A DNA stretch of 64,000 bases from an uncultured delta proteobacterium (GTDB lineage: Bacteria > Desulfobacterota > Binatia > UBA9968). Of the stretch, positions 1-64,000 are shown piece by piece. Below the pieces are notes generated by a model, which did no database searches, was not told where the DNA came from, and was given only the letters and a program-made list of their open reading frames with translations. The DNA is taken from contig CAVUVW010000014.1 of the NCBI GenBank assembly GCA_963745035.1, forward strand, positions 672,001 through 736,000, given 5' to 3'. Within the stretch, counting starts at the first letter, position 1; each line of letters opens with the position of its first letter. A program made the translations under genes and the position numbers.

Positions 1-117
1 CTCACGGCCTACCCGTCGACGACGGAGGGTTATGCCAGCGAGATGAAGGCCCAGCAGGCAACTGAGAAGTTTGTGCAGGACCACATCGACAGAATTGCGC
101 CGTACGAGCGACCATGA
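1..117 (+). CDS. possible 3' end of a gene entering from the left edge
   Basis: Frame 1 is open from base 1 (LTAYPSTTEGYASEMKAQQATEKFVQDHIDRIAPYERP) to TGA at 115-117; convergent with the EamA gene. No family recognised. Confidence 0.3.
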   Translation, partial: LTAYPSTTEGYASEMKAQQATEKFVQDHIDRIAPYERP

Positions 118-206
118 CGCCGATTGAACCGCAGCACGCCGGCATCACAGAAAGACGGCGCGATTTGTCATTCGCGGCATAAATATTTGCAGCAAAAACG
201 CCTAAA

Positions 207-1067
207 CTATCCGACCGCCAGCCCCACCACACCCAACACCATCGCGCAAGCACCCGCCAAGCGCCGCGGCACATCGCCCTCGCCGAGCAAACGGGCGCCC
301 ATCGCCGTGCCGATGAGGATGCTGATTTCGCGCGCGGGCGCGACATAGCTCACCGGCGTGAACTGCATCGCCGTGAGCACGAGAATATAGGCGAGCGGTA
401 TCAGCACCGCGCAGGCGATGGCCTCGTATTTGTGCTCGCGCCACTCGAGCACCGTCTGGTCCGAATACTTGACCGCCAAAGGTGTGAGAAGTAGCGCTCG
501 TCCGACATTGGCGCCCCAATCGAGCACCAGCGGAGCGAGCCGGAAGTGGCTGACCGCCTGCTTGTCCCACAACGTATAAGCGGCGATAAAGAAGCCGGTG
601 ATGAGCGCATAGAATATCGCGTCCCGCGCTCCGCCGTGACGCAACTGCGAGACGTTCGTCGTCAACACCAGTGCGCCGCCTACAATCAACAGCGCGCCGA
701 CAAGCGCGATCGCCGACGGCCGTTCGCCGAGAAATAGGATCGCCGCGACGCTCGACAGCAGCGGACCGGTGCCGCGCGCCAGCGGATACACCAAAGACAA
801 GTCGCCGGCGCGGTAACCCTGGTTGAGCAGCACAAAGTACGCGGTATGCAGGGCGGCCGAACCGGCCATCAAGCCGATCGTTACGAAAGTGATCTGGATG
901 TCCCAAACTTTGATGATCGTGATCGTCGCCGGCGCGTAGAGGAGCGCCGAAAGAACCGCCACCAGCCAGGTAAAAGTAGGATGTCCGCTCGCCTGCTTGT
1001 TGAGCAAGTTCCACGTCGCGTGGATTACCGCGGCCGCCAGAATCAGCGTGAGAGCCCAGCCGGTCAT
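207..1067 (-). CDS. EamA/DMT family transporter
   Basis: 286 aa, about 10 hydrophobic helices; 'IHATWNLLNK', 'GDLSLVYPLARG', 'VSYVAPAREISIL' motifs. Confidence 0.9.
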   Translation of the reverse strand: MTGWALTLILAAAVIHATWNLLNKQASGHPTFTWLVAVLSALLYAPATITIIKVWDIQITFVTIGLMAGSAALHTAYFVLLNQGYRAGDLSLVYPLARGTGPLLSSVAAILFLGERPSAIALVGALLIVGGALVLTTNVSQLRHGGARDAIFYALITGFFIAAYTLWDKQAVSHFRLAPLVLDWGANVGRALLLTPLAVKYSDQTVLEWREHKYEAIACAVLIPLAYILVLTAMQFTPVSYVAPAREISILIGTAMGARLLGEGDVPRRLAGACAMVLGVVGLAVG

Positions 1068-1088
1068 GGGAAAATTCGGACCTGGTAA

Positions 1089-1583
1089 CTAAGGGGCAGT
1101 GGCGGCGGGGACAATGACGGAATCGCCGACGCGGATGAGCCCGCCGGAGAGAATATCGGCGCGCAAACCACCGCGGTGAACCAGGCCGCGCAGCGCGCCG
1201 GGCGCGCTTAGACTTTCCAGGTGGGCGCACGGATCGCAGAGCCGCATGCCGCGCAGACGGACTTCGCCGATCACAAATTCGCGGCCGACGAGATGATTTA
1301 ACGCGATCGCGCGCGTGACGATGTTGCGCCGCGCTTGGGCCGGGGAGATGGCGACGCCATAGTCGCGCTCCAAAGCTTCCAATGCCTCGCTCTCGATCAA
1401 GGTGACTTCTCTTCCCGTGCCCGGATGGCTGGAATAGGTGCCAGTTCCATCGTGATAACGATCTCCCCGCAATCCTCTGCCGGCAACGACAAACGCGTTC
1501 GCGATCGACTCCATCGGGGCAGCGCCGGTTCTTGCCACGTGAATCGAAACGATCGTGCCTCGCTCCCTATCTGCGCACGTCAC
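1089..1583 (-). CDS. MOSC domain protein
   Basis: 'GLRGDRY', 'RRNIVT', 'LCDPCAHL', 'RGGLRADILSGGLIRVGD' MOSC motifs. Confidence 0.88.
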   Translation of the reverse strand: MTCADRERGTIVSIHVARTGAAPMESIANAFVVAGRGLRGDRYHDGTGTYSSHPGTGREVTLIESEALEALERDYGVAISPAQARRNIVTRAIALNHLVGREFVIGEVRLRGMRLCDPCAHLESLSAPGALRGLVHRGGLRADILSGGLIRVGDSVIVPAATAP

Positions 1584-2437
1584 CGCTTTTTTGCAACCAA
1601 AGCCGCAAGCTCCGGCGTCTGCATGCTGTCCTTGAGCATATTGCAGGTGCCCTTTTCCAAAATTTCCTGCGCCAAGCGCTTTGTGGCGGTGATCGCCGCC
1701 TTGGTGAAGCCCGATCCGTAACTGACGCGGGCGACGCCAAGATCCTGCAACTCTTTAACGCTCGGTGATTGCGGACCGGCGAGGATGCTAATCGGCGCCT
1801 GGACTTCTTTCGCCACCGTGCCGATTGTTTCAGCCGAATGGAGGAACAGGTAAAAAATGCAGTCGCCACCCGCTTCGGCATAGGCGTTGCCGCGATGAAT
1901 CGCCTCATGGAGCGCCCTCTTGGGATCGTCGGGCATGACGTGGAAGGAGTCAACGCGTGCATTGAGGAAAAACTCGCTGCCAAGCTCGCGCTTGGTTTCC
2001 ATGACCGCTTTGATTTTGCGCAGTTGCTCGGAAAGCTCGACCAATCCGCCCTTGCTTTTCGACGCGCCGTCCTCGAGATTCATCCCGGCTACGCCGCGCG
2101 CCACTAGCGCGCGCACGGTGTCCCTCACGCCGACTTCATCGCCGTAACCGCGTTCGCCGTCGGCATTGAACGGCACGCTCACCGCCGCTGCGAAGTTGCC
2201 GCTGAGTTCAATAAATTGATCCCGGCTCATCATTTCGCCGTCGAGATATCCCACCGCCGCGGCGATGCCGCCGCTGGTGCCTTGAATCGCCTTAAAGCCC
2301 ATCTGCTCGAACAACAGCGCGCTCAAGACATCGTAGGCGCCCGGCATAATCAAAATCTCCGGTGCTCGGACGAGATCTCTGAGCTTCCGGCTTTTTTCAT
2401 TTGCCGCTGCAATCACAGCGGCCGAAACTGTTTCCAT
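1580..2437 (-). CDS. isocitrate lyase/PEP mutase family protein
   Basis: 'PGAYDVLSA', 'NADGERGYG', 'GMNLEDG', 'LNARVD'; ATG 2437 is preceded by GGAGG. Confidence 0.88.
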   Translation of the reverse strand: METVSAAVIAAANEKSRKLRDLVRAPEILIMPGAYDVLSALLFEQMGFKAIQGTSGGIAAAVGYLDGEMMSRDQFIELSGNFAAAVSVPFNADGERGYGDEVGVRDTVRALVARGVAGMNLEDGASKSKGGLVELSEQLRKIKAVMETKRELGSEFFLNARVDSFHVMPDDPKRALHEAIHRGNAYAEAGGDCIFYLFLHSAETIGTVAKEVQAPISILAGPQSPSVKELQDLGVARVSYGSGFTKAAITATKRLAQEILEKGTCNMLKDSMQTPELAALVAKKR

Positions 2438-2558
2438 CACGGCCTCCTTGAATTCAAGTGAATTGTGCCTTGTATCGTAAGGCCTAGGGGTTGCTCGAAG
2501 CAAGCGCTACCGGCTCTGAGAGCCGCACAGTTCGGTGCATGGGCGAAAGAGCAGATGT

Positions 2559-3923
2559 TTAAGATGTGCGCAAAGACGTCGCGTGCCACCGGTCCATGTG
2601 ATAGCGCTCCGTTTCGGAAAGCGCCTCGGCCCGGTAGAAACGGTCATAAAACTCGGTGTCGAGATGGCAGGCTTGAAAACCAAGCACTGTGCGGAAGGGT
2701 GGCATGTACGCGGGAAAGCGACCGTAGCGATTGTAAATATATTCGCAATACGCAGTTGTAGCTTCTACCGCCGCGGAGCTGATTTCGGCGACGGCGTTGG
2801 TGACCGCCGCCGGCTCGCGCCATGCGCTATGCGCCGCGCCGCCGCGGAACAAGCCGCGCGCGCCATATTTCGTTTGAACCACGGCGCGCACGGCTTCTTT
2901 CATGCTCGCGTAGTACGGCGGGCAGTAAGGCTGGAGTAAAATTTCATTGTCCTGTTCCAAGCCCAAAGCATAGGGAACGCCTGGATCGCGCCCGAGAGCG
3001 CGCATCAACCCTCTGGCGAAAGTACCGGCGCCGAAGTACCGGCTCGCCGGCATCTCGGCCATGCGAAATCCGAGAGCCTGAAACCAGGCGAATTCGTGCT
3101 CGGCAAAGTTGGCAAAGCCGCCGAGGCCGATGGCGTGCGACATCAATCCTAAATTTTGCAGCATCATGCCTTGCTCGACGGTGACGAGCTCCGCGACCAT
3201 GAGCTCCAGGCGCTGCACCGTAAACACGCGGCCACCGGCGGGGTCGTCATGCAAATGCCCGCCCTTGCTGCGCGCGAAACGGTCCAGACCAGCGGCGCGA
3301 AATCCCGCGCGCTCGTCAATCACAAATGCGCCGCTATGCTCGTCGAACACGTCGAGCAATCCGTTGATGTACATGAAAGTCAACTCGTTGATCGGCAAAA
3401 AATACGTCGTTCCCGGGGCATACAGAGACCAGCGGTTCACGTTGACGTTGAACATCGGCGCCAGCGGAGGCGCCGCGCGGCCGTCTTTGATCTTGACTCG
3501 CATGCGCCGGTACAGCTCGGTGAACTGCCGCTGCTGCGCTTGGTCGAGCAAGGCGTGAATTTCCTGCGGCGGAAAATCTTGCGGGCGCTTGATCAGGTAA
3601 GCGGCATCGTCGTTGATCACAACCAATGAGACGGTTTGTATGGCGTCGCCGCTGGCGATCGTGCGGCCGAGCGCGCGCGCCACGATGGCACCGCCTTGCC
3701 CTTCGGCAAAGGACAGGTCGAGTAGAGCGAATCCCGTGATGCCGCAGGCGGCGTAAGTCAGCAGCGCTTCTTCTTCCTCGGTCAACGGAAACGAACGGTG
3801 CCGGCTGTCGTAGGCCAGGGGCCCGCTTGCCATCTTCATGCCCAAACCAAAGCGCCGCGAGCGCCGCTTGATCAGCGCGTCGAGGAGCGGATAACCGGCC
3901 CATGGCAGGCTCGTTTCAGACAT
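2559..3923 (-). CDS. large nitroreductase-fold protein of unknown function
   Basis: 'KRRSRRF' and 'EQGMMLQNLGLMSHAIGLGG' resemble nitroreductase FMN-binding motifs; ATG 3923 has a GGGAGG SD. Confidence 0.65.
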   Translation of the reverse strand: MSETSLPWAGYPLLDALIKRRSRRFGLGMKMASGPLAYDSRHRSFPLTEEEEALLTYAACGITGFALLDLSFAEGQGGAIVARALGRTIASGDAIQTVSLVVINDDAAYLIKRPQDFPPQEIHALLDQAQQRQFTELYRRMRVKIKDGRAAPPLAPMFNVNVNRWSLYAPGTTYFLPINELTFMYINGLLDVFDEHSGAFVIDERAGFRAAGLDRFARSKGGHLHDDPAGGRVFTVQRLELMVAELVTVEQGMMLQNLGLMSHAIGLGGFANFAEHEFAWFQALGFRMAEMPASRYFGAGTFARGLMRALGRDPGVPYALGLEQDNEILLQPYCPPYYASMKEAVRAVVQTKYGARGLFRGGAAHSAWREPAAVTNAVAEISSAAVEATTAYCEYIYNRYGRFPAYMPPFRTVLGFQACHLDTEFYDRFYRAEALSETERYHMDRWHATSLRTS

Positions 3924-4017
3924 AGGTACGCCTCCCAACCGGCGTCTTATCACAGATCATGGTGCGAGAGGCTGGGAGAAAAGCTGCCGCAGTAGGCTGT
4001 CCGTCAACGGTGTGTTT

Positions 4018-4086
4018 ACCGTTCATGGTTCGAAAACTTCGAACGGCTCCGCCTCAGCGGTTCGCCTTGGGGCTGTGTCGAAGGAC
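4018..4086. repeat. degenerate REP-like palindrome pair
   Basis: CCGTTC-ATGGTTCGAAAACTT-CGAACGG followed by GTTCGCCTTGGGGCTGTGTCGAAGG in an intergenic gap; resembles REP-type units (from recollection). Confidence 0.4.
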
Positions 4087-4118
4087 TCGCTCGATGATCA
4101 CGACTTTCTTTGGCGAGG

Positions 4119-5714
4119 TCACAAGCGAATCAAGCCGGCGCTCATAAGCGCCTGCCCGGTCAGCCCGATGCCAAAAAACACGATGAATGCTGACGACGTG
4201 AGCGGCAGCCAGCGGGTGAGTAGCTGTCCTTCACCCTGGAACCGTGCCATAAAGCGGCGCGCGTAGACCATCAGCAGCCCAACGGCGATCAGCACGGCAG
4301 CCAAGCCGACGCTAAAGGCCACGATCAGCAACAGGCCGAAGCCGACCCGCTGCAGTGACACCGCGCTCAGCAGGACGACCAGCGCAGCGGGACATGGAAC
4401 GATCCCGCCGCTGATGCCGAGCGTGAGAAGCTCCCGCGGCGACACTGCATGGCGATGATGATGTGAATCGCCATGCGCATGGTGATGGCCATGCCCGGAA
4501 TGATGGTGATGATCCTGATCATGATGACCATGATCAGGACGATGATGTGCCGCTTGTTTCACGCCAAGCCGGCGCACGAACAGAACGATGCCCAAAACGA
4601 TAATCATCACGCCGGAAGTTAGCGCCAGCCAGGGATAAAGTTTCTCCGGCACGACCTGCGCGGATGCGTAAAGCACGATGCCGCCGAGCAGGTAGACTGC
4701 GGCGGTATGCGATGCGGTGACGATAAGCCCAAGAAGCAAGGCGTGCTTCGCCGTCCCGCGGGAGCCGATGAGATACGCCGCCACCAGCGTTTTACCGTGG
4801 CCCGGCTCGAGAGCATGAAACGCGCCGAGGGCGGCGGCGACGAGCAGGGCAAATAGAATCATCGACCAGTTCAACTGTTTGGTCGCGATCAGCTCGGTAA
4901 AAGAATTCTTCGGCGTCAATTGCCGGTTTGGCCGCAGCGCAGGAGCGGGCTCTTCAATGCTAGATTCCGCCGCCTTACTCTCCTGCGGCGCGACGACTGC
5001 GGCAACCGGAACAGCCGGCGCGGCGGCTTTGGCAACGTCCGCGGCGACCGATCGACGGGACGGAACGACTGCGGACGATTCGTTCCTCACCGTTACAGCG
5101 GCACCCCCGACGGCGAAGCTCAATCTCACCTCCAATACCTGCGGTGGTGCATTCAGCAGATCGCTGGGATAGTCCGATAGTTGTGCGCTTTGGTCTTTGG
5201 CCGGCACCGAGCTTTGGATCAACGACGCACCATTCTCGGCGCCGGCGATCACTTCCTTCCAACCCGCGCGCCCGGGGAAATTTCCATCACGATAGAAGAG
5301 CTCGCGGCGTCCGGCCGGAGAATTGTCGAAGCTGCCCTTGAAGACAGTGCCGATTTTCATCGTCGGCAGCGCGCCCGCTCCTTCGGGAAAGAGAATCTTC
5401 CGAGACTCCAGGCGCAGCGGGATTTTTTTGCCGTCCACTTCGAGCTGCAAGCCGTCGCGCAGAGCCGCCGCCTTGCCATCGAGATAACTCGATACGCCGG
5501 GCGCACCGGGCGCCGGCGCAATGCCGTTCTGCTGGATTTCCTGAAAAGTCGGAATCTCCGCCATATCGACGATGTAGCGGAGCTCGACCTCGTCCTTGCC
5601 AACGCGCAGTGCGGAATACTGACTGATACTGAAATTGCCCAGCGGGTGGGCGGAAACGTCGGCGGCCCAGAAAAGCAATAAAGCGATCAAACCGGCCGTC
5701 GCTCGGGCGCGCAT
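4119..5714 (-). CDS. exported domain fused to His-rich Ni/Co transporter (RcnA/NiCoT-like)
   Basis: Signal peptide then 'AHPLGNFS'; C-terminal 'HALEPGHGK', poly-His loop and 'GIVPCPAALVVLL'. Confidence 0.85.
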   Translation of the reverse strand: MRARATAGLIALLLFWAADVSAHPLGNFSISQYSALRVGKDEVELRYIVDMAEIPTFQEIQQNGIAPAPGAPGVSSYLDGKAAALRDGLQLEVDGKKIPLRLESRKILFPEGAGALPTMKIGTVFKGSFDNSPAGRRELFYRDGNFPGRAGWKEVIAGAENGASLIQSSVPAKDQSAQLSDYPSDLLNAPPQVLEVRLSFAVGGAAVTVRNESSAVVPSRRSVAADVAKAAAPAVPVAAVVAPQESKAAESSIEEPAPALRPNRQLTPKNSFTELIATKQLNWSMILFALLVAAALGAFHALEPGHGKTLVAAYLIGSRGTAKHALLLGLIVTASHTAAVYLLGGIVLYASAQVVPEKLYPWLALTSGVMIIVLGIVLFVRRLGVKQAAHHRPDHGHHDQDHHHHSGHGHHHAHGDSHHHRHAVSPRELLTLGISGGIVPCPAALVVLLSAVSLQRVGFGLLLIVAFSVGLAAVLIAVGLLMVYARRFMARFQGEGQLLTRWLPLTSSAFIVFFGIGLTGQALMSAGLIRL

Positions 5715-5718
5715 CGTC

Positions 5719-7029
5719 CTATCTCCCTTCCGCGGATTGAGTCGCGGCGACTCGCGCGCTGTCGCCGTCCATCTGCTGCAGAATTCTCTGCGCCTGTTCG
5801 GCGAAAAGAATATGAAAGTGGGGATTGGTCACGAGCGCGCGGCTTAAAAATTTTCTTGCCTCGTCGAGCTCGCCCAGGCCGTAATGGATCATGCCGGCGT
5901 GAAAAAACAGCTTCGCATCACGGGTTCCGAGCTTGAGCGCTTTATGGATCGCTTCCCGCGCCGCTTTCAGCTCGCCGTTTTTATACAGGTTCCAGGCCAA
6001 GACATCGTATGCGTAGATATCGCGCCGATAGTCCAGTTCCCGCCGGGCCAGCTCCAGGCTTTCCTTCGGATTCATATCGTGATCGGCGTAAAAATAAGCG
6101 AGCTCGCGGTTGTAGAGCGCCTTATTGAGCGCGTTGAGCCTGCCGACGTATTCGACCAATGCGTATTGCTGGCGGGCCAATTCGGGCTTGCCGACTCTCT
6201 CGTAGATCTCGCCTAGCGCTGCGGCGTATTCCGGCATCGGCAAGATCGCGAGCGCTTTTCGATAAAGTTCGATGGCTTCGTCGTACCTTTTCTCCGCCGC
6301 GCGTACCTGCGCCAGGCCGGAGAGTCCACGATAGTAATTGGCATGGGTATCGAGGGATTGCCGAAAACAGGTCTCGGCTTTCTCCAAGTCACCGGCGACG
6401 AAGTGCTCCATACCGAGCTGCCACTCCGCCCACGCGACGCTTTCCGCGGGCTGCTTGGCGATTTTACCAGTGCCAACCGCCCGCTCCAGATCGGCGATCG
6501 CCCCCGCGCTATCACCGCGCAAGCTTTTCAGTCCCGCCAGCCGGCTATAGGAATATAAACTTTGATCCAGCTCCATCATGTAAGCGTAAGCCGCTTGCGC
6601 CTCGGCGTATTGGCCCACCTCCAAGAGCGCGTCGCCCAAGACACCGTAGGCATCGGCGTCTTCGCCATCTCTTTCGATCGCTTGGCGCGCGTAGAGCGCG
6701 GCGGGCGCGAACTCGTGGCGCGAGTAATGGACGTAGGCCAGATGGCGCAGCGCGCCGGCGTTGTGCGGCGCGAGCTGCAAAGTTCGTTTGAGCGCCTCTT
6801 CGGCGCGGTTGAAGTAACTTGGCTCGCCGGTCTCGCGGGCCTTGCGAATGAACGCGTCGGCGAGTCCCAAGTAAACGTTGGCGTTGCGCGAATGGCGCCG
6901 GAGCAATTGTTGGTAGTAAGCGATCTGGTTGTCGGTTCTAATCTGCTGCGCCACCGCTAAATGCGGTGTTACACTGAAAACGCCGAGCAGGACTAGCATC
7001 ATGGTGATCGGGCGTTGCTGGAAGTTCAT
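5719..7029 (-). CDS. exported tetratricopeptide repeat protein
   Basis: Signal-like N-terminus from ATG 7029 and multiple TPR-like helical pairs. Confidence 0.85.
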   Translation of the reverse strand: MNFQQRPITMMLVLLGVFSVTPHLAVAQQIRTDNQIAYYQQLLRRHSRNANVYLGLADAFIRKARETGEPSYFNRAEEALKRTLQLAPHNAGALRHLAYVHYSRHEFAPAALYARQAIERDGEDADAYGVLGDALLEVGQYAEAQAAYAYMMELDQSLYSYSRLAGLKSLRGDSAGAIADLERAVGTGKIAKQPAESVAWAEWQLGMEHFVAGDLEKAETCFRQSLDTHANYYRGLSGLAQVRAAEKRYDEAIELYRKALAILPMPEYAAALGEIYERVGKPELARQQYALVEYVGRLNALNKALYNRELAYFYADHDMNPKESLELARRELDYRRDIYAYDVLAWNLYKNGELKAAREAIHKALKLGTRDAKLFFHAGMIHYGLGELDEARKFLSRALVTNPHFHILFAEQAQRILQQMDGDSARVAATQSAEGR

Positions 7030-7094
7030 CGGGTCGCTCCCTTTTGGAATTGGCCGGAGGGAGAGATCACTCTCCGCTCCGGCATGAGATAACG

Positions 7095-8684
7095 TTACTG
7101 CTCGACGCACGGCGCTCCGGTCGACTGCACGCAGTCGATGTGCCGCCGGCCGCGGCCGTCATAGGGAGTCGGTAGATAGGGAAACTCCTTGGCGATGCCG
7201 TTCAAGGTCACATCGAGGCGGTTGCCGGCGATCATTCCATAGCCCGGCCCGTCACTGACGCCCGCGCCGGGCGCGCCGCCGAGGAAATTGACGCCGTCGC
7301 CGGCCAGACCCGCGATATAGTTGGCGCCGCCGACCACGCGCAACGCGATATCGGTGACATCGTCATTGGGTCGCCGGCCGTTAGGGAATCCGGCCGCATC
7401 GTCGGCCAAACCGCCGAGCCGTTTCTGGTTTTCCGGCTGGACCGGCGCCGCTTTCAAATTGAGGCGCAGCAATTCGGCGCACGGGCTCCCGCAGTTGTTG
7501 CCGCTCAAGGGCTGACCCGTATATTTTAGAAATACGCTCATCAAGTCGGTGCGCGGCGTCGCCGTCACCGGCACGCTGAAGATCAGCTCCAGCGCCAGCG
7601 CGATCGAGGGATTTTTGTAGAACTCCTGGAACTTCGCTTCGCCTTCCGGTTCTTGAGAGTTCCAGAAATCTTTCGCCGAAGTATCGATGATCAGCTCGTT
7701 CACCAGCGGATTGGCCAAGCGCGACACCTGAACCCACGGGCCGGCGAGTTTCGTCGTACCGTCGCCTTTTAACTGCTTGATCTTCTGTTTCGCGGTCGAC
7801 GCATACATGCCGATCACCGCTGCGGCGGTTTGCTCTGCCGACTTGCCGTCCTGGGTGATGCGCGTAATCGGCACCTCAATAACGATGCTGTTCACGTTGG
7901 TGCCGCTGAACCGGTTGATGCCGAACGGATCTCGGCCGTCGTTGCCGTCTTCCGCCGCGCTGAGCAACGGCGGGAAGCGGCGCAGGTTGGCCGTGTCGAA
8001 CACCGCGCCGAGATCAATGTAGAAAGTTTCCGCGCGCTGCCCGGCGAATACTTTGATGCCGGTCGAGGCGTCGCTGTAGACGCCTTGGGACGCCAGGTCT
8101 TCATAATTCTTAAAAGTTGCCGGACCGACGTTGCTCGGCACCGCGATGAGCTTTTGGCCTCTGAACAGCTCGGTGCGCTTTTTGCCCCGCACTTCGGTGA
8201 CCGTGTAGGTTTGCCGGCGGGTCAAGCCCTCGGAACCCGGGCCATCGAGCTTGGTAATTCCTTGAAGCTCGGCGACCGGAATCTTCGGATTGCCGACATA
8301 AGCCAGGGGAAATTCCAGTTGTCCCAACGCCGGCCGGTTTTCCGTCTTGAAGCGAAATTCGTAGACGATGTCCTCCGCCTTGCCGTCCTGATTGTTATCG
8401 ATGTTGACGGTGTACAGCACCTCGTCGTCGAAGTTGAAATAGTTCGGGCCGTCGGCCGGCTCTTGGCCCGGGATCACGTTCATGATGAACACCGCCTTGC
8501 TCGGATCCTGCCAGCTGCGAAAGGCGTAGGTGTCGGTGTTGTCCGCCGCCGGGTCGAGGGCGATGAGCGGTGCCTCCCGATGGCTGGCGGCGCCGGCCGG
8601 CGGAGTCATGGTTGCAAGCGCCATGAGCGCGCTCAGCAAAACAGCGGTGGCCCGATGGATGGGTTTTTTCTTGACGGATTGCAT
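7095..8684 (-). CDS. DUF4331 domain protein (secreted)
   Basis: Signal peptide then 'ASHREAP..DNTDTYAF', 'QVSRLANPLVNE', 'GFPNGRRPNDDVTD'. Confidence 0.85.
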   Translation of the reverse strand: MQSVKKKPIHRATAVLLSALMALATMTPPAGAASHREAPLIALDPAADNTDTYAFRSWQDPSKAVFIMNVIPGQEPADGPNYFNFDDEVLYTVNIDNNQDGKAEDIVYEFRFKTENRPALGQLEFPLAYVGNPKIPVAELQGITKLDGPGSEGLTRRQTYTVTEVRGKKRTELFRGQKLIAVPSNVGPATFKNYEDLASQGVYSDASTGIKVFAGQRAETFYIDLGAVFDTANLRRFPPLLSAAEDGNDGRDPFGINRFSGTNVNSIVIEVPITRITQDGKSAEQTAAAVIGMYASTAKQKIKQLKGDGTTKLAGPWVQVSRLANPLVNELIIDTSAKDFWNSQEPEGEAKFQEFYKNPSIALALELIFSVPVTATPRTDLMSVFLKYTGQPLSGNNCGSPCAELLRLNLKAAPVQPENQKRLGGLADDAAGFPNGRRPNDDVTDIALRVVGGANYIAGLAGDGVNFLGGAPGAGVSDGPGYGMIAGNRLDVTLNGIAKEFPYLPTPYDGRGRRHIDCVQSTGAPCVEQ

Positions 8685-8744
8685 GGTCGATACCCCCTTC
8701 ATTTGCGTTTGTGTTTTTCGCGTCGTTCGCTTGAGCTCGCCGCA

Positions 8745-9989
8745 CTAGTGCTGGGCAAAGCGCTCCGGGAATTGCTTGGCGATCGCCGTGCCGAGCGGAT
8801 CGGCGATCATCGCCATGTGACTGGCGGCCATGCGCAGATTCGCATAGACCTTCTGCCACTCGCGGGCAGCCTGAGCATCGACCACGTCCTTGAGCGTAAT
8901 GATGTGCCCTTTGACCAGCTCGGCCACAGTGTTTTTGGGCAGGTTCGGATTCGCCGAGGCCAAGAATGCGCCGAAGTCCTCGCTGTAACTAATAAGATCG
9001 TTGACCGCCCTATCCTGCTTGGCTTTGTCTTTCGCCGCGAGGCCGGTCGTATAGTCGACGACGAAACCGATGTGCTTGCGCCACAACGGCAGGAAGGCTT
9101 TCTCGGCGTCGGCGCCGTATACCGAGCCGATCGCTTTGGCGATGTCGATGGAATTTTGGTCCAGCGCATTGGCCGCGGCTTTGAACTCCGCTTCGCGGCC
9201 GCCCAGCGCCGAACCCGTGGCCATGGCTGCGATGATCGCATGCTCGCGCAGCGCCATGTTCAGCGTCGTGCGCAAGGTGGCGGCGGGAGCATCCGGCGCG
9301 CCGGGGAACCGATTGGGGAATTGCTTGGCGATCGCCGCGGCAAGGGGATCGCCGATCATCTGCATGTGATGATACGCCGAGCGCGTCGCCGCATACGCCT
9401 TGGGCCAGTCGCCGGCGGCCTGCGCATCGACGACGTCTTTCAAGGTAAGAATATGACCTTTCACCAAATCGCCGACCGCGCTCTTCGGCAGGTGGGGATT
9501 GGCAGAGCTGAGAAACGCGCCGAAGTCCTGGCTGTAGCCGAGCAAATCGGCGACGGCCTTGTCCTGCTTCGCCTTGTCTTTCGTCGCCGCGCCGGTGGTG
9601 TAATCGACAAAAAAGCCGATGTGCTTGCGCCACAAGGGCAGGAACGCTTTCTCGGCGTCGGCGCCGTACACCGCGCCGATCGCCTTTGAAATATCGATGG
9701 AGTTGGCGTCGAGACCGCCGACGGCGCCCTTGAATGCCGCCTCGCGCCCGCCGAGCGCATGACTCGTCGCCACCGCCGCGATCAACACGTGCTCGCCCAA
9801 GAGCGCGTTTAGATTCGATCTGAGGTCTGCCGCCGTCCACTTGGTATCCTTGGCGTCCGTCATTGAGCCATGCATCGAGTGATGTTGCATGGGTCCTGAA
9901 GATCGATCCCAGCCCGTCTGGCCGCAACCCGATGAAACCAGCGCAGCCAAGACCGATCCGCCGATGATTCGTGCAACTTTGCTTTTCAT
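8745..9989 (-). CDS. putative lipoprotein with two tandem ~183-aa helical His-containing domains
   Basis: Lipobox 'LVSSGC'; His/Met-rich 'MQHHSMHGSM'; duplicated unit containing EH, LWRKH, KGH and HM. Confidence 0.8.
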   Translation of the reverse strand: MKSKVARIIGGSVLAALVSSGCGQTGWDRSSGPMQHHSMHGSMTDAKDTKWTAADLRSNLNALLGEHVLIAAVATSHALGGREAAFKGAVGGLDANSIDISKAIGAVYGADAEKAFLPLWRKHIGFFVDYTTGAATKDKAKQDKAVADLLGYSQDFGAFLSSANPHLPKSAVGDLVKGHILTLKDVVDAQAAGDWPKAYAATRSAYHHMQMIGDPLAAAIAKQFPNRFPGAPDAPAATLRTTLNMALREHAIIAAMATGSALGGREAEFKAAANALDQNSIDIAKAIGSVYGADAEKAFLPLWRKHIGFVVDYTTGLAAKDKAKQDRAVNDLISYSEDFGAFLASANPNLPKNTVAELVKGHIITLKDVVDAQAAREWQKVYANLRMAASHMAMIADPLGTAIAKQFPERFAQH

Positions 9990-10022
9990 GTTTTCCCTCC
10001 CGTGAATTGCCCTTTTTTGGAT

Positions 10023-10411
10023 CTAGCGAACCAGCACCTCGCCGCGCATGTGTTCGTGGCGCTCGCAGAAATAGCTGTACGTTCCCGGCTGAGCGAAAGT
10101 GAAGCTGAAGCTCCCGCCTTTGCCGTCCAGGGACGCCGCAAAACCATTTTCTTTTTTCTCGGCGGTGACGGTATGAAGGATCTCGTCTTCATTGACCCAG
10201 CTCACCAAGGTTCCCGGCCTCACTTCGATCCGTCCCGGTTGAAACTGGAAAAGTTTAATCGCCACATTGCCGAGCGGTTGCGGCTTGGCGCCTTCGACAA
10301 CCGCCGCTGGCTTCAGCGGCTCGTCGTCGCATTCGTCATGGCCCAGGCCGGAGCGGCCCACGCCAATATCATCGCCGCCACGGTGGTGAAAACTCTTTGC
10401 CTGCGCTTCAT
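10023..10411 (-). CDS. exported cupredoxin/plastocyanin-like protein (one frameshift near 10340)
   Basis: Signal peptide MKRRQRVFTTVAAMILAWAAPAWA from ATG 10411 (GGAG SD). One extra C would join it to a domain with type-1 Cu ligands 'LHTVT' and 'YFCERHEHM'. Confidence 0.8.
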
Positions 10412-10460
10412 ATCTTCTCCTTTTTTCTGTTTGCCGACCCGCGCTGCCTTCTGTGGTGCT

Positions 10461-10488
10461 CTACGGCTGGATTCGGGAACTTGGATTT
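10461..10488 (-). promoter_or_regulatory. putative ECF-sigma promoter for the cupredoxin operon
   Basis: Minus strand AAATCC-N17-CGTAG, about 50 nt upstream of ATG 10411. Confidence 0.6.
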
Positions 10489-10534
10489 GGCGCAGCAAAC
10501 TTTTCGGCGTGAAAAGAATTTTCTTGGATCGAAT

Positions 10535-10562
10535 AAATCCAAACCGCCGGGTCCGAACGTAG
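10535..10562 (+). promoter_or_regulatory. putative autoregulatory ECF-sigma promoter
   Basis: Plus strand AAATCC-N17-CGTAG upstream of the anti-sigma/sigma genes; same motif and spacing as the divergent copy. Confidence 0.6.
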
Positions 10563-10636
10563 GTAATACAGGCGCGGTTTGCGCCGTTCGATCGAACCCG
10601 GTTATAGTGGCCCGGCTCAATCGAACAGGTTGGCCT

Positions 10637-11194
10637 ATGGATCACGACAACTGGTTGGATTTAGTGGATATTTACGCTGCAGGCGCATTGGACGGCGACG
10701 AACTTAGCCGCTTCGAGGCGCATCTCTCTGCGGGCTGCCTGCAATGTCAGGCGCGTATTCGCGAGACTCGGGAAGCGCTGGCAGGCTTATCGGCCACGCT
10801 TGAACCGATCACCCCAGCAGACTCGGTTAAGGCAAGGCTCTTGGAGCGCATCGACTCCGAAAAGCCGGGCTTGGTCTACATTCCCGCCAACGAAGGCAAA
10901 TGGATCGACGTCGAGCCTGGAATTGTCGCTAAGATCTTAAACCTGGATACCGAACGGGGGCAGGTCACGGCCCTTGTGCGCATGGCGCCCGGTTCAGCCT
11001 ACGCCGATCATCGCCATCTGGGAACGGAAGAGGTTCTGGTCCTGGAGGGAAGCTGCTATTGCGGCGGGCGCCTGCTGCGGCCGGGCGACTATCACCGCGC
11101 CGAGGCCGGCAGCATTCATCTCGACACGCGCACCGACGAGGGTTCGCTCATGCTGGTCACCGCGCCGCTGCAAAAGGAAATGCTTGCGACCTGA
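10637..11194 (+). CDS. zinc anti-sigma domain + cupin (ChrR-like) protein
   Basis: 'YAAGALD..FEAHLSAGCLQC' followed by a cupin 'HRHLGTEEVLVLEG..GSIH'. Confidence 0.85.
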   Translation: MDHDNWLDLVDIYAAGALDGDELSRFEAHLSAGCLQCQARIRETREALAGLSATLEPITPADSVKARLLERIDSEKPGLVYIPANEGKWIDVEPGIVAKILNLDTERGQVTALVRMAPGSAYADHRHLGTEEVLVLEGSCYCGGRLLRPGDYHRAEAGSIHLDTRTDEGSLMLVTAPLQKEMLAT

Positions 11195-11237
11195 CTCCAG
11201 TGATAGCACGTACGCTGATTCAATCGGAAGATCGGTG

Positions 11238-11801
11238 ATGACTGTCGAATCAATGAGCAGTTCTATTTCTTTGATTCAAAGAATCGGCGCCCAAAACCGC
11301 GACGCGTTCAGCCAGTTCTACGACCGCTATTCCCCGATCGTATATTCCCTGGCACTGCGCATGCTGAGAGCGCAATCCGATGCCGAAGATCTGCTGCAGG
11401 AAGTCTTTCTGCAAGTGTGGCGCCAGGCCACAGCCTACAACGCCGAGCGCGGCAGCCCGGAGGCTTGGTTGATCAACATCGCGCGCAGCCGGGCAATCGA
11501 TAAGCTCCGTTCCATACGTAGAAGAGAAAGAAGCTTTGTTTTGACCGATGATCCGGCCGCGGCGGAATCGCCGGACAACGTGGAAACGTCCGCTGGAGAA
11601 TCGGAAACTCGCTTGGCGATGAACAGCGCCCTGGCAAGTTTACCGGAAGCGCAGCGGCGCGTGCTCGAGTTGGCTTATTTTGACGGCTTGAGCCAGACGG
11701 AAATCGCCGCTCGGCTGGCGGAGCCGCTGGGAACGGTCAAAACCAGAATGCGCTCGGGGATTCTGCGTCTAAGAGGTATGCTTGGAACCCAGGCTGCATA
11801 A
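11238..11801 (+). CDS. ECF RNA polymerase sigma factor (SigK-like)
   Basis: 'DAEDLLQEVFLQVW', 'WLINIARSRAIDKLR', 'LAYFDGLSQTEIA..PLGTVKTR'. Confidence 0.92.
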   Translation: MTVESMSSSISLIQRIGAQNRDAFSQFYDRYSPIVYSLALRMLRAQSDAEDLLQEVFLQVWRQATAYNAERGSPEAWLINIARSRAIDKLRSIRRRERSFVLTDDPAAAESPDNVETSAGESETRLAMNSALASLPEAQRRVLELAYFDGLSQTEIAARLAEPLGTVKTRMRSGILRLRGMLGTQAA

Positions 11802-12534
11802 TGGCCACCGAACATGAACATTGGCGCGAGTGTAGCGACATCTACGCCCTCGGCGCGCTCGATGGCGAGGAACTGAAGAATTTTCAAGCTCATCTCGCCA
11901 CCGATTGCCCGACTTGCGAAGCCTACGTTCGCGACAGGGGCGAAACTCTGAACTTGCTGCACCGTTCGCTCCGCCCGTTGACACCGCCATCTGCCGTAAA
12001 GGCGCGCATCCTCCATCAGATCGATAACGATGCAGCGGTATCGATCGCTGCAAGAACATCTTCGCGCCCGCAGCTTTGGCGTCGCATGGCGGGAACCATC
12101 GCCGCGGCAATAGCGGGCGTCGTTCTCGCCGGCGGCTACTTCCATTTTCGCTACGAGCCGCGCCATACGGTTTATAGCGCCGTCGTCAATCTGTTGCGCG
12201 ATCCGTCGACTCGAGATCTACCGCTCCACGGCGCCGGACCGACACCGCAGGCAAGAGGACGTTTTCTCTGGAACGCATCGGGCGAAGGGCATATTTTCGT
12301 GACCAATCTTCCCGCCGCGCCGACGGGAAAAATGTACGCGGTCTGGACCATCGCGCAAAGCGCGGCGCCGCGTTACGTCGGCACGGTCAAGACCGATGCA
12401 GCGGGCCAAGGCGGCCTGCACATCAACACAGCGGACAATGAGGTCCCGTGGAAACCTTTGCCGTCACCCTCGAGCCCGACGGCACCACTGCCGCGCCCAC
12501 CGGTCCCATGGTCCTCGTATCGAAGCAGTCGTAA
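11801..12534 (+). CDS. RskA-like membrane anti-sigma factor (one frameshift near 12445)
   Basis: 'HLATDCPTC', one TM helix, 'MYAVW'. The alternative frame supplies the RskA-type end 'FAVTLEPDGTTAAPTGPMVL', stop at 12534. Confidence 0.85.
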
Positions 12535-12567
12535 ATCTGCATTGCGCTACGTTCACGTCCGCTAAAT

Positions 12568-13080
12568 TCAAAGATCACGAACATGATCAGGCTCTTCGGT
12601 TTTCCGAGCTGTTGACCGTTGCCTGTTGCCTGCCGCCTTCTTCCAAACCATTTTCCGATGGGGAATGCCGGCTTCTAGGAAAACCGGGCCGACGCAGACG
12701 AAACCCAGCTTCTCGTAGAAACCGATGACGGGAATTTGAGCGTGGAGATAAATCTGCCGCGCGCCAAGACGCCGCGCCGCAGCCACCGCTTGTTTGAGCA
12801 GCTTCGCCCCAACGCCCTGATGTCGAAATGATTTCAGCACCGCCATGCGCCCGATCTTCGCGCTGTCACGGCGCAGCACGAGGCGAGCCGTTCCCACCGC
12901 CCGGTTCGAGGCCAATGCGATGAAATGCCGCGCGCGATGATCGTCGTCGTCGAGCTCGATCTCCGGCGGCACGCCCTGCTCGCGCACAAAGACGCGCATG
13001 CGGATGGCGAAAGCCCGCGCCTTTGCCTCCTCCGAAGAAATCTGTTTAACCTGAAGCGTTTTCACAGACTCGCGACTCAA
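12568..13080 (-). CDS. GNAT N-acetyltransferase (ElaA/YjcF-like)
   Basis: 'RMRVFVREQGV', 'KIGRMAV', 'LHAQ..FYEKLGF..EAGIPH'. Confidence 0.9.
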   Translation of the reverse strand: MSRESVKTLQVKQISSEEAKARAFAIRMRVFVREQGVPPEIELDDDDHRARHFIALASNRAVGTARLVLRRDSAKIGRMAVLKSFRHQGVGAKLLKQAVAAARRLGARQIYLHAQIPVIGFYEKLGFVCVGPVFLEAGIPHRKMVWKKAAGNRQRSTARKTEEPDHVRDL

Positions 13081-13117
13081 ACTTCTTTCATCGACGAACC
13101 GGCGAAGGGATCAGCGC

Positions 13118-14161
13118 ATGAGCGCAGCGGCGAATTCTCCAACACCTCGGGTTACCTTCGGCGTTCGGGCACCCAACTCCGGGCCGCTGGCGACGCCCGC
13201 GTCGCTGGTCGAAGTCGCGCGCGAAGCCGAGGCCCTGGGTTACGATTCCGTCTGGGTGCATGATCATCTCACCTGGTCCGACGAAATCCACCGCACGCAT
13301 ATCTCGTCAGGCGCGGATCATGGCGCCGCCGGCAATCCAAGCCCGGATTTCTACGAAGCGATGACCTCGCTCGCCTACCTTGCCGGGCAGGTGCGCACGG
13401 TGCGCCTCGGCGTTGCCTGCGTGGTCGTGCCCTGTCGCAACCCGCTGCTCGCCGCCAAACAGATCGCCACTCTCGACGTGCTGTGCCAGGGCCGCCTCGA
13501 TATCGGCGTCGGCATCGGCTCGCCGTCGACGATCAAATCGCGCGAATATGAAACGCTGGGCGTCAACCGCAAACAGCGCGGCAAGATCGCCGACGATCAC
13601 TTGCGCGCGATGAAGACCATCTGGACAACGCACCCGTCGAGCTACGAAGGACCATTCGTGAGATTCACCGACGCCGCGATCTGTCCGAAGCCGTTGCAAA
13701 AACCCCATCCGCCGCTCTGGGTCGGCGGCTGGACCGAAGCGGCCATGAAGCGCACCGCCGCGCTCGGCGACGGCTGGCTGCCGGCCTGGCTCTTGCCGGA
13801 AGACATCGCCAAGCGCTTCCGCGAAGTCAGAGAGATGACCGAGCGGCACGGCCGCGACCCGGAAAAAATTCATCTTGGCATCGAAGTTTATGGCTGTATC
13901 GACGAAGACCCGGCCAAAGCGCGGCGCGACGGCTTCGGCACCTTGGCGATCGGCCAGAGCACCTTCGAGCGCTTTATGACAGTCGAACAACTGGCGGAGG
14001 TGAGCCTGATCGGCTCGCCGGAAGAGATTCGCCGCCGCGTGAAGGCGTACAGCGAGGCCGGCGTGTCGCATTTCGAGATCAAGTTTATTTACCCGAGCCT
14101 CGAGCGCCACTCGCAGATGCTGCGGCTCTTCGCCAAAGAGATTCTCTCCGAGTGGCGTTAG
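13118..14161 (+). CDS. LLM class flavin/F420-dependent oxidoreductase
   Basis: 'GYDSVWVHDH', 'AKQIATLD..GRLDIGVG', 'PKPLQKPHPPLWVGG'. Confidence 0.9.
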   Translation: MSAAANSPTPRVTFGVRAPNSGPLATPASLVEVAREAEALGYDSVWVHDHLTWSDEIHRTHISSGADHGAAGNPSPDFYEAMTSLAYLAGQVRTVRLGVACVVVPCRNPLLAAKQIATLDVLCQGRLDIGVGIGSPSTIKSREYETLGVNRKQRGKIADDHLRAMKTIWTTHPSSYEGPFVRFTDAAICPKPLQKPHPPLWVGGWTEAAMKRTAALGDGWLPAWLLPEDIAKRFREVREMTERHGRDPEKIHLGIEVYGCIDEDPAKARRDGFGTLAIGQSTFERFMTVEQLAEVSLIGSPEEIRRRVKAYSEAGVSHFEIKFIYPSLERHSQMLRLFAKEILSEWR

Positions 14162-14198
14162 CCATCCTGCGAACTGCGCCCTCAGCGAGGGGCACGAA

Positions 14199-14909
14199 TC
14201 ATTTCATCTCGCGCAGCAAACGACCGTAGCCGGGCACGGGACTGCGCATGCCCATGGCGCGCAGCGCTTCCCAAGTCCAAGCCTGCGTGTTGGTCACCAC
14301 CGGCTTGCCGCCGTCGTTTTCGATGCGCTCGATCACCGACGCCGTACGCCACTTGTTGCAAGGCAGGTACACGCCGTCGACGTCCGGATGCTCGCGCAGC
14401 AGAGCCGTGGCCAAATCATACCCGGTCTCCGGCGCGAGCTGCCAGATCACGTCCGCGTTGGGACAGCCCAGGCCGCGGAAGGCGACCACCTCAATGCCGT
14501 CATGGGCAAGAAACTTCACCAGGCGCTCGTCCTGATCTTCGGGAAACGGCGACGCCATCACCACCCGCTTGAGCCCCAGCGCGCGACAGCCGCGGGTGAC
14601 CGCGGTCAAGACCGTCGAAGCGGCAACCGGGGTGATCTGTTTCACCAGATTCAGGATCTCGCGATCCGAGCCCGGCCCTTTGTAGGACAGAAACAATTCG
14701 CCGGTGACCATCAAGAAATCCAGCGGCCGCTGCGCCAGCTCGCGCACCAGACCTTGAAAGGTCAACTCCGCGCGATGAAACTCATCGTCGGTATACTTGC
14801 CGACGTGTAGCGTCCGTCCTTCGATGCGGATATCGGCCGGAAAAATCTTGTAGACGTCGACCAAAGTCTCCTCGGTGGTGTTCGGCGAAATCAGTCCGAT
14901 CAGCTTCAT
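14199..14909 (-). CDS. maleate isomerase/arylmalonate decarboxylase (Asp/Glu racemase superfamily) protein
   Basis: 'IGLISP', 'ALGLKRVVMASPF', 'DGVYLPC', 'GKPVVTNTQA', 'PGYGRLL'. Confidence 0.8.
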   Translation of the reverse strand: MKLIGLISPNTTEETLVDVYKIFPADIRIEGRTLHVGKYTDDEFHRAELTFQGLVRELAQRPLDFLMVTGELFLSYKGPGSDREILNLVKQITPVAASTVLTAVTRGCRALGLKRVVMASPFPEDQDERLVKFLAHDGIEVVAFRGLGCPNADVIWQLAPETGYDLATALLREHPDVDGVYLPCNKWRTASVIERIENDGGKPVVTNTQAWTWEALRAMGMRSPVPGYGRLLREMK

Positions 14910-15078
14910 TGATCCTCCACGCTCGCATGCCGGCTCGGCTGCGGCTATCTGTTTCATCTACTCGACCGCGCGGCGGCTTTCAAATGTACATCGCAATTTT
15001 TTCGGACGGTAGCTGCGATTTCTGCCGGCGATGCGCGCTCATTCGCAACAGCTTCCGAGCTTTGCTAGTGTGGCGCCG

Positions 15079-15876
15079 ATGCCATCGATCCGCAAAGCTC
15101 TGACGATCGCCGGATCGGATTCCGGCGCCGGCGCCGGCATTCAGGCCGATCTCAAAACCTTCGCCGCCCTCGGCGTCTACGGCACCTCGGCGATCACCGC
15201 GATCACGGCGCAGAATACTATCGGCGTGAGCCAAGTTTTCGCTCTTAGCCCAAAGCTCGTCGAAAACCAGATTGACGCGATCATGGAAGACATCGGCGCC
15301 CACGCGGTGAAGACCGGCATGCTCGCCAACGCTGCGATTATCCGCATGGTGGCGAGAACCGCGCGCCGGCACCGACTCAAGAACCTTGTCGTCGACCCGG
15401 TAATGGTGGCAACCTCCGGCGATCTTCTGATCGAGAAAAACGCGGTGGCGGCCTTGCGCTCCGAGCTCATTCCTGTGGCGGCGTTGGTTACGCCGAATAT
15501 TCCCGAAGCCGCAGAGCTCACGGGGATGAAGCTTCGTGGCCGCGAGGATATTGAACAGGCCGCGCGGAAAATCGTTGAGATGGGAGCGCCGGCGGTGATT
15601 ATCAAAGGCGGCCACCTGAAAGGCCCGGCAGTGGATCTATTTTTCGACGGAAAAAAGCTCAGCGCGCTGCGCGCGCCGCGGATTCGCACAAAGAATACGC
15701 ACGGCACCGGCTGCACGTTCTCCGCAGCCGTCGCCGCCTACCTGGCGCGCGGCGCGGATCTGGAAGATGCCGTTCGTGCCGCGAAAAAGTACGTTACCGC
15801 GGCGCTCCGCCGCGGTTTCGCGGTCGGCGCCGGGCATGGTCCGGTGCATCACTTCTACCGATTATGGAGAAATTGA
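15079..15876 (+). CDS. thiD: hydroxymethylpyrimidine/phosphomethylpyrimidine kinase
   Basis: 'TIAGSDSGAGAGIQADLKTF', 'NTHGTGCTFSAA'. Confidence 0.95.
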   Translation: MPSIRKALTIAGSDSGAGAGIQADLKTFAALGVYGTSAITAITAQNTIGVSQVFALSPKLVENQIDAIMEDIGAHAVKTGMLANAAIIRMVARTARRHRLKNLVVDPVMVATSGDLLIEKNAVAALRSELIPVAALVTPNIPEAAELTGMKLRGREDIEQAARKIVEMGAPAVIIKGGHLKGPAVDLFFDGKKLSALRAPRIRTKNTHGTGCTFSAAVAAYLARGADLEDAVRAAKKYVTAALRRGFAVGAGHGPVHHFYRLWRN

Positions 15877-15881
15877 CGGTC

Positions 15882-15940
15882 GAGGATTGAGGATCGAGGA
15901 TGGAAGATCGCAATCCTCCATCCTCGATCCTCCGCTCTTT
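15882..15940. repeat. heptamer-periodic inverted repeat between convergent thiD and pyrF
   Basis: GAGGATT GAGGATC GAGGATG GAAGATC gc AATCCTC CATCCTC GATCCTC. Confidence 0.75.
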
Positions 15941-15975
15941 CGAAGCGCGCAAATCGCGGAAATGGAACTTAACCA

Positions 15976-16737
15976 CTACCGGTACCGGCCCACCTGCTCC
16001 ATGTCGGCGACGATGGCGCGCGCGGCGTCGACCGGGTTTGGTGCTTCGACGATCGGCCTGCCCACGACGATATAATCGACGCCGGCGCGCACCGCGTCCG
16101 CCGGCGTCATCACCCGCTGCTGATCGTTGCGATTGCTTTCCGCCGGACGGATTCCCGGCGTCACGATCACAAAGCTCGGGCCGCACGCGGCGCGAATGTC
16201 GGCGACTTCATGGGGCGAGGCGACCACGCCGTCCATCGCGGCTTCTTTGGTCAGAAGCGCGAGGCGCACGACTTGATCGGCGACTTTGCGCTCGACCCCG
16301 ACCCGCTGCAGATCGTCTTGATTCAAGCTCGTCAGCACCGTCACCGCCAGCATGATCGGCCGGCGCATTTTTTCCCGCCGGCAGACGCGCTCCACCTCTT
16401 TCACCGTCGTGCGCATCATTTCCAGACTGCCCGATGCGTGCACGTTGAACATTTTTACGCTGAGGCGCGTGGCTTCAATGGCGGCTTTGGCGACGGTGTT
16501 GGGGATGTCGTGAAATTTCAAATCGAGAAAAATTTCCCCGCCGAGCTGTTGAATCAGCTCGACCGCGCGCGGGCCGGCATGGGTAAAAAGCTGCTTGCCG
16601 ATCTTGAACATGCCGACTTCGCCGGCAAGCCGCTGGACAAGGGTCTTGGCTTGCTCCATGGAATCGACGTCGAGAGCCACGATCAGCCGGTCGCGCATGG
16701 GACCCCGTTTTCGTACCAGCTCGAGCTTGGACGCCAT
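15976..16737 (-). CDS. pyrF: orotidine-5'-phosphate decarboxylase
   Basis: 'LIVALD', 'FLDLKFHDIPNTV', 'VTPGIRP', 'IVVGRPI'. Confidence 0.95.
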   Translation of the reverse strand: MASKLELVRKRGPMRDRLIVALDVDSMEQAKTLVQRLAGEVGMFKIGKQLFTHAGPRAVELIQQLGGEIFLDLKFHDIPNTVAKAAIEATRLSVKMFNVHASGSLEMMRTTVKEVERVCRREKMRRPIMLAVTVLTSLNQDDLQRVGVERKVADQVVRLALLTKEAAMDGVVASPHEVADIRAACGPSFVIVTPGIRPAESNRNDQQRVMTPADAVRAGVDYIVVGRPIVEAPNPVDAARAIVADMEQVGRYR

Positions 16738-16741
16738 GTCT

Positions 16742-18469
16742 TTATACCTGGAGGGCTTCGCGAATGATTTGATGGATTTTGTCAGCCGCGCCCGCGGTGG
16801 CAATCTCCTCGATCCGGCCGTCGCTGCGCCGCCGCAGCTCGAAGTTGTTTTTCTCCAGTCCCTTGGCCCCGATCGTTACCCGCAGCGGTATGCCGATCAG
16901 ATCGCCGTCCTTGAACTTGACCCCGGGACGCTCGGCGCGATCGTCGAGCAGAACTTCCACGCCGCGCGCTTGCAGCTCTCGATAGAGCTCGTCGGTCGCG
17001 TCGCGAATTTTTTTATCGTCGTAGTTGATCGGCAGCAGCAGCACCTGAAACGGCGCGATCGAAAGCGGCCAGATGATGCCGTTGGCGTCGTGGTTTTGCT
17101 CCACCGCCGCAGCGACCATGCGGCTGATGCCGATGCCGTAGCAGCCCATTTCGATGGGCCGTTCGCGGCCCTCGGCATCGAGGTAGGTCGCGCCCATGGC
17201 TTCGCTGTATTTCGTGCCCAGGTAAAATACCTGGCCGACCTCGATGCCGCGATGGGCTTCGAGCGCGCCCGCCTCGCAGCGCGGGCAGGCGTCGCCGGCG
17301 CCGGGCAGACGCAGGTCGGCAAACGCCGTGGGCGTGAAATCGCGCTCTTGATCGACTTCGATGAAGTGCGCGTCGGGCTCGTTGGCGCCGACCACTGCGC
17401 CGCGCATGCCGTGAATGCCGAGGTCAGCGATCATGCGCAGCCGCAAACCGATCGGTCCCAAAAAACCCGGCGCCACGCCGGCCGAAGCGGCCACCGAAGC
17501 TTCATCCGCCAGGGTCAAATCTTTGCATTTCAAAACCGCTCCGAGCTTGAGCTCGTTGACTTCATGATCGCCACGCACCAGCGCCGCGACCAACTCGCCG
17601 CCGTCGGTCTTATAAACCAGCGTCTTGATAAACCGGTCGACCGGCAGCTTGAGAAAGTCGGCGACCTCGGCGACGGTCTTCTTTCCGGGCGTTGAAACTT
17701 TGGTCAGCTTCGGCGCTTCTTCCGCGATGTCGCGCGCCGCGGGCCGGAGCGCCCGCACCTCGGCCTTCTCGACGTTGGCCGCGTAGTCGCAGCGGTTGCA
17801 GCTCACGATGGCGTCTTCGCCGGATTCGGCGAGCACCTGAAATTCATGAGACTGGCTGCCGCCGATCGCGCCGGTGTCGGCTTCCACCGGGCGAAAGCGC
17901 AGCCCCGAGCGGGAAAAAATCCGCTTGTAGGTTTCGTACATGTTGTCGTATTCGCGCCGGCAGTCGGCCGCGTCGGCGTGAAAGCTGTAGGCGTCTTTCA
18001 TGATGAACTCGCGCCCGCGCATCAGGCCGAAGCGCGGCCGTACCTCGTCGCGAAACTTGGTCTGGATCTGATAGAGATTGAACGGCAAACCGCGGTACGA
18101 GCGCACCGAGCGGCGCACCAGATCGGTGATCACTTCCTCGTGGGTTGGGCCGAGGCAGAAATCGCGCTCGTGGCGGTCTTTGAAGCGCAAAAGCTCCTTG
18201 CCGTACATTTCCCAGCGCCCGCTCTCCTGCCACAGCTCGGCGGGAGAGCAGACCGGCAGCAGCAGCTCCTGGGCGCCGGCCCGGTCCATTTCCTCGCGCA
18301 CGATGCGCTCGACCTTGCGGATCACTTTCAGCGCCAGCGGAAAATAGTCGTAGATACCGCGGCTGATCTGGCGAATAAAACCCGCGCGCACCAGCAGCTT
18401 GTGGCTGACGACTTCGGCGTCCGCCGGATCTTCTTTCAAAGTCGGGATGAGAGTCTTACTCCAACGCAT
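16742..18469 (-). CDS. proS: proline--tRNA ligase
   Basis: 'LGPTHEE', 'FRDEVRPRFGLMRGREF', insertion (editing) domain, 'GCYGIGISR'. Confidence 0.97.
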   Translation of the reverse strand: MRWSKTLIPTLKEDPADAEVVSHKLLVRAGFIRQISRGIYDYFPLALKVIRKVERIVREEMDRAGAQELLLPVCSPAELWQESGRWEMYGKELLRFKDRHERDFCLGPTHEEVITDLVRRSVRSYRGLPFNLYQIQTKFRDEVRPRFGLMRGREFIMKDAYSFHADAADCRREYDNMYETYKRIFSRSGLRFRPVEADTGAIGGSQSHEFQVLAESGEDAIVSCNRCDYAANVEKAEVRALRPAARDIAEEAPKLTKVSTPGKKTVAEVADFLKLPVDRFIKTLVYKTDGGELVAALVRGDHEVNELKLGAVLKCKDLTLADEASVAASAGVAPGFLGPIGLRLRMIADLGIHGMRGAVVGANEPDAHFIEVDQERDFTPTAFADLRLPGAGDACPRCEAGALEAHRGIEVGQVFYLGTKYSEAMGATYLDAEGRERPIEMGCYGIGISRMVAAAVEQNHDANGIIWPLSIAPFQVLLLPINYDDKKIRDATDELYRELQARGVEVLLDDRAERPGVKFKDGDLIGIPLRVTIGAKGLEKNNFELRRRSDGRIEEIATAGAADKIHQIIREALQV

Positions 18470-18597
18470 ATCTGCTTACTTCGCCTCGTGGTAATCTTTA
18501 CCGCGCCTGGGCTCGCAATGCCGACGCCGACCGAGCTCGGCAACGCGCCGTGGTCCGCGCGCCGGCGAACTGAAATGCAATATAAAGGAGAGGGTAA

Positions 18598-19695
18598 TCA
18601 GCCGCCCGCGGCCGCCGCTTTCTCCGCGTCTTTTTCCACCGCCAGCTTCTGCACTTCTTCCATCAACGCATCGACGATTTCGGCTTCAGGGACTTTGCGA
18701 ATGACTTGGCCACGCTTGAAGATGAGACCGATGCCCTTGCCGCCGGCGACGCCGAGGTCGGCGGCGCGCGCTTCGCCCGGGCCGTTGACTTCGCAGCCCA
18801 TCACCGCGACGTGAATATTGAGGTTGCTGTAAGGCAGCATTCGCTGTTCCACGGCCTCGGCCAAGCCGACGAGATCGACGTCGGCGCGCCCGCACGATGG
18901 GCAGGCGACGAAGGTGAGGCCTTCTTTTCTGAGCTTGAGCGCCTTGAGGATCTCGGTGCCGACCCGCACTTCCTCCACTGGATCGGCCGCGAGCGAGACG
19001 CGAATGGTATCGCCGATGCCCTCGGCAAGCAGCGTTCCCAGGCCCACCGCCGACTTGATCGTGCCGATCGACGGCGTGCCTGCTTCGGTCACGCCGAGAT
19101 GGAAGGGATAGTCCACCTTGTCGGCAAGCATGCGATAGGCTTCGATCATCATCAGCGGATCCGAGGCCTTGAGAGAAATCTTGATCTCCTGGTATCCGAC
19201 GTCTTCGAGGATATGAATATGGCGCAGCCCGCTTTCGACCATGCCGGCGGCGCTCGGCCCGTCGTATTTCTGCAGCAGATCTTTTTCCAAGGAACCGGCG
19301 TTGACGCCGATGCGGATCGGAATTTTCCGCTCGGCGGCGGCCTTCACCACCTCTTCGACGTACTTGCGCGCGCCGATGTTGCCCGGATTGAGCCGCAGGC
19401 CATCGACTCCTTGCTCGATGGCGAGCAACGCCAGCTTGTAATTGAAGTGGATGTCGGCGACCAGCGGGATGCGAATTTTTTTCTTGATCGCGCCGAGCTG
19501 CTCCGCCGCTTCGCGCACCGGCACCGCGCAGCGGACGATCTCGCAGCCGGCGGCCTCGAGGTCCCAGATCTGTTGCACCGTCGCGCGCGCGTCGCGCGTG
19601 TCGGTCTTGGTCATCGACTGGACCGTGATCGGCGCGTCGCCGCCGATCTGGACCTTGCCCAGTTGAATCTGCCGGGTTTTGCGTCGTTGAATCAC
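18598..19695 (-). CDS. ispG: 4-hydroxy-3-methylbut-2-en-1-yl diphosphate synthase
   Basis: 'VQSMT', 'ADIHF', 'RLNPGNIG', 'CPSCGR', 'MGCEVNGPGE'. Confidence 0.97.
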   Translation of the reverse strand: MIQRRKTRQIQLGKVQIGGDAPITVQSMTKTDTRDARATVQQIWDLEAAGCEIVRCAVPVREAAEQLGAIKKKIRIPLVADIHFNYKLALLAIEQGVDGLRLNPGNIGARKYVEEVVKAAAERKIPIRIGVNAGSLEKDLLQKYDGPSAAGMVESGLRHIHILEDVGYQEIKISLKASDPLMMIEAYRMLADKVDYPFHLGVTEAGTPSIGTIKSAVGLGTLLAEGIGDTIRVSLAADPVEEVRVGTEILKALKLRKEGLTFVACPSCGRADVDLVGLAEAVEQRMLPYSNLNIHVAVMGCEVNGPGEARAADLGVAGGKGIGLIFKRGQVIRKVPEAEIVDALMEEVQKLAVEKDAEKAAAAGG

Positions 19696-19701
19696 GCCTT
19701 C

Positions 19702-19730
19702 AATATAGAGAACGGCTGCTGGTGGGTCAA
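19702..19730 (-). promoter_or_regulatory. sigma70-type promoter, probably leaderless ispG
   Basis: TTGACC-17-TATATT ends 6 nt before the GTG start. Confidence 0.6.
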
Positions 19731-19763
19731 CAAAGATCGCCGGCAGCGCGGCGAAAGCACCGG

Positions 19764-20576
19764 CTAGTTGTCTTCATCGATTTCCGCGGGCGCGGACGCC
19801 GGCTCGGCTTTGCCGCCTTTGACCGGCGCTCTGGCGCCCGGCCGCTCGGCCGGCGCGTCGTCTTTCTTCCGGCGATCGCCTTCGGGGATGATCAGCAGCC
19901 GGCGGTACGCTCCCTGACCTAGGCTCTTGGTCGAAACCCAGGGATCATCCTGCAGCGCGGCGTGAATGATGCGGCGGTCGGCCGCGCTCAGGGCGTCCAC
20001 CGTGACGGTTTTTCTTTGCCGCTTGGCCTTTTCCCCCAGGCGCAGCGCCATGTCTTCGAGCGACCTGCGCCGCCGCTCGCGATAATTCTCAACGTCGACG
20101 ACGATATGCGGGCCTTCACCGCCCGGGCGCTCGCCGGCGATGCGCGTAACCAGATACTGCAACGCTTCCAGAGTCTGTCCCTTGCGGCCGATCAACAGGC
20201 CGCTGTTTTCCGCCTGGACCTCGAGAACGGTCTCGTCGCCTTGCGCCGAAGACTTTTGCCGCACCGTCGCTTTGACACCCATCAGCTCGAGAATATCTTC
20301 GAGGGTTTTCTGCGCTTTTCGAGCAAGCTCGGTCGCATCGACGGCTGCGGGCGTCGGCTGGGCCGATGACGGCGCCTTATCGGAACTTTTGGGAGGCAAA
20401 ACCGACTGTCTGAGCTCCGCGCGAATCCTGGCCTTTTGGGCGCCGAAGCCCAAAATTCCCTTGCGACCCTCGGTCACGACCTCGACGGTGATTTTCTCGC
20501 GCTCGACGCCGAGCAGTTTCAGGGCGTTCTCGATCGCCGCATCGATGGTATCGCCTTCGGTCTCCACGAAATCCAT
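19764..20576 (-). CDS. jag: RNA-binding protein Jag/KhpB/EloR
   Basis: Jag_N domain, KH 'LIGRKGQTLEALQ', R3H 'RRIIH'; follows yidC. Confidence 0.93.
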   Translation of the reverse strand: MDFVETEGDTIDAAIENALKLLGVEREKITVEVVTEGRKGILGFGAQKARIRAELRQSVLPPKSSDKAPSSAQPTPAAVDATELARKAQKTLEDILELMGVKATVRQKSSAQGDETVLEVQAENSGLLIGRKGQTLEALQYLVTRIAGERPGGEGPHIVVDVENYRERRRRSLEDMALRLGEKAKRQRKTVTVDALSAADRRIIHAALQDDPWVSTKSLGQGAYRRLLIIPEGDRRKKDDAPAERPGARAPVKGGKAEPASAPAEIDEDN

Positions 20577-20597
20577 AAATCCGGCCCTTCCCAGAGG

Positions 20598-22226
20598 CTA
20601 ATGTTCGTGGCGGTTGATCCAATATTGCTGGCCGATCGTGAGGATATTGTTCACCAGCCAGTATACAGTCAAGCCCGCGGGAAACGACACGAACATGAAG
20701 GTAAATATCAAGGGCATCAACATCATGATTTTTCGCTGATTCGGATCTCCGGCGCTCGGCGTCATCCATTGCTGGATGAACATGCTCGCGCCCATGAGAA
20801 TCGTCAGCACCGGGATGCCGAACTGCCAGCCGCCGACGGCCAGCGGCAGCGACTCCCAGTCCGGCCGGGAAAGGTCTTTGATCCACAAAAATGGCGCATG
20901 GCGCAATTCGATCGGCGTGCTGAGCGCGTTGTAGAGTCCGATGAAAACGGGAAACTGAAGAACCATCGGCAGGCAGCCGCCCAGCGGGTTGACCCCGTTG
21001 CGCCGGTAGAGCTCCATGATTTCTTTGTTGAGCTTTTCCTTGTCGCTGCCGTAGCGCTCTTTGAGCTTTTCCATCTGCGGCTGGAGCTTGGACATCTGTT
21101 TCATCGAAACAAAGCTCTTGTGCGTGAGCGGCGCCAACAACAATTTGATCAGCACCGTCAGCAGAATGATGTCCAGACCGTAGCTGCCCGTGAAGCGATG
21201 AAAAAAGTGCAGGACGTAGAGAAACGGGATCGAGGCGAAACCGAAGTAGCCGAAGTCGATGGCCCGCTCCAAATCTTTGCCCACCGCCTTCAGGATGTCG
21301 AGCTCTTTGGGGCCGATAAACAGCGTGAAGCGATCGCTCGAACCCGGCCCGCTTAACGCCGCGACCAGCGCCGTGCCGTTCTGCCCCACGGAGACTTTGT
21401 GATGGGCGCCATTTTCCGGCATCAACGCGAAGAAAAAATAGGTGTGGCCGAAGCCGGCCCAGGACACATCGCCGGTGAACACATGTCCTTTGGCCGCGTC
21501 CGCCGGCGCTTCGCGCCTGATCTTGTTGTCGACCAAAGCGATAAAACCCTCGAACGGCGCGTCGTAGTTGTGCACCGCGTGGTCCGCCTTTTCCGTGATG
21601 CGCAATTCGGGGACTGGCGCGGCGCCGGACGGCGCTTTGACCGAAAGCTCGAGCTGGATCGGGTAGGCGGAGCCGGAGAAAGTAAATGACTTGGTGATGA
21701 TCGCGCCGTCGGCGGTCTGAGCTTGGAACCGTAGGGTTCCTTGGGCTTCGCCGGTCAACTGAAGATCACCACTTTGCGCCGAGTAAACCAGTTCCGCGTC
21801 GTTAAACGGCTGCGGCGCTTGCCACGAAACTCCTAAAGGCAGCGGCACGCCCGGCGCGGCCTGCACCATCTCGAAGGGCGCGCTGTTGTCGGCCGCGGAG
21901 GCGCGATATTTTTTGAACTTGAAACTTTTCAGCCGCGCCCCTTTCGTCGTGAACAGGGCGACGTAGTTTTCGGTCTCGACTTTAAAGTCGCGCGCTGCCT
22001 GCTCGCCCGCGCTCTTTGCCGGAGCGGGTTGCAGCTCTGCGGCGGACTCGGGAACTTTCGTGTCCGAGGGAGCCTCGCTGGTTTTTGCCGGATCTCTTTC
22101 CGCCTTTTCCGTCGGCGGCGGCGTCGGAGGCGTGGATGGCGCAGGATAAAATCGTGAAACCACCTCCTGGTAGATCACCAGCACGAGAATCGACAGCGCG
22201 ATGCCGAGAATTGCCCTTTTGTCCAT
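20598..22226 (-). CDS. yidC: membrane protein insertase YidC
   Basis: 'NPLGGCLPMVLQFPVF', 'PAGLTVYWLVNN'. Confidence 0.97.
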   Translation of the reverse strand: MDKRAILGIALSILVLVIYQEVVSRFYPAPSTPPTPPPTEKAERDPAKTSEAPSDTKVPESAAELQPAPAKSAGEQAARDFKVETENYVALFTTKGARLKSFKFKKYRASAADNSAPFEMVQAAPGVPLPLGVSWQAPQPFNDAELVYSAQSGDLQLTGEAQGTLRFQAQTADGAIITKSFTFSGSAYPIQLELSVKAPSGAAPVPELRITEKADHAVHNYDAPFEGFIALVDNKIRREAPADAAKGHVFTGDVSWAGFGHTYFFFALMPENGAHHKVSVGQNGTALVAALSGPGSSDRFTLFIGPKELDILKAVGKDLERAIDFGYFGFASIPFLYVLHFFHRFTGSYGLDIILLTVLIKLLLAPLTHKSFVSMKQMSKLQPQMEKLKERYGSDKEKLNKEIMELYRRNGVNPLGGCLPMVLQFPVFIGLYNALSTPIELRHAPFLWIKDLSRPDWESLPLAVGGWQFGIPVLTILMGASMFIQQWMTPSAGDPNQRKIMMLMPLIFTFMFVSFPAGLTVYWLVNNILTIGQQYWINRHEH

Positions 22227-22237
22227 GGATTGAGAAT

Positions 22238-22459
22238 TTACTTCACTGGATCATATCCGCCGGGATGCCAGGGATGGCAGCGGCCGAGCCGGCCGCAACT
22301 GAATGCGATTCCCTTGAGAATGCCGTGTTTTCGAATGGCCTCTTCCGTGTAAGCCGAACAACTGGGATAAAAGCGGCAGGCGCGCGGCAGGAGGGGCGAC
22401 ACCACGGCGCGATAAGCGGACAATAGTCCGAGCGTGAGCGCGCGCATCATGTCGATCAC
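22238..22459 (-). CDS. yidD: membrane protein insertion efficiency factor YidD
   Basis: 'CRFYPSCSAY', 'RCHPWHPGGYDPV'. Confidence 0.95.
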   Translation of the reverse strand: MIDMMRALTLGLLSAYRAVVSPLLPRACRFYPSCSAYTEEAIRKHGILKGIAFSCGRLGRCHPWHPGGYDPVK

Positions 22460-22839
22460 GAGGCGCGGCGCAGCGATCGATCGGCAAACGCCCGTACGAG
22501 CTCACTTGCGACGGCACGCCCGGCAAGGCCCGCGGCACTCTTGCGCGCGATCACGAGAAAATCCGTGCCCGGCTGCCAATCCGCGCGCCGGCGGCGAAAG
22601 AACTCGCGCACTTGCCGCTTGATGCGATTGCGCGTGACGGAATTGCCGACTTTGCCGCTGACCGTGATCCCCAATCGACACTCCTGCCCGCCGTTCCCGC
22701 CGCTGATGACGACGAAATTCGTCGACTGAAGCTTGGCGCCCACCTGAGACAATTTTTGGAATTCCCGACGCTTGCGCAGCCGCGCCGTTTTCGGCAGCCG
22801 TTGCGAGCCTGTTAACGTCATTTCCTGGATAGGGATCAA
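22456..22839 (-). CDS. rnpA: ribonuclease P protein component
   Basis: '[21 protein letters not shown]'. Confidence 0.95.
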
Positions 22840-22997
22840 GTCCGCGCGCGTTTGGGCGGCACGCTGACGGTCAAGCGTTTGCGGCCTTTGGCGCGCCGCC
22901 GCTTAAGCACCTTGCGCCCGCCCGGAGTTTCCATGCGAGCCAGAAAACCATGGGTGCGCTTGCGCCGGATATTGCTCGGCTGATAGGTTCGTTTCAT
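22836..22997 (-). CDS. rpmH: 50S ribosomal protein L34 (not in the ORF track)
   Basis: Manual translation [53 protein letters not shown]. Confidence 0.97.
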
Positions 22998-23071
22998 AGA
23001 GATACTGCTCCCTTAGGCCGCTTGTTCGGCCAAGTGTCTATATCAATCATACCGACCTGAGGTTGTCAATT

Positions 23072-24079
23072 TTAGCCCGCCTCGGCCTTCAATGAACGCA
23101 GCATCAAGTCTTGCACGGCATCAGCGGGCTTTTTTCCCCCGTACAACACCGCGTACATCTGATCGACGATCGGCATCTCCACCGCCAATTTTTTTGCAAG
23201 CGCATGAAGCGAACGGGTATTGCGCACGCCTTCGGCAATCATCCGCGTCGAGGCGGTAATTTCCCGCAGGCTCTTTCCCGCCGCGGTCTGCAAGCCGACG
23301 GCGCGGTTGCGGCTCAAATCGCCGGCGCAAGTCAGAACCAGATCGCCCAATCCGGGTAATCCCGCCAGGGTCAGCGGGTCGGCGCCCATGCGCACCGCCA
23401 AGCGCGTCATTTCGGCGAGCCCGCGAGTGACGAGCGCCGCGCGGGCGTTTTGCCCGAGCTGCAAGCCGTCGCTGATGCCGGCGGCGATGGCGATGACATT
23501 TTTTACCACCCCGCCGATCTGCACGCCGGTCACATCGGCGGACGTGTACACGCGCAGATTGCCGGTGCTGAGGGTCTGCTGCACCGAGCGCGCCACAGCG
23601 TCGTCGTAAGCGGCGACCGTAACCGCGGCAGGGAGCTGCCGGGCGACTTCCAGCGCGAACGTCGGACCGGAGAGAAAGGCGTGACGCGCCTTGCGCTCGG
23701 CGCCGAAAATATCGATGAAAAGCTCCGCCATGGTGCGCAGGCTCTCTTCTTCGAGTCCTTTGGTGCCGCAAAGAAGCGTTGTGTCCGCGCCGAGCTTGGA
23801 TGCGACCGGCGAGAGCACCGATCGCACCACATGCGACGGCAGGGCGCAGATCACCAGCGCTTTGTCGCCCACCGCGTCGTCCAGCGACCGAGTCGCTCGA
23901 ATGTTGTGTGGCAGTAAGACGCCGGGAAGGTAGGTTCGATTTTCTCTTTCCTCGCCGATGGCGCGAAAGCTGTCGTCGCCGTGGCACCACAGCGCGACGT
24001 TCTCGCCCTTGTCGGCGAGCAACTTCGCCAGCGCGGTGCCCCACCCGCCGGCGCCGATCACTCCGATCCTGGTAGTCAT
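23072..24079 (-). CDS. gpsA: NAD(P)H-dependent glycerol-3-phosphate dehydrogenase
   Basis: 'GAGGWGTALA', 'KNVIAIAAG', 'GLGDLVLTC..SRN'. Confidence 0.95.
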   Translation of the reverse strand: MTTRIGVIGAGGWGTALAKLLADKGENVALWCHGDDSFRAIGEERENRTYLPGVLLPHNIRATRSLDDAVGDKALVICALPSHVVRSVLSPVASKLGADTTLLCGTKGLEEESLRTMAELFIDIFGAERKARHAFLSGPTFALEVARQLPAAVTVAAYDDAVARSVQQTLSTGNLRVYTSADVTGVQIGGVVKNVIAIAAGISDGLQLGQNARAALVTRGLAEMTRLAVRMGADPLTLAGLPGLGDLVLTCAGDLSRNRAVGLQTAAGKSLREITASTRMIAEGVRNTRSLHALAKKLAVEMPIVDQMYAVLYGGKKPADAVQDLMLRSLKAEAG

Positions 24080-24137
24080 GACTTGATTGGGAATAGGGAA
24101 GCTGCGGCAGCGCGCGAGCGGCGCTGCCGGATGGCGA

Positions 24138-26603
24138 TTATTCTTCGCCCTTCTCTTCGATCTCGTCCTCTTCTTCCTTCTCCGCCAGGCGCGCCAGCGA
24201 GACCACCCGTTCGCCCTCTTCGAGCTCGATCAAACGCACGCCCTGGGTGTTGCGCCCGATCAGGCGAATGTCCTTGATGCGCAGGCGGATGATCTTGCCC
24301 CTGTTGGAGATCAGCATGAGCTGATCGTCTTCGCCGACCTGCTGCACCCCCGCCACGCGGCCGGTCTTGTCCGTGGTCTTCATCGTGATGATGCCCTTGC
24401 CGCCGCGCGACGTGAGGCGATACTCGTCCATCTCGGTGCGCTTGCCGTAGCCGCCTTCGGCCACCGTCAGGATGTCGCACCCGAGCGTGAGGATTTCCAT
24501 GCTGACGACTTTGTCCTCGGCCTCGAGCTTCATGCCGACCACCCCGAAGGTGCCGCGCCCGGTGGCGCGCACCTGCTCCTCTTTGAAGCGGATCGACTGG
24601 CCGTCGGCGGTGGACAGGATGATCTCCTGCCGCCCGTCGGTGAGGCGCACACCGATCACCTCATCGCCGGCTTCCAGGCCGATGGCGCGGATGCCGCTCG
24701 GCCGCGGATTGGCGTAGGCCATGAGCTCGGTCTTTTTAATCAGGCCGTTCTTGGTGGCGAAAACGATGTAGCGCCCGTCCACGAATTCCTTCACGGACAA
24801 AAACGCCGAAACCTTCTCGCCGGCCTCGAGCTTGAGCAGATTGACGATCGGCTTGCCGCGCGCGGCACGGCTCGCCTGGGGCAGCTCGTGGACTTTGATC
24901 CAGTAGACTTTCCCGATGGTGGTGAAAAACAGAATGTAGGAGTGCATCGACGCGATGAACAGGTACTCGACGAAGTCCTCTTCTTTTGTCGTCGTACCGA
25001 TCTTGCCTTTGCCGCCGCGCCGCTGCGCCCGGTAGAGACTTACAGGATTGCGCTTGATGTAGCCGTCATGAGAGATCGTCACCGCCATATCCTCATCGAC
25101 GATCATGTCCTCGACGGAAATGTCTTCCGAGCGATCGACGATCTGGGTGCGTCGCTCGTCGCCGTAGTTCTTTTTGATTTCCTGCAGCTCCGCGACGATG
25201 ATCTTGTAGATTTCTTTTTCGTCGGCGAGAATCGCGCGCAGCTTGGCGATCACCTCGAGAGTCTCGCGGTGCTCCTCCATGATTTTATCGCGCTCCAAGC
25301 CGGTCAGGCGCTGCAAGCGCAAATCCAAAATCGCCTGGGCCTGAACCTCGCTCAGGGCGAAACTCGCCATCAGGCCCTCTTTGGCGAGCCTCGGGTCAGC
25401 GGAGCCCCGAATCAGCGCGATCACCGCGTCGAGGTTGTCCAGCGCGATGCGGTAGCCCTCTAAAATATGCAGCCGCTCCTCGGCTTTGCGGAGATCGTAC
25501 GCGGTGCGGCGGGTGACGACCTCCTTGCGGTGCTCGATGAAGGCTTTGAGCGCTTCCTTGAGATTGAGCAGCTTCGGGCGGCCGTCGGCGATGGCGAGCA
25601 TGTTGACGCCGAAGGATTCCTGCAGTCCGGTGTGCTTGTAGAGCTGGTTGAGAATGATTTCCGCCACCGCGTCGCGCTTGAGCTCGATCACGATGCGCAT
25701 CCCTTCGCGGTCCGATTCGTCGCGAATGTCGCCGATGCCCTCGATCTTTTTTTCGTTCACCAGCTCGGCGATCTGCTCGATCAGCCGCTTCTTGTTCACC
25801 ATGTAGGGAATTTCGCTGATGATGATCTGCTCCCTGCCGGTGCGCTTGACGGTCTCGGTGAAGGCCTTGCCGCGCATCTGAATGATACCCTTGCCTTCAT
25901 TGTAAGCTTGAACGATCGCTTCCTTGCCGTGAATAAAGCCGGCCGTGGGAAAGTCCGGCCCCGGAATGTGCTGCATGAGCTGCGCGACCGTCATTTCGGG
26001 ATTTTCGATGAGCGCCACCAGCCCGTCGACGACTTCCGTCAAGTTATGCGGCGGGATATTGGTCGCCATGCCGACCGCGATGCCGGCCGCGCCGTTGATC
26101 AATAAATTCGGAATGCGCGACGGCAGCACCGCCGGCTCTTTGAGCGAGTCGTCGTAGTTCGGCAGAAAATCGACGGTTTCCTTCTCGATATCGGCGAGCA
26201 TCTCTTCGGCGAGCGGCGTCATGCGGATCTCGGTGTAGCGCATCGCTGCCGGATTATCGCCGTCGATGGAGCCGAAGTTGCCCTGGCCGTCGACCAGCGG
26301 GTAGCGCATGTTGAAATCCTGCGCCATGCGCACGATCGTGTCGTAGATCGCCGTGTCGCCGTGCGGATGATACTTACCCATGATGTCGCCGACCAGGCGA
26401 GCGGATTTTTTATACGCCCTGTCCGAGGTGTTGCCGGCGTCGTACATGGCGTAGAGCACGCGCCGGTGCACCGGCTTGAGCCCGTCGCGGACATCGGGCA
26501 GCGCGCGGCTGATGATCACGCTCATGGCGTAGGCCATGAACGATTCGCGCATCTCCTCTTCGATATAAACCGGTACTTTTTGCGGTTTGATGGTCGCTTC
26601 CAT
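24138..26603 (-). CDS. gyrA: DNA gyrase subunit A
   Basis: '[13 protein letters not shown]', 'YHPHGD', 'AAMRYTE', GyrA-box 'QRRGGKG'. Confidence 0.98.
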
Positions 26604-26640
26604 GAATGATTCGCTCGTGCGAGTTGCTCGCGGGGTTCTC

Positions 26641-26687
26641 AGCGTTCAAACGACTTGAACGCTTGAACTATTGGAACGGCTTGGACG
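26641..26687. repeat. short TTG(G)AAC-type tandem/inverted repeat between gyrB and gyrA
   Basis: GTTCAA followed by TTGAAC, TTGAAC, TTGGAAC and TTGGAC at 8-10 nt spacing. Confidence 0.5.
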
Positions 26688-29162
<2,475 letters not shown>

Positions 29163-29187
29163 TTAGAAAGATTTAGCAACTTGGTAA

Positions 29188-29216
29188 ATAGTACCTGAAA
29201 CGAGCCCGAAAGTAAA
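29188..29216 (-). promoter_or_regulatory. sigma70-type promoter for gyrB
   Basis: TTTACT-17-TACTAT in an AT-rich intergenic region. Confidence 0.5.
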
Positions 29217-29329
29217 GCATAAAGAGTTTCTTAAGCAATTGAATTATAAGAGAAAAATAGCCAGTTTTCGGCCTTATTCCAAAACCGGGCCAAAATCGCC
29301 ATCTCAGCGTGCAGAGAGGTTGACAGCAT

Positions 29330-30052
29330 GTGATGCGTAGGCGAAAAGAATTGCCGTGCAAACTCGTGCTTGCCGCTTTCAAGTTTTTGACAATCTGGGG
29401 TTCCTTTGGCGCAAGGAGTCCGACGCCCGATACCATTGGCAGGGCGGCAGGATATTTTATTTATGTCGGTTTGCTTCTTGGCTTGCTGCTCGCGCTCGCG
29501 AATTACGTTCTGGCGTCCCACCTTGATGTGGGGATTCTCGGTCTGGTTCTCGTCGCGCTTTTGATTACAGCCACCGGCGCGCGCCATTTGAGCGGCCTGA
29601 AAGATAGTTTTACGGCGCTCGGTGGATTCGATGGAGAAGGGAACGAGGCTTTGGGTTTCGCGACCGTCGCTTTAGTCATTCTGTTCAAGAGCGCGGCAGC
29701 CGAAAGCATGGATGAAATCGCGACCCTAAGCTGGCTGCTCACACCGGTTTTGGCGCGCTGGGGCCTGGTGATTTTTCTCTACGGCTACCATACACGCTTT
29801 GACGAGACCGTCCGCCAAATTGCCGAGCATACAAATTTCGTTCCGGTGCTCGCAAGCACTACGGCAACGCTCGCGCTGTTGGCTTATTTTTTGGGCCGCA
29901 AGGGACTTTGGATCGCGCTCGCCGTGTCGATCTTCGCATTATCGCTGCGCGCGCTTTTCTTTAGGCGGCACGCGGTAGTCTCTCGGTCCAACCTCGGCGC
30001 CGTCGTCGAGCTCGGCGAAGCGCTGAGCCTCGTCTTATTGGCCTCCTTGTAA
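29330..30052 (+). CDS. CobS-like membrane protein with degenerate acidic motifs
   Basis: Colinear with CobS ('AAFKFLT', 'TGARHLSGLKD', 'PVLARW', 'GAVVELGE') but lacks most conserved Asp residues. Confidence 0.75.
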   Translation: MMRRRKELPCKLVLAAFKFLTIWGSFGARSPTPDTIGRAAGYFIYVGLLLGLLLALANYVLASHLDVGILGLVLVALLITATGARHLSGLKDSFTALGGFDGEGNEALGFATVALVILFKSAAAESMDEIATLSWLLTPVLARWGLVIFLYGYHTRFDETVRQIAEHTNFVPVLASTTATLALLAYFLGRKGLWIALAVSIFALSLRALFFRRHAVVSRSNLGAVVELGEALSLVLLASL

Positions 30053-30077
30053 ACCACAAGCGCCGTGCTCCGCCAAA

Positions 30078-30953
30078 ATGGAACTACTCAAACCTCTCTC
30101 TCCCGTCATTCCCGTCTTCTTGCTGATCGCGGTGGGCTTCCTGTTCGCTCAATGGAAAAAGATCAGCTTGAGCTCGGTGACTGAAATCGTCGTTTACCTG
30201 GGCACGCCCTCGCTGGTATTCGGCTCGCTCGCGAGCAAACCCCTTCATCCGGCCGATATCGGCGTGCTTTGCGCCGGCACCTTGCTGATCTTTGCCGGCG
30301 TCGGCCTGCTGATCCGCTTGTATTTCTTGTGCTTTCGCTTCAGCTCGCGCGGCTTCGCCCTGCCGGCTTTATTCATGAACGCCGGCAATATGGGCATTCC
30401 ACTGGCCTTGTTCGCTTTCGGCCAAGCCGGTTTTCAACGCGCGACCTTGATGTTCGTCATCATCACGTTTCTGCAATATTCGCTCGGGATCTACATCCTC
30501 AACGGCCGCAGCAACTGGACGGAAATTTTTCGCCTGCCGTTGATCTATGCCGCCTTGGCCGGTCTGTGCGTTAATTTGTCGCAAGTAAAGATTCCCGAGC
30601 TTCTGCTGCAACCGGTCACCATGCTCGGCCAGGCGATCATACCGATCATGCTCATCAGCTTGGGATACCGGCTGCGCCAGGTGGAGTCGCTGCAGCTCGG
30701 CCACGCGCTCGGCGGCGCGCTAGTGCGTATTCTCGGCGGCTTCGCCGCGGCGAGCATCGCGGTGTATTTGATCGGCGCCGAAGGCGTCAACCGCCAGGTT
30801 TTGTTGCTCTACGGCGCGCTTCCCGCGGCGGTCGTCAACTTCATCTTGACCGAAAAATATCGCCAGGATCCGGCGCTGGCGGCATCCATCGTCGTGCTCA
30901 GCACGTTTCTGTCGATATTCACGATACCGATCGCCCTTTGGTTAATTCTGTGA
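30078..30953 (+). CDS. AEC (auxin efflux carrier) family transporter
   Basis: 'PSLVF', 'NAGNMGIPL', 'PLIYA', 'LPAAV'; about 10 TM helices. Confidence 0.88.
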   Translation: MELLKPLSPVIPVFLLIAVGFLFAQWKKISLSSVTEIVVYLGTPSLVFGSLASKPLHPADIGVLCAGTLLIFAGVGLLIRLYFLCFRFSSRGFALPALFMNAGNMGIPLALFAFGQAGFQRATLMFVIITFLQYSLGIYILNGRSNWTEIFRLPLIYAALAGLCVNLSQVKIPELLLQPVTMLGQAIIPIMLISLGYRLRQVESLQLGHALGGALVRILGGFAAASIAVYLIGAEGVNRQVLLLYGALPAAVVNFILTEKYRQDPALAASIVVLSTFLSIFTIPIALWLIL

Positions 30954-31200
30954 AGTAATCGCCGCTTGGCCGTCGCCGACAACGCCGGGACGACCTTACG
31001 GCCGCAAGATCTACCGTGATTGGCGGCGATCTGATGAAGGAGAGTCGAAGTTGATTAAATCGAACAGGTAGAAATTTACAGGATAAAAGCAGCTCGAGAA
31101 GTCTGTTCTTCACGTCAATGAAACTTGGGGTCAGGAAGTTTGCGGCACATACCGTTCTGTCAGCGCAGATTCAAGTAACCAAGAGCGGCTCAAAGTTAGC

Positions 31201-31229
31201 TTGACAAGCTTTTTCGCGCATTATAGTTT
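31201..31229 (+). promoter_or_regulatory. sigma70 promoter of the B12 operon
   Basis: TTGACA-17-TAGTTT just upstream of riboswitch 1. Confidence 0.65.
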
Positions 31230-31245
31230 CCGCCTACAAATTTCA

Positions 31246-31403
31246 CGGCGTTAGGTTCAAAGGGAAGCCGGTGAAAATCCGGCACGGTCCCGCCACTGTG
31301 ATGGCTACGAAAGCCGCAACTAGCCACTGTCCTGAGTTAAAGCTAGGGATGGGAAGGCGCGGCGAGTAGAAAAAAGCCTGAGTCAGGAAACCTGCCTAGC
31401 GCG
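31246..31403 (+). ncRNA. cobalamin riboswitch 1
   Basis: AGGGAA-GCCGGTGAAAATCCGGC-ACGGTCCCGCCACTGT...GCCACTG...GGGAAGGC...AGTCAGGAAACCTGCC (B12 box); closing helix GCGTTAGG/CCTAGCGC. Confidence 0.93.
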
Positions 31404-31474
31404 TTACGACCGGCCTCTCCGGAGAAGAGAGAAAGGTTTCCATATCTTTCCCACTCGGTTGAGGCCAATCGGCG

Positions 31475-32278
31475 ATGATTATGAGATTGGTCTCTTTCTT
31501 TGTTCTCTCTGTAGCTTTACACGCCGCCGCACTGGTTTATCCCGTTTCATTCGGCGGCCGAAGTCAGGTGGAACTGATCGAGGCAACTATTTTGCCAATC
31601 GAGCAAGAATCGATTGGCGAAATAGGCGACGGCGGGAGCGCAAATCCGGCGCTGGCGGCCCGTGCGAAGCCGGCGAAGCGCGCAGCGCGGGCTGCTCGGG
31701 CCAGAGCCCTATTGGAGCCAACCGCGATGGCCCCGGCGCCGACAGCGATCAATCACAGCAGCGACGCAGAGCCGAAGACCTTGCCTGTCGAAACATCAGA
31801 CGGGCCGAGCGACGGCCGCATTGCGTTAGTTTCGGCAATCGCAAATTCCGCCGCGACTCAGAGCGGCGCGCTCTTGGGTTCCCTCGGCAACAGCGTAAAG
31901 GGCAGCGGTACGAGCGGCAATGCAAGCGGTGGCAGCGGCTTGGGATCGTCAGGCACAGCTTCCGGGCAGGGCTCGGCCGAGAACGGCGTCCTCGCCACCC
32001 ATGCGCGCTACCGCGACACGCCGCGGCCGCAGTATCCGGAGAGCGCGCGGCGCGAAGGGCGCGAAGGCCGGGTGCTCCTCCGCGTTTTGATCGACGATCA
32101 AGGGCGAGCCAAAACGGTCGAGATCAACACGAGCTCCGGCAGCCAGGTCTTGGATCGCGCCGCGGCCGAAGCGATCCAACGTTGGCGCTTCCATCCAGCG
32201 CGCTACGGCGACCAGCCGGTCGAAAGCTGGTTGCGCGTCCCGATAGAGTTCCGGCTCGCGGATGTAAAATCGTGGTGA
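31475..32278 (+). CDS. tonB: energy transducer TonB
   Basis: N-terminal TM 'SVALHAA', low-complexity linker, TonB_C 'PQYPESARREGREGRV..SSG..LDRAA..WRFHPA'. Confidence 0.88.
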   Translation: MIMRLVSFFVLSVALHAAALVYPVSFGGRSQVELIEATILPIEQESIGEIGDGGSANPALAARAKPAKRAARAARARALLEPTAMAPAPTAINHSSDAEPKTLPVETSDGPSDGRIALVSAIANSAATQSGALLGSLGNSVKGSGTSGNASGGSGLGSSGTASGQGSAENGVLATHARYRDTPRPQYPESARREGREGRVLLRVLIDDQGRAKTVEINTSSGSQVLDRAAAEAIQRWRFHPARYGDQPVESWLRVPIEFRLADVKSW

Positions 32279-32315
32279 GCATTAAAGGAGGTTCACAAGT
32301 CAGATCTCATTAACC

Positions 32316-32611
32316 GCAAACGGATGCAAGGGAAAGGGGTGACTCCGAAAAGGATAAAGGCAGAAGGCAAAAGGATGAATGAAAGTTTCATCCTTTATCC
32401 CTTATCCTTTTAGCCTTTCAGAGAATTCCCCTGCTGCCCCGCAACTGTAGGAGCTACGAAAGCCGCAAGTAAGCCACTGCTCAACTGATTTGAGTCTAGG
32501 TTTTTGAATTTGGCCGCAATCCAAAATCGAAAATCTAAAATCCAAAATCACGTAGGTGGGAAGGCGCGGTGAGTAGGTTCGAAGCTCGAGCCAGGAGACC
32601 TGTCCGTTTGT
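32316..32611 (+). ncRNA. cobalamin riboswitch 2 with two hairpin insertions
   Basis: AGGGAA-AGGGGTGA[80 nt]AATTCCCC-TGCTGCCCCGCAACTGT...GCCACTG[insert]GGGAAGGC...GAGCCAGGAGACCTGTC; closing helix CAAACGGA/TCCGTTTG. Confidence 0.88.
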
Positions 32612-32648
32612 CCCAACAACTCCCCTTTCGCGGGAAAAGGAGATGGTC

Positions 32649-34605
32649 ATGAAGTTTTTTCTCAGTTTGGTTCCTTGTATTTTGTTTTGGGTGGATGCCG
32701 GCTTTCGCGGCGCAACCGCCGGAAGCAACTCTGCCGCCCGTGTTCGTGACCTCGACACGCACCGAGACTCCGCTCGAGCAGGTCACCACATCGGCGACCG
32801 TCATCACCGCCAAGGATATTGAAGACCAGCAGGCCGAGACGGTGCTTGAAGTCTTGCGCCAGGTCCCCGGCTTTGACGTCGTGCAGACCGGATCCCGGGG
32901 CACCGGCACGTCCGTATTCATTCGTGGCTCGGAGGCCGATCAGGTTTTGGTTCTAATCGACGGCGTGGAAGTTAACAGTACCACTACCGGCGCTTTCAAT
33001 TTTGCCCATCTGACGACGGAAAACATCGAGCGCATCGAAATTATTCGCGGCGCCGGCGGAACCCTTTACGGCTCCCAGGCGATCGGCGGCGTCATCAACA
33101 TCCTTACCAAGAGAGGACGCGGCCCGGCGGAATTCGGCCTGTCCGCCGAAGGCGGCAATGGTTGGACCAACCGCCAAACGCTCAGCCTGAGCGGCGAAGC
33201 TGGGCAAGCTCGGCTACTCGTTCAGCGGCGCGCGCATCGAGACCGACGGTTTCCGACCGTTTCAACGACGATTATCGAAATCTGGCGACATCGGCGCGCT
33301 TGGACTACAAAGTTACCGAAGACGCTGCGCTCAAAGGGATTTTTCGTTTCAACAAGACCGATGTCGGGCTATTCAACAGCAACAACTTCGTGCCCGGCGG
33401 GCGCGATCCCAACTCGCGCGAGGCGGTGACTCAATATCTCGGCAAAGTCGAATGGGAGCAGCGGCATCCTGAAGGAGTGGGACTATCGGATTGCTGGTTC
33501 GATCTTCAAAGAACACATCAAAGATAGCGACGATCCCGACCCACTCGAGGATTGTCAGTTTTTCGGCTTTCCCTGCGACAGCCGGACGCGCAGCCGCTTT
33601 CGGCCGCAAATCAGCAGCGCGGAGTTTCAAACCAACTATCGTTTCGGCGACTGGAGCACGACCACTTTCGGAACGGAATTCAAACGCCGCAAGGCGAGCA
33701 CTTCGAGCAGCTCCGATGGCTTTTCTCTCGGCGAGATCAACAAGGCGATCCGCAACATGGGCTACTATTTGGAGGAGCAAATCAAACTCTTCGGCGACCG
33801 GCTAATCATGATTCCCGGCATTCGTCTAGATGATCACCAGACGTTCGGCTCCGAGTGGAGCCCTTCGTTCTCTTCCTCTTATTTGTTCCGCGAAACCGGC
33901 ACGAGAGTCAAAACCGGCTATGCTGAAGGGTTTAGGGCGCCCACATTAAATGAATTGTTTTTTCCTCCCGGCTTCGGCTGTGCCGCGTTTGGCAATCCCG
34001 ATCTAGGTCCGGAAAAAAGCTGGGAGCTCAACGCCGGCGTGGAACAGACTCTGTTCGGCGACCGAATCACCGTCGGCGCGACTTTTTTTCATCGTGAGGT
34101 GAGCGACTTGATCGGCACCGGACCGACCCCAGATCCGACCGACCCGGCCTTTTGCGTACGCGCGGAAAACCTCGGCAAGGCGCGCTTCGACGGCGTCGAG
34201 TGGACAATGAATATCAAACTGCTCTCGTTCCTAGCGCTCGGCGCCAATTACACGTATCTCGATTGGGACACGGAAGACGGGCGCCTCAACCGCCGTCCAC
34301 ACCATCGCGGCAACGTGAGCTTGAATTATTTTTATGATCGCTTTCGCCTCAACTTCGACGCGCATCTGGTCGGCAAACGCGATGACATCGACTCGGTCAC
34401 GGGCGGGAACATCAAAAAAGGAAGTTACGCCAGATTCGACCTAGCGGGCTCCTATCGATTGCCCGTGAAAATCACTTTGGTGAAGGACGTCAGTCTTTTC
34501 GGCAAGATCGAGAATCTGTTCAACCGGAAGTACGAAGAAGCGGACGGCTTCCGCGCTCGGCCGTTGAACTTCTTGCTCGGCATTCGCGCTGCTTTTGGCA
34601 GCTAG
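32649..34605 (+). CDS. btuB: TonB-dependent cobalamin receptor (about 4 frameshifts near 32690, 33200, 33262, 33465)
   Basis: Plug motifs 'VFVTSTR', 'FIRG', 'VLVLIDG', 'IERIEIIRG..LYGSQAIGGVINI'; barrel 'FRAPTLNEL..GNPDLGPE', 'ENLFNRKY'; directly downstream of a B12 riboswitch. Confidence 0.85.
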
Positions 34606-34936
34606 CGACACAGCAATTGTAAATCCGATGCATCGCGTTACGGTGACCATTGACTTTGGACCGGCGGGAAAACCAGGATTCGAGACGATGGTCACCGTGC
34701 CGGAAAAGAGTACGGTTCTCGAGGCCCTATCGATGTCCGTTGCAGTCGTCACCTCACCCCGTTACGGCATGGATCACTTCGTCGAAGCGATCGACGGGAT
34801 TGAGAACGACTTGACCGGCGACCGCGGTTGGCGCTTCGAGGTCAACGGCCGCGGCTCCAACGTTCCCGCCGAGCGCTATCTCGTGAAGGACGGCGATTGG
34901 ATCAAGTGGCTCTACTTCGCCGGCGGCTGCTCGTAA
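34595..34936 (+). CDS. DUF4430 (transcobalamin C-terminal-like) protein
   Basis: 'STVLEAL', 'FVEAIDG', 'GWRFEVNG', 'VKDGDWIKW'. Confidence 0.78.
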   Translation: MAASDTAIVNPMHRVTVTIDFGPAGKPGFETMVTVPEKSTVLEALSMSVAVVTSPRYGMDHFVEAIDGIENDLTGDRGWRFEVNGRGSNVPAERYLVKDGDWIKWLYFAGGCS

Positions 34937-34940
34937 CAAA

Positions 34941-36536
34941 ATGAACGGAAGTCACCGCAAGAATGCTTTGATGATCCTCGGGACGGCTTCGCACGTCGGC
35001 AAGTCGGTCATCACGGCGGGCTTGGGGCGTTTGTTCGCCGACGATCGCTATCGTGTGGCGCCGTTCAAGGCGCAGAACATGTCGCTCAACTCCGCCGCCA
35101 CTTTGGACGGCGGCGAGATCGGCCGTGCTCAGGCGCTGCAAGCCGAGGCGTGTCGAGTCCTGCCGCGCGTCGAAATGAATCCGGTCTTACTCAAGCCTTC
35201 GACGGATACCGGCGCCCAAGTGATTCTGCTGGGAAAAATCTGGGGGCAGGTTTCGGCCGCGGATTATCACACACGGCGGGTCGAACAGCTCTTTCCCCAA
35301 GTGATGTCCGCCTATCGCCGGCTGGCGGTGGAGCACGATCTGATGCTGCTCGAAGGCGCCGGCTCGCCGGCGGAGATCAACCTGCGCGAACACGACATCG
35401 TCAACATGCGCATGGCCCATGCCGCCGACGCGGCTTGCATGCTCGTATGCGACATCGATCGCGGCGGCGCCTTCGCCTCGCTGCTCGGCACGATGGAGCT
35501 GCTCCAACCCGAAGACCGCGCGCGCATTCACGGCTTCATCATCAATAAATTTCGCGGCGACGAAACGCTGCTGCGGCCGGGTCTGGCCATGATCGAGCAG
35601 CGCATTGGCTTGTCTTGCGTCGGCGTCGTACCTTTTCTGCACGATCTCGGCCTCGACGAAGAGGACGGCGTCGTCCTTGAAGACCGCGCTTCGGCTGCGC
35701 GACGCTGGAAGAATCTCGAATCCGGACCATCGCGAACGCTCCGCGTCGGCGTCATCGCCGTGCCGCATATGGCGAATTTCACCGACTTCGATGCCTTGGC
35801 GTCGGAGCCGTCGGTCTCCTTGGCGTTCATCGAACAGCCGGAAGAAATGGCCGCGGCCGATCTGGTAATTTTACCCGGCACCAAACAGACCCTCGACGAT
35901 CTAGGTTGGCTCGAGCAGCGCGGCCTTGCGCGGGAGCTCTATCGACTGGCCGAAACAGGCGTACCGATCGTCGGCATCTGCGGTGGCTTTCAAATGCTTG
36001 GCTTATCCATCGAAGATCCGCACGGTGTCGAGAACCACGGCGAGCCCTGTAGTCGCGCGGCTCTGGGTCTGCTGCCGATCCGCACTGTGCTCCACCCGGA
36101 AAAAATGGTTCGGCGCGTTCATGGTTGCCTGCGAGGCGACCTTTTCCAGAAAAATTCTTCGCCGCCGCTAGATTTCGCCGGTTACGAGATCCACGTAGGC
36201 GAAACCTTTTACGAAACCGGCGCGCGACCTTTGGCCGATATTGAGCGGCACGGCGAAGCAAAGTCCGTAGCCGACGGTGCTGTGAGCGAGTCGGGCCGCA
36301 TTTTCGGTACCTACGTGCACGGCTTTTTCGACAACGATGATTTTCGCCATCGATTCATTCGAGCCGCCCGCGCAGCGGTCCAGCTGGCTCCGGCGGCAGC
36401 ATGGGTCCATATTACGAAAGAGCGCGAGGCGCGCATAGATCGCCTGGCGCATCACCTGAGAAGTTTTTTGGACGTCAAGCGCATCAGGAGCTGGATCATT
36501 GAACCGGCCACGTCGCCAGAAAGGCAAGCAAGTTGA
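34941..36536 (+). CDS. cobQ: cobyric acid synthase
   Basis: 'GTASHVGKS', 'PFKAQNMSLN', 'EGAGSPAEINL', 'GICGGFQMLG', 'GYEIH', 'GTYVHG'. Confidence 0.96.
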   Translation: MNGSHRKNALMILGTASHVGKSVITAGLGRLFADDRYRVAPFKAQNMSLNSAATLDGGEIGRAQALQAEACRVLPRVEMNPVLLKPSTDTGAQVILLGKIWGQVSAADYHTRRVEQLFPQVMSAYRRLAVEHDLMLLEGAGSPAEINLREHDIVNMRMAHAADAACMLVCDIDRGGAFASLLGTMELLQPEDRARIHGFIINKFRGDETLLRPGLAMIEQRIGLSCVGVVPFLHDLGLDEEDGVVLEDRASAARRWKNLESGPSRTLRVGVIAVPHMANFTDFDALASEPSVSLAFIEQPEEMAAADLVILPGTKQTLDDLGWLEQRGLARELYRLAETGVPIVGICGGFQMLGLSIEDPHGVENHGEPCSRAALGLLPIRTVLHPEKMVRRVHGCLRGDLFQKNSSPPLDFAGYEIHVGETFYETGARPLADIERHGEAKSVADGAVSESGRIFGTYVHGFFDNDDFRHRFIRAARAAVQLAPAAAWVHITKEREARIDRLAHHLRSFLDVKRIRSWIIEPATSPERQAS

Positions 36537-37261
36537 CCAGCGTTACGCCTTCGACAAGCGAGTCGTATACAGTTCACGTCGGCCGGAAAGCCCTGGTGGT
36601 AAGCTTCCCAGCATCGGCACGAGTGCTGAGTTGGGCGCTGGTGAACGGCGGTTTTTGTCATGGCGATCATATCGTCAATCATTGGGTGCACTGCGATGAT
36701 CCCTGGTTTATCGCCCGGCCGCGGCAATGGCTGAAGCGGGCTGCGATGAATTTGGGGCTGCAAGGAACCGTTGTCGCGATGGCTACCGCCGTCGAGATGA
36801 AAAATCTCGTCCGAGTTTCATTCTCTCGAGCCAGCGCAGAGGTAACGTGCTTTGCCACGGTCGGCTGCAGCAACGCTCTTTCTGTCGGAGATCCGGCGTC
36901 AGTGGAGATGATGGACTCAACGGTGCCGCCTCACACCATCAACATGATTTTGATCGTTCAGCCAACGCTCACTGACGAAGCATTGGTGGAGGCGATTCAA
37001 ATCGCGACCGAGGGGCGGGTGCGCGCCCTGTACGAGGCCCGAGTTCAGAGCTCGGTCTCGAGTCTCGCCGCGAGCGGCACAGGGACCGACTGCATCGCGA
37101 TTGCTTCGCTCGGCGGCGGAGCTGGCGCACCCTATTGCGGCAAGCACACCGAGTTAGGCGAACTGATCGGCCGCGCCGCTTACGAGGCCGTGAAAAATGG
37201 GCTGGAGCGCATCTCGAGACGAGATAACGCTGTGCCCAAACAGGAAACGCAGAACCAATAA
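36533..37261 (+). CDS. cbiZ: adenosylcobinamide amidohydrolase
   Basis: 'AMATAV', 'TINM', 'ASGTGTDC', 'YCGKHTELGELIG'. Confidence 0.85.
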   Translation: MTSVTPSTSESYTVHVGRKALVVSFPASARVLSWALVNGGFCHGDHIVNHWVHCDDPWFIARPRQWLKRAAMNLGLQGTVVAMATAVEMKNLVRVSFSRASAEVTCFATVGCSNALSVGDPASVEMMDSTVPPHTINMILIVQPTLTDEALVEAIQIATEGRVRALYEARVQSSVSSLAASGTGTDCIAIASLGGGAGAPYCGKHTELGELIGRAAYEAVKNGLERISRRDNAVPKQETQNQ

Positions 37262-37416
37262 GAGTTCGGCCAGCAACGCGACATCTGTCGGAGTCGTTGC
37301 CGGCTACTCATGCATGAATTGTCCGGAATACTTCGCAATCAGATCAAGCTTCAAACCGACGATTGGCTCGATGTGTAGTCGTGGTGAATCTTGGTATGCT
37401 GCTCGCTGCCGAACAT

Positions 37417-38385
37417 ATGGATTGGCAACTTATTCTAAGCTCCTCGGCGGCGCTCCTGATCGGCGCCTTTGTCTTGGATCTCGCCGTCGGCGATCCGCGC
37501 TGGCTGCCCCATCCAGTCGTTCTGATGGGCAAGGTCATTTCACATGGCGAACGACTGTTGCATTGCGGCCGTTCTCGCAGCGACTTTCTCTCAGGCATCG
37601 CACTGTCACTTTTGCTGATTACGCTCTCCGCTGTAGCTGCATGGACACTCATCGCTCTCTTTCATCGGCTTCCTCTCTGGGTTTCGTTCATCGCCACTGC
37701 GGCTTTGGCTTCCACCACTCTGGCAACCCGCGGCTTGCTCGACGCGGTGAAGCGGATCGAAGCGCCGCTCCGCGCCGGCAATCTCATCGGCGCGCGCGAA
37801 AAACTCGCCCACATCGTCGGGCGAGAAACATCAAAGCTGGACCAGGACAAAGTGTTGCGCGCGAGTCTCGAATCTCTGTCGGAGAGCACCTGCGACGGCA
37901 TCGTCGCGCCGCTCTTCTATCTTTTTCTCGGCGGAGTTCCACTGGCCATGGCCTATAAGGCTGTGAGCACCTTGGATTCCATGATCGGCTACCGAACGGA
38001 AAGATATTTTTATTTCGGCAAGTTCGCCGCACGCCTCGACGACGCGATGAATTTTATCCCCGCGCGGCTGACCGCTTTGTTTATCGTCATCGCGGCCATG
38101 GCGCTGCGATGGAATCCACTTCGCGCGTTGGAGGTTGCATGGCGCGATCATGGCCATCATTTGAGCCCCAATGCGGGCTATCCTGAGGCGGCGCTGGCCG
38201 GTGCCTTTGGCGTCCGTCTCGGCGGTCCCAGCATTTACTTGGGCCAGGAAGTCTATAAACCTTACATCGGGGACGATTTGAAGCCGGTCGAAATCGAGAT
38301 GTTGAAGAAAGGACGTGCCTTATGCCTGGTCACGGCGATGCTCTCGCTTGCGACTTTCGTGCTGCTGTCGATCACCATCGCGTAG
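37417..38385 (+). CDS. cbiB: adenosylcobinamide-phosphate synthase
   Basis: 'GDPRWLPHPV', 'IVGRET', 'DGIVAPLFY', 'TLDSMIGY', 'SPNAGYPEAA'. Confidence 0.95.
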   Translation: MDWQLILSSSAALLIGAFVLDLAVGDPRWLPHPVVLMGKVISHGERLLHCGRSRSDFLSGIALSLLLITLSAVAAWTLIALFHRLPLWVSFIATAALASTTLATRGLLDAVKRIEAPLRAGNLIGAREKLAHIVGRETSKLDQDKVLRASLESLSESTCDGIVAPLFYLFLGGVPLAMAYKAVSTLDSMIGYRTERYFYFGKFAARLDDAMNFIPARLTALFIVIAAMALRWNPLRALEVAWRDHGHHLSPNAGYPEAALAGAFGVRLGGPSIYLGQEVYKPYIGDDLKPVEIEMLKKGRALCLVTAMLSLATFVLLSITIA

Positions 38386-39491
38386 AACCGGACGTCGACC
38401 GAAAGCACGGCGGCGATGTCGACGCGTGGGCGCAAAGCGCCGGCTTCGAAGCCGCGGAGATGATCGACTTCAGCGCCAGCATCAATCCGCTCGGACCGCC
38501 GCCTGCGGCGCGCCGGGCCTTTCTCAAGAGCTACGGCGAGATCTCGCGTTATCCTGATCCTTACGGAGACAAACTCAAAGCGGCTTTGGCTGAGCGGCAC
38601 GGGTTGAGCCCAAGCGAAGTGCTGCTCGGCAACGGCTCGACGCAACTCATCTATCTCTTGTGCGCGGCGCTGCGACCCGCGAAGTGCCTTGATCGTCGGC
38701 CCGGCGTTCGCTGAATACGCGAACGCTCTAACGCTTTGCGGGGCGACGGTTCGCCGATTGTCTCTCTCCTCCGACGACGGCTTTCAGTTCTCGACGCCGC
38801 GGTTTATCGCGGCATGGGACCAAGACTGCGACATCGTCGTTCTGACCACGCCTAACAGCGTTACCGGTCGATTGATCCCGAAAGTGGATTTGGAAAATAT
38901 CGCTCGCATCGCTTCGACGAGAAAATGCTTCCTTGTCGTCGACGAGGCATTCATCGATTTTACCGAGGCCGAATCCGTGAAGCTTCTCGTGCGCCATAAC
39001 GCTTATTTAATCGTGTTGCGGTCGCTGACCAAGTACTATGCTTTGCCGGGACTTCGGCTCGGCTATCTGCTGGCCGAGACTGGCCTTGCGGCTCGCCTTG
39101 CCATCTATCAGGAACCTTGGTCTGTCAACGCCCCAGCCTTGAACGTCGGGTTAGCTTGTCTCAATGACGCGGCCTTTGGAACGAGAACCAACCGCTGGCT
39201 TGGCAGGGAAAGAACGTTCTTGACGCGGAGACTGGCCGCGGTCACAGGCTTTAGTCCATTCCCGTCGGAAGCTAATTTTCTGTTGGTCAAACTCGACCCA
39301 ACCGGCTCCCGACGCATTGCACCTTCGTTCCTTTCTTGGCGAGAAGAAAAATCCTCATCCGCGCGTGCGATTCTTTCGCCGAGCTGGGCGCGCGGTATTT
39401 TCGCGTCGCCGTGAAGCGTCGACGAGATAATTTGCGGTTGCTTGCGGCGCTCGCCGAATGGAGCGCATCGAAAGAACGAATACCGTCGTGA
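38322..39491 (+). CDS. cobD: L-threonine-O-3-phosphate decarboxylase (frameshifts near 38678, 39308, 39350; start uncertain)
   Basis: 'HGGD', 'DFSASINPLGPP', 'GNGSTQLI', 'VDEAFIDF', 'RSLTKYYALPGLRLGY'; third frame gives 'ILIRACDSF..YFRVAV' ending at TGA 39491. Confidence 0.88.
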
Positions 39492-40024
39492 ACAAGCAAA
39501 TCATTTTGATCACCGGCGGAGCGCGCTCAGGAAAGAGCCGCTACGCCGAAGAGCGCGCGGTCGCCTTGGGCGAGCGGCGGCTTTACGTTGCCACGGCCGA
39601 ATCCAAAGACGAAGAGATGGCGCAACGCATCGCCGCGCATCGAAAACGCCGTGGCGGCGCATGGATCACGATCGAGGAACCGGTGGAACTCTCTGTCGCG
39701 CTGCTCGCCCAGCGCGGCCAGACCGACTGCGCGCTGGTCGATTGCCTCACTTTGTGGCTGAGTAATATTTTGCTGCGGCGCGATGCCGAATACGCCGAAG
39801 AGAAAGTCAAGGAACTGGTCGAGACGATGCCATCCCTCGATTTCCATATTGTCTTGGTGACCAATGAGGTCGGCTCGGGCATCGTGCCGGACAACGCGCT
39901 CGCGCGACAGTTTCGCGATCTTGTGGGTTGGGCCAATCAGCAGCTCGCTGCTATCGCGAGCGAAGTCGTGCTCACAGTTGCCGGGCTTCCGATGATCGTA
40001 AAGAAGACGAACCCATGTCTCTAG
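39488..40024 (+). CDS. cobU: adenosylcobinamide kinase/cobinamide-phosphate guanylyltransferase
   Basis: 'TGGARSGKS', 'DCLTLW', 'NEVGSGIVP', 'FRDLVG'. Confidence 0.95.
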   Translation: MNKQIILITGGARSGKSRYAEERAVALGERRLYVATAESKDEEMAQRIAAHRKRRGGAWITIEEPVELSVALLAQRGQTDCALVDCLTLWLSNILLRRDAEYAEEKVKELVETMPSLDFHIVLVTNEVGSGIVPDNALARQFRDLVGWANQQLAAIASEVVLTVAGLPMIVKKTNPCL

Positions 40025-41067
40025 ACGAAACCCTCAAACGAATCGTTCCGTTGGATCGAGCAATGGAGCGCACAGCCCAACAGCGGCTGGACTCTCTCAC
40101 CAAACCGCAGGGAAGTCTGGGGAAGCTGGAAGAGTTCGCGCGCCGCATCGCCGTCATTCAGGGAAAAGTGCCGCCGAGACTCGGACGAAAACTGTTGTTC
40201 GTATTCGCCGCTGACCACGGAATCACCGACGAGAGAGTCAGCGCTTACCCGAAAGAGGTAACGGCGCAGATGACTTACAACTTTCTCACCGGCGGCGCGG
40301 CCATTAACGTTCTGGCACGCCACTATGGCATCGACACCGAAGTGATTGATGCCGGCGTCGACTATGACTTTCACGCACCGCGCGGTTTGCGCGAATGCAA
40401 AATCCGCCGCGCTACGGCGAATTTCGCCCGCGGGCCAGCGATGACCCGCGCGGAAGCTTTGCGCTCGGTCGAATTGGGTATTGAGCTCGTCCGCGAAGCC
40501 GCTGGTAATATTTTTCTTCTCGGCGCAGGCGACATGGGCATCGGCAACACCAGCAGCGCCACAGCGACTCTATGCGCGCTAACCGGCCTGCCGCCCGCCG
40601 ACGTCGTCGGACGCGGCACCGGCATCGACGACGCCACTCTCGCAAGAAAAATAGCCGCGATCGAACGAGGTCTCGAGATCAACCGGCCCGACGCCGACGA
40701 TCCGATCGACGTTCTCGCCAAAGTCGGTGGTTTGGAAATCGGCGCCATCGCCGGCGTGATTTTGGGGGCTGCGGAGCTTCGCGTGCCCATGGTGCTGGAC
40801 GGATTCATTTCCGGGGCGGCGGCGCTCCTCGCGCAGAGATTTTCTCCGCACGTGCGGGACATCCTGTTCGCTTCGCACCTCTCCGCGGAAAAGGGGCATC
40901 GCTTGTTGCTCGATGAGCTGAACCTTGCACCGGTGCTGGACTTGCAAATGCGCCTTGGCGAGGGCACCGGCGCCTGCCTGCTCATGGGTTTGATCGAGGC
41001 ATCGGTGAAAATCATGGGCGAGATGGCGACGTTCGAATCCGCCGGTGTAGGAGAGAAGACGCAGTGA
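40015..41067 (+). CDS. cobT: nicotinate-nucleotide--dimethylbenzimidazole phosphoribosyltransferase
   Basis: 'LTKPQGSLGKLE', 'AADHG', 'MGIGNT', 'MRLGEGTGA'. Confidence 0.96.
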   Translation: MSLDETLKRIVPLDRAMERTAQQRLDSLTKPQGSLGKLEEFARRIAVIQGKVPPRLGRKLLFVFAADHGITDERVSAYPKEVTAQMTYNFLTGGAAINVLARHYGIDTEVIDAGVDYDFHAPRGLRECKIRRATANFARGPAMTRAEALRSVELGIELVREAAGNIFLLGAGDMGIGNTSSATATLCALTGLPPADVVGRGTGIDDATLARKIAAIERGLEINRPDADDPIDVLAKVGGLEIGAIAGVILGAAELRVPMVLDGFISGAAALLAQRFSPHVRDILFASHLSAEKGHRLLLDELNLAPVLDLQMRLGEGTGACLLMGLIEASVKIMGEMATFESAGVGEKTQ

Positions 41068-41798
41068 GCTCTTTTCTTGCCGCGCTTCAGTTCTTGACGA
41101 TTTTTCCCTGGCCCAGGACCAGAGACTACTCGGCCGATGAATTGGGAGGCGCCGCAATCTTCTTTCCCGTCATCGGCTTTTTGCTGGGATTGATTTTGGT
41201 ACTGGCGAACGCTTTGTTGGAACCGGTCGCGAGCGCCGGATTGTCGAGCGTGGCGCTCGTCGCACTCTCTGGCGTTTTTGACACGCGGCCTGCACCTCGA
41301 CGGCCTCGGCGACACCTTCGACGGCTTGGGCGCAGGCGGCGACCGAGAACGAATGCTGCGGGTCATGGATGATAGCCACACCGGTGCGTTCGGTTTGATC
41401 GCGATCGTCTTGCTGCTGTTTTTCAAGATTCACGCCATCGAAAGCATCGAGACCGAACGTTGGCGCGCTCTCTTGGCCGCGCCGGTCCTCGGCCGCTGGG
41501 CGATGGTTTTGCTCGGCCATCATTCGCAAGCGGCAAAGCCGGGACTGGGATCGAGCTTAGTTGATCACTTGAAAACTAAACACGTTGTGTCTTCGCCACG
41601 TTCATCACGTTGATTCTTGTCGCCGCAATTCTGCGCGAGGTCGGCGTGGCATTGATGATATGGATCGCGGCATTCAGCCTAGCGAGCAAAGCATTCTTTC
41701 ACCGCCGACTGGGCGGCGTCACCGGCGACACTTTCGGAGCGGTCGGCGAGCTAAGCGAGGCGTCCGTTCTCGTCATTCTCGCTCTGGGGCCGCGATGA
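41064..41798 (+). CDS. cobS: cobalamin synthase (two frameshifts near 41270 and 41590)
   Basis: 'ALQFLT', 'GLHLDGLGDTFDG', 'MDDSHTGAFG', 'GGVTGDTFGA' spread over three frames. Confidence 0.9.
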
Positions 41799-42682
41799 AC
41801 TGCTCACGACGATTTCTTGCCCTGAGTCTGCTGCTCGTTGTCTCGATAATTGCAGCGGCGCACGTTGTCATCGCGTACGCCGCCTCCACACCCGCCTCAC
41901 GGCGGATCGTGTCGCTGGCACCGAGTGTCACCGAGACGCTCTTTGCCCTCGGTTTCGGCAGCCGGCTGGTGGGCGTGACCACGCATTGCGATTACCCTGC
42001 CGAAGCGCGGAAGATCGCGAAGATCGGCGGCTTCACGAGCCCAAGCCTCGAAGTGATCGTCGCCAAACGGCCGGATCTGGTGATCGGCGTGAGCAGCGCC
42101 ACCGATCCGGTCAAGGCGAGGGAGATGGAACGTCTTGGTCTCAAGGTGACTTTACTTTCGCTGGCGACGGTCGGCGACATTTTGAATTCGATGAGAACGA
42201 TCGCCCGCTTGTTGGGCGATCAGCAAGCCGGTGAAAAACTCGTGAACAAAATCACCGGCCAATTCGATCAAGTAAAAAGCCGGATCGCGGGAGCGCCGCG
42301 CCGCACAACACTGCTGGCGGTGGGGCTCCGCCCATTGGTGGCTGTCGGCGGCAACAACTTCATCGATGAGCTCATCACGTTGGCCGGAGGTGAAAACATC
42401 GCCGGCAACGCCTCTCAGCCCTGGCTCAATCTCCCTGATGAGTATGTGGTCGCCAAAGCGCCACAGGTCATTATCGAAGCCGGCATGGGATCGGAGCGCA
42501 GCGACTCCACGAAGCACTGGATGGATCTCAAGTCCATCCCTGCTGTGAAGGAGTCGCGCGTTTATACCTACCCATCCGATAAAATACTTCGGCCGGGCCC
42601 GCGGATCGGCGAGGGATTGGAGGAGATCGCCCGCCTGGTGCATCCCGAGTGCTTCACAAACTTCAAAGGACGCGGATGTTGA
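41795..42682 (+). CDS. btuF: cobalamin ABC transporter substrate-binding protein
   Basis: 'RIVSLAPSVTETLFALG', 'CDYP', 'RPGPRI'. Confidence 0.9.
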   Translation: MNCSRRFLALSLLLVVSIIAAAHVVIAYAASTPASRRIVSLAPSVTETLFALGFGSRLVGVTTHCDYPAEARKIAKIGGFTSPSLEVIVAKRPDLVIGVSSATDPVKAREMERLGLKVTLLSLATVGDILNSMRTIARLLGDQQAGEKLVNKITGQFDQVKSRIAGAPRRTTLLAVGLRPLVAVGGNNFIDELITLAGGENIAGNASQPWLNLPDEYVVAKAPQVIIEAGMGSERSDSTKHWMDLKSIPAVKESRVYTYPSDKILRPGPRIGEGLEEIARLVHPECFTNFKGRGC

Positions 42683-43710
42683 AGGTCCTCGACCGCAGGA
42701 AAATGATTCTGATCAACAGCGCCTTGTTGATCTTGCTGGCGCTGTCTATCGTTGGCTGTGCGCTGCTCGGGCCGGTGCGACTCGACCTTTCGCAAGCCCT
42801 GCACAATCTGGCTTCCGCGGACGCCGAGATATTTTTTCGCGCGCGCCTGCCGCGGGTTCTCTTGGGCGTCGCCATCGGTGGCGGCATGGCGACGTGCGGC
42901 GTCGTGCTTCAAGCGCTGCTCGGTAACCCGCTTGCCTGCCCGCAGATGCTCGGCGTGTCCGGTGGCGCTTCTCTGGGCGGCATTCTGGGGCTGATTTTTT
43001 TTCCGAACTGGCTCCTGCCTGTCGCCGGCGGACTCCTCGGCGAAATCTCCTGGATACCCTTGGCGGCGTTTCTCGGCGCCTTGCTGAGCATGATGTTGGT
43101 TTATCGCTTTTCGCTATTTCATGGACGGCTTCACCCTTATCACCTGCTGCTCTCCGGGGTGATCTTCAATTCCTTCATCGCGGCCATCATCATGTTTCTC
43201 AATTCCATCGTCGATTTCTACCAGGCGCAGGGACTGCTCTTCTGGCTGATGGGCAGCCTATCGACCCGCGCTTATCTCACCGTCGCGTTCATCTGGGCCT
43301 ACATCCTCTTCGGTTTTCTCTGGTTGTGGGCGAAAGGCCTCTCCCTCAATCTGATCACCTTGGGCGAAGAAGCCGCGATGCAACTTGGCGTGGAAACCGG
43401 CGCCTTGCAGCGTCAGGTCTTTGTCGCTTCGTCGCTGATGATCGGCGCCATGGTTTCCGTGAGCGGCATGATCGGCTTTGTCGGACTGATGGTGCCCCAT
43501 GTCATGCGCCTGGTCATCGGCAGCGATCATCGCTTGTTGCTGCCGGCCTCGTTTCTTGCAGGTGGAATTTTCCTCTGCTGGGCGGACACACTGGCCCGTG
43601 TTCTCCTCGCGCCCGCCGAACTGCCCGTGGGCATCGTCACCGCATTTCTCGGTGGCCCGTTTTTTCTTTTTCTGCTCTATCGCGAAGGCAGACGAAAGCT
43701 GGCTCTATGA
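42676..43710 (+). CDS. btuC: cobalamin ABC transporter permease (FecCD family)
   Basis: 'RLPRV', 'NPLA', 'GMIGFVGLMVPH', 'ELPVG'. Confidence 0.88.
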   Translation: MLKVLDRRKMILINSALLILLALSIVGCALLGPVRLDLSQALHNLASADAEIFFRARLPRVLLGVAIGGGMATCGVVLQALLGNPLACPQMLGVSGGASLGGILGLIFFPNWLLPVAGGLLGEISWIPLAAFLGALLSMMLVYRFSLFHGRLHPYHLLLSGVIFNSFIAAIIMFLNSIVDFYQAQGLLFWLMGSLSTRAYLTVAFIWAYILFGFLWLWAKGLSLNLITLGEEAAMQLGVETGALQRQVFVASSLMIGAMVSVSGMIGFVGLMVPHVMRLVIGSDHRLLLPASFLAGGIFLCWADTLARVLLAPAELPVGIVTAFLGGPFFLFLLYREGRRKLAL

Positions 43711-44489
43711 CTGCGGCCATTCAAACCCGCGACCTGTCGTTCTCCTATAAAGACCGCGCGGTGCTCCACGAGATATCACTCTCGGTCGCAAGCGGCGAGA
43801 TGATCGGCATCGTCGGCCCCAACGGCTCGGGCAAGACCACCTTCCTCAAGATTCTATCGGCGGTCCTACGTGGGCAGGGCGAGGTCGTAATCAATGGCAG
43901 AAATATTGAAAGCTACGGTAGGCGGGAATTGAGCAAGCTCTTCGCCGTCGTGCAGCAAGAACCCCGTGTCAACTTTCCGTTCACCGCAGCGGAAATCGTG
44001 CTCATGGGAAGGGCGAGCCATCACAGCGTTTTCTCCCTCGAAGGAAGGAGAGATCTCGAAGTAGCTCACGCGAGCATGGACCTGACCGATTCTTTCTCGC
44101 TTGCCAATCGTTATCTCCATGAGCTCAGCGGCGGCGAAAAACAGCGCGTGATGATCGCCCGCGCCCTGGCGCAGGAGCCGGAGATTTTCTTGCTCGACGA
44201 GCCTTCCGCCTTCCTCGATCTCAAGCACCAAGTCCAGGTCTTCGAGCTTTTACGCCGGCTCAACCGCGAACGCAGCCTGACCATCGTCGCGGCCCTGCAC
44301 GATCTCAACCTCGCCGCGCTGTTTTTCCCGCGCCTGATTGTCCTGCGCAACGGGCAGATCTACCGCGACGGATCGCCGACTGAAGTTCTCACTGAGGAGA
44401 CCATCGAAGAAGTCTACGGCATTCGGGTCCGCATCGACCGCGATCCCGTCAGCTCAAAACCACAGCTATTTCTAACACTCGCATCCTAA
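43707..44489 (+). CDS. btuD: cobalamin ABC transporter ATP-binding protein
   Basis: Walker A 'GPNGSGKT', 'LSGGEKQR', 'LLDEP', 'LHDLN'. Confidence 0.85.
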   Translation: MTAAIQTRDLSFSYKDRAVLHEISLSVASGEMIGIVGPNGSGKTTFLKILSAVLRGQGEVVINGRNIESYGRRELSKLFAVVQQEPRVNFPFTAAEIVLMGRASHHSVFSLEGRRDLEVAHASMDLTDSFSLANRYLHELSGGEKQRVMIARALAQEPEIFLLDEPSAFLDLKHQVQVFELLRRLNRERSLTIVAALHDLNLAALFFPRLIVLRNGQIYRDGSPTEVLTEETIEEVYGIRVRIDRDPVSSKPQLFLTLAS

Positions 44490-44498
44490 ATCACCCGG

Positions 44499-45650
44499 CT
44501 AACGGTTCGCCTTGCGATACCCCAAAGCGTCCTGGGCGATGATCATCTTCTGCACGTTCGAGGAGCCTTCGACGATCTGGTAGGACTTGGCGTCGCGGTA
44601 GTAGCGCTCGACGGGAAACTCGGTCGAGTAGCCGTAGGCGCCGAGAATTTTCATCGCGGCGTCGGCGGCGAAGTTGGCGGCTTCAGCGGCCGTGTATTTG
44701 GCGATGGAAGTTTCGAGGTTATTCGGTTTTTTTTGATCCGCCAGCCAAGCGGCGCGGTAGACGAGCAGCCGCGCCGCTTCTTCGTGGACGATCATCTGCG
44801 CGATGAGATCCTGATTCATCTGAAACTCGCCGATTTTCTGCCCGAACTGCGCGCGCTGATTGCAATAATTCACGGCCGCTTCCTTGGCCGCGCGCGCCAC
44901 TCCCAGTGCTCCGGCGGCGCAGTTGAGCCGCGTTTGATTGAGCTGCCACATGCAGACCTTGAATCCGTCGCCTTCGTTGCCGAGGCGATTCGCCGCCGGA
45001 ATGCGAAAATTCTCGAAGGTCAGTTCGCCCAGCGGCGAGCAGTGTGCGCCCATGGTTTCAAGCGTCCTGCGGGTCAAGCCCGGCTCCTTCCAATCGGCAA
45101 AGAACGCGCTCATGCCGCGATGCTTCTGGGTCTTATCGGTGTAGGCATAAACCAGCCCGCCGTTTGTTACCGGACCGTTGGAGATCCAGAGCTTGCCGCC
45201 GTTCAGCAGATAGTTATCGCCGCTCCGCGTCGCCGTCGTGCGCATGGCCGCAACGTCGGAGCCGGCGTCGGATTCCGTGATCGCGAAGCATCCGATGGTT
45301 TCTCCGGAAACCAATCCCGGGATGAATTTCTTTTTTTGTTCCTCCGTACCGAACTGAAGCACGGTCACCGCCGGCCCGATCTGCATGTTGATCGCCACGC
45401 GCATGGCGCTGTGTGCCCGCGCGATCTCTTCGGTGACCAGCACCATGGCGAGAAAGCCGAGGCCGTTGCCGCCGTAACTTTCCGGAATCATGGTGCCGTA
45501 GAAACCCAGTTCGCCCATCTTCTTGACCAGATCGGCGCGGAAGTTTTTCTCCTTGTCGTCTTTCGCCGCGCTCGGCGCGATTTCCTTCTCGGCGAACTCC
45601 CGCGCCACGTCGCGCACCGCGATCAACTCTTCCGATAGCTCAAAGTCCAT
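44499..45650 (-). CDS. acd: acyl-CoA dehydrogenase, non-decarboxylating glutaryl-CoA dehydrogenase (Acd) type
   Basis: 'EEIAR..SAMRVAINM', 'FQMNQDLIAQM', 'GAYGYSTE', 'IVEGS' (Val before the catalytic Glu) and C-terminal 'RKANR' resemble Desulfococcus Acd as recalled. Confidence 0.75.
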   Translation of the reverse strand: MDFELSEELIAVRDVAREFAEKEIAPSAAKDDKEKNFRADLVKKMGELGFYGTMIPESYGGNGLGFLAMVLVTEEIARAHSAMRVAINMQIGPAVTVLQFGTEEQKKKFIPGLVSGETIGCFAITESDAGSDVAAMRTTATRSGDNYLLNGGKLWISNGPVTNGGLVYAYTDKTQKHRGMSAFFADWKEPGLTRRTLETMGAHCSPLGELTFENFRIPAANRLGNEGDGFKVCMWQLNQTRLNCAAGALGVARAAKEAAVNYCNQRAQFGQKIGEFQMNQDLIAQMIVHEEAARLLVYRAAWLADQKKPNNLETSIAKYTAAEAANFAADAAMKILGAYGYSTEFPVERYYRDAKSYQIVEGSSNVQKMIIAQDALGYRKANR

Positions 45651-45705
45651 TCTACCCCCAAGGAGGTAATAGGCACGCGCCAACGCGCATCAGTACCGAT
45701 TTTCG

Positions 45706-45735
45706 CTGTTGCCTATTGCCTGTTGCCTGTTGCCT
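45706..45735. repeat. heptamer tandem repeat (CTGTTGC)x4 overlapping a gene end
   Basis: CTGTTGC CTATTGC CTGTTGC CTGTTGC. Confidence 0.7.
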
Positions 45736-46885
45736 TCAGCAATTCCCGCGCAATGATCACCTTCTGAATTTCCGAGGTGCCTTCGTAAATGCGCAAAGCG
45801 CGCACGTCGCGGTAGAGCCGTTCCATGATGCTGCCCGCGACCAAACCGGCGGCGCCGTGAATTTGCAGCGCCTGGTCGACGATGCGCTGCGCCGCTTCGG
45901 TCGCGTAGAGCTTCGCCATCGATGATGCCAGTTTGGCCTTCGCTGCCGGCGCAATCGAGCGCCCACGCCGCTTGATAGACCAACAAGCGTGCCGCTTCCA
46001 ATTCCGTGGCCATCTCGGCGAGCTTGAATTCGATGCCTTGAAACTCGCCGATCGCGCGGCCAAATTGACGTCGGGTCCGGCTGCGACCAATCGCCTCGTC
46101 GAGCGCGCGCTGGGCCAAGCCGACGGCCGCCGCGCCCACCGTGCATCGCAAAAGATCGAGTGTGGCAAAAGCGATCTGCAACCCCGCCCCTTCCGCGCCG
46201 AGTAAGGCGTCGCTCTCGATGATGCAGTCGGTAAATTCAATCACGCCTATCGGATGCGGCGAAAGCAATTCCGTATTCTCTTTGATCGTCATGCCTGGCG
46301 TGCCGGCTTGTAGCAAAAATGCGCTGATGCCTTTTCCCTTCCTTTCAGGGGCGGTCGAGGCGAAGACAACGTAGAAATCCGCGATGCCCGCGTTGGAAAT
46401 GAAACATTTGATCCCGCTCATCGAAAAACTCGCCGTCGCGCCGCATCGCGCGCGTTTGCATCGACGCCGCGTCCGAGCCGGCTTCCGGCTCGGTGAGCGC
46501 AAACGCCGCGATCGCCGCCCCGCTCGCCGCATCGCCCAGATAGCGGCGCTTTTGCGCGGCGCTGCCGAAACGCGCGATCGGATAGCCGCCCAACGCCTGG
46601 AGGGCCAACATCGTATCCGCCAAGGCATCGCCGCGCGCGAGCTCTTCGCGCAGAATGCACAGATCGCGCGCTTGAATCGCGTCGCGCGCGCCGCCGAATT
46701 GCCGTGGCACGACGAATTTAAGAAACTCTGCCGCGCCCAAGTCGCGGACGAGCTCGAACCGCGCGCCGCTCGACCGGCTTTTCAGGATTAGCCGGAGCAA
46801 AAAGATTCTCCTCGGCCCATTTGCGCGCGCGCGCACGTAAAGCGGCATGATCGTCATCGAAGAAGGGCGGCATGCGGTGGGCCAT
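45713..46885 (-). CDS. acyl-CoA dehydrogenase (about 3 frameshifts)
   Basis: [13 protein letters not shown] from ATG 46885; '[11 protein letters not shown]', '[11 protein letters not shown]', 'RRQFG', '[21 protein letters not shown]' in successive frames. Confidence 0.85.
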
Positions 46886-47681
46886 TTACGGCTGGTTGAA
46901 CTTCGGTGCGCGCTTCTCGACAAAAGCGCGGTAACCTTCCTGAAAATCCGCCGACTGCATCAGGCGGGCTTGCTCGGCGGCTTCCAGATCCAGAGCCTGG
47001 AGCAAATCCATGTCGGCTTCGCGATCGAGGAGGTCTTTGGTAATGCCCAACGCTTGAAGCGGTCCGTTTTTGAGCTTGCGCGCGAGGGCGTAACATTCAT
47101 CGATCAGCTTGTCGTGCGGCAAAACGCGGTTGGCGAGACCGATGCGCAGGCACTCCGCCGCATCGATTGTGTCCCCGGTAAAGAGCAGCTCCGCGGCCCG
47201 GCCTTGGCCGACGATCCGAGGCAATAAGTAACAAGCGCCCATGTCCGCCCCGGACAGACCGACCTTGGCGAAGAGAAAAGCGAACTTGGCGCGATCGGAA
47301 AGAATGCGGATATCGCTCGCGAGCGCGAGCATCGCGCCCGCGCCCGCGGCGATGCCGTTGACCGCCGCGATGATCGGTTTTTTGAGACTGCGCATGTTCC
47401 TCACGACATCGCAGGTCAGCCGGGTAAAGCGCTGCTGTTCTTCGGGGTTCATCGCGATCAATTTACCGATGATCTCGTGGACGCTGCCGCCGGAGCAAAA
47501 ACCCTTGCCGGTGCCGGTGAGCACGATTACTTTAGCCGCGGAATCGTTCGCCAGCACCGCGAAAACCCGTTCCAATTCGGCGTAGGTCTCGAACGTAAGC
47601 GCATTCAAACGATCCGGATCATTGAGCCGAATCGTCGCGACGCCGTCGCTCAACCTCATAAATGAAACTCCGATAGTCCAT
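46886..47681 (-). CDS. enoyl-CoA hydratase/isomerase family protein (frameshift near the start)
   Basis: 'LNDPDRLNALTF', 'FCSGG', 'VGLSGADMGACYLLPRIVG'; likely true start MDYRSF at 47681. Confidence 0.88.
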
Positions 47682-47722
47682 TATCAAACTTTTCGCCGCA
47701 CCGTTCGAACGCTGCGACTTAG

Positions 47723-47760
47723 ATCACTCCAACACTCCAGTAATACATTACTCCATTCGG
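47723..47760. repeat. short ACTCCA-type tandem repeat
   Basis: cACTCCAac ACTCCAgt aatacatt ACTCCAtt in an intergenic gap. Confidence 0.45.
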
Positions 47761-47761
47761 A

Positions 47762-48544
47762 TCATGCCATCACCGCCCCGCCGTCGACGTGGACTGCCTG
47801 ACCGGTCATACCGGCGAGTTTTTCAGAGGCAATCAGCAGTGCAAGCGACGCTACTTCGTCGGTTCCAATCAAACGATTCTGCGGCGCGCTGGCGGCAAAT
47901 AATTTGATGATATCTGCAACACTCTTGGCGGTTTTCGCCGCCATGATCTTGGCGTTCTCGTAGGTGCGCTCGTCGTCGATATAGCCCGGACAAACCGCAT
48001 TGACGGTAATGCCATCGCGCGCGGTCTCCAAGCGCCAGCGCACGCGTAAGCCCTAACAGCCCATGCTTCGAGGCGGTGTACGCGGTCGCATGGCGGTAGC
48101 CGACTTTCGCTGCGGTCGATGCGATGTTGATGATCCTTCCCCATTTTGCTTGCACCATCGCCGGCAAGAAGACTTTGCAGCAATTGTAAGCGCCGGTCAG
48201 GTTTACTGCCAAAGTCTCGTCCCAAAGATCGTCCGGCATGTCAGAAAAGCTTACAGCCCGGGCGATACCGGCGTTGTTGATGAGAATCTGCACATCGCCC
48301 CAGCGCGCTTTTATCTCTTCGCCGAGACTCCGCACTTGATCTCGGCGAGAGATATCATACGGCAAGGCAAGCACCTGCGCGCCGTTTTCACCTATCTTTT
48401 CAGCCGCGGCGTCGAGTCTGTTTCGGTCGCGCGCGGTGATCACGACCCGGCTGTTCTGCCCGGGCAAACGCCTCGGCGAGCGCTTGCACCGAGACCGCCG
48501 CTCCCCCCGGTGATCAGCACAATTTTGTGCCGCAGATCGATCAT
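47762..48544 (-). CDS. SDR family oxidoreductase (two or more frameshifts)
   Basis: 'ITGGSGGLG' from ATG 48544, 'NNAG', 'YTASKHG', 'VNAVCPG', 'VDGG' in three frames. Confidence 0.88.
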
Positions 48545-48610
48545 CGGCAAAAAGAATATCATATCCCCAGCGCGAAAACGCAATCGCCGGAGCAGAGCGC
48601 TTGCTTCCCG

Positions 48611-49733
48611 ATGAACTTTTCGGTAAAGGGAGCGCAGCTTTTTTCCTGGAGGCCTACTGTGAAGTTCTCAGCGGCCGTGCTGATGAGCTGTCTGGCGCTC
48701 TTGCCTGCGGCGCTGCGCCGCCCAAGAAAAGACCATCGCCCCATCGTCGTTTACCTGGCGAGACGCGCTACCGGAGGCAGGGGACACGGAGCTTGACCGG
48801 CTCAATCGAGCTTTCGTCCAACTTGCCAATCACTCACGGCCGGCCATCGTGCAAATTCGCACGACAGGTCCGGAATCGAAAAGCGCAGCGGTGCCGGCGC
48901 TCGGCAGCCGCGGTTCCGGGTTCATCATCGATCCTCGGGGCTACATCCTGACCGCGCATCACGTCATCGACAAAGCCAAAGAGATCGAGATCAGACTCGC
49001 GGACACCCGGCGGATGGCCGCGCACGTCGTTGCCGCGGACGCCCAGATCGATCTGGCCATTCTTCGAATTCACGCCGAGCGTGAACTGCCTGTCCTATCG
49101 TTGGGCGACTCCGATGCGATCCGCGTCGGCGATCTAGCGTTGGTTTTCGGCTATCCGTTCGGCCGCGAAAGCTCGATGAATATGGGCATCGTTAGCCGCG
49201 CGGGTCGATCCTTCCCCGACTCGGCAAGTTTTGAGTTCATTCAAACCGATGCCGGCGGCTATCCCGGAGGGAGCGGCGGCCCACTGCTCAACAGCAAGGG
49301 GCACGTCATCGGCATGATCACCATGGCGTCGGAGCGCGGCAATATGGGCTTTGCAACGCCGATCAACGTGATCAAGCGCATCGTACCCCGTCTGGCGAAC
49401 GGCGAAAAATTCGCCTGGGGATGGCTTGGCGTGCAGATGTCCGACATTTCCATCGAGCAGGCTACCAGTCTCGGGATCTTTCCAGTGAAGGGCGTTGTCG
49501 TCAGCTCGGTTTTGCCGGGCCAGCCGGCGGCCCGCGGCGGCGTGCAGAAACAAGACGTCATTCTCTCGGTGAACGACACTCAGGTCGACAGCCCGCGCGA
49601 TGTCACGCGCATGATCGGCGGCTTGGAGGCCGGCAAAGTGGTGCAGCTGACGATTCTGCGCAAAGGGAAAACCGTGCAGCTTTCGGTGCCGCTCGGCGCC
49701 AAGCCGGAATCCACCAAGGCTCGCGAAGGCTAA
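48611..49733 (+). CDS. HtrA/DegS-like trypsin serine protease with one PDZ domain (N-terminus frameshifted)
   Basis: 'GSGFII', 'LTAHHV', 'DLA', 'PGGSGGPL', PDZ; signal-like N-terminus in another frame. Confidence 0.85.
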
Positions 49734-52197
49734 GGAGCGCGCTCGGGCGCATTCGAGTTTCTTGACTCCGCATTGGCGCCGGCGATTTTTTTCTGCTGCT
49801 CAGTGAATTGCCGGAGTTTTTGTTCGACCCGCTCATTGACCGATCCTTCGGCGTATTTGCCAGCCTCATCACGTTTGCCCGCCGGAATGCCGGTCAAAAT
49901 CTCAATCCCCTCATCGATTGTGCCGACGGCATAGACGCGAAATTTGCCGGCCTTGACGGCTTCGACGACGTCCGGGCGCAGCATGAGATTTCGCGTGTTG
50001 GCGCGCGGGATCATGACGCCCTGGGCGCCGTTCAAACCTTTGAGTCGGCAGACATCGTAATGCCCTTCGATCTTTTGGTTGACGCCGCCGATCGCCTGTA
50101 CTTCGCCGTTTTGATTGACCGAGCCTGTGACTGCGATCCCCTGCTTGATCGGGATTTCCGAGAGGCTCGACAAAATCGCGTAGAGCTCCGTGGAGGACGC
50201 GCTATCGCCGTCGACGCCGTCATAGGATTGCTCGAAACAGACGGTGCTCGAAAGTGAAAGCGGGCTCTCCTGGGCGTACTTGCCGCCGAGGTAGCCGCCG
50301 AGAATCAACACGCCTTTGTCGTGGCTCTTGCCGCTCATTTTAGATTCGCGCTCGATGTTGACGATGCCGCCGCGTCCCATGAAAGTTTTCGCGGTGATGC
50401 GCGACGGTTTGCCGAAGCTGAAATCGCCCATTTGATACACCGCCAACCCGTTCACCTGCCCGACGGTCGCGCCGTCGACGTCGACCAGGATGGTTCCTTC
50501 GGCAATGAGTTCTTGCAGGTGCTTTTCGATCAGGTTGAGCCGAAAGGTTTTTTCGACGACCGCGCGCTCGACATGCCTTCCTGAAACCAGTTCGGCCTTT
50601 TCCTTTTCCGCCCAGTAATTCGACTCGATCAGCAAGTCGACCATCTCGCTGAAGCGCGCCGAGAACTTGTTTTGATCTTCTACCTTTCGCGCGCCCTGCT
50701 CGATGATGCGCGCTACCGCTTCCGTATCGAAATGACGCAACCCTTCGCGATTGCAGTAGTCGCTGATGAAACAAGCTAACGCAGTGATATTTTCTTCTGT
50801 CCGGTCGATCTCAAAGTTGAAATCGGCTTTGACTTTGAAAGTCTCGCGGAAATCGGGATCCACGGCTGCCAAGGTTCGATAGAGATTCGGATCGCCGATC
50901 ATAATGACTTTGGTGTCGGTAGGGATCGGTTCCGGACGAAGCCCCTGGGGCGGCACAAAGCCGAAGAACGCCCCGGGCTCCTCGATGCGCAGCTCGCGGT
51001 TCTTGATGACGCGCTGCAGCGCCTCCCAGACTCCCGAGTTGGAAAGCACGTCGCGATCGTAGAGCACCAGATAGCCGCCGTTGGCGCGGCTGATGGAACC
51101 GGCTTTGATCAGCGTGAAGTCCGTCACGTAACCGCCGACGATCGGCTTCTTTTCGATCACGCCGAACAAATTGTGATAGGTGGGATTGGTTTCGACGATA
51201 ATCGGCGGCCCCTGCGTGTCGCTGTTGTCGACGAACACGTTGACTCGGTACGGCAAAAACGGATCGCCCGGCGGCTCGCCGCCCGGCATCGGTCCCATCG
51301 GCGTCATCACCGGCGCCGCTTCGGCGCCCTTGAAGCGCTGGAGATTTTTCAGAATGTGGTCGCGCACGCCGTCGAGATAGGCGAGCACCTTCGGATAATC
51401 GCCGTATTTTTCTTTCAAGTCCGTTAAGGGTATGCGAACGAGGTAATCCGCCGCCCGGGTCTCCGCGGCTTCGAGTTTCTCGGCGATCTCGCGCTCGAGC
51501 TTTTTACCGTCGCGCAAAGTGGCTTCGACTTTTTTCTCGAGCTCGGCGCGGCGGTCCTCCAATTGTTTCTTGTCCGCTTCCGCCAGAGCCAGGTAGTCCG
51601 CCTCTTGCATCGGCTTGCCGTCTTTGGTCGGCAGCAGCACGATGCCCGAGGGCGTCATGCGCAAGCGCGAAGCCGTTCTCGGCTCGCTTCCCGCATTAAG
51701 CCTTCCATCATCTCCTGTTGTTCTTTTTGCAGGCGTTCGACCATTTCCTTGCGCTGCTCGGCGTAATCATCGCTCTCGAACATCTTTTTCGCTTCGCGCA
51801 AAAGGTTCTGAACCAGCTGCTCCATGTCCGCCTTGAGAACTTTGCCCCACCCCCGGCGGATCTTGAGCGCTTGCGGGCGATCGGCATCGGTAAAATTGTA
51901 AACGTAACACCAGTCTTCGGGCGTCGGCGAGTCGGCGTCGGCGGCGGCTTGCGCGCTGGTGATTTTCTTGAGAAATGCTTTGATGATGCTGGTCTTGCCG
52001 GTCCCGGTAAGGCCGGTGACGAAAATATTGAAGCCGGGTTTGTTCACGCCGAGGCCGAATTCGATGGCGCGGATCGCCCGTTCCTGGCCGATGAAATCTT
52101 CGAGCGGCGTCATTTCCGCCGTACAGGTAAACGGCAGATAGGACAGATCGCAGCGCCAAGCGAGCTTGTCGTGCGGCACTTCGAACGGATGGCTCAT
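49730..52197 (-). CDS. Lon-like (LonB/LonC-type) ATP-dependent protease (frameshift near 51670)
   Basis: 'IGQERA', 'GLTGTGKT', 'ANGGYL', catalytic 'DGDSAS' and 'GVNQKIEG'. Confidence 0.9.
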
Positions 52198-52229
52198 CGC
52201 GAAACCTCTCGTAAATTGAGTTAGGGCAG

Positions 52230-52258
52230 AGAATAGGGTCTCGCTCGCGGCGCGTCAA
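52230..52258 (-). promoter_or_regulatory. sigma70-type promoter for the Lon-like gene
   Basis: TTGACG-17-TATTCT. Confidence 0.6.
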
Positions 52259-52284
52259 CTCCTGAAGCTCGCAAGAACGCGCTA

Positions 52285-52313
52285 TTGAACGCCCGGTACG
52301 CGCTCTCTATAAT
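52285..52313 (+). promoter_or_regulatory. sigma70-type promoter, probably leaderless M48 gene
   Basis: TTGAAC-17-TATAAT ends 6 nt before ATG 52320. Confidence 0.65.
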
Positions 52314-52319
52314 CTCCCA

Positions 52320-53747
52320 ATGATACCCCTCCGCGCGTCGCGCAAGCGCTGGCTCGTTTGCGCTGCGTTTGTTCTTGTCGTGGCGATCTTTTTCGCGAGC
52401 TGCAGCTCGAGTACGCCGAGCCTGCCGGCCTTGCCGGGAATCAGCCCGCCGAGTGAGGACGAGGAAAGCCGAATCAGTCGCGAATTCCGCCGCGAGGCGA
52501 GAAAGCACCTCAAGTTTGTCAATCATCCGGAAGTCGAGCGTTACGTCGATCGCATCGGGCGGCGGATTCTCGGCGCCACAGGGCCGCAGGCGTTCGACTA
52601 CCGCTTCTTTGTCGTGGAAGACAACCAACTCAATGCCTTTGCCGTGCCCGGCGGCTCGATTTATCTCTTCTCCGGATTGATCGAGCGCGCCAAAACCACC
52701 GATGAGCTCGCCGGCGTTTTGGGACATGAAATCGTTCACGTGAAAGCGCGCCACATGGCGCGCTCATCGGGCCCGGACGCAATCTCGGTTCTGAGTCTTT
52801 TGGGCATGGTTCTGCTGGCGCGCAGCGGCGACGGCGCCCAGGCGGCCGGAATGGTCGGCCAAGCGGTCGCCGCCACTCGCCAGGCCGCCTACAGTCGCCA
52901 ATTGGAAATGGAAGCCGATACTTTGGGCGCGCGCTACATGACTTCGGCCGGCTATGATCCGAAAGGGGCGGTTGCCTTTCTCAAAACCCTCGACCAGGAG
53001 CGCGCGCTTAATCCGATCGATGTGCCCGCCTACATTATGAGCCATCCGATCACGCAGGAACGGGTGGCCAATGCCGAGCTCGTGATCCGCTCTCTCGGGC
53101 CTAGCCAGCTTAGACCGGAGAGTTCGGAGTCACTCAAAAAAATCCAGATGATCATTCGCATGGATCGGCCCGACCGGCACGGCATCGTGGCTGAAATGGA
53201 AAAATCCGTTCGCCAAAATCCGGACAATCCGGAGCAGCGTCATCTGCTCGGCTTTGCTCAGCAGCTTCACGGAAACTTGACGGAGGCGCAACGAAATTTC
53301 GAGGAGGCCCGAAAGGCGCGACCCGACAATCCCGCTCTGCAGCGCGACTTGGGCCGCCTCTATGGCCAAACGGGCGACTTCGTGAACGCGCGCCAGGCGT
53401 TCGATCGAGCCTTAGCGCTGGAGCCCAACGAGCCGCTCACGTACCTTTACTTGGGGGAAATGTTGGAAACCTCTGGAGATCTTAAAAGCGCTGTCGGCGC
53501 CTATCTCAACGCCCACAATCTTGCGCCGCTGTGGGAGCGCCCGCCGCAAAAACTCGGCATGGTTTACGGTAAGCTCGATCGACGGGGCGACGGTTACTAC
53601 TACTTAGCTCGCGCCCATGCGCTTCAGGATGACGATGTCAGGGCGATCGCCGACTACGAGCGCGCAATAAAGATCATCGGCGAGAACTCGCCGCGCGGAC
53701 AGTCAGTCAGGGAAGAGCTGAAAATCCTACGAAATCGCAGGCGGTAG
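52320..53747 (+). CDS. M48 family metalloprotease with TPRs (BepA/YfgC-like), putative lipoprotein
   Basis: 'FFASC' lipobox, 'NAFAVPGG', 'HEIVH', 'EMEAD', 'SHP', C-terminal TPRs. Confidence 0.9.
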   Translation: MIPLRASRKRWLVCAAFVLVVAIFFASCSSSTPSLPALPGISPPSEDEESRISREFRREARKHLKFVNHPEVERYVDRIGRRILGATGPQAFDYRFFVVEDNQLNAFAVPGGSIYLFSGLIERAKTTDELAGVLGHEIVHVKARHMARSSGPDAISVLSLLGMVLLARSGDGAQAAGMVGQAVAATRQAAYSRQLEMEADTLGARYMTSAGYDPKGAVAFLKTLDQERALNPIDVPAYIMSHPITQERVANAELVIRSLGPSQLRPESSESLKKIQMIIRMDRPDRHGIVAEMEKSVRQNPDNPEQRHLLGFAQQLHGNLTEAQRNFEEARKARPDNPALQRDLGRLYGQTGDFVNARQAFDRALALEPNEPLTYLYLGEMLETSGDLKSAVGAYLNAHNLAPLWERPPQKLGMVYGKLDRRGDGYYYLARAHALQDDDVRAIADYERAIKIIGENSPRGQSVREELKILRNRRR

Positions 53748-53748
53748 G

Positions 53749-54123
53749 CTAGTGTTGCCCGGCCATGGCGGCCAGCGAGAGCACTCGTTCGCGCTCCGGC
53801 TTGGTATACCGATTTTCCCGTTTTAGCAGCACTTCGCGCAGATACCCAGGGTCAAAACCCAACAAATCGCAGATGTTTGTAAAGGAAAAAAGCCAATTGG
53901 TATCGGTATCTTCCACCCATTCGATGGCGTTCAGGTACTGGCATTGACCAGTGCTGGTGCGGGATCCGCGGTATTTCTCCAGGCACTCAACGGCATCCTT
54001 CAAGACGGCGATCATGAGGCGCTTTTCGCCCTCCAGTTTCCGTGATAACCCAGCCGAACCATAAAACTGGGAAGGCAAGAAAACATCCGGCTCGAGAATC
54101 CTTGCTAGAAAATCGTCGTACAT
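53749..54123 (-). CDS. small protein of unknown function, paralog A (homologous to 61361..61831)
   Basis: GAGGAG SD; aligns end to end with paralog B. Confidence 0.82.
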   Translation of the reverse strand: MYDDFLARILEPDVFLPSQFYGSAGLSRKLEGEKRLMIAVLKDAVECLEKYRGSRTSTGQCQYLNAIEWVEDTDTNWLFSFTNICDLLGFDPGYLREVLLKRENRYTKPERERVLSLAAMAGQH

Positions 54124-54340
54124 GTCGTGAACAACTCTCCTCAGTGGCTTGAAGCTAAGCCTATAACACAGGCTCTAGGGGCGGTGCAATAAAAAAACCT
54201 CTAGCCTTAGATCGCTGTAAAATAGCACACTTACGAGCCATCACGAGTGTTGGAGTACGGAAATTCCTACAACACCCAGACAGCGTGGCGGCGACTTAGG
54301 GCCTGCCGTCGCCGTGTTGGCGCGGTACTGGGTTGAGGCG

Positions 54341-55099
54341 TTAGATACCGGCCATGAGACCGGCCAGTGCCGTTTTTGCGACGTTATGATCCCAGACCTT
54401 TTGCACGACGGAATCTTTGCGCCGCTGCTTCATCACCCGTTGCGTTTCGTCTTCGTTGTAGACCATGACCGGACCGAGCAACGAAGCTTTGTAGAATCGC
54501 GAAGCGGCTTCCTCCAAATCGACACATCCGGCGAATACCCATTCTATAGAGTGAGCCACAACCATCGAACCATGGCCGCGTAGCATGACGGCATCTGCCT
54601 TGCCCAAAGCTTTTGCCACGGCGTCACCCTGCTCGATCGTGTGGATCAGCGCCGGATCCATGTATTTGGGCAACGGGCCCGGGCCGAAAAAGGCGCCGGG
54701 ATTGGAAGATGCCGGATAGAACGGTTTATCAACCATCGAGAGGGTCGCGACCATGTGATTATGCAAATGCGCAACGCTTTGAATATCGCTGCGCGCTTTG
54801 TACGCCCGCGCGTGCATATTGACCTCGGAAGGCGCCTTGTAATTGCCCTCGATCAGCTTGCCTTCGAAATCGGTAATCACCATATCATCCGGCTTCACCG
54901 TGGCGCGGCTTACAGGATGGGGCAAAATAACAAGATGATCCGAACCGGGAATACGCGCGCTGATATGCCCGCTGTAATCCACCAATCCGGCGTTGAACAA
55001 CATGCGCGATGACATGGCGAGTTTCGTTTTAAGCTCTCCTAATTCAGACAAGATCGTGCTCCTCCCTAACCAACGAGTTTTTTGTGCTATATCTTCCAT
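54341..55099 (-). CDS. class II aldolase/adducin family protein
   Basis: 'GHISAR', 'PSEVNMH', 'HLH', 'LRGHG'. Confidence 0.9.
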   Translation of the reverse strand: MEDIAQKTRWLGRSTILSELGELKTKLAMSSRMLFNAGLVDYSGHISARIPGSDHLVILPHPVSRATVKPDDMVITDFEGKLIEGNYKAPSEVNMHARAYKARSDIQSVAHLHNHMVATLSMVDKPFYPASSNPGAFFGPGPLPKYMDPALIHTIEQGDAVAKALGKADAVMLRGHGSMVVAHSIEWVFAGCVDLEEAASRFYKASLLGPVMVYNEDETQRVMKQRRKDSVVQKVWDHNVAKTALAGLMAGI

Positions 55100-55172
55100 T
55101 GAAGCTTAGTTCAACCGCTCGCATCCTGGAGGGCACAGATCTCGCGCCTCTAGGGAAGGAAAGCCGTTCAAG

Positions 55173-56960
55173 ATGAGTACAAACAGCGCCGCGGGAATCC
55201 GCTGGGATTTGCGCGATCTTTTCGCGGGTCACGATGATCCGCGTATCGACGCGACGTTGCGGGAATGTTGCGGTCGTGCTGAAAAATTTGCCGAAAAGTT
55301 TCGTCCGCTGCTGGAAAATTCGCAGACGCTCACCGCGGATGCTGTGTTCGACGCTTTGCAGGAGTTGGAAAGCATCTATGAACCTCTCGGCCGAGTCGGC
55401 AGCTATGCCGGCCTGCTTTATGCCGCAGACACTGCGAGACCCGAGTATCAGGACTTGGAGCAGCAAGTCGAGCAGCGCTCCACGGAGATCCGCAACCTGC
55501 TGCTCTTTTTTGAGCTCGAATGGCTCAAGCTCGATGATGCGCTAGCGAACAGAATCATGGCTGATCCCTCGCTCAAGCCCTACAGCCATTATCTCGCGAG
55601 CCTACGCCGCTACCGGCCGCATACGCTCACCGAACCGGAAGAGAAAATTCTCAATGAACGAGACAACACGGGCCGCAACGCCTTCGGCCGCCTCTTTTCC
55701 GAGCTCACCTCGTCGCTTTCATTTCCCTTCGAAAGGGACGGCCAAACGGAACAACTCAACTTGAGCCAGATTCTCTCGCTGCTGCACGAGCCGGACAGGG
55801 CACAACGCCAGCGCGCCATGGAAACGCTTTATCAGGGACTTGCGGAGCACGGCCAGGTGCTGACGTTCGTCTACGACACGCTCATTCAAGACAATTTGAC
55901 CATGGATCGGCTGCGCAGTTATTCCGGGCCGATGGCGCAGCGCCACTTGTCCAATGAAATCGACGGCGAAGCCGTGCGCACGATGATGGCCGTAACCGAA
56001 GAGAATTACGGCTTGGCGCACGATTACTTCCGCCTCAAGGCGCAGTTGCTGCAACTTCCCCGCCTCGCGCTTTACGATCAGTACGCGCCGGTAGGCAAGG
56101 AAGTACGGCCTTTCCCGTACGATCAAGCGCAGCAGGTGATTCTCGATGCGTTCGAGGCTTTCGATCCGAGGTTTCGGCAAATCGCCGATGAATTTTTTGC
56201 CAAGAATTGGATCGACGCCGAGATTCGCAAAGGCAAACGCGGCGGCGCCTTCTGCGCGTCGCCGTCGCCGCAGCTCCATCCCTACATACTTTGCAACTAC
56301 GACGACAACCTGCGCGACGTCATGACCGTCGCCCATGAGCTCGGCCATGGCCTGCACGGTTGCTTGAGTCGGAAACAGAATTACTTCAACTACGACACGC
56401 CGCTCACCACCGCGGAGACAGCGTCGGTGTTCGGCGAGATGCTCGTCTTTGACCATTTGCTGGCTAAACAAACCGATCCGCAGGTGCAGATCGCCCTGCT
56501 CGCCGGCAAAATCGAAGACATCTTCGCCACCGTGTTTCGTCAAAACGTGCTCACACGATTTGAAGAACTGGCGTTTGCGGCAAGAAAGGAAAAGCGGCTA
56601 ACTCCCGAAACTCTAGGAAACCTGTGGCTCGATGCGAACGGCAAATATTACGGCGATGCCGTCGACATGCCCGACGGCTACCGCTGGGGCTGGTCGTACA
56701 TCCCCCACTTCATCCACTCACGCTTTTACTGTTACAGCTACGTCTTCGGCCAGCTTCTCGTCCTCGCCTTGTACCGCATGTACAAAGACGAAGGCAAAAG
56801 TTTCGTGCCGAAGTATCTCGCTCTGCTCGAAGCTGGCGGTTCGGATTCCCCCGACGCGCTGCTCAAACCGCTCGGCGTGGACATTCACGACCCCTCGTTC
56901 TGGCAGAAAGGGTTCGAGGAGATCACAGGATTGGTGACTCGATTACGCGCTTTGATTTGA
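55173..56960 (+). CDS. pepF: M3 family oligoendopeptidase F
   Basis: 'WDLRDL', 'GKRGGAFC', 'HELGHGLH', 'AETASVFGE', 'IPHF..FYCYSY'. Confidence 0.92.
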   Translation: MSTNSAAGIRWDLRDLFAGHDDPRIDATLRECCGRAEKFAEKFRPLLENSQTLTADAVFDALQELESIYEPLGRVGSYAGLLYAADTARPEYQDLEQQVEQRSTEIRNLLLFFELEWLKLDDALANRIMADPSLKPYSHYLASLRRYRPHTLTEPEEKILNERDNTGRNAFGRLFSELTSSLSFPFERDGQTEQLNLSQILSLLHEPDRAQRQRAMETLYQGLAEHGQVLTFVYDTLIQDNLTMDRLRSYSGPMAQRHLSNEIDGEAVRTMMAVTEENYGLAHDYFRLKAQLLQLPRLALYDQYAPVGKEVRPFPYDQAQQVILDAFEAFDPRFRQIADEFFAKNWIDAEIRKGKRGGAFCASPSPQLHPYILCNYDDNLRDVMTVAHELGHGLHGCLSRKQNYFNYDTPLTTAETASVFGEMLVFDHLLAKQTDPQVQIALLAGKIEDIFATVFRQNVLTRFEELAFAARKEKRLTPETLGNLWLDANGKYYGDAVDMPDGYRWGWSYIPHFIHSRFYCYSYVFGQLLVLALYRMYKDEGKSFVPKYLALLEAGGSDSPDALLKPLGVDIHDPSFWQKGFEEITGLVTRLRALI

Positions 56961-57027
56961 TCGGACAGCACAATAGGTGCTATCCGAAGAAAGGCCGATC
57001 GACTTTCTAATCTCTTCTGGCGATTTA

Positions 57028-58470
57028 TCATTTCATCCTAAAACTCGGCGGCACGACTTCGTCGATCGGCTTGCCGGTCCAGTGCCATTTCGCCACGCTG
57101 TCCCAGACCTGATCCCCTTTGGCTTGGACTTTTTCCAGCAGATCTTCTTCGTTCAGGCGCAGATAGTTGCCGTTGTCGACCAGCGTTTCACCGTCGACGA
57201 TGACGGTACGCACGTCGCGGCTGACCGCCGTTTCCATCAGCGAGCGGATCGGGTCGCGCACGGCGCCGAAGGCGATGTCGCGCAGGTTGACGATCGTGAT
57301 GTCCGCCTTGGCGCCTTTTTGCAGCCGCCCTAGGTCGTCGCGGCCGAGCATTTTCGCGCCTCCTAAAGTGATTGCGTTGAACACGTCGCGCGGGTGGCCG
57401 GAGAGAAAACTCTTGTCGGCGACGCGCGAGGCGATCGCCGCGTAGCGCATGTCGGAGAGAATGTCTTTGGGAAACGTATCCGTGCCGATGCCCATGTTGA
57501 TGCCGGCCTGGCGATATTTATCGAAGGACTCCATGACGATGCCGAGCTTTAAATACTTGAGCGGGCTGTAGGCGACCGAAGCGCCGGAGTCGGCGATGAT
57601 CTTTAGATCGTCGCCATAGGGGTATGCAAGCCAACTATGGCCGCTGATAAAAATGCAGTGCGAGAGCGAAACGTCCGGATCGAGAAAACCGATCTTTTTG
57701 AGCAGCTCGATGGGCGTGCAGCGTTCGCGCTGCATGACGGTGTGAAACTCGAACAAGTTGATCGTCGCGTGAATCTGAATCCCCACGCCGGCATCTTTGG
57801 CCGCTTTCTTCGTATCCTTGAGGAGCGCGGGAGTGCACGAATCAACGTGGCCGGGAAAGAGCATCGCCGTCATGCGGCCACTGCACGCGCCGTTGAATTT
57901 TTTTGCAAAGTCGACTGCCGTTCTCAGTCCTTTGCTGCCGCGCTCATCATCCCAGTCGTATTCCAAACGGCCTTCCCGGTCGTGGAAGAAGCTCACGTTC
58001 TTGTAACTCGGTCCGGCGACGCAGCGGATGCCCACTTGATCGATCATGTCGACGTAGCGGTCCGGTTCTCCGCCTGCGCCACCGATATCAAAGGTAGTGG
58101 TCACGCCGCTTTTCAAAACATGAATCAGCGAAAATCGCTGCCCCACGTCGACGTCTTTCAAATGCGCCGAGTGCGCCCCTTCGCGCGTCGGGCCGCCGTG
58201 GGCCAAATAGTTGGACGCGAAAAAATCCGTCTTGGTGGAGTCGGCGAGAATGTAATCGCTGGCATTGATGCCGGAATGAAAATGGGTATCGATAAAGCCC
58301 GGCGAAACCAGACAGCCCCCGGCGTCGATTTTTTTGTCGACCGGCTGCGCATAATCTTTGCCGACAAACTCGACGCGATTCCCGTCGAAAACAACGACTC
58401 CGTCTTTGATAATTTCATGCTCCTTGCCGTCAAACCCGACGACAAAACCGCCTTGGATGAGTGTTTTCAT
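57028..58470 (-). CDS. metal-dependent amidohydrolase (chlorohydrolase/deaminase-like)
   Basis: 'PGFIDTHFH', 'QIH', 'HC', 'GIGTD', 'GAKAD'. Confidence 0.88.
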   Translation of the reverse strand: MKTLIQGGFVVGFDGKEHEIIKDGVVVFDGNRVEFVGKDYAQPVDKKIDAGGCLVSPGFIDTHFHSGINASDYILADSTKTDFFASNYLAHGGPTREGAHSAHLKDVDVGQRFSLIHVLKSGVTTTFDIGGAGGEPDRYVDMIDQVGIRCVAGPSYKNVSFFHDREGRLEYDWDDERGSKGLRTAVDFAKKFNGACSGRMTAMLFPGHVDSCTPALLKDTKKAAKDAGVGIQIHATINLFEFHTVMQRERCTPIELLKKIGFLDPDVSLSHCIFISGHSWLAYPYGDDLKIIADSGASVAYSPLKYLKLGIVMESFDKYRQAGINMGIGTDTFPKDILSDMRYAAIASRVADKSFLSGHPRDVFNAITLGGAKMLGRDDLGRLQKGAKADITIVNLRDIAFGAVRDPIRSLMETAVSRDVRTVIVDGETLVDNGNYLRLNEEDLLEKVQAKGDQVWDSVAKWHWTGKPIDEVVPPSFRMK

Positions 58471-58623
58471 CTCGCGAGCCTTTCCGTGTTGGTTGGAACA
58501 GACGCAGGACTAACAAAACAGTCAAAACAAGACAAGCAGAGAGGAAAAACGAGTGGGCGGGATCGCGAGCAACCGCCGCAGCAGCCAATCATGTCAGCGG
58601 AGCAAAAAACTGTCGATGGCGCA

Positions 58624-59658
58624 CTAAACAGCAAAACGGAAGTGAATAATGTCGCCGTCTTTGACGAGGTACTCCTTGCCTTCCAGGCGGAGCTTGCCGG
58701 CCTCTTTGCACTTGGCCTCGCTGCCATGAAGGATAAAGTCATCGTACGCGACAACCTCGGCGCGGATGAAGCCGCGTTCGATGTCGCTATGAATTCTTCC
58801 GGCTGCCTTTCGCGCGACGGTTCCTTTCGTGATGGTCCAGGCCCGAACCTCATCTTCGCCGGTCGTAAAGAAGCTGATGAGATCCAACAACGCGTAGGCG
58901 GCTCGAATGAATCGCTCCCGGGCCGGCTCTTGGATGCCGATCTCCTTGAGGAACGCAGCTCGATCGCTTTCGTCGAGCTGGGCGATTTCCATTTCAACCT
59001 TGCCGGCAAGCGCCAATCCCTCGAGCCCGCGGCGGGTTAATTCTTCCTGATTCGCAGCCTCCAGTGGAACTCCGGCTTTGTCCTCGGCGCGATTAAAAAT
59101 CACCAGCACGGGCTTGCGGCTTAGAAAACCGAACCCCGACGCAAGATTTTCTTCATCGGCGCTAAACTCGATATTTCTCAGGCTCTCTTCATTCTCCAGG
59201 GCCGCGGCGCACCGTTCGAGCAACGCCTCTTCCTGCGGCCGGGCCTTTTCCTTTTTCAGGCGTCCCCGGCGATTTTCCACCACGGTAAGATCGGCCAAGA
59301 TCATCTCGGTGAGGAGCGCGTTTAGTTCTTTCATCGGATTGGCGCCCGGCTCGAAATCCCGCAGCACCAGCGTGATGGCGTCGACTTCGCGCATTTGCGT
59401 CACCAACGCGCTATTGGATTTGAGATCCTCTTCGCCTTGGCTCGGAGGAAAATCGGTAAAACGAATTTCCGCGTAGGTGGTTTTTTTTGGCTTAAAAATC
59501 GCCGAGAGCTTATCGATGCGCCCGTCGGGAACTTTGATCACGCCGAGGTGCACCTCTTCTTTGCTCCCGAAGCCGCCGACCTGCGCCTGCAATCCTGTGA
59601 GCATGTTGAAGATCGTTGTCTTCCCCGCGCCCCGATGGCCGATGAGTCCCACTTTCAT
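58624..59658 (-). CDS. ychF: YchF/Obg-like ATPase
   Basis: 'GAGKTTIFN', 'FFTTGEDEVRAW', 'IHSDIERGFIRAEV', 'VKDGDIIHFRF'. Confidence 0.92.
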   Translation of the reverse strand: MKVGLIGHRGAGKTTIFNMLTGLQAQVGGFGSKEEVHLGVIKVPDGRIDKLSAIFKPKKTTYAEIRFTDFPPSQGEEDLKSNSALVTQMREVDAITLVLRDFEPGANPMKELNALLTEMILADLTVVENRRGRLKKEKARPQEEALLERCAAALENEESLRNIEFSADEENLASGFGFLSRKPVLVIFNRAEDKAGVPLEAANQEELTRRGLEGLALAGKVEMEIAQLDESDRAAFLKEIGIQEPARERFIRAAYALLDLISFFTTGEDEVRAWTITKGTVARKAAGRIHSDIERGFIRAEVVAYDDFILHGSEAKCKEAGKLRLEGKEYLVKDGDIIHFRFAV

Positions 59659-59745
59659 TGAATTCTCCGGAATCTTCGATCAGGGCAATCTATCAGGAAA
59701 AGTTCGGCGAATAAATTGAGAACAGACTGGCAGCCGCGCGAGGCG

Positions 59746-59793
59746 AAAAAAAGCCGCTCAGCTCGGGGGAGGCAACGTCGAGCTGAGCGGCTT
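59746..59793 (-). terminator. Rho-independent terminator after degQ
   Basis: 15-bp perfect stem AAGCCGCTCAGCTCG/CGAGCTGAGCGGCTT running into a 7-T tract on the minus strand. Confidence 0.85.
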
Positions 59794-59813
59794 GGGCTCT
59801 GGCGCGAAACCGG

Positions 59814-61289
59814 TTAGCGCTTCAATGCCAAGAACACGCTGGATTCTCCCCGGCGCACGAGAAAAAGCATGGATTTGCCTTTCTCGCTGCGTGAAATTTC
59901 GCGGTTGTAGTCCGCCAAATTTTTCACTGGGCGCCGGTTGACCTGCGTGATCACATCGCCGGAGCGCAATCCAGCCTCGTCCGCCGCGCTGCCCGGCTTG
60001 ACGGAGGCAACGACAAGCCCTTCGGCGCGCTCGAGCCCCAAACTCTGCGCCATCTCCGGTGTCAGCGGCTGGACCGCTAGGCCCAACTCACCCTCTTGAC
60101 CGGCAGGGGCCGCAACTTCATTGTCCTTTAGTTCGCCGACCGTGATCGGCAGCGAGATCTGTTTGCCGTCGCGCGCAATTTTGAGCTGCACCGAGGTCCC
60201 CGGCGCAACCCGTGCCACAGCGGCAGGAAGATCGGATGAGTCCTTGATTTCTTTCTTGTCGAACTCAACGATCACATCGCCTGCCTTGAGACCGGCCTTT
60301 TCCGCCGGTCCGCCCTGCACTACGTCCGCCACCAACGCGCCCTCGCGCTGCTTCAGTCCGAGCGAATCGGCGATCTCGGGCGTGATCTTCTGCACCGTCG
60401 TGCCCAAGTAGCCGCGCACGACCCTGCCCTTATCCCTCAACTGCGGCAGCAGATCCTTTACCGAGTTGGTCGGGATCGCGAAGCCGATGCCGATGTTTCC
60501 GCCCGTCTGGCTGAAAATGGCGGTATTGATGCCGACGACCTCGCCGCGCAGGTTGAGCAGCGGCCCGCCGGAGTTGCCCGGATTGATCGACGCATCGGTT
60601 TGAATGAAGTTGTCGTACGGCCCGGCGCCGATCTGCCTGCCCTTGGCGCTGACGATGCCGGAAGTGATCGTGTGATCCAGGCCGAAGGGATTGCCGATCG
60701 CGATCACCCATTCGCCGACTTCGAGCCGATCGGAGTCGCCGAGAGTCACCGCCGGAAGATCGCGCCCCGCGTCGATTTTGATCACGGCAATATCGGTCTT
60801 TTGATCCTTGCCGATCACTTTGGCGTCGAAATGTTTTCCGTCCGATAGGGTCACGCTGATTTTCTCCGCCTCGCCGACGACGTGATAGTTGGTGAGGATC
60901 GTGCCGTTGGCATCGATAATAAATCCGGAGCCGACGCCGTTTTGCCGTTGCGGCCCACGCGGGATGCGCCCGCCGAAGAAGCGCTCCAGCAGTTCATTGC
61001 GCGGGTCGCCTGGACCGAACGGCGAGGGTTGGCCCTGCGCCGGCCGGCGCACCTGCGTCGTCGAGACGTTCACCACCGACGGCCCGACTCTCTTTGCCAG
61101 CTCGGTAAAGTTCGGCAGGCTGCGAATCGGATCCGCTGCCGCCGCGACAAGTAGGGTTGAATTTTTCGACCCATAATTATTGTCGATCGCGCCGGTGACG
61201 GTTGCTCCGGCAAGCACAGCCACGACGCTGCCAACCACCAGCGACGTAACACTCACGTTTTTTTTGGTTCGCGTCAGTTTTTCAAACAT
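59814..61289 (-). CDS. degQ: Do/DegQ family serine endoprotease
   Basis: 'LTNYHV', 'DIAV', 'TDASINPGNSGGPL', two PDZ domains. Confidence 0.92.
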   Translation of the reverse strand: MFEKLTRTKKNVSVTSLVVGSVVAVLAGATVTGAIDNNYGSKNSTLLVAAAADPIRSLPNFTELAKRVGPSVVNVSTTQVRRPAQGQPSPFGPGDPRNELLERFFGGRIPRGPQRQNGVGSGFIIDANGTILTNYHVVGEAEKISVTLSDGKHFDAKVIGKDQKTDIAVIKIDAGRDLPAVTLGDSDRLEVGEWVIAIGNPFGLDHTITSGIVSAKGRQIGAGPYDNFIQTDASINPGNSGGPLLNLRGEVVGINTAIFSQTGGNIGIGFAIPTNSVKDLLPQLRDKGRVVRGYLGTTVQKITPEIADSLGLKQREGALVADVVQGGPAEKAGLKAGDVIVEFDKKEIKDSSDLPAAVARVAPGTSVQLKIARDGKQISLPITVGELKDNEVAAPAGQEGELGLAVQPLTPEMAQSLGLERAEGLVVASVKPGSAADEAGLRSGDVITQVNRRPVKNLADYNREISRSEKGKSMLFLVRRGESSVFLALKR

Positions 61290-61360
61290 CGTTGTTCTCT
61301 TTCTTGTTTAAAGAAGGGGCAATACCCGTTTTGAGATTTTGCCGTTCGGTAAGAGCCCAT

Positions 61361-61831
61361 CTACGTACCAACTCTGCCGATGCTCGGCCGCGCGCGCGTT
61401 TTTTCAGTGCGGCTTTCTTGCGCGCTGCGCTTCCAGCGCGCCAATCCTTGGCGCATGTAATCGGCGTCGAAGCCGAGCGCATCGCAGATGTTTGCAAATG
61501 AGAACAAATAGGAGCGATCGGGATTCGCGATCCATTGTTCGGCTTCGTAGTGCATCACCTGTTTGCGCTTACACTTGGCCGCCACATGCTCTTGAAAACA
61601 GCCCACCGCGTCTTGCAGCACCGCGAGCATGAGCACCTTTTCCGGATCGAGATGAAAGCGTCTTTTATGGCTGGCCTGAAATTGAGCGTCGATGAGGATA
61701 TCGGGCTGAAAGATCATCATCGCCTTTTCCTCGATCATCGGACCGCGCGGCGTCGTTCCCTCCTGCAGCCAAAAAGGGATGCGTCCCCGATGATTCGCTG
61801 GCTTCGGCTTTGCTCGTTTCCTGACGATCAT
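61361..61831 (-). CDS. small protein of unknown function, paralog B
   Basis: ATG 61831 with GGAGG SD; shares 'PD..QF', 'EK.LM.AVL.DAV.C' and 'LFSF.NICD.LGFD..Y.R' with paralog A. Confidence 0.82.
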   Translation of the reverse strand: MIVRKRAKPKPANHRGRIPFWLQEGTTPRGPMIEEKAMMIFQPDILIDAQFQASHKRRFHLDPEKVLMLAVLQDAVGCFQEHVAAKCKRKQVMHYEAEQWIANPDRSYLFSFANICDALGFDADYMRQGLARWKRSAQESRTEKTRARPSIGRVGT

Positions 61832-62026
61832 GACATTACCTCCATGACAATTAGAGCAATCCTTGCGGCGGATTGTTCCAGATTTTTTCGGTTCTGAACC
61901 CCCGCCGGGGCATTCGACAAGGCAGGAGCCCCTCCCGGACCATTTTACCGGCTCCTCCAACGCCCCGCGGCGATTTCAGAAAGAAGACCGGCGAATCTGT
62001 TACTGGGACAAGCTGAGAAGAGATCG

Positions 62027-62374
62027 CTAGATCAACAGTATCGAATCGAGCAAATGGAGGGGAACTTTCCGCGTTCGAGGTGTCGCCGGAGGTAAGCTTC
62101 GATGGGCCGGCGCGGCTGACGCGCGAAATCCGCTGGTTTCCCAAGCCCTGCCAAGCACGGGTGCCGGTGGCTGCCCCGACCCGAGCAACAACAGCTCAAA
62201 CCGGAAATCGTCCGGCGCCGCTGCGCTGGCCGGAAAACCGTGCTGCAACCCAGGCGAATAGCCGGAGCTGGTCGGCGCGCTATCGTGAGCCAAGCCGAGC
62301 GCGAAACCGGCAAGGGTGATGGCGACGATTAAGCTGATCGTCGCCACCGCCTTCTTAATTTTACGGATTTTCAT
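62027..62374 (-). CDS. small signal-peptide/TM protein ending KVPLHLLDSILLI
   Basis: Basic plus hydrophobic N-terminus (MKIRKIKKAVATISLIVAITLAGFALGLA); promoter-like TTGACT-16-TAGCGT just upstream. Confidence 0.55.
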   Translation of the reverse strand: MKIRKIKKAVATISLIVAITLAGFALGLAHDSAPTSSGYSPGLQHGFPASAAAPDDFRFELLLLGSGQPPAPVLGRAWETSGFRASAAPAHRSLPPATPRTRKVPLHLLDSILLI

Positions 62375-62461
62375 GGATGAGAAAGTTACGCTAGCACCGG
62401 CAAAGCGTAAGTCAAATGCGCTTCGATGCGACCGTGAACCGGGCTTTGGCCGGCATCGCGG

Positions 62462-62489
62462 TTGACCGCCCAAGTCAAGATGGTACAGT
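62462..62489 (+). promoter_or_regulatory. sigma70/extended -10 promoter, probably leaderless ribB
   Basis: TTGACC-16-TACAGT with TG extension, 8 nt before ATG 62498. Confidence 0.55.
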
Positions 62490-62497
62490 ACAGCCCC

Positions 62498-63676
62498 ATG
62501 CCGCTCGCCACGATTGAAGAAGCGATCGCCGAAATTCGCCGCGGTCGTATGGTCATTTTGATGGATGACAAGGACCGCGAAAATGAAGGCGATCTTTGCA
62601 TGGCCGCCGAAAAGGTCACGCCGGCGACGATCAATTTCATGGCGACCTATGGCCGCGGCTTGATCTGCCTGCCGCTCACCGAAGAGCGGGTGCGCCATCT
62701 CGGGTTGTCGATGATGGTTTCGGAAAACACCTCGCCGTTTGGCACCGCGTTTACGGTATCGGTGGACTCCGCGGCGGGAATCACCACCGGCATCTCCGCC
62801 GCGGACCGCGCCAAGACGATTCTCGATGCCATCGCCGACGACGCCAAGCCGCAGGATCTGGTGATCCCCGGACATATTTTTCCGCTCCGTGCCCGCAACG
62901 GCGGGGTTTTGGTGCGCGCCGGTCAGACCGAGGGTTCCGTCGATCTCGCCCGACTCGCGGGGCTTAAACCGGCGGGCGTGATCTGCGAGATCATGAAGGA
63001 CGACGGCACCATGGCGCGCCAGCCCGATCTCATGCGATTTGCCAAGCGCCACAAGCTCAAGGTCGTAACCACCGCCGATCTCATTCAATACCGGCTCAAC
63101 TACGATTCGCTGGTGTATCGCGCTGCGGCAGCGCCGCTGCCCACCCGGGTAGGCGGCATGTTCGAGGCGATCGTCTACAACACCCACGTCGACCAGAGCG
63201 AGCACCTGGCGCTCGTCAAAGGCAAGATATCGCCCAAAGAAGAGACCTTGGTGCGCGTGCACACCAAATACGTGCCCGGCGATGTTTTCGGTTTCGAGCT
63301 GCTCAACACCAACGCGGTGATTCAACGCTCCATGGAAATCATTGCTCAGGCGGACAAAGGCGTCGTTTTATATCTCCGGCCGGAGCTCAGGGGACTGCGC
63401 CCGGCGATGGTGGCTTATCCCAAGCTGGAAGGAAAACAGCAGCGCGGGCTCAACCGTTCGTTCGTGTATCAAGCCGATTTCAAAGAATACGGCATCGGCG
63501 CACAGATCCTGCGTGATCTCGGCGTCGGCAAGATGCGTCTGCTGACCAACAACAAGAAACATTTGGTCGGCCTACGCGGCTACGGCTTGGAAGTCACCGC
63601 CCTCGAACCGATCCCGCGCGATCATCCGCTGCGCGAAGCCGCCAAGCCAAAAAAGCCCCGCGCGCAGCGCGCCTGA
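62498..63676 (+). CDS. ribB: 3,4-dihydroxy-2-butanone-4-phosphate synthase with degenerate GTP cyclohydrolase II domain (RibBX type)
   Basis: 'DRENEGD', 'TAFTVSV', 'GISAADRA', 'PGHIFPL', 'VICEI'; the C-terminal domain lacks the Zn-binding cysteines. Confidence 0.92.
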
Positions 63677-63740
63677 GTCTTTGCAATCCGAGATCGATGC
63701 CCGATCTGAAATTTGAAATTCCGAGCGAAAGCGAGGACAC

Positions 63741-63950
63741 ATGCCGATCTTCGAATACTGCTGCCGCAAGTGCAGCCATCGCTTCGAAACTATCGTTCTC
63801 TCGGCGTCGGAAAAAATCGCCTGCCCCAAGTGCCAAAGCAGCGCTCTTGAAAAGCAGCTCTCGGTCTTTAGCTCGCCGGCTTCGGGTGAGTCCGCCGCCG
63901 GCTCAAGCGGCGGCTGCGCCTGCACGCCGCAGACTTGCGGCTGTCATTAA
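63741..63950 (+). CDS. FmdB family zinc ribbon protein
   Basis: 'MPIFEYCCRKCSHRFE..CPKCQS..LEKQLS'. Confidence 0.88.
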   Translation: MPIFEYCCRKCSHRFETIVLSASEKIACPKCQSSALEKQLSVFSSPASGESAAGSSGGCACTPQTCGCH

Positions 63951-64000
63951 CATTACAATTCTTTCGGTGGGGGGAGATAGCGCGGCAGCTCGGCACGAAT

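What the first reader, a model, noticed from the sequence alone, without database searches (positions are those of the whole stretch)
4119..12534. Candidate ECF-controlled extracytoplasmic metal system: cupredoxin, His/Met repeat lipoprotein, DUF4331, TPR and Ni/Co permease
Seen: five closely spaced minus-strand genes, all with export signals, are divergent from an anti-sigma/ECF/anti-sigma trio. Three of the five show metal-ligand signatures (type-1 Cu site, repeated His/Met helices, poly-His permease). Known: SigK/RskA-type ECFs regulate adjacent secreted proteins, and DUF4331 has no established function that I know of. Inference: a self-contained envelope metal-loading or metal/redox-stress module in which the permease and TPR protein mature DUF4331, whose N-terminal SH(R)E motif could bind metal.
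Basis: partly seen in the sequence, partly recalled or inferred. Interest (0 to 1): 0.75.

Follow-up and report, generated by a model that had tools for sequence, protein, structure and literature searches.

The report
ECF-controlled DUF4331 envelope metal module
A stress-type sigma factor sits next to an operon built around a widespread protein of unknown function (DUF4331), its own TPR partner and a nickel/cobalt-type membrane permease, here with two copper-type proteins added, which makes DUF4331's function testable.

Summary
The genes are real and sit as described. One caveat: in this assembly the cupredoxin's signal peptide is one base out of frame with its domain.

The five minus-strand genes are a core plus an add-on.
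- **Core:** DUF4331, a dedicated TPR protein, and a permease whose periplasmic N-domain starts with His. Of 39 related loci with 4 kb or more on both sides, 32 have all three. In 24 same-genus genomes they are gained and lost together.
- **Permease:** the membrane part is NicO/RcnA-like in 10 of those 32 loci and HupE_UreJ_2 in 22.
- **Add-on:** the cupredoxin and His/Met lipoprotein occur in 8 of 80 loci. Fused forms of the two exist.

A divergent promoter pair, AATCC-N17-CGTA, links the operon to the ECF sigma gene. It recurs in relatives.

All 63 aligned DUF4331 proteins carry [S/A]-S-H-R-E-A-P right after the signal peptide. This puts His third in the mature chain. Leaderless forms start M-S-S-H and have neither partner (0 of 60).

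DUF4331 and the His/Met protein fold confidently. Neither has a clear relative among solved structures.

Best reading, confidence about 0.45: an ECF-controlled envelope metal hand-off module that serves DUF4331. The metal and the direction of transport are unresolved.

The parts
4119..5714 (-). Inner-membrane permease. It has a signal peptide, a periplasmic N-domain whose predicted mature end is His (..VSA|HPLGNFS), and a NicO/RcnA-like membrane domain with a His-rich loop.
   Evidence: Pfam NicO 61.8 bits. NCBIfam PRK10019 'nickel/cobalt efflux transporter' 138.6 bits, below its cut-off of 195. Sequence. The N-domain has no Pfam hit. 58 of 61 partner permease or N-domain ORFs in relatives have A|H at the predicted cleavage site.
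5719..7110 (-). Dedicated periplasmic TPR partner of DUF4331. The likely start is the ATG at 7029 (MNFQQRP...), which is followed by a signal peptide.
   Evidence: TPR families. A family-specific profile finds the partner beside DUF4331 in 65 of 80 loci. Alignment A3.
7095..8702 (-). DUF4331 protein, the conserved centre of the module. The predicted mature N-terminus is A-S-H-R-E-A-P.
   Evidence: PF14224 377.4 bits. Single copy in the genome. Model pLDDT 83.9, pTM 0.86. N-terminal motif present in 63 of 63 aligned sequences.
8745..9989 (-). Lipoprotein-like protein with a Met/His-rich linker and two ~183-aa repeats. Each repeat is a six-helix bundle with invariant E-H, W..H, H and H-M.
   Evidence: No Pfam or NCBIfam hit. 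Alignment A1 invariants. Model pLDDT 85.2. Fusions to a cupredoxin in 5 of the 120 listed homologues.
10023..10361 (-). Cupredoxin domain with a complete type-1 Cu ligand set (H, C-x2-H-x2-M), read in the frame that lacks a signal peptide.
   Evidence: PF00127 44.2 bits. Sequence.
10313..10411 (-). Signal peptide of the cupredoxin (MKRRQRVFTTVAAMILAWAAPAWA). It is in another frame and ends at a TGA. The window lacks one base near 10347-10348 relative to the intact gene of L002.
   Evidence: Metagenome contigs break or diverge at 10345-10350.
10462..10487 (-). ECF-type promoter candidate (AATCC-N17-CGTA) facing the cupredoxin-to-permease operon.
   Evidence: 3 matches in 64 kb against 0.25 expected. 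The same motif lies at the operon start in 19 of 73 related loci.
10536..10561 (+). ECF-type promoter candidate (AATCC-N17-CGTA) facing the anti-sigma/ECF/anti-sigma operon. It would give autoregulation.
10637..11194 (+). Soluble ChrR-like anti-sigma factor: an N-terminal H-x4-C-x2-C anti-sigma domain plus a cupin domain carrying an H-x-H-x3-E...H set.
   Evidence: Cupin_7 74.3 bits; zf-HC2 19.8 bits, below its cut-off. TIGR02451 32.4 bits, below its cut-off of 124.5.
11238..11801 (+). ECF sigma factor of the ECF18/ECF19 (SigK-like) neighbourhood. It contains no cysteine.
   Evidence: TIGR02937 114.8 bits (cut-off 42.9). PRK12519 184 bits and SigK PRK09646 165.7 bits, both below their cut-offs. 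Sequence.
11801..12565 (+). Membrane RskA-like anti-sigma factor. Its start codon overlaps the ECF stop codon by one base.
   Evidence: RskA_C 37.7 bits (cut-off 29.4). NF052375 104.1 bits (cut-off 100).

Best explanation
The region is one regulatory unit. An ECF sigma factor, held by a soluble ChrR-like and a membrane RskA-like anti-sigma factor, drives two divergent AATCC-N17-CGTA promoters. One serves its own operon and the other serves a five-gene envelope operon.

The conserved core of that operon has three proteins:
- DUF4331, an exported beta-sandwich/helical protein.
- A dedicated periplasmic TPR protein.
- An inner-membrane permease of a Ni/Co-transporter family, whose periplasmic N-domain begins with His once the signal peptide is removed.

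Proposed mechanism (inferred). The permease moves a divalent transition metal across the inner membrane. Ni or Co is favoured for the core; Cu remains possible. In this RcnA-like version transport is most likely outward. The metal passes through the His-1 N-domain to the processed N-terminus of DUF4331, X-X-His, an amino-terminal Cu/Ni-type site. The TPR protein acts as periplasmic assembly partner. DUF4331 is the functional end product, either a metalloenzyme or a metal-holding protein.

In this lineage a cupredoxin and a His/Met six-helix-bundle lipoprotein are added, probably as a copper-dependent electron-transfer or copper-buffering pair.

Shown: gene content, co-occurrence, co-inheritance, promoter conservation, motif conservation and the domain swaps.

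Inferred: metal binding, the metal, the direction of transport, and the roles of the TPR protein and the copper pair.
For: 1. Co-location. Of 39 related loci with at least 4 kb on both sides, 32 carry the TPR partner and a permease within 6 kb (22 HupE_UreJ_2, 10 NicO) and 18 carry an ECF sigma gene. Pfam confirmed these assignments on 35 proteins.

2. Co-inheritance. In 24 same-genus genomes DUF4331 is in 9, the TPR partner in 9 and the full-length permease in 9. Eight genomes have all three adjacent on one contig. The two exceptions sit at contig ends. The other 14 have none of the three. One of the eight, G155, is unpublished.

3. The triad persists at about 35% identity in annotated plasmids. 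Streptomyces anulatus has DUF4331, TPR, then 'nickel transporter'. Marinobacter adhaerens has DUF4331, two hypotheticals, then HupE/UreJ.

4. Domain swaps. The HPLGN-type N-domain is fused to a NicO membrane domain here and to HupE_UreJ_2 in L027, L044, L049 and L055. Both membrane families keep intramembrane His/Asp/Glu.

5. N-terminal His.
- 63 of 63 DUF4331 sequences have [A/G]-[S/A]-S-H-R-E-A-P after the hydrophobic leader, with small residues at -1 and -3 of the implied cut.
- 118 of 150 family representatives have the motif in their first 120 residues; most of the rest are fragments.
- 9 of 150 start M-[ST]-S-H. Removal of the initiator Met, which is assumed here, would give the same N-terminus.
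- 58 of 61 permease N-domains have A|H.

6. Leaderless DUF4331 loci have no TPR partner and no permease: 0 of 60 overall, and 0 of 16 with at least 3 kb on both sides. Of 12 exported cousins from the same scan, 8 have the TPR partner directly downstream and the other 4 lack flank.

7. Extra Ni/Co transporters lie inside or beside the module. There is classical NicO in L008 and L012, CbiM/CbiQ/ABC between the permease and DUF4331 in L060, and HupE_UreJ in L055.

8. Promoter. The motif has 3 matches in the window against 0.25 expected, and 2 of them form the divergent pair. It lies at the operon start in 19 of 73 loci against a background of 0.013 per 500 nt. The -10 element CGTA is the one predicted for ECF11 and ECF18 in the supplement of PMC7826278.

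9. That supplement lists DUF4331 as conserved context of ECF18s13 and ECF214s1. It also notes an ECF18 member, RpoP of C. metallidurans, with a role in Ni/Co resistance (passages only).

10. Copper pair. The T1 ligand set is complete. Cupredoxin fusions make up 5 of 120 listed homologues of the His/Met protein. In the genus the His/Met protein is found only beside DUF4331: 5 of 24 genomes, and in none of the 15 genomes without DUF4331.
Against: - No experiment or structure shows that any of these proteins binds metal.
- Apart from His41, the invariant residues of DUF4331 are Asp, Asn, Arg, Gly and Pro, with no Cys and no second His. This fits Ca2+ or substrate binding better than a Ni/Cu centre.
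- The invariance of R-E-A-P after the His suggests a structural role for this segment, not a free amino-terminal peptide.
- The two permease families point in opposite directions from what is known of them (recalled): RcnA exports, HupE imports.
- 7 of 39 well-flanked loci lack the full triad (L029, L041, L045, L061, L068, L071, L072). Four exported cousins have the TPR partner but no adjacent permease (L159, L161, L169, L170). One plasmid copy lies beside type II secretion genes with no triad.
- The two kinds of N-domain (HPLGN and HK[AP]SDSYL) are not demonstrably homologous: hhalign probability 2%.
- The permease scores below NCBIfam's RcnA cut-off.
- The cupredoxin is out of frame in this assembly.
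Confidence: 0.45

Rival explanations
1. Metal acquisition rather than loading. DUF4331 is a periplasmic capture protein that takes Ni, Co or Cu (in some species brought in by a TonB-dependent receptor) and feeds it through the His-1 N-domain to the permease for import. The ECF system switches it on under metal shortage.
For: - HupE-type permeases are the majority: 22 of 32 full triads.
- Importer-type systems sit in or beside the module: CbiM/CbiQ/ABC in L060, classical NicO in L008 and L012, HupE_UreJ in L055.
- TonB-dependent receptors directly follow the triad in L066 and L070.
- The soluble ChrR-like anti-sigma has a complete cupin metal-ligand set that could report cytoplasmic metal (sequence).
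Against: - Leaderless, hence cytoplasmic, DUF4331 proteins exist and keep the same N-terminus, which makes no sense for a periplasmic binding protein.
- The window's permease is closest to the RcnA efflux model and has a His-rich loop.
- A 500-residue protein with its own TPR partner is unlike known binding proteins of secondary transporters (from general knowledge).
Confidence: 0.2
2. The core is not a transition-metal system. DUF4331 is an exported Ca2+-dependent enzyme or surface protein induced by envelope or oxidative stress. The TPR protein is its chaperone or anchor. The permease-like protein serves another purpose, such as Ca2+ or another ion, or anchoring.
For: - Conserved DUF4331 residues are dominated by Asp, Asn and Arg, including a DxNxDG-like loop.
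- HupE-type N-domains carry a canonical EF-hand-like loop, seen as weak EF-hand hits and by eye.
- The core is a beta-sandwich. The best weak matches are carbohydrate-binding modules, at most Z 7.3, which is noise level.
- ChrR- and RskA-type anti-sigma factors are known from oxidative-stress responses (passages of PMC7826278).
- Neighbours such as truncated globins (L006, L010, L011, L063) and cytochrome P460 (L022, L059) fit a redox theme.
Against: - Two different Ni/Co-type permease families were recruited to the same place, both with intramembrane His/Asp/Glu.
- Further Ni/Co transporters are co-located.
- The N-terminal His is invariant in both DUF4331 and the permease N-domain.
- Copper proteins are added in this lineage.
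Confidence: 0.15
3. Two systems share one promoter. The cupredoxin and His/Met lipoprotein form an independent copper-handling or electron-transfer pair that was inserted between the ECF gene and the DUF4331 triad and has no functional tie to it.
For: - The pair is present in only 8 of 80 loci, all Binatia or Methylomirabilota by record title.
- Close relatives L003, L006 and L010 lack it yet keep the promoter and triad.
- The His/Met family is large: 2387 hits at E <= 0.001 among the 8000 candidates scored. It includes forms with sortase-type anchors, and their loci were not examined.
Against: - In the genus the His/Met protein was found only directly beside DUF4331: 5 of 24 genomes, and in none of the 15 without DUF4331.
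- The pair lies inside the operon, downstream of the ECF-type promoter, with 33-42 nt gaps.
Confidence: 0.15

Closest known systems
ECF18/ECF19 (SigK-RskA-like) sigma/anti-sigma systems, as classified in Casas-Pastor et al. 2021 (PMC7826278; main-text passages and supplement passages seen)
   Same: - An ECF sigma gene followed by a one-helix RskA-like anti-sigma gene.
- A -10 element CGTA.
- A soluble ChrR-like anti-sigma is reported for subgroup ECF19s19.
- DUF4331 is listed as conserved context of ECF18s13 and ECF214s1.
   Different: - The sigma here scores below NCBIfam's SigK and PRK12519 cut-offs.
- It has no cysteine, so the redox-sensing Cys pair described for ECF18/19 is absent.
- It has two anti-sigma genes.
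- The -35 element is AATCC, not TGCATCTT.
- The paper gives no function for DUF4331 and does not describe the triad.
RcnA/RcnB nickel-cobalt efflux of E. coli (recalled) and the NicO family, PF03824
   Same: A NicO-family membrane domain with a His-rich loop. The best NCBIfam match is the RcnA model. A periplasmic partner protein is encoded alongside.
   Different: - The score of 138.6 bits is below the cut-off of 195.
- An extra ~260-residue periplasmic N-domain starting with His is fused on.
- The partners are DUF4331 and a TPR protein, not RcnB.
- Control is by an ECF sigma, not RcnR (recalled).
HupE/UreJ permeases in hydrogenase and urease operons (recalled), together with HupE_UreJ_2, PF13795
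   Same: A secondary metal permease encoded next to the protein it is thought to serve. In most relatives the triad's permease is HupE_UreJ_2.
   Different: - The window's own permease is not of this family.
- The presumed client here is exported rather than cytoplasmic.
- The permeases carry a periplasmic N-domain, DUF6702-like in some (25.3 bits against a cut-off of 24).
CopC-CopD and YcnI/YcnJ copper systems with an N-terminal histidine brace (recalled)
   Same: A periplasmic domain whose first mature residue is His, fused to or paired with a membrane permease. The metal site is created by signal-peptide cleavage.
   Different: No sequence or Pfam relationship was found. The fold of the N-domain was not predicted. 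The membrane domain belongs to other families.
Amino-terminal Cu(II)/Ni(II) (ATCUN, X-X-His) sites and the N-terminal nickel hook of NiSOD (recalled)
   Same: A metal site that needs a free N-terminus at a fixed distance from His. In DUF4331 His is third after the predicted cut, and third after the expected removal of the initiator Met in leaderless forms.
   Different: The cleavage site is predicted, not measured. The residues after the His are also invariant and begin an ordered part of the model. No metal data exist.
CnrYXH-controlled nickel/cobalt resistance of Cupriavidus metallidurans (recalled; CnrH is mentioned in PMC7826278)
   Same: An ECF sigma with a membrane anti-sigma that controls an adjacent envelope metal system.
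   Different: A different ECF group (ECF291 in that paper) with different anti-sigma proteins. The target is an RND efflux pump, not DUF4331/TPR/permease.

Membership tests
DUF4331 (PF14224) | Match to the Pfam model above the gathering score over the whole domain | tested here: met
   377.4 bits against 27; profile positions 2-421 of 421.
DUF4331 (PF14224) | N-terminal [S/A]-S-H-R-E-A-P directly after the leader (a feature derived here from the family) | tested here: met
   The window has A-S-H-R-E-A-P. 63 of 63 aligned sequences have the motif.
NicO family (PF03824) / RcnA subfamily (NF007454) | Pfam gathering score | tested here: met
   61.8 bits against 27.7, in two stretches that flank the His-rich loop.
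NicO family (PF03824) / RcnA subfamily (NF007454) | NCBIfam RcnA subfamily cut-off | tested here: not met
   138.6 bits against 195. It is RcnA-like, not filed as RcnA.
NicO family (PF03824) / RcnA subfamily (NF007454) | Ni/Co transport | not testable with these tools
   Needs a transport assay.
Cupredoxin, plastocyanin/azurin family (PF00127) | Pfam gathering score and the four type-1 Cu ligands (His, Cys, His, Met) | tested here: met
   44.2 bits against 21.2. The sequence shows LHTV ... C-E-R-H-E-H-M.
Cupredoxin, plastocyanin/azurin family (PF00127) | One intact reading frame from signal peptide to domain | tested here: not met
   The window lacks one base near 10347-10348 relative to L002. 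Whether this is real is unresolved.
Amicyanin (TIGR02657) | Equivalog cut-off | tested here: not met
   41.6 bits against 110.2.
ECF sigma factors (TIGR02937) | Superfamily cut-off; sigma regions 2 and 4 | tested here: met
   114.8 bits against 42.9. Sigma70_r2 72.5 bits and Sigma70_r4 49.8 bits.
SigK (NF007228) / ECF18-19 clade | NCBIfam SigK cut-off | tested here: not met
   165.7 bits against 226. The best match, PRK12519, scores 184 against 222.
SigK (NF007228) / ECF18-19 clade | Conserved Cys pair in the sigma factor (PMC7826278 passages) | tested here: not met
   There is no Cys in the 188-residue protein.
SigK (NF007228) / ECF18-19 clade | RskA-like one-helix anti-sigma gene directly downstream | tested here: met
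   RskA_C 37.7 bits against 29.4. NF052375 104.1 bits against 100. The start codon overlaps the sigma stop codon.
ChrR anti-sigma (TIGR02451; Cupin_7, PF12973) | ChrR cupin-like domain | tested here: met
   74.3 bits against 27.
ChrR anti-sigma (TIGR02451; Cupin_7, PF12973) | Full-length ChrR subfamily cut-off | tested here: not met
   32.4 bits against 124.5.
HupE_UreJ_2 (PF13795) | Pfam match in the window's permease | tested here: not met
   No hit in the window protein. The 12 partner permeases of related loci scanned score 128-174 bits.
ATCUN-type amino-terminal site | Free N-terminus, His at position 3, no Pro at position 2 | tested here: inconclusive
   The sequence pattern fits. H-3 is Ala or Gly in 59 of 63 sequences, H-5 is mostly small, and H-1 is Ser. 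The cut site and metal binding were not measured.

The most novel reading that the evidence does not exclude
DUF4331 is a new class of metalloprotein. Its metal site is made by exposing an N-terminal X-X-His, either by signal peptidase or, in leaderless forms, by removal of the initiator Met. When exported, it needs its own periplasmic metallation line: a Ni/Co-type permease with a His-1 hand-off domain plus a dedicated TPR assembly factor, all under an ECF stress sigma. That would be a dedicated extracytoplasmic nickel (or copper) insertion pathway, a process for which no general system is known to me.
Probability: 0.2. Interest if true: 0.85.

Novelty: new variant of a known kind. Interest (0 to 1): 0.62.

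Why it matters
DUF4331 is a large, widespread family. It has 4912 representative clusters at E <= 0.001 in a library clustered at 50% identity. By the record titles it occurs in nitrifiers, methanotrophs, Binatia, Paraburkholderia, Streptomyces and marine bacteria.

It has no assigned function. Two full-text searches for 'DUF4331' and 'PF14224' found no paper. The only mention found was a listing in one supplement.

This work gives the family a defined three-gene context, a regulator with a promoter motif, a single candidate metal site, and a natural control in the leaderless forms that lack both partners. Together these turn 'unknown function' into a few direct experiments.

If the hand-off model holds, it would describe how a protein outside the cytoplasm is supplied with nickel, cobalt or copper by a dedicated permease. 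It would also be an example of two unrelated permease families being swapped into one pathway.

Tried and rejected
- **Complex prediction**, DUF4331 (39-535) with the TPR partner (55-463): score 0.00, no verdict. It is not evidence either way.
- **Fold searches, DUF4331 model.** Foldseek against the PDB found nothing at E <= 0.001. VIA-align wide gave a best Z of 7.3 (Sas6, 212 residues aligned, rmsd 5.1), which is within the tool's stated noise range.
- **Fold searches, His/Met model.** Foldseek found nothing. VIA-align wide gave a best Z of 9.1 to a designed six-helix barrel, below the tool's caution level for helical bundles. Neither result shows that a fold is new.
- **Sequence search of the PDB** for DUF4331, the His/Met protein and the permease: nothing below E = 0.1.
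- **ESM Atlas** for one His/Met repeat and for the permease N-domain: only unnamed clusters. The nearest named cluster, DUF1007, scored 0.77, which is a lead only.
- **Profile comparison** of the two N-domain types: hhalign probability 2%, so no homology is claimed.
- **Rfam** at E <= 1 over 3800-12900: no riboswitch.
- **Genome-wide promoter scan** with AATCC[AG]-N16-CGTA: 31 hits, too little information to define a regulon.
- **Sigma-70 and terminator scan:** counts at or below the shuffled expectation.
- **Metagenome and metatranscriptome contigs.** Contigs from two RNA libraries of two studies match pieces of the permease, TPR, DUF4331, His/Met and anti-sigma genes, some with no mismatch. 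These are contigs, DNA carry-over cannot be excluded, and one contig covers DNA upstream of both predicted starts. So neither transcription nor co-transcription is shown, and uncovered parts mean nothing.
- **The JGI name 'copper chaperone CopZ'** on 8 of the 120 listed His/Met homologues has no support from Pfam. I did not use it.
- **Lanthanide handling.** I considered it because of the methylotroph and nitrifier hosts and the EF-hand-like loops. I set it aside because the family also occurs in Streptomyces and Pseudoalteromonas and the permease families are of Ni/Co type. It was not tested.
- **Literature searches** with HupE, anti-sigma, TPR and ECF terms found nothing relevant.

Full report
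**1. What is in the window**

The window lies in a 7.4-Mb, 28-contig draft genome (92.6% complete, 5.8% contamination). Its nearest public relatives are MAGs titled Candidatus Binatia, whose DUF4331 protein is up to 92% identical. GC content is about 60% across the region.

Pfam and NCBIfam give the following.

| Coordinates | Assignment | Score |
|---|---|---|
| 4119-5714(-) | NicO-family permease | 61.8 bits; NCBIfam RcnA model 138.6 bits, below its cut-off of 195 |
| 5719-7110(-) | TPR protein | multiple TPR families |
| 7095-8702(-) | DUF4331 | 377.4 bits |
| 8745-9989(-) | 414-residue protein | no family |
| 10023-10361(-) | cupredoxin | 44.2 bits |
| 10637-11194(+) | ChrR-like anti-sigma | Cupin_7, 74.3 bits |
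| 11238-11801(+) | ECF sigma | TIGR02937 114.8 bits; SigK model 165.7 bits, below its cut-off of 226 |
| 11801-12565(+) | RskA-like anti-sigma | RskA_C 37.7 bits; NF052375 104.1 bits |

Flanking genes are unrelated housekeeping genes: PEP mutase, MOSC, GNAT, a luciferase-like oxidoreductase and ProRS. The unit therefore spans about 4119-12565.

**2. A correction: the cupredoxin is split between two frames**

The signal peptide starts at the ATG at 10411 and runs into a TGA near 10313. The cupredoxin domain is in another frame.

In eight relatives the gene is one open frame. In the six Binatia-type relatives the mature end begins with His followed by acidic, Cys or His residues, for example ...VLG|HDECDD in L002. 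A DNA alignment shows that the window lacks one base near 10347-10348 relative to L002.

Public metagenome contigs do not settle the matter. In run X1, two contigs end and begin at 10347 and 10350. In X5 and X19, positions 10346-10422 are replaced by 79 other letters. The site is strain-variable, so an assembly artefact is likely but not shown.

**3. The five genes are a three-gene core plus an add-on**

I fetched 80 loci that encode relatives of the DUF4331 protein at 53-92% identity. I scanned their six-frame ORFs in two ways. One used the window's proteins. The other used profiles built from the partner genes, after Pfam had identified those genes on 35 proteins.

In most loci the two genes after DUF4331 are a TPR protein of one specific family and a ~380-450-residue membrane protein. 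That membrane protein has an N-terminal periplasmic domain and a HupE_UreJ_2 membrane domain (PF13795, 128-174 bits). In Binatia, Methylomirabilota, Rokubacteria and a few others the membrane domain is NicO instead.

Counts of features near DUF4331:

| Feature | All 80 loci | 39 loci with >= 4 kb on both sides |
|---|---|---|
| TPR partner | 65 | 33 |
| HupE_UreJ_2-type permease | 44 | 22 |
| NicO-type permease | 14 | 10 |
| TPR partner plus a permease within 6 kb | not tallied | 32 |
| ECF sigma | 30 | 18 |
| ChrR-like anti-sigma | 20 | 11 |
| RskA-like anti-sigma | 6 | 5 |
| Cupredoxin | 8 | 4 |
| His/Met protein | 8 | 4 |

The seven well-flanked loci without the full triad are L029, L041, L045, L061, L068, L071 (TPR only) and L072.

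The triad also appears at about 35% identity in annotated plasmids:
- A Streptomyces anulatus plasmid has DUF4331, 'tetratricopeptide repeat protein', 'nickel transporter', a second DUF4331, sortase, then a fasciclin protein.
- A Marinobacter adhaerens plasmid has DUF4331, two hypotheticals, then a HupE/UreJ family protein.
- A Jannaschia plasmid copy lies beside type II secretion genes with no triad.

**4. The three core genes are inherited together**

A Pfam-model search of 151 genomes drawn across the phylum found a strong DUF4331 match only in the window's own genome.

Results for 24 same-genus and 16 same-order genomes:
- DUF4331 is in 9 of the 24 and in none of the 16.
- The TPR partner (E <= 1e-20) is in 9 of the 24.
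- The full-length permease (E < 1e-100) is in 9 of the 24.
- Eight genomes have all three adjacent on one contig.
- In the two exceptions, G151 and G172, the matches lie at contig ends.
- The other 14 have none of the three.

One of the eight, G155, is marked unpublished. Without it the figures are 8 of 23 for each gene and 7 genomes with all three.

The His/Met protein is in 5 of the 24 (4 of 23 without G155). It is always directly beside DUF4331 and is in none of the 15 genomes that lack DUF4331.

**5. The link to the ECF sigma factor**

The 226-nt divergent intergenic region holds AATCC-N17-CGTA on both strands, at 10462-10487(-) and 10536-10561(+). The whole 64-kb window has 3 matches against 0.25 expected.

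The motif (N16-17) lies on the coding strand within 250 nt of the operon start in 19 of the 73 loci that have flank there. The background rate is 0.013 per 500 nt of strand. All ten Binatia and Methylomirabilota loci with flank have it. It also precedes the ECF operon on the other strand.

The supplement of Casas-Pastor et al. 2021 (PMC7826278; passages seen) gives CGTA as the predicted -10 element of ECF11 and ECF18. It lists 'a DUF4331' in the conserved context of ECF18s13 and ECF214s1. [quoted passage not shown]

The sigma factor here has no cysteine. The redox-sensing Cys pair described for ECF18/19 is therefore absent.

**6. N-terminal histidines**

In an alignment of 63 full-length DUF4331 proteins (34-87% identical to the window's), the invariant positions include H41, P45, D57 and a P-N-G-R-R..D-D block. 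H41 is the only invariant His.

All 63 have [A/G]-[S/A]-S-H-R-E-A-P directly after the hydrophobic leader. The residue three before the His is Ala in 54 and Gly in 5, and the residue five before is mostly small. A signal peptidase I cut would therefore leave X-S-H..., with His third.

Of 150 family representatives, 118 have the motif in their first 120 residues. Most of the rest are fragments or near variants. Nine begin M-[ST]-S-H-[RM]-E-A-P. Removal of the initiator Met, which I assume here, would give them the same N-terminus.

For the permease N-domain, 58 of 61 partner ORFs have Ala|His at the predicted cut: 54 by pattern and 4 by eye. The mature end reads H-P-L-G-N or H-K-[AP]-S-D-S-Y-L. 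Of the other three, two read ...RA|DTVASLLGNF and one is a fragment.

The two N-domain types are not demonstrably homologous (hhalign probability 2%). The HPLGN type is found on both NicO and HupE_UreJ_2 membrane domains. The other type matches DUF6702 at 25.3 bits (cut-off 24) and carries an EF-hand-like loop. Both membrane families keep intramembrane His, Asp and Glu.

**7. A natural control: leaderless DUF4331**

A metagenome scan with a leaderless DUF4331 protein gave 80 further loci.

In 60 of them a start codon directly precedes [ST]-S-H and there is no hydrophobic leader. In many a stop codon lies one to three codons upstream. None of the 60 has the TPR partner or a permease. This holds for the 16 that have at least 3 kb on both sides. 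Six of the 60 have an ECF sigma gene nearby.

Twelve cousins from the same scan have a leader ending ...A|SSH. Eight of them have the TPR partner directly downstream, and the other four have under 350 nt of flank. Pfam confirmed the TPR partner in four of these and found nothing recurrent around the leaderless forms.

The TPR partner therefore goes with export. This makes DUF4331 the functional protein and the TPR protein (and permease) its extracytoplasmic helpers. It also argues against DUF4331 being merely a binding protein for uptake.

**8. Which metal?**

Evidence for nickel or cobalt:
- Both permease families are Ni/Co-type.
- The window's permease resembles RcnA and has a His-rich loop.
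- Additional Ni/Co transporters are embedded or adjacent: classical NicO in L008 and L012 (E 1e-76 and 3.9e-88), CbiM, CbiQ and an ABC ATPase between the permease and DUF4331 in L060, and a HupE_UreJ protein after the triad in L055. I scanned 128 of the 227 neighbour ORFs of 110 aa or more.

Evidence for copper, in this lineage:
- A cupredoxin with a complete type-1 site.
- A Met/His-rich linker in the lipoprotein.
- Cupredoxin fusions in 5 of the 120 listed His/Met homologues.
- A tyrosinase near the locus in L036 and a small metal-binding protein in L039.

An X-X-His N-terminus would bind either Cu(II) or Ni(II) (general knowledge). The many conserved acidic residues of DUF4331 fit neither metal particularly well.

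**9. Structures**

The DUF4331 model is confident (pLDDT 83.9, pTM 0.86). It has a beta-sandwich core with long insertions and a helical C-terminal part. The residues before His41 are disordered and the chain is ordered from about residue 41. No solved structure matches clearly.

The His/Met protein folds as two six-helix bundles (pLDDT 85.2). The invariant residues per repeat are E66/H67, W120/H123, H179 and H208/M209, and their equivalents in the second repeat. It also has no clear structural match.

**10. Reading**

The best-supported picture is an ECF-controlled operon whose core is a metal hand-off line serving DUF4331, with a copper redox or buffering pair added in this lineage.

I favour loading of DUF4331 over uptake for two reasons. 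Leaderless forms exist and lack both partners. The window's permease is RcnA-like. The HupE majority and the co-located importers keep the uptake rival alive.

Nothing here shows metal binding, transport, contact or transcription.

**11. Novelty**

Apart from the listing in one supplement, I found no description of DUF4331 or of this triad. This rests on full-text searches for 'DUF4331' and 'PF14224', which found no paper, and on two further searches. Papers outside the held library, and supplements other than the one file searched, could not be checked.

Noticed in passing
window 10313-10411 and 10023-10361: The cupredoxin's signal peptide and domain are in different frames. The window lacks one base near 10347-10348 relative to L002. 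Metagenome contigs break or diverge at exactly this spot, and in runs X5 and X19 positions 10346-10422 are replaced by 79 other letters.
   Followed up: partly
L091-L157 (metagenome loci): A leaderless DUF4331 subfamily starts M-S-S-H-R-E-A-P. Many members have a stop codon one to three codons upstream. None has a TPR or permease partner, and six of 60 lie next to an ECF sigma gene.
   Followed up: partly
P0077, P0082, P0088, P0097, P0118, P0001, P0109: The His/Met six-helix-bundle family has no Pfam model. It occurs as one, two or three repeats, as fusions to a C-terminal cupredoxin, and with C-terminal membrane- or sortase-type anchors. JGI names some members 'copper chaperone CopZ' with no support from Pfam.
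   Followed up: partly
L060:6899-9816: Genes for CbiM, CbiQ and an ABC ATPase (a cobalt/nickel ECF-type importer) lie between the NicO-type permease and DUF4331 in a proteobacterial MAG.
   Followed up: no
L006:14690-15163, L010:14771-15244, L011:14669-15028, L063:3976-4449: A truncated bacterial-like globin gene directly follows the permease gene in four Binatia-type relatives. The window instead has a 464-aa ORF with no Pfam hit at 2559-3953(-).
   Followed up: no
L013:9085-9957, L059:9009-9938, L022:8596-9345, L059:7871-8425: In some Nitrospirales loci, a PEP-CTERM protein or a cytochrome P460 gene lies between the ECF genes and DUF4331. In L013, L034 and L073 the AATCC...CGTA motif sits upstream of the gene that lies there (a PEP-CTERM gene in L013).
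   Followed up: no
L090 (Streptomyces anulatus plasmid, 76602-91813 of the record): The triad is followed by a second DUF4331 gene, a sortase and a fasciclin-domain protein. Fasciclin proteins are also listed as conserved context of ECF18 subgroups and are the known SigK targets in mycobacteria (the latter recalled).
   Followed up: no
window 1580-2503 and 12568-13080; L003, L004, L006: The PEP-mutase gene on one side and the GNAT gene on the other are also the neighbours of the module in close relatives. The module therefore sits at a conserved chromosomal spot in a genus where only 9 of 24 genomes carry it.
   Followed up: no
window 11238-11801: The ECF sigma factor has no cysteine, although a conserved Cys pair is described as a feature of ECF18 and ECF19. 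It is flanked by two different anti-sigma genes.
   Followed up: partly

Follow-up and report, generated by a model that had tools for sequence, protein, structure and literature searches.

The locus studied here raises the question of how a riboswitch can carry a long hairpin in the middle of a loop that makes a conserved tertiary contact. In the window, by which we mean the whole 64-kb stretch of DNA that was analysed, two cobalamin riboswitches belong to one operon, and the second of them, in the leader of a btuB-like gene, has its L4 T-loop split by such a hairpin. A sequence-only reading of this DNA had left two answers side by side, namely a new structural variant in which a long helix is extruded from the T-loop while function is kept, or an inactivated switch that is compensated by riboswitch 1. 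We addressed this question by aligning and folding the riboswitch itself and by comparing it with the btuB leaders of related genomes.

The inserted hairpin and its surroundings

Annotation with Pfam revealed an operon for B12 salvage and uptake with the order riboswitch 1, tonB-like, riboswitch 2, btuB-like, DUF4430, cobQ, cbiZ, cbiB, cobD-type aminotransferase, cobU, cobT, cobS, btuF, btuC and btuD. The features of riboswitch 2 and its immediate neighbourhood, in window positions, are the following.

31236..31413, plus strand: riboswitch 1 (cobalamin) with a canonical 7-nt L4 loop, 5' of the tonB-like gene (Rfam RF00174, 102.8 bits, full model 1-189)
31475..32278, plus strand: gene for a TonB-like protein between both riboswitches (Pfam TonB_C, E 3.8e-25)
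32305..32621, plus strand: aptamer of riboswitch 2 (cobalamin) in the btuB leader (Rfam RF00174, 66.6 bits against a gathering score of 31.5, model 1-189, E 3e-14)
32335..32342, plus strand: P4 5' strand AGGGG (32335-32339) and T-loop nucleotides 1-3 UGA (32340-32342) (Rfam alignment and sequence; P4 forms in the whole-leader fold)
32343..32423, plus strand: 81-nt inserted hairpin with a purine-rich 5' arm of AAAGGNN-like heptamers and a pyrimidine-rich 3' arm (Rfam insert states, fold, inverted repeat, orthologous copies)
32424..32432, plus strand: T-loop nucleotides 4-5 and two bulged nucleotides AAUU (32424-32427), followed by the P4 3' strand CCCCU (32428-32432) (Rfam alignment and sequence)
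32438..32442, plus strand: L5 CCCGC, complementary to the platform loop GCGGG (sequence, kept in all orthologues; a probable kissing-loop role from the family literature)
32482..32554, plus strand: second insert of about 73 nt, a P6 extension that forms an (AATCCAA)n heptamer hairpin (Rfam insert of 73; own hairpin in the fold)
32590..32600, plus strand: B12-box core GCCAGGAGACC (sequence, conserved model positions)
32620..32642, plus strand: hairpin of the expression platform, CUCCCCUUU-CGCGGGA-AAAGGAG, with the loop GCGGG at 32630-32634 and the ribosome-binding site GGAG (32639-32642) in its 3' strand (sequence and fold)
32649..34605, plus strand: btuB-like gene for a TonB-dependent vitamin B12 receptor, in several frames (Pfam Plug and TonB_dep_Rec_b-barrel; tblastn with the intact 650-aa relative P0001)

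At L4, riboswitch 2 reads GGGGTGA-(81 nt)-AATTCCCC, and the wider leader reads ...AGGGAA-AGGGG-UGA-(81 nt)-AAUU-CCCCU-GCUGCCCCGCAACUGU...; taking the 81 nt out leaves GGGGUGAAAUUCCCC. In the alignment to RF00174, every base of 32343-32423 occupies the insert state between model positions 58 and 59 in the P4 loop, with GGUGA on its 5' side and AAUUCC on its 3' side. The insertion site lies between T-loop nucleotides 3 and 4 of L4, where the T-loop is recognised by its sequence signature alone (U-G-A ... A-A-U-U). This is exactly the conserved loop into which the sequence-only reading had placed the insert. That reading was also right about its presence and its start; the end had been set one base short (32343..32422, 80 nt), and the true span is 81 nt. 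On its own, the insert folds into an imperfect hairpin of -25.1 kcal/mol (z = -3.26), a stability reached by 0 of 200 shuffled sequences. It coincides with inverted repeat I6, whose arms of 37 nt each (32343-32379 and 32387-32423) are 70% complementary, and its 5' arm forms a weak array of period 7 with 3.9 copies and 75% matches.

The remainder of the aptamer had been described as intact, and this holds for the core, the B12 box, L5 and the platform. All core motifs of RF00174 are found at conserved model positions: GGGAA in J3/4, GCUGCCCCGC in P5/L5, GCCACUG...GGGAAGGC and the B12 box GCCAGGAGACC. The score of 66.6 bits is more than twice the threshold, contrary to the expectation that standard covariance searches might score this riboswitch poorly; RF00174 probably loses few bits at the insert because L4 insertions are frequent in the family. 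When the whole leader is folded, the hairpins of the insert, the P6 extension and the ribosome-binding site form next to P4 as separate elements. The P6 extension is itself repetitive, with a tandem array at 32518-32549 (period 7, 4.6 copies) found by TRF. The ribosome-binding site GGAG lies seven bases 5' of the ATG at 32649, and its hairpin is predicted from these elements to act as a translational OFF platform, the classical one for this class. For the part that the L5-L13 contact plays in such platforms we rely on the passages of PMC6158498 that treat it.

A scan for terminators in the region of riboswitch 2 gave one terminator-like site, on the minus strand and inside riboswitch 1, and a scan with the sigma-70-like consensus found no promoter ahead of riboswitch 2. 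A conserved CTTGACA box is present 5' of riboswitch 1 only; it goes uncalled by the promoter scan since its spacing falls outside the scan rule. Elsewhere in the window, Rfam reported a match to the Vibrio antisense RNA V_AS9 on the minus strand at 62597-62698 (52.6 bits, threshold 50). It is antisense within ribBA (62462-63676; DHBP synthase and GTP cyclohydrolase II) and probably reflects conserved coding sequence, not an RNA gene.

L4 states in orthologous btuB leaders

A search of contigs with the receptor yielded 79 loci, none of them from the source genome and the best matching at 80-83% amino-acid identity. Rfam was run on 31 of these loci, and the btuB-proximal riboswitches counted below number 31 (30 loci and the window); L023 is masked with N at L4, and L017, L021, L031, L032 and L036 have no leader. 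All 31 score at least the Rfam threshold, with values between 36.2 and 95.9 bits. Across the Binatia clade, where 27 loci hold both riboswitches, the order riboswitch 1, tonB, riboswitch 2, btuB is maintained. According to L4, the btuB leaders divide into four states.

State A (6): window, L019, L026, L029, L030, L048; shared GGAT-rich L4 hairpin of 75-81 nt
State B (3): L008, L011, L022; unrelated hairpins of 42, 51 and 51-52 nt at model position 58/59
State C (10): L001-L006, L009, L016, L027, L033; remodelled P4 with short purine-rich inserts
Canonical (12): L007, L010, L012-L015, L018, L020, L024, L025, L028, L050; usual 7-nt L4 loop

The hairpins of state B fold with -19.5, -20.4 and -33.3 kcal/mol (z of -2.76, -1.26 and -2.22 for L008, L011 and L022, respectively), and L022 reaches 83.4 bits in Rfam despite its L4 insert of 52 nt. 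In state C, the insert measures 1-8 nt in the four leaders aligned to the Rfam model (L001, L003, L006 and L016). The state C leaders include the closest BtuB relatives of the window and still score 36-79 bits; in L001, GGGAA of J3/4 is apparently replaced by GGUGA. Given these ten leaders with remodelled P4 and L4, the constraint on L4 may be relaxed in this lineage. Orthologous btuB leaders with an empty site, proposed earlier as a check on the insert, do exist: 12 of 31 have the canonical 7-nt loop.

The same picture emerged from a pattern search for riboswitch cores in the window and the loci. Out of 95 cores, 75 show the canonical spacing between J3/4 and L5; of the remaining 20, 18 belong to btuB leaders in states A, B and C, one to L018, which is truncated by its contig end, and one to the masked L023. 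Canonical spacing is found in all 27 copies of riboswitch 1 and in all 36 leaders of more distant btuB genes. In a tree of BtuB proteins, restricted to the 73 of 80 rows that had at least 400 aligned residues, the leaders of states A, B and C are intermingled and the canonical clade stands apart; the label "canonical" in this tree also spans the masked L023 as well as L017, L021 and L036, which have no leader.

Next to the inserts, the loop itself is retained. In all nine leaders with a long insert, U occupies loop position 1 and A-A follows straight after the insert (pattern U-N-N, insert, A-A-N-U). The expression platform and its complement in L5 are conserved in 31 of 31 leaders. In the canonical clade, the platform is doubly changed with the pairing kept, as CCCUCUC-GCGGGAG-AGAAGGAGG (CCCUCUC...GAGAGAAGGAGG); such compensated changes, CCCUCUC...GAGAG against CCCCUUU...AAAAG, occur in L010, L013-L015, L018, L020, L024 and L025. 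Compensated changes within one clade support the stem that hides the ribosome-binding site.

The gene behind the window's riboswitch is broken. Single bases are inserted into its btuB at four places, one in the T6 run at 32655-32660 and the others near 33200, 33255 and 33465, and a stop codon lies in frame at 33427-33429. In the same operon, the gene for the cobD-type aminotransferase (38322-39414) and cobS (41037-41786) are each split over frames and return to the original frame; the long neighbours, i.e. an 811-aa ORF, cobQ, cbiB and cobT, are intact. The frame breaks in the three genes are either consensus indel errors of the assembly or young pseudogenes. Taken as decay, they would fit a riboswitch 2 that is a relic: the insert would have broken the L4 tertiary contact, btuB would be decaying, and regulation would be left to riboswitch 1, which agrees with the missing promoter ahead of riboswitch 2 insofar as both riboswitches would then depend on the upstream promoter. 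We regard this explanation as very unlikely. The closest protein of the window's receptor, P0001, is an intact receptor of 650 aa, 99% identical over the C-terminal 391 aa (the sources label the receptor's nearest proteins as "vitamin B12 transporter" or "TonB-dependent receptor [Candidatus Binatia bacterium]"). Behind insert-bearing leaders, btuB is one open frame in L019, L008, L011 and L022, and in L026 it is open as far as the contig extends; of these, L019 and L026 carry the same insert as the window. The broken copies of L029, L030 and L048 come from one assembly series in which neighbouring genes are also fragmented. Because of this one series and the intact P0001, the btuB frameshifts are probably consensus errors and not decay. 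Against a relic also stand the intact aptamer and platform of riboswitch 2 and, in the rows of the 2007 AdoCbl alignment considered here, the frequency of insertions at this L4 site in lineages with working riboswitches. Given the frameshifted btuB, the window's own copy of riboswitch 2 may be outside selection.

Altogether, as judged by sequence comparison, the insert is neither an assembly artefact nor a sign of decay, because five independent assemblies of other Binatia genomes carry the same hairpin at the same site and three more carry unrelated hairpins there. Of the two answers mentioned at the outset, an inactivated switch is unlikely. The comparative evidence favours a riboswitch that would have kept its function: six genomes have this insert and three have other hairpins, the flanks are kept, the platform is present in 31 of 31 leaders, and btuB is intact in L019.

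Origin and role of the hairpin

We consider it probable that the insert is a "variable insertion", a self-contained hairpin at a known permissive position of the L4 T-loop, and that riboswitch 2 is a class-I-type cobalamin sensor in the btuB leader. UGA on the 5' side and AAUU on the 3' side would still form a closed T-loop docked on the P6/P7 region; the hairpin would project into the solvent from the apex of the loop, where nucleotide 3 is expected to be unstacked. Binding of B12 would still stabilise the loop-loop contact between L5 and L13, hide the ribosome-binding site and thereby repress translation of btuB. The hairpin most likely derives from the heptamer-repeat hairpins that populate the non-coding DNA of this lineage, and it may persist because it folds on its own and leaves the core undisturbed. 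Two marks of a variable insertion are evident in the insert, namely an own stable stem-loop and the exact position after loop nucleotide 3. A third, a non-conserved sequence, is not: the six copies of state A have a mean column identity of 89% and a mean pairwise identity of 79%, and the latter, which is more than a mere spacer hairpin needs, counts against this reading. So do the lack of significant covariation in the hairpin, the frameshifts in the window's btuB, the possible relaxation of L4 and the shorter length of the published inserts observed here (12-28 nt).

Non-coding tandem heptamers occur in the window at 15866-15940, 12609-12632, 45706-45735 and 26649-26689; they comprise (TCGAGGA)n followed by the inverse (ATCCTCC)n, which together form a hairpin between convergent ORFs, (CTGTTGC)n at two places and an array of (AACGCTTG)n. 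The related loci also hold arrays of period 7, frequently arranged as inverted pairs whose units differ (e.g. L010 1210-1332, L025 1005-1100 and L049 157-231). One possible explanation could be that the insert is a copy of a dispersed mobile repeat of the REP or MITE type, selfish or neutral, which reached a permissive site by chance. In favour of this are the period-7 arrays, common in the non-coding DNA of the Binatia genomes examined and often in inverted pairs, and three hairpin families, of the GGAT, CCCUCUCCCUCAGGGAGAGGG and AATCCAA types, each of which is found at two sites of orthologous leaders. A profile of the six state A copies, searched with nhmmer against 870 kb (the window and 79 loci), matched these copies and one further hairpin (E 1.6e-7) of the GGAT type at 2766-2842 of L016, which lies in the P6 extension (fold z -5.14), with none in L4 of that leader. 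One and the same hairpin of the CCCUCUCCCUCAGGGAGAGGG type (CCCUCUCCCUCAGGGAGAGGGAAGGGUGAGGG) occupies L4 in L022, at 728-778, and the aptamer-platform linker in L006, at 5871-5911. The AATCCAA type forms the P6 extension in the window and in L001 and lies in the 5' P2 region of L002, L003, L006, L009, L016, L027 and L033.

Several results speak against mobility. The word "repeat", used for the insert in the sequence-only reading, is right for its internal heptamer periodicity and wrong if a further copy in the 64-kb window is meant: none is found among the repeat families listed for the window, and a 12-mer from the insert, searched with at most 1 mismatch, has three matches in the window (0.15 expected), all of them within the insert. 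Outside btuB leaders, the three hairpin families are absent from the 870 kb of window and loci, a search space that covers only about 12 kb per genome. At the ends of the insert, the flanks ...GGTGA and AATTCC... hold no direct repeat that would indicate a target-site duplication. Moreover, the six L4 copies are orthologous and occupy the same site in divergent species, i.e. they are not recent. We therefore rate a mobile repeat as unlikely.

The conservation of the insert leads to another explanation. Within the state A leaders, the mean pairwise identity of the insert (79%, range 59-95%) is about that of P1-P3 (80%), below that of the core from P4 to P6 (90%) and far above that of the variable region of P6 (29%). 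This is found in six genomes whose BtuB proteins are only 50-75% identical to the reference P0001. Across the six orthologues, 95.5% of cells at the 34 predicted pairs of the hairpin are paired, compared with 39-70% when the partners are slid. Covariation among the six copies was not significant: 21 of 34 pairs are invariant, one is compensatory, and a score as high as that observed arises in 116 of 500 shuffles. Such a pattern, with pairs that are invariant instead of covarying next to a P6 insert of the same RNA that is far less similar, might be expected if the hairpin were a functional add-on under selection at the sequence level, grafted at a permissive port to bind, say, a protein or another RNA or to time co-transcriptional folding. 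The related hairpin in the P6 extension of L016 would agree with this, as if the module had been kept but moved. However, the hairpin is dispensable, because 3 of 31 leaders have unrelated hairpins, four of the ten remodelled leaders, where this could be seen, have inserts of 1-8 nt, and 12 have none; in addition, the states are interleaved on the BtuB tree. Searched alone in Rfam, the insert belongs to no known RNA family, its best match being a generic microRNA-precursor hairpin with 26.3 bits against a threshold of 60. An upstream ORF in the hairpin was considered and rejected: an apical AUG is present in five of six orthologues, but frames and lengths vary, and L019 has no AUG. On balance, we find a functional add-on rather improbable.

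What remains unusual about the insert is its length, its make-up of heptamer repeats, the conservation of its sequence across species and the fact that the hairpin types recur elsewhere, at other permissive sites. Of these, sequence conservation and reuse are the sole features that an inert spacer does not cover. As a more speculative reading, to which we give little credence, several ports of the btuB leader (the L4 T-loop, the P6 extension, P2 and the linker between aptamer and platform) might dock exchangeable, sequence-conserved hairpin modules with a function of their own, such as lineage-specific recruitment of a protein or the tuning of co-transcriptional folding or RNA decay; the 81-nt hairpin would then be a regulatory add-on and not inert filler.

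If the hairpin is a variable insertion, as we consider probable, the finding as it stands matters little, since it adds a further cobalamin riboswitch to those with a helix at this site, which was catalogued as insertion-tolerant in 2007. It does provide a natural test case, in which leaders that otherwise look fully functional by sequence accommodate an 81-nt helix, or unrelated hairpins of 42-52 nt, between nucleotides 3 and 4 of the T-loop. This bounds the load that a T-loop-mediated tertiary contact can bear and may be of some use for RNA design and annotation pipelines.

Comparison with known repeats and T-loop insertions

Heptamer periodicity in non-coding DNA is known from the STRR sequences of heterocystous cyanobacteria, and palindromic intergenic hairpin repeats are known as REP and MITE elements. 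The Binatia insert differs from both in phylum, base composition and units, and multi-copy dispersal was not detected for it. PMC3184786 yielded nothing on repeats inside riboswitches, and among the papers searched none joined Binatia and riboswitch.

For the loop itself, the structural background comes from the T-loop passages of PMC6158498, in which the L4 T-loop makes an L4-L6 contact "directing global folding" and is called "highly conserved". [quoted passage not shown] Position 3 is likewise termed "flexible", with the consensus YGNRA, in a later screen (bioRxiv 10.1101/2022.12.26.521914).

That this site tolerates inserted helices has been known since Barrick and Breaker 2007 (PMC2258182), who termed such insertions nonconserved. 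In the portion of their AdoCbl alignment considered here (PMC2258182, Stockholm/AdoCbl.stk), a block of 165 columns follows right after GG.UGN and precedes the last four loop nucleotides. Among 166 rows with "GG.UGA", 48 have inserted letters and 118 a gap, and in part 20 of the alignment 8 of 22 rows have inserts of 13-28 nt; other examples measure 12-18 nt. L4 extensions are thus already frequent in these rows, and the suggestion of a new structural variant is not borne out: helices extruded from precisely this position in L4 have been catalogued and are frequent in the family, and the Binatia insert is an unusually long example.

Helices that interrupt a T-loop are also found elsewhere. [quoted passage not shown] The atypical cobalamin riboswitch of Bacillus subtilis (Chan et al. 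2020, PMC7367189) has a 4-nt rearrangement and no inserted helix, unlike riboswitch 2 of Binatia.

The closest known systems are the AdoCbl riboswitches with an insertion in the P4 loop described by Barrick and Breaker 2007, represented in the portion of the alignment considered here by NC_002678.2/6749128-6749334 (Mesorhizobium loti), NC_006526.1/1014953-1015154 (Zymomonas mobilis), NC_003063.1/1153059-1152850 and NC_002516.1/1381500-1381708. These rows have the insertion at the identical site (GG-UGN, insert, 4 nt, P4 3' strand), the inserted bases pair into a hairpin, and the T-loop nucleotides on either side of it are kept. The inserts observed in this portion are 12-28 nt long, a longer one being implied by the width of the 165-column block alone. 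In contrast, the Binatia insert measures 81 nt (75-81 nt in orthologues), is composed of purine and pyrimidine repeats that resemble heptamers, and keeps its sequence across a clade.
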